In this document: positions 1 through 10,204 of the stretch, in pieces
How positions within the stretch are numbered: position 1 is the stretch's first letter
How the letters are laid out: every line of letters begins with the position of its first letter
Made by a program: the position numbers and the translations under genes
Notes under the pieces: generated by a model
What the model was told of the DNA's origin: nothing
Databases searched by the model: none
The model's input: only the letters and a program-made list of their open reading frames with translations
Source of the DNA: Octopus sinensis
Taxonomy: Eukaryota
Direction: 5' to 3'
Assembly: GCF_006345805.1 (NCBI RefSeq)
Contig: NW_021827387.1
Coordinates: forward strand, 1-10,204
Length of the DNA stretch: 10,204 nt

Positions 1-8
1 TTATTTGC

Positions 9-30
9 AAAAAAAAAAAAAAAAAAAAAA
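9..30 (+). repeat. poly-A tract (A22)
   Basis: Uninterrupted run of A at 9-30. Confidence 0.95.
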
Positions 31-167
31 GAAATATAAAATGTGACTTCATTGACCGAGGTTACCGTGGTCTTTTCCGCAGGCTATTCTTTCCACGGGT
101 AAACCTCACCTGTCCTCCCCTTTACACTTCATATTGACATTTCTGTGATAACGATCCCTATTGATCA

Positions 168-295
168 TTTTTTTTCCTCTCCCCCCCCCCCCCCCTTTTT
201 TTTTTTAACCCCCCTTATTTTTGTCCTCTTTCTCTCCTTTTACGATCCCTTTTGATCGAACCTCCCCCTTCCTTTTTTTTTTCTTTTTTTTTTTT
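168..295 (+). repeat. polypyrimidine / homopolymer low-complexity tract
   Basis: C15 (181-195) followed by T11 (196-206), plus further T/C runs to about 295. Confidence 0.85.
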
Positions 296-371
296 AATAC
301 CTTCAAAAGAAAAGCTCTACCTTGTAATTTGTTCTATCTGTGTGCAGCCCTGTGTGGCTAATAAAGAAACA

Positions 372-822
<451 letters not shown>

Positions 823-1187
823 TCTCTGGTGTCTGTCCGCGTCTATCTTTCTATATACCTGTACCTACACCCATCACATCACACACAACATAACACAAAT
901 ACGCACACAGACATACATTTTTTTCACCTTGATTGCGCAAGCCCTATTCATAAACAGCTCTAAAGCTAATTAAACAATTAAAAAAACACAAATTTCTCTC
1001 CCAGATAGATTACAGCTCAGAATGCCAGGTGGTTTACCTATTACCACGCCCACTCCCTCCACGCCATCACCACCAACAACAAACAAAAAATCAACAAAGG
1101 TATTACTAAAACACTGCAAATACGCCAGCCATCGCCTGGATATTACTTCAAACAATAAAGCCTTCATTAACAAAACATTCACTATAC

Positions 1188-1886
1188 GCCGGAGTGGATA
1201 GGGCAGGGACTCGCGGTCGTAGGATCACGGTTTCGATTCCCAGACCGGGCGTTGTGAGTGTTTATTGAGCGAAAACACCTAAAAGCTCCACGAGGCTCCG
1301 GCAGGGGATTGTGGTGATCCCTGCTGTACTCTTTCACCACAACTTTCTCCCACTCTTACTTCCTGTTTCTGTTGTACCTGTATTTCAAAGGGCCGACCTT
1401 GTCACTCTCTGTGTCACGCCGAATATCCCCGAGAACTACGTTAAGGGTACACGTGTCTGTGGAGTGCTCAGCCACTTACACGTTAATTTCACGAGCAGGC
1501 TGTTCCGTTGATTCGGATCAGCTGGGACCCTCATCGTCGTAACCGATGGAGTGCTCCTGCAAGGGGTGGTGGTGAACCCTGCTGTACTCTTTCACCACAA
1601 CTTTCTCCCACTCTTACTTCCTGTTTCTGTTGTACCTGTATTTCAAGGGGCCGGCCTTGTCACTCTCTGTGTCACGCCGAATATCCCCGAGAACTACGTT
1701 AAGGGTACACGTGTCTGTGGAGTGCTCAGTCACTTACACGTTAATTTCACGAGCAGGCTGTTCCGTTGATCGGATCAACCGGAACCCTCATCGTCGTAAC
1801 CGACGGAGTGCTCCTGCAGGGGGTGGTGGTGAACCCTGCTGTACTCTTTCACCACAACTTTCTCTCACTCTTACTTCCTGTTTCTG
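1188..1886 (+). mobile_element. tRNA-derived SINE (family 1) with a tandemly repeated 3' module; degraded 5' A box; 3' end cut by (TATG)n
   Basis: B-box-like GGTTTCGATTCC at 1229-1240. The head aligns to the reverse complement of 7841-7949, and the body aligns to 6551-7840. Confidence 0.85.
1300..1886 (+). repeat. 258-bp module x 2.3 (1300-1557, 1558-1814, partial 1815-1886)
   Basis: Junction GGAGTGCTCC|TGCA(A/G)GGGG recurs at 1557/1558 and 1814/1815. Periods are 258 and 257 bp. Confidence 0.95.
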
Positions 1887-2076
1887 AATGAATGTATGTA
1901 TGTATGTATGTATGTATGTATGTATGTATGTATGTATGTATGTACGTATGCATGTATGTATAAATGAATGTAAGTATATATGTATGTGTGTATTATGTAT
2001 GTGTGTGTGAATGTATGTATGTATGTTTCTATATATGTATGTATGTATGTGTGTATGTGTGTATGTATGTATGTGT
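1887..2076. repeat. compound (TATG)n/(TG)n microsatellite
   Basis: Direct reading. Confidence 0.95.
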
Positions 2077-2186
2077 GTACCGTAAAAGTTCATACATACG
2101 TCTATATACACACAAACACAAGAAAAAACCATGGTTAAAGATAGTGTTTGTGTGTATATAGACGTATGTATGAACTTTTACGGTAC
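2077..2186. repeat. 110-bp palindrome with perfect 43-bp arms; possible MITE
   Basis: 2077-2119 GTACCGTAAAAGTTCATACATACGTCTATATACACACAAACAC is the exact reverse complement of 2144-2186. The 24-bp spacer contains the centred palindrome AACCATGGTT. Confidence 0.9.
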
Positions 2187-2353
2187 GCATGTGTGTGTGT
2201 ATGAGGTTGTATATGTATGCGTATATATTTGGCGAAAAATGCGAGTGAAGATGTATACGTTTCCATAGTGACGTATAAGTACGCACGTGGGTTTTCGCGC
2301 GCACAATTATAATACAGTAATTTCCCTTTATATAACGGTATCTTTTCATAGCG

Positions 2354-2530
2354 TTTTTCAAATGGCCAGATAACCGAAGACATGGTGTTGTGGATTTCCA
2401 CTTCGGCATCTGAAACTCAGTTTTATCTTGACTATTGAGTAAATGTAACATATTATTTTATAGATAAATTTCCTCTATTTACATAATATTGAAGTCTCTT
2501 TCTTTCTTTCTTTTGTTATCTTACCGTTTT
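2354..2530 (-). mobile_element. foldback/MITE-like repeat arm (type R)
   Basis: Imperfect reverse complement of 2588-2755 and same-orientation homolog of 6417-6528. The inner end GTTATCTTACCGTTTT pairs exactly with AAAACGGTAAGATAAC. Confidence 0.7.
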
Positions 2531-2535
2531 TACGA

Positions 2536-2569
<34 letters not shown>

Positions 2570-2580
2570 GTGTATATATA
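2536..2580. repeat. (TA)n microsatellite between the inverted arms
   Basis: Direct reading. Confidence 0.95.
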
Positions 2581-2587
2581 TTGATGG

Positions 2588-2755
2588 AAAACGGTAAGAT
2601 AACAAAAGAAAGAAAGAGACCTCGATATTATGTAAATAGAGGAATTTATCTGTAAAAGTAATATATAACAATTGTTCGGTAGCCAAGATAAAACTCCGAG
2701 TATCGGATGCTGAGGTGGAAAACCACGCTGTCATCTCTTCCGGCCATCGGAAAAA
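2588..2755 (+). mobile_element. foldback/MITE-like repeat arm (type L)
   Basis: 2668-2740 matches 6283-6355 at 72/73 positions. Inverted relative to 2354-2530. Confidence 0.7.
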
Positions 2756-2758
2756 TCA

Positions 2759-5700
2759 TAAAAAATAGGGAATTTCATAGAAAAAAATCACCTTTTTGAT
2801 GTAAATAATTTTTGGTTGTTAACATGGTCCGATCTGAATTTTATCTTCTACGGAATGAAGAGCAAGCCTTCTTCTATCATACTCTCAATTTTGGTCAACT
2901 TGTACCGCAGGGTCTCGGAGGAGATAGTGTTGGTTGAAGGCTACCAAACCTGCCACACACACACAGACAACTTCAGCTTTATAAATAGTAAAAAACAGAT
3001 TTTCATAGAAAAAAAGCACGTTTTTGATGTAAATAATTTTTGGTTGTTAACATGGTCCGATCTGAATTTTATCTTCTACGGAATGAAGAGCAAGCCTTCT
3101 TCTATCATACTCTCAATTTTGGTCAACTTGTACCGCAGGGTCTCGGAGGAGATAGTGTTGGTTGAAGGCTACCAAACCTGCCACACACACAGAGACAACT
3201 TCAGCTTTATAAATAGTAAAAAACAGATTTTCATAGAAAAAAAGCACGTTTTTGATGTAAATAATTTTTGGTGTTAACATGGTCCGATCTGAATTTTATC
3301 TTCTACGGAATGAAGAGCAAGCCTTCTTCTATCATACTCTCAATTTTGGTCAACTTGTACCGCAGGGTCTCGGAGGAGATAGTGTTGGTTGAAGGCTACC
3401 AAACCTGCCACACACACACAGACAGACAACTTCAGCTTTATAAATAGTAAAAAATAGAGATTTTCATAGAAAAAAAGCACGTTTTTGATGTAAATAATTT
3501 TTGGTGTTAACATGGTCCGATCTGAATTTTATCTCTCTACGGAATGAAGAGCAGCCTTCTCTATCATACTCTCATTTTGGTCAACTTGTACCGCAGGGTC
3601 TCGGAGGAGATAGTGTTGGTTGAAGGCTACCAAACCTGCCACACACACACAGACAACTTCAGCTTTATAAATAGTAAAAAATAGAGATTTTCATAGAAAA
3701 AAAGCACGTTTTTGATGTAAATAATTTTTGGTGTTAACATGGTCCGATCTGAATTTTATCTTCTACGGAATGAAGAGCAAGCCTTCTTCTATCATACTCT
3801 CAATTTTGGTCAACTTGCGCCGCAGGGTCTCGGAGGAGACAGTGTTAGTTGAAGGCTACCAAACCTGCCACACACACACAGACAACTTCAGCTTTATAAA
3901 TAGTAAAAAATAGAGATTTTCATAGAAAAAAAGCACGTTTTTGATGTAAATAATTTTTGGTGTTAACATGGTCCGATCTGAATTTTATCTTCTACGGAAT
4001 GAAGAGCAAGCCTTCTTCTATCATACTCTCAATTTTGGTCAACTTGTACCGCAGGGTCTCGGAGGAGATAGTGTTGGTTGAAGGCTACCAAACCTGCCAC
4101 ACACACACAGACAACTTCAGCTTTATAAATAGTAAAAAATAGAGATTTTCATAGAAAAAAAGCACGTTTTTGATGTAAATAATTTTTGGTGTTAACATGG
4201 TCCGATCTGAATTTTATCTTCTACGGAATGAAGAGCAAGCCTTCTTCTATCATACTCTCAATTTTGGTCAACTTGTACCGCAAGGTCTCGGAGGAGATAG
4301 TGTTGGTTGAAGGCTACCAAACCTGCCACACACACACAGACAACTTCAGCTTTATAAATAGTAGAAAATAGAGATTTTCATAGAAAAAAAGCACGTTTTT
4401 GATGTAAATAATTTTTGGTGTTAACATGGTCCGATCTGAATTTTATCTTCTACGGAATGAAGAGCAAGCCTTCTTCTATCATACACTCAATTTTGGTCAA
4501 CTTGTACCGCAGGGTCTCGGAGGAGATAGTGTTGGTTGAAGGCTACCAAACCTGCCACACACACACAGACAACTTCAGCTTTATAAATAGTAAAAAATAG
4601 AGATTTTCATAGAAAAAAAGCACGTTTTTGATGTAAATAATTTTTGGTGTTAACATGGTCCGATCTGAATTTTATCTTCTACGGAATGAAGAGCAAGCCT
4701 TCTTCTATCATACTCTCAATTTTGGTCAACTGGTACCGCAGGGTCTCGGAGGAGATAGTGTTGGTTGAAGGCTACCAAACCTGCCACACACACACAGACA
4801 ACTTCAGCTTTATATATAGTAAAAAATAGAGATTTTCATAGAAAAAAAGCACGTTTTTGATGTAAATAATTTTTGGTGTTAACATGGTCCGATCTGAATT
4901 TTATCTTCTACGGAATGAAGAGCAAGCCTTCTTCTATCATACTCTCAATTTTGGTCAACTTGTACCGCAGGGTCTCGGAGGAGATAGTGTTGGTTGAAGG
5001 CTAACATGGTCCGCTTCGAATTTTATTTTCTACGGAATGAAGAGCAAGCCTTCTTCTATCATACTCTCAATTTTGGTCAACTTGCGCCGCAGGGTCTCGG
5101 AGGAGACAGTGTTAGTTGAAGGCTACCAAACCTGCCACACACACACAGACAACTTCAGCTTTATAAATAGTAAAAAATAGAGATTTTCATAGAAAAAAAG
5201 CACGTTTTTGATGTAAATAATTTTTGGTGTTAACATGGTCCGATCTGAATTTTATCTTCTACGGAATGAAGAGCAAGCCTTCTTCTATCATACTCTCAAT
5301 TTTGTCAACTTGTACCGCAGGGTCTCGAAGGAGATAGTGTTGGTTGAAGGCTACCAAACCTGCCACACACACACAGACAACTTCAGCTTTATAAAAGTAA
5401 AAAATAGAGATTTTCATAGAAAAAAAGCACGTTTTGATTTTAAATAATTTTTGTTGTTAACATGGACCGATCTGAATTTTATCTTTCTACGATGAAGAGC
5501 AAGCCTTCTTCTATCATACTCTCAATTTTGGTCAACTTGTACCGCAGGGTCTCGGAGGAGATAGTGTTGGTTGAAGGCTACCAAACCTGCCACACACACC
5601 ACACAGACAACTTCAGCTTTATAAATAGTAAAAAATAGAGATTTTCATAGAAAAAAAGCACTTTTTGATGTAAATAATTTTTGTTGTTAACATGGACCGA

Positions 5701-5856
5701 TCTGAATTTTATCTTCTACGGAATGAAGAGCAAGCCTTCTTCTATCATACTCTCAATTTTGGTCAACTTGCGCCGCAGGGTCTCGGAGGAGATAGTGTTA
5801 GTTGAAGGCTACCAAACCTGCCACACACACAGACAACCTCAGCTTTATATATATAG
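2759..5856 (+). repeat. tandem array of a ~229-bp monomer: 12 full units plus one 351-bp fused 1.5-unit; Helentron/HINE-like
   Basis: Unit starts (TAAAAAA) at 2759, 2989, 3217, 3448, 3675, 3904, 4133, 4362, 4591, 4820, 5171, 5398, 5629. Each unit carries a short (CA)n and ends in CAGCTTTATA(A/T)ATAG, with a variant end in the 5171 unit. Confidence 0.97.
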
Positions 5857-5942
5857 GTATATCTGTAAATATATATATATATATATATATATTTATATGT
5901 ATGTAAATATATATATATATATAGGTATATCTGTAAATATAT
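5845..5942. repeat. (TA)n tract containing a duplicated ATATAGGTATATCTGTAAATATAT block (5851-5874, 5919-5942)
   Basis: Direct reading; period 68 bp. Confidence 0.85.
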
Positions 5943-6254
5943 GGAAGGCGCATGGCTCAGTGGTTAGAGCGTTGAGCTTACGATCGTGAGGTTGTGAGCT
6001 CGAATCCCGGACCGGGCTGCGTGTTGTGTTCTTGAGCAAGGCACTTTATTTCACGTTGCTCCAGTTCACTCAGCTGTAGAAATGAGTTGCGACGTCACGG
6101 GTGCCAAGCTGTATCGACCTTTGTCTTTCCCTTGGATAACACTGGTGGCGTGGAGAGGGGAGGCCGGTATGCATGGGCGACTACTGGTCTTCCATAAAAA
6201 CAACCTTGCCCAGACTTGTGCCTCAGAGGGTAACTCTCTAGGGGGTCTTTACCC
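5943..6254 (+). mobile_element. tRNA-derived CORE-type SINE (family 2)
   Basis: A box TGGCTCAGTGG at 5953-5963. Degenerate B box AGCTCGAATCC at 5997-6007. CORE-like segment TGTGTTCTTGAGCAAGGCACTT...CAGCTGTAGAAATGAG at about 6025-6086. T6 at 6255-6260. Candidate TSD TATATCTGTAAAT at 5926-5938 and 6260-6272. Confidence 0.85.
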
Positions 6255-6260
6255 TTTTTT

Positions 6261-6528
6261 ATATCTGTAAATGTTATATGTGACAATTGTTCGGTAGCCA
6301 TGATAAAACTCCGAGTATCGGATGCTGAGGTGGAAAACCACGCTGTCATCTCTTCAGTAATCCGGCCATCTCATACACTTGTAAAAGAAAGCTTTCCATC
6401 CCACACACTTACGGCATTTTTCCGATGGCCAGATAACTGTAGAGATGGCGGCGTGGACCTCCACCTCGGCATCCGAAACTCAGAGTTTTATTATGGCTAC
6501 TGAATAATTGTCATATATTACTTTTACA
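6261..6528. mobile_element. foldback/MITE-like element: L arm (6261-6370), 46-bp spacer, R arm (6417-6528)
   Basis: The two arms are imperfect reverse complements of about 110 bp and are homologous to 2645-2755 and 2354-2465. Confidence 0.75.
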
Positions 6529-6550
6529 CACACATATATATGGATGGAAG

Positions 6551-7840
6551 CACTCCGTCGGTTACGACGACGAGGGTTCCGGTTGATCCGAATCAACGGA
6601 CCAGCCTGCTCGTGAAATTAACGTGTAAGTGGCTGAGCACTCCACAGACACGTGTACCCTTAACGTAGTTCTCGGGGATATTCAGCGTGTCACAGAGAGT
6701 GACAAGGCCGGCCCCTTGAAATACAGGTACAACAGAAACAGGAAGTAAGAGTGAGAGAAAGTTGTGGTGAAAGAGTACAGCAGGGGTCACCACCACTCCC
6801 TGCCGGAGCACTCCGTCGGTTACGACGATGAGGGTTCCAGTTGATCCGAATCAACGGAACAGCCTGCTCGTGAAATTAACGTGTAAGTGGCTGAGCACTC
6901 CACAGACACGTGTACCCTTAACGTAGTTCTCGGGGATATTCAGCGTGACACAGAGAGTGACAAGGCCGGCCCTTTGAAATACAGGTACAACAGAAACAGG
7001 AAGTAAGAGTGAGAGAAAGTTGTGGTGAAAGAGTAAAGCAGGGTTCACCACCACCCCCTGCAGGAGCACTCCGTCGGTTACGACGACGAGGGTTCCGGTT
7101 GATCCGAATCAACGGAACAGCCTGCTCGTGAAATTAACGTGTAAGTGGCTGAGCACTCCACAGACACGTGTACCCTTAACGTAGTTCTCGGGGATATTCA
7201 GCGTGACACAGAGAGTGACAAGGACGGCCCCTTGAAATACAGGTACAACAGAAACAGGAAGTAAGAGTGAGAGAAAGTTGTGGTGAAAGAGTACAGCAGG
7301 GATCACCACCACCCCTTACAGGAGCACTCCGTCGGTTACGACGATGAGGATCCCAGCTGATCCGAATCAACGGAACAGCCTGCTCGTGAAATTAACGTGT
7401 AAGTGGCTGAGCACTCCACAGACACGTGTACCCTTAACGTAGTTCTCGGGGATATTCAGCGTGACACAGGGAGTGACAAGGCCGACCCTTTGAAATACAG
7501 GTACAACAGAAACAGGAAGTAAGAGTGAGAGAAAGTTGTGATGAAAGAGTACAGCAGGGATCACCACCACCCCTTGCAGGAGCACTCCGTCGGTTACGAC
7601 GATGAGGATCCCAGCTGATCCGAATCAACGGAACAGCCTGCTCATGAAATTAACGTGTAAGTGGCTGAGCACTCCACAGACACGTGTACCCTTAACGTAG
7701 TTCTCGGGGATATTCAGCGTGTCACAGGGAGTGACAAGGCCGACCCTTTGAAATACAGGTACAACAGAAACAGGAAGTAAGAGTGAGAGAAAGTTGTGGT
7801 GAAAGAGTACAGCAGGGATCACCACCATCCCCTGCCGGAG
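6551..7840 (-). repeat. 258-bp module x 5
   Basis: CACTCCGTCGGTTACG recurs at 6551, 6809, 7067, 7325 and 7583 (exact 258-bp period). The head begins at 7841. Confidence 0.97.
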
Positions 7841-7894
7841 CCTCGTGGAGCTTTAGGTGTTTTCGCTCAATAAACACTCACAACGCCCGGTCTG

Positions 7895-7949
7895 GGAATC
7901 GAAACCGCGATCCTATGACCGCAAGTCCGCTGCCCTAACCACTGGGCCA
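7895..7949 (-). promoter_or_regulatory. internal RNA polymerase III type-2 promoter (A and B boxes) of the SINE
   Basis: The A box matches TRGCNNAGTGG. The B box is GGTTTCGATTCC. Spacing is tRNA-like. Confidence 0.75.
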
Positions 7950-7980
7950 TTGCGCCTCCACACACACATATATATATATA

Positions 7981-8043
7981 GAAATGACTAGAGACCGAGA
8001 CCTCTGGAAGTATGCTGTGCGTGAGAAGACCCGGCAAGACTAG
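7981..8043 (+). pseudogene. C-terminal remnant of an RTE-like ORF: EMTRDRDLWKYAVREKTRQD*
   Basis: Manual translation of 7981-8043. It resembles the ...xDRxxWRxxV... C-terminal motif of RTE reverse transcriptase ORFs and is not in the ORF track. Confidence 0.6.
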
Positions 8044-8151
8044 TGAGACCATAACCCGTGGCCTCTACGTGGTATGTAGCCAGTCGACTTATGCATACCT
8101 TTCCTTCATGGGACGCAAAACTCCACTTGTGGGGAGCCGTTAAGGCAAGTG

Positions 8152-8190
8152 AAAATCAAAATCAAAATCAAAATCAAACCAAATCAAATC
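8152..8190 (+). repeat. (AAAATC)4 plus degenerate units in the LINE 3' UTR
   Basis: Direct reading. Confidence 0.9.
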
Positions 8191-8278
8191 AGATATCAGA
8201 AAGCAGAACCAAAATCGAAGTCGATCAACATCAATGGAAATTGCAGCTGTGATACCAGTGCCGGTGACAAGTAAGCGA

Positions 8279-8527
8279 ACCATCCGAACGTGGCCATTGC
8301 CAGCGCCGCCCCGACTGGCCTCCTTGCTTGTGGCACGTAAAAAGCACCATCCGTTCGTGGCCGTTGCCAGCCTCGCCTGGCCCCCGTGCCGGTGGCACGT
8401 AGCACCATCCGTTCGTGGCCGATGCCAGCCTCGCCTGGCCCCGTGCCGATGGCACATAAAAAGCACCATCCGATCGTGGCCGTTTGCCAGACTCGTCTGG
8501 CACCTGTGCGGGTGGCACGTAAAAAGC
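8279..8527 (+). repeat. four ~62-bp GC-rich tandem units in the LINE 3' UTR
   Basis: ACCATCCG starts at 8279, 8346, 8404 and 8465. Unit lengths are 67, 58, 61 and 63 bp. Confidence 0.9.
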
Positions 8528-8679
8528 ACCCACTACACTCACGGAGTGGCTGGCGTTAGGAAGGGCATCCAGCCGTAGAAACATTGCCAGATCAGAATGG
8601 AGCCTGGTGCAGCCTTCTGGCTTCCCAGACCCCAGTTGAACCGTCCAACCCATGCTAGCATGGAAAGCGGACGCTAACC

Positions 8680-8969
<290 letters not shown>

Positions 8970-9496
8970 GAGTGAGAGAGGCAGTTCATGCCATCAAAGT
9001 GACACTGGGGTAAAATATACAAAGCCCAATATACCCATCATGACTACCCGTCTGATAAAGGTACACCAGGCACATGCATCACAACCATATGTGCGCGACA
9101 TGGTGATCTCATATCAAGATAAACAGCACATGACCTTGCAGGGGGGCCCGTTAGAATTTTCTTCAGGTTGAGTAGCCCATCCCGCTCAAACGGTCCTGAA
9201 TAAGGGTTGTTTAAGGATGTTGAAAGAACCACCCATGTTTCCAGAGGTGAACTATTCAAACCCCAAAGAATCCCTCTCAACACATGGCTATGATGCTCCC
9301 CCACTATTTCTGCTCATGATCAGAGATGCACATATCGTCAGCCACTAAGGGACATGGTCAACTGGTTAAGGTCAAACAAACTGACAAGCAAATCTGTGGT
9401 ATTGAGCAGAATTTTGCTGTAGCCCATCTTTTATATATATACCAAGAAAACAATGTACATGATAACACTTCCAAACAATGTACATGATAACACTTC
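8970..9496 (-). mobile_element. probable interspersed-repeat fragment (SINE/LINE 3' region) with (AAT)n tail on the minus strand
   Basis: Complex sequence running directly into (AAT)n on the minus strand (...CTCTCTCACTC-AATAATAAT). It resembles an abundant octopus repeat from memory; no family could be assigned. Confidence 0.4.
9448..9496 (+). repeat. 24-bp direct duplication AAACAATGTACATGATAACACTTC x 2
   Basis: Copies at 9448-9471 and 9473-9496, with a 1-bp spacer. Confidence 0.95.
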
Positions 9497-9542
9497 AATT
9501 ATTATTATTATTATTATCATTATTATTATGATTATTTATTCA

Positions 9543-9573
<31 letters not shown>

Positions 9574-9835
9574 TGTTACTATTATTATTATTATTATTAT
9601 TATTATCATCATCATCATTATTATTATTATTATTATCATCATCATCATCCTCATTATTATGATCATTATCATTATTATTATTATGATTATCATCATTATT
9701 ATTATTATCATTATTATTATTATTATCATCATCATCATCATTATTATTATTATTATCATCATCATCATCATCATCATTCTTCTTCTTCTTCTTCTTCTTC
9801 TTATTATTATCATTATCATTATTATCATTATATTA

Positions 9836-9883
<48 letters not shown>
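9497..9883. repeat. compound (ATT)/(ATC)/(TTC) trinucleotide microsatellite
   Basis: Direct reading; (TTC)8 island at 9777-9800. Confidence 0.97.
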
Positions 9884-9888
<5 letters not shown>

Positions 9889-10204
9889 AATGTATGAGTG
9901 TGGGACTTTTCATTATATACACATATATATAGCACCGATGTGATTTTGTGTAGGCGTGTATGATTGCATACACACACACATGAGTGTGTGTGTTTGTGTG
10001 GAGGGTCGTGGTGGGAGCGTGCATAGGACATTACTAATGTACACAAATACACATTCTTGCTTAGTCACCGACGTTGGTACCAAATAGTGTTCTCTCGGCC
10101 TTTTGTGGATGCCACCCAGAGAGGTCATGAAAAGGAAATTCTGATAATCTGACTCACGGCCTGTTGTTAAATGCGTCTGGACATGTTTCACAGAATATGT
10201 AAAC

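What the first reader, a model, noticed from the sequence alone, without database searches (positions are those of the whole stretch)
6526..7975. A 1.4-kb SINE with a polymerised 3' module (head + 5 x 258 bp) inside one TSD
Seen: an intact tRNA-like head with A and B boxes, then five exact-period 258-bp modules, the whole bounded by a 16-bp direct repeat. The sense strand has no TTTT over 1418 bp, so Pol III could read through. A second copy in the window is also multimeric. Established knowledge: SINEs are usually under 500 bp and borrow a single LINE-like 3' end for reverse-transcriptase recognition. Inference: repeated 3' modules may give several priming or recognition sites, or arise by RT template jumping onto the same RNA. 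This would be a SINE-to-satellite route, or a long SINE subfamily mobilised as a multimer. Caveat: the TSD is low-complexity, and expansion after insertion is possible.
Basis: partly seen in the sequence, partly recalled or inferred. Interest (0 to 1): 0.7.

Follow-up and report, generated by a model that had tools for sequence, protein, structure and literature searches.

The report
Octopus SINE with five-fold repeated body
This is a small octopus retrotransposon (SINE) whose whole 258-base body has been copied five times in a row behind one tRNA-like head. SINE-to-tandem-repeat conversion of this shape is already described in clams and reptiles, so it is a tidy new example rather than a new phenomenon.

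Summary
On the minus strand there is a 119-nt tRNA-derived head (7959-7841), five indel-free 258-bp modules (7840-6551) and a 9-nt tail. All of this is enclosed by an exact 16-bp direct repeat (6526-6541 / 7960-7975).

A second copy on the plus strand (about 1190-1886) has a 5'-truncated head and 2.3 modules.

Relatives in Octopus bimaculoides and in another cephalopod sample are monomers (head plus one body). The repeated unit is therefore the entire SINE body, including its conserved 3' hairpin.

- The head is degenerate. The A box is exact and the B box has one extra T, but no tRNA is called at default thresholds.
- The TTTT-free stretch is one unit copied five times, and 19% of shuffles of one unit also lack TTTT.
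- Copy B has no TSD or tail, so it does not show independent retroposition.

Junction variants shared between the two copies suggest that a 2-3-module state predates their split. This fits either a multimeric source or a local DNA copy 5 kb away.

The same architecture, TSD-(head, n truncated units, tail)-TSD, was published for blood-clam SINEs in 2024, and SINE-derived satellites were published for squamates in 2023.

Verdict: a new member of a known kind, of modest interest.

The parts
7960..7975 (.). Target-site duplication, copy next to the head (5' side of the element on its sense strand)
   Evidence: Exact 16-mer ACACACACATATATAT, also at 6526-6541; 0 matches in 200 shuffles. It is low-complexity, (AC)4(AT)4.
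7841..7959 (-). 119-nt head: a degenerate tRNA-derived part (about 75 nt) plus a linker, GTGAGTGTTTATTGAGCGAAAACACCTAAAGCTCCACGAGG
   Evidence: A box at head nt 11-21 and B box at nt 54-65. A cloverleaf appears only at the relaxed ARAGORN threshold. No tRNA call at default settings or in Rfam. The head is conserved in copy B and in L001/L010.
7939..7949 (-). A box TGGCCCAGTGG
   Evidence: Exact match to TRGCNNAGTGG.
7895..7906 (-). B-box-like GGTTTCGATTCC
   Evidence: Matches GGTTCGANNCC with one extra T.
7583..7840 (-). Module A1, head-proximal; starts CTCCGGCAGGGGAT and has the 3' variant CAGCTGGGA
   Evidence: It shares diagnostic sites with B1.
7325..7582 (-). Module A2; looks like a hybrid, with a 5' end like the second-module type and a 3' part like A1
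   Evidence: 6 differences from A1. It shares the CTGCAAGGGG junction with A3 and B2, and the A1-specific sites 97/112/232.
7067..7324 (-). Module A3, with the 3' variant CAACCGGAA; closest to B2
   Evidence: 8 differences from B2, against 13 between B1 and B2.
6809..7066 (-). Module A4; junction CTGCAGGGGG, as at B2/B3
   Evidence: 1 difference from B3 over 76 nt.
6551..6808 (-). Module A5, the last one; ends ...CGTCGTAACCGACGGAGTG
6542..6550 (-). 3' terminus and short tail, CTTCCATCC on the sense strand
   Evidence: Monomers L001 and L010 end at the same ...GGAGTGC(T), followed by short TNCA-like repeats.
6526..6541 (.). Target-site duplication, copy next to the tail
   Evidence: The joined flanks still align with a paralogous foldback arm.
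1193..1295 (+). Copy B: head lacking roughly the first 10-16 nt
1296..1886 (+). Copy B modules: B1 1296-1553, B2 1554-1810 (1-nt deletion), B3 1811-1886. B3 is cut at module nt 76 and abuts the (AATG)2(TATG)n microsatellite at 1888-2079.

Best explanation
Element A is one insertion of an octopus-lineage tRNA-derived SINE. The canonical form of this SINE is about 380 nt: a 119-nt head, a 258-nt body and a short tail. In this copy the entire body has been tandemly amplified to five units between the single head and the single tail, inside the original target-site duplication. It is therefore a SINE-derived mini-satellite, or a quasi-pentameric SINE.

The body is bracketed by a short direct repeat: GAG-GCTCC at the head/body border and GAGTGCT(T)CC at the body/tail border. 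I infer that this repeat seeded the first duplication by slippage or unequal exchange. Once two units existed, the number of units changed by homologous unequal exchange in 258-bp register. A2 is such a recombinant.

A state with two or three modules already existed when the lineages of copies A and B separated. Copy B is a both-ends-truncated secondary copy of that state. It most likely arose by a local DNA-level event 5 kb away rather than by a demonstrable retroposition.

Shown: the anatomy, the monomeric relatives, and the junction variants shared by A and B. Inferred: the DNA-level mechanism and the order of events.
For: Anatomy is established.

The basic element is a monomer:
- L001/L002 and L010 carry a head plus one body, 79% identical to this element, ending at GGAGTGC(T) plus a short tail.
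- Residues 9-116 of the O. bimaculoides protein model P0031 translate a head plus one body, followed by unrelated sequence.

The array is real and old rather than an assembly artefact. Modules differ only by substitutions, 6-15 per 258 nt and mostly transitions, with no indels.

A2 combines the junction type of the second module with A1-specific 3' sites, as expected from a single unequal exchange.

Cross-locus relationships:
- B2 is closer to A3 and A4 (8 differences) than to B1 (13).
- B1 is closest to A1.
- The first internal junction reads CTGCAAGGGG in both loci and a later one reads CTGCAGGGGG in both.
- The neighbour-joining tree groups (A1, A2, B1) against (A3, A4, A5, B2).

Tandem amplification of body segments recurs in sister SINE families: L003 has 152 bp x 3.0 behind a tRNA head, and L004 has 57 bp x 5.3.

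The window is very rich in tandem arrays, including a 229-bp satellite and very long microsatellites, so it may be expansion-prone.

The same architecture within one TSD is published for a bivalve (PMC11481361). SINE-derived satellites attributed to unequal recombination are published for squamates (PMC10702118).
Against: - Bootstrap support for the cross-locus grouping is weak (54% and 20-32%), and it rests on about 8 informative sites.
- Nothing in the window separates DNA-level expansion from amplification during reverse transcription, or from transcription of an already multimeric source.
- Both copies in the window (2 of 2) are multimeric, which would also fit a common multimeric subfamily.
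- A5 starts with the head-proximal junction base (CTCCGG...), which simple unequal exchange does not explain.
- No genome-wide census or orthologous locus could be examined.
Confidence: 0.5

Rival explanations
1. A multimeric source gene exists. RNA polymerase III, or read-through Pol II, transcribes the head plus several bodies as one RNA of 0.6-1.4 kb, and the partner LINE inserts it. On this view A and B are independent retropositions of a long SINE subfamily. Each body carries its own 3' recognition hairpin, so reverse transcription can start at any body and change the module number.
For: - A has every retroposition hallmark around the whole array: full head, tail and a 16-bp TSD.
- There is no TTTT on the sense strand until 140 nt past the element.
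- A and B share the module order and the junction variants.
- Modules within A are about as diverged from one another as A is from B, as expected if the array predates insertion.
- Every module ends in the hairpin CGUCG-UAAC-CGACG. It is conserved in related families, with both-sides changes at 4 of 6 predicted pairs.
Against: - B has no TSD and no tail, is cut mid-module, and lies only 5 kb from A in inverted orientation. It is therefore not a demonstrable independent insertion.
- The TTTT-free argument is weak: 19% of shuffles of one unit lack TTTT.
- All three relatives recovered with both ends (L001, L010, P0031) are monomers.
- No ORF spanning a module-module junction exists in the protein collections searched.
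- A TSD around the array is equally expected after in-situ expansion.
Confidence: 0.25
2. The multimer was made during a single integration event. The LINE reverse transcriptase copied a body up to the head/body border, then jumped to the 3' end of the same or another SINE RNA using the GCUCC microhomology. It repeated this several times and copied the head only in the last round.
For: - The unit border coincides with a GAG(G/TG)CTCC direct repeat at the two ends of the body.
- The internal junctions read GCTCCT, like the 3' end plus first tail bases of monomer L010 (GGAATGCTCCTTCA). A trace of tail may therefore be retained at junctions.
- A5 starts with the head-proximal form CTCCGG.
- The body RNA folds with its two ends paired, z = -3.1, with 0 of 200 shuffles folding as well. 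This would bring donor and acceptor sites together.
Against: - Modules made in one event from near-identical RNAs should have been nearly identical at birth, and then differ only by private mutations. Instead they carry variants shared with particular modules of copy B.
- The A2 mosaic looks like homologous exchange between modules that had already diverged.
- End-to-end template jumping normally yields whole-element multimers that include heads. This point rests on established knowledge of R2 and L1 reverse transcriptases and was not tested here.
Confidence: 0.1
3. A and B each inserted as monomers and expanded independently at their own sites.
For: - The flanking microhomology could drive the same breakpoint to form twice.
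- The region is rich in tandem repeats.
Against: - B2 is closer to A3 and A4 than to B1.
- Both loci share the same G-to-T junction base, the same order of CAA then CAG junctions, and the same linked 3' variants CAGCTGGGA versus CAACCGGAA.
Confidence: 0.07
4. The five modules are an assembly over-expansion of a shorter array.
For: The neighbouring 229-bp satellite shows scattered 1-nt indels typical of long-read consensus, so the assembly is not error-free.
Against: - The five modules are each distinct. Across the modules of A and B, 31 columns vary; within A all differences are substitutions, mostly transitions, and there are no indels.
- Some variants are shared with specific modules of copy B. 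An artefact would give identical or randomly noisy units.
Confidence: 0.03

Closest known systems
TSD1-(SINE)n-TSD1 tandem-like arrays of HCD tRNA-SINEs in the blood clam Scapharca broughtonii (Mob DNA 2024, PMC11481361)
   Same: - A mollusc.
- One TSD encloses a first unit with a complete tRNA head, several units lacking the head, and a last unit with the complete tail.
- The authors interpret it as recombination-driven tandem formation.
   Different: - This is a cephalopod with a different SINE family.
- Here the unit excludes the whole 119-nt head and includes the body right up to its 3' terminus. The clam units are truncated in both the head and the tail.
- Arrays of 4-15 units are reported in the clam; here there are 5.0 and 2.3.
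SINE-derived satellites (sSat) of Squam1/2/3 SINEs in squamate reptiles (Mob DNA 2023, PMC10702118)
   Same: - Tandem repeats made of part of a SINE, with terminal units that run on to the SINE terminus.
[quoted passage not shown]
- The same unit structure recurs at several loci.
   Different: - sSat arrays reach up to 1000 units and favour subtelomeres. Here there are five units, and the chromosomal position is unknown.
- Both SINE termini, the tail and the TSD are retained here.
Quasi-dimeric or quasi-oligomeric SINEs (B1 quasi-dimer; CHRS/CHR-2 with a ~20-nt motif repeated more than 10 times; SINEBase, PMC3531059)
   Same: An internal tandem duplication within one SINE that is propagated by retroposition.
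   Different: - Those units are about 20-30 nt and the elements stay within the 75-662 nt range of SINE consensus lengths.
- Here the unit is 258 nt and the element is about 1.42 kb.
- Propagation as a multimer is not shown here.
SVA/LAVA composite retrotransposons with an internal VNTR (hominoids). This comparison rests on established knowledge and was not tested here.
   Same: A non-autonomous, LINE-dependent element whose internal tandem array varies in unit number between copies, giving an element longer than 1 kb.
   Different: - SVA is a Pol II transcript with Alu-like, VNTR and SINE-R parts, 35-50-bp units and a poly(A) tail, mobilised by L1.
- Here the head is tRNA-derived, the unit is the whole body, and there is no poly(A) tail.
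Tandem multimers of full-length SINEs (dimeric Alu; Dip/B1 multimers of up to eight in the jerboa, cited in PMC10702118)
   Same: Head-to-tail arrays of SINE sequence.
   Different: In those arrays every unit keeps its own head. Here there is only one head for five bodies.

Membership tests
tRNA-derived SINE | Internal Pol III promoter: A box (TRGCNNAGTGG) and B box (GGTTCGANNCC) at tRNA-like spacing | tested here: met
   The A box is exact at head nt 11-21. The B box is at nt 54-65 with one extra T.
tRNA-derived SINE | Head recognisably homologous to a tRNA (cloverleaf) | tested here: inconclusive
   ARAGORN at default settings and the Rfam tRNA model give no hit, even at E<=10. A degenerate cloverleaf appears only at a 60% threshold.
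tRNA-derived SINE | Target-site duplication flanking the element | tested here: met
   A 16/16 direct repeat directly abuts the head and the tail. It is low-complexity. The joined flanks align with a paralogous foldback arm.
tRNA-derived SINE | Short simple-repeat tail after a conserved 3' end | tested here: inconclusive
   There are only 9 nt (CTTCCATCC) between the last body and the TSD. The monomers L001 and L010 show similar short TNCA-like ends after GGAGTGC(T).
tRNA-derived SINE | Dispersed, multi-copy, non-coding element of up to about 700 nt | tested here: inconclusive
   Copies or fragments were found in the window (2), in O. bimaculoides protein models (P0001, P0031) and in Logan contigs of another cephalopod. 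The monomer (about 380 nt) is in range. This copy (1,418 nt between the two TSD copies) exceeds the 75-662 nt range of SINEBase. The genome-wide copy number could not be tested.
tRNA-derived SINE | 3' region shared with a partner LINE | not testable with these tools
   No cephalopod LINE sequences were available. Only a conserved 3' hairpin could be shown, with both-sides changes at 4 of 6 pairs.
SINE-derived satellite / tandem-like SINE array | Tandem units that are a defined part of a SINE, with terminal units continuing to the SINE ends | tested here: met
   The unit is the whole body of the monomer, with the head on one side and the tail on the other.
SINE-derived satellite / tandem-like SINE array | The same unit structure at more than one locus | tested here: met
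   Copies A and B have identical unit phase and junctions. Only two loci were seen, 5 kb apart.
SINE-derived satellite / tandem-like SINE array | Long homogenised arrays in heterochromatic or subtelomeric regions | not testable with these tools
   The array has only five units that are 94-98% identical. The chromosomal position of the window is unknown.
Retrotransposition-competent multimeric SINE subfamily | Several independent insertions with different TSDs that share module number and order | tested here: inconclusive
   A qualifies. B lacks a TSD and a tail and is truncated. Module order is shared, but with weak support.
Retrotransposition-competent multimeric SINE subfamily | A full-length multimeric transcript exists | not testable with these tools
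   No RNA data are available for the source species.

The most novel reading that the evidence does not exclude
Octopus genomes may harbour an active long-SINE subfamily in which a single Pol III head drives transcripts of 0.6-1.4 kb carrying two to five complete bodies. Each body would have its own reverse-transcriptase recognition hairpin. Module number would then be reshuffled at every retroposition, by internal initiation or template switching, and arrays would be seeded across the genome as a direct, RNA-mediated SINE-to-satellite pathway.
Probability: 0.2. Interest if true: 0.6.

Novelty: new member of a known kind. Interest (0 to 1): 0.3.

Why it matters
If multi-body copies prove to be common and independently inserted, this would be a clean natural case of an RNA-mediated route from an interspersed repeat to a tandem array. 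It would also show how long a Pol III/LINE-dependent element can become.

As it stands, the finding adds a cephalopod example to a pattern already reported in bivalves and squamates. It identifies the likely seed for the first duplication, a short direct repeat bracketing the body.

It also has a practical use. Repeat annotation of octopus genomes will split such elements into 'SINE' plus 'satellite' unless the monomer is known.

Tried and rejected
- tRNA detection. ARAGORN at default settings and Rfam found nothing, on the whole window and on the 156-nt head. The many miRNA-model hits are microsatellite or palindrome hairpins below gathering score and are irrelevant.
- Collection scans. Exact-pattern scans of metagenome and viral contigs with a 27-mer from the body gave 0 hits.
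- Protein-space route to other genomic copies:
  - The 72-aa body ORF gave one UniRef O. bimaculoides hit with no DNA on record.
  - The junction-spanning 64-aa ORF gave no candidates.
  - A concatenated six-frame query was swamped by low-complexity candidates and returned only P0031.
  - Exact look-up of ten window ORFs found none in the collection.
- The exhaustive HMMER search worked, but every DNA locus it led to comes from one Logan project (SRR11869384-91) whose species I could not identify. P0015 and P0023 in that list are unrelated repetitive proteins.
- Literature. Full-text search for sequence strings of the element gave 0 papers. SINEBase supplementary consensus sequences (OK, OR1, OR2) are not held, and the octopus genome paper is not held. 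I therefore could not test identity with a named octopus SINE.
- The 'SINE' term search in the A. fangsiao paper matched only 'sinensis'.
- A search for a TSD around copy B found none.
- L013 is a fragment truncated at both ends and was uninformative.
- I considered and set aside the CGCCGGAGTG match at the 5' edge of B to the body 3' end (D7). I regard it as chance similarity with the diverged A box.
Full report
**What is there**

TRF finds a 258-bp period at 6549-7841 with 5.0 copies, 96% matches and no indels. It finds the reverse-complement unit at 1295-1886 with 2.3 copies.

Read on the minus strand, the element starts at 7959 with GGAGGCGCAATGGCCCAGTGGTTAGGGCAG.... A 119-nt head (7959-7841) is followed by five modules in exact register:

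| Module | Window coordinates |
|---|---|
| A1 | 7840-7583 |
| A2 | 7582-7325 |
| A3 | 7324-7067 |
| A4 | 7066-6809 |
| A5 | 6808-6551 |

After A5 come nine bases (CTTCCATCC on the sense strand) and then the direct repeat. The 16-mer ACACACACATATATAT sits exactly at 6526-6541 and 7960-7975. Apart from one overlapping near-match it occurs nowhere else in the window, and it did not occur in 200 shuffles.

When the two flanks are joined, the sequence still aligns with a paralogous foldback arm elsewhere in the window (2351-2459 and 2651-2756). The whole block therefore behaves as one insertion.

**The head**

The A box TGGCCCAGTGG is a perfect match to the consensus. The B box GGTTTCGATTCC has one extra T. 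The two boxes start 43 nt apart.

The tRNA cloverleaf is badly eroded:
- ARAGORN at default settings calls nothing.
- The Rfam tRNA model does not match, even at E<=10 on the isolated 156 nt.
- A mismatched cloverleaf appears only at a 60% ARAGORN threshold.

'tRNA-derived' is a fair description. 'Intact' is not.

**The TTTT argument**

The sense strand has no TTTT from upstream of the head to window 6386, which is 140 nt beyond the element. This is a single 377-nt unit seen five times, and 19% of composition-matched shuffles of that unit also lack TTTT. The observation permits Pol III read-through but is not evidence for it.

**What the repeated unit is**

The protein collections provided a way to reach related DNA. 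The 72-aa ORF of a module matches an Octopus bimaculoides UniRef entry (P0001, 85% identity). This places the window in or near the genus Octopus.

An exhaustive HMMER search found 24 ORFs. Every locus I fetched from these hits comes from Logan contigs of one sequencing project (SRR11869384-91), whose species I could not determine.

- L001/L002 and L010 carry copies 79% identical to the head plus A1. Each has one body only, ending at ...CCGACGGAGTGC(T) followed by short TNCA-like repeats.
- Residues 9-116 of an O. bimaculoides dynein heavy-chain model (P0031) translate a head plus one body and then leave the SINE.

The canonical element is therefore a monomer of about 380 nt. The amplified unit in the window is its complete body, not just a 3' module.

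The last 180 nt or so of the body, from GTACCTGTATTTCAAAGGG onwards, are shared by more distant families in the same Logan project (L003, L004, L005, L008, L011, L012). The extreme 3' end forms a hairpin, CGUCG-UAAC-CGACG. In those families it shows both-sides changes at 4 of 6 predicted pairs. This is the kind of 3' structure that stringent LINE reverse transcriptases recognise. That reading is an inference, because no LINE was available to test it.

**How the array probably arose**

The body is bracketed by a short direct repeat...ACGAG-GCTCC-GGCAGG at the head/body border and ...CGGAGTGCT(T)CC-ATCC at the body/tail border. Internal junctions read ...CGGAGTGCTCC-TGCAGG. A 258-bp segment between 8-9-nt direct repeats is a natural substrate for a first duplication by slippage or unequal exchange. 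It would equally suit a microhomology-guided template switch.

After the first duplication, exchange in 258-bp register can change the copy number. A2 shows the signature of this. It carries the junction type of the second module (CTGCAAGGGG), but from about column 97 onwards it carries the private variants of A1 (columns 97, 112, 232). It differs from A1 at only 6 sites.

The modules differ by substitutions only, 6-15 per 258 nt and mostly transitions. This argues against an assembly artefact and for an array that is not recent.

The single-module RNA folds with its two ends paired (-87.1 kcal/mol, z = -3.1, 0 of 200 shuffles folding as well). This could favour either kind of switch, but I give it little weight.

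**Was the multimer mobilised?**

Copy B (1193-1886, plus strand) shares the unit phase and junction sequence of A. The similarities go further:
- B1 shares the head-proximal start (CTCCGGCAGGGGAT) and the 3' variant CAGCTGGGA with A1.
- B2 shares CAACCGGAA and the CTGCAAGGGG junction with A3.
- B3 matches A4, with 1 difference in 76 nt.
- B2 is closer to A3 and A4 (8 differences) than to its neighbour B1 (13).

A neighbour-joining tree rooted with L001 groups (A1, A2, B1) against (A3, A4, A5, B2). Bootstrap support is only 54% and 20-32%.

This makes independent expansion at the two sites unlikely. It suggests that a two- or three-module state predates the split of A and B.

It does not show retroposition of a multimer, for these reasons:
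- B lacks roughly the first 10-16 nt of the head.
- B is cut at nt 76 of its third module by a (TATG)n microsatellite.
- B has no tail and no detectable TSD.
- B lies 5 kb from A in inverted orientation, in a window crowded with tandem arrays and palindromes.

A local DNA-level copy, by templated repair or conversion, explains B at least as well. There are B-specific variants shared by B1 and B2 (columns 54, 124), and A-specific variants shared by A1 and A2. These show that each locus has also evolved on its own.

**Recurrence in relatives**

In the Logan project, L003 is a different family of the same superfamily. It has a tRNA head, three 152-bp body units (83% matches) and then the 3' hairpin. 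L004 has a 57-bp piece of the conserved domain repeated 5.3 times. Tandem amplification of body segments is therefore a recurrent feature of these cephalopod SINEs, with different unit borders each time. This fits a general DNA-level tendency better than a special property of one master gene.

**Comparison with what is known**

- SINEBase gives 75-662 nt (mean 253) for SINE consensus lengths. It recognises quasi-dimeric and quasi-oligomeric SINEs with short internal repeats.
- Vassetzky et al. 2023 describe SINE-derived satellites in squamates. These form a continuum from SINEs with extended internal duplications to arrays of up to 1000 units, with terminal units running to the SINE ends. The authors attribute them to unequal recombination favoured by high SINE copy number.
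- The 2024 bivalve study reports exactly this architecture in the blood clam. [quoted passage not shown]

The octopus element is therefore a new member of a known kind. What is particular here is the following:
- The host is a cephalopod.
- The unit is the entire body, including the putative recognition hairpin.
- The anatomy is very clean, with an exact period, a retained tail and an intact TSD.
- A second nearby copy shares the ordered junction variants.

**Verdict**

| Explanation | Confidence |
|---|---|
| In-situ or DNA-level amplification of a SINE body, with an early multi-module state copied once nearby | 0.5 |
| A truly mobile multimeric subfamily | 0.25 |
| Multimer built by template switching in one integration event | 0.1 |
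| Independent in-situ expansion at each locus | 0.07 |
| Assembly artefact | 0.03 |

A genome-wide census of bodies per head with TSD calling, and the orthologous locus in sister species, would settle the question. Neither was possible with the collections at hand. Interest: 0.3.

Noticed in passing
window 2351-2756, 2759-5853, 6262-6528: A 229-bp satellite of about 13.5 units is bracketed by direct copies, 94.7% identical, of a ~95-nt segment (2647-2740 and 6262-6355). That segment is one arm of a foldback palindrome (2390-2726, 82.7% self-complementary over 346 nt). A second arm pair lies at 6262-6355 and 6414-6528. This looks like a MITE or foldback element carrying an internal satellite, as described for bivalve tandem-repeat-containing MITEs. 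SINE A is inserted at the outer end of the 6414-6528 arm.
   Followed up: partly
window 5941-6260 (+): A second, unrelated tRNA-derived SINE lies directly after a (TA)n tract. Its head is GGAAGGCGCATGGCTCAGTGGTTAGAGC... and it contains a CTTGAGCAAGGCACTTTATTTCACGTTGCTCCAG core. From memory this core resembles the Deu/Nin-type conserved SINE domain; I did not test that.
   Followed up: no
window 2074-2189: A 116-nt near-perfect palindrome (88%) matches a dozen miRNA-precursor models, all well below gathering score. I read it as a generic hairpin, not as evidence of a miRNA.
   Followed up: partly
window 8255-8969 and 9498-9883: Three GC-rich repeats of about 58 nt (8255-8530) are followed by about 150 nt of unique sequence and a (GAT)11(ATT)86 tract. 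This may be another retroposon with a trinucleotide tail. A second long (ATT)n/(ATC)n tract lies at 9498-9883.
   Followed up: no
window 372-827, 1888-2079, 170-300: There are very long microsatellites, (TATC)114 and (ATGT)48, and long C/T homopolymer runs. The window as a whole is unusually rich in tandem repeats, so this may be an expansion-prone region.
   Followed up: no
P0031 (UniRef A0A0L8HIS0_OCTBM), residues 9-116: The N-terminus of an O. bimaculoides dynein heavy-chain gene model is a translated monomer of this SINE, head plus one body with an internal deletion. It is probably an annotation artefact or an exonised SINE.
   Followed up: partly
L003 264-717; L004 350-666: Related SINE families in an unidentified cephalopod sample (SRR11869391) carry their own internal tandem amplifications: 152 bp x 3.0 behind a tRNA head, and 57 bp x 5.3 of the conserved domain.
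   Followed up: partly
window 7583-7840 (-), any module: The 5' ~30 nt and the 3' ~35 nt of each body are complementary, so the body RNA folds as a closed panhandle (z = -3.1). The A1/A2-specific changes (GGGACCC to GGGATCC) increase this complementarity. Its significance is unknown.
   Followed up: partly
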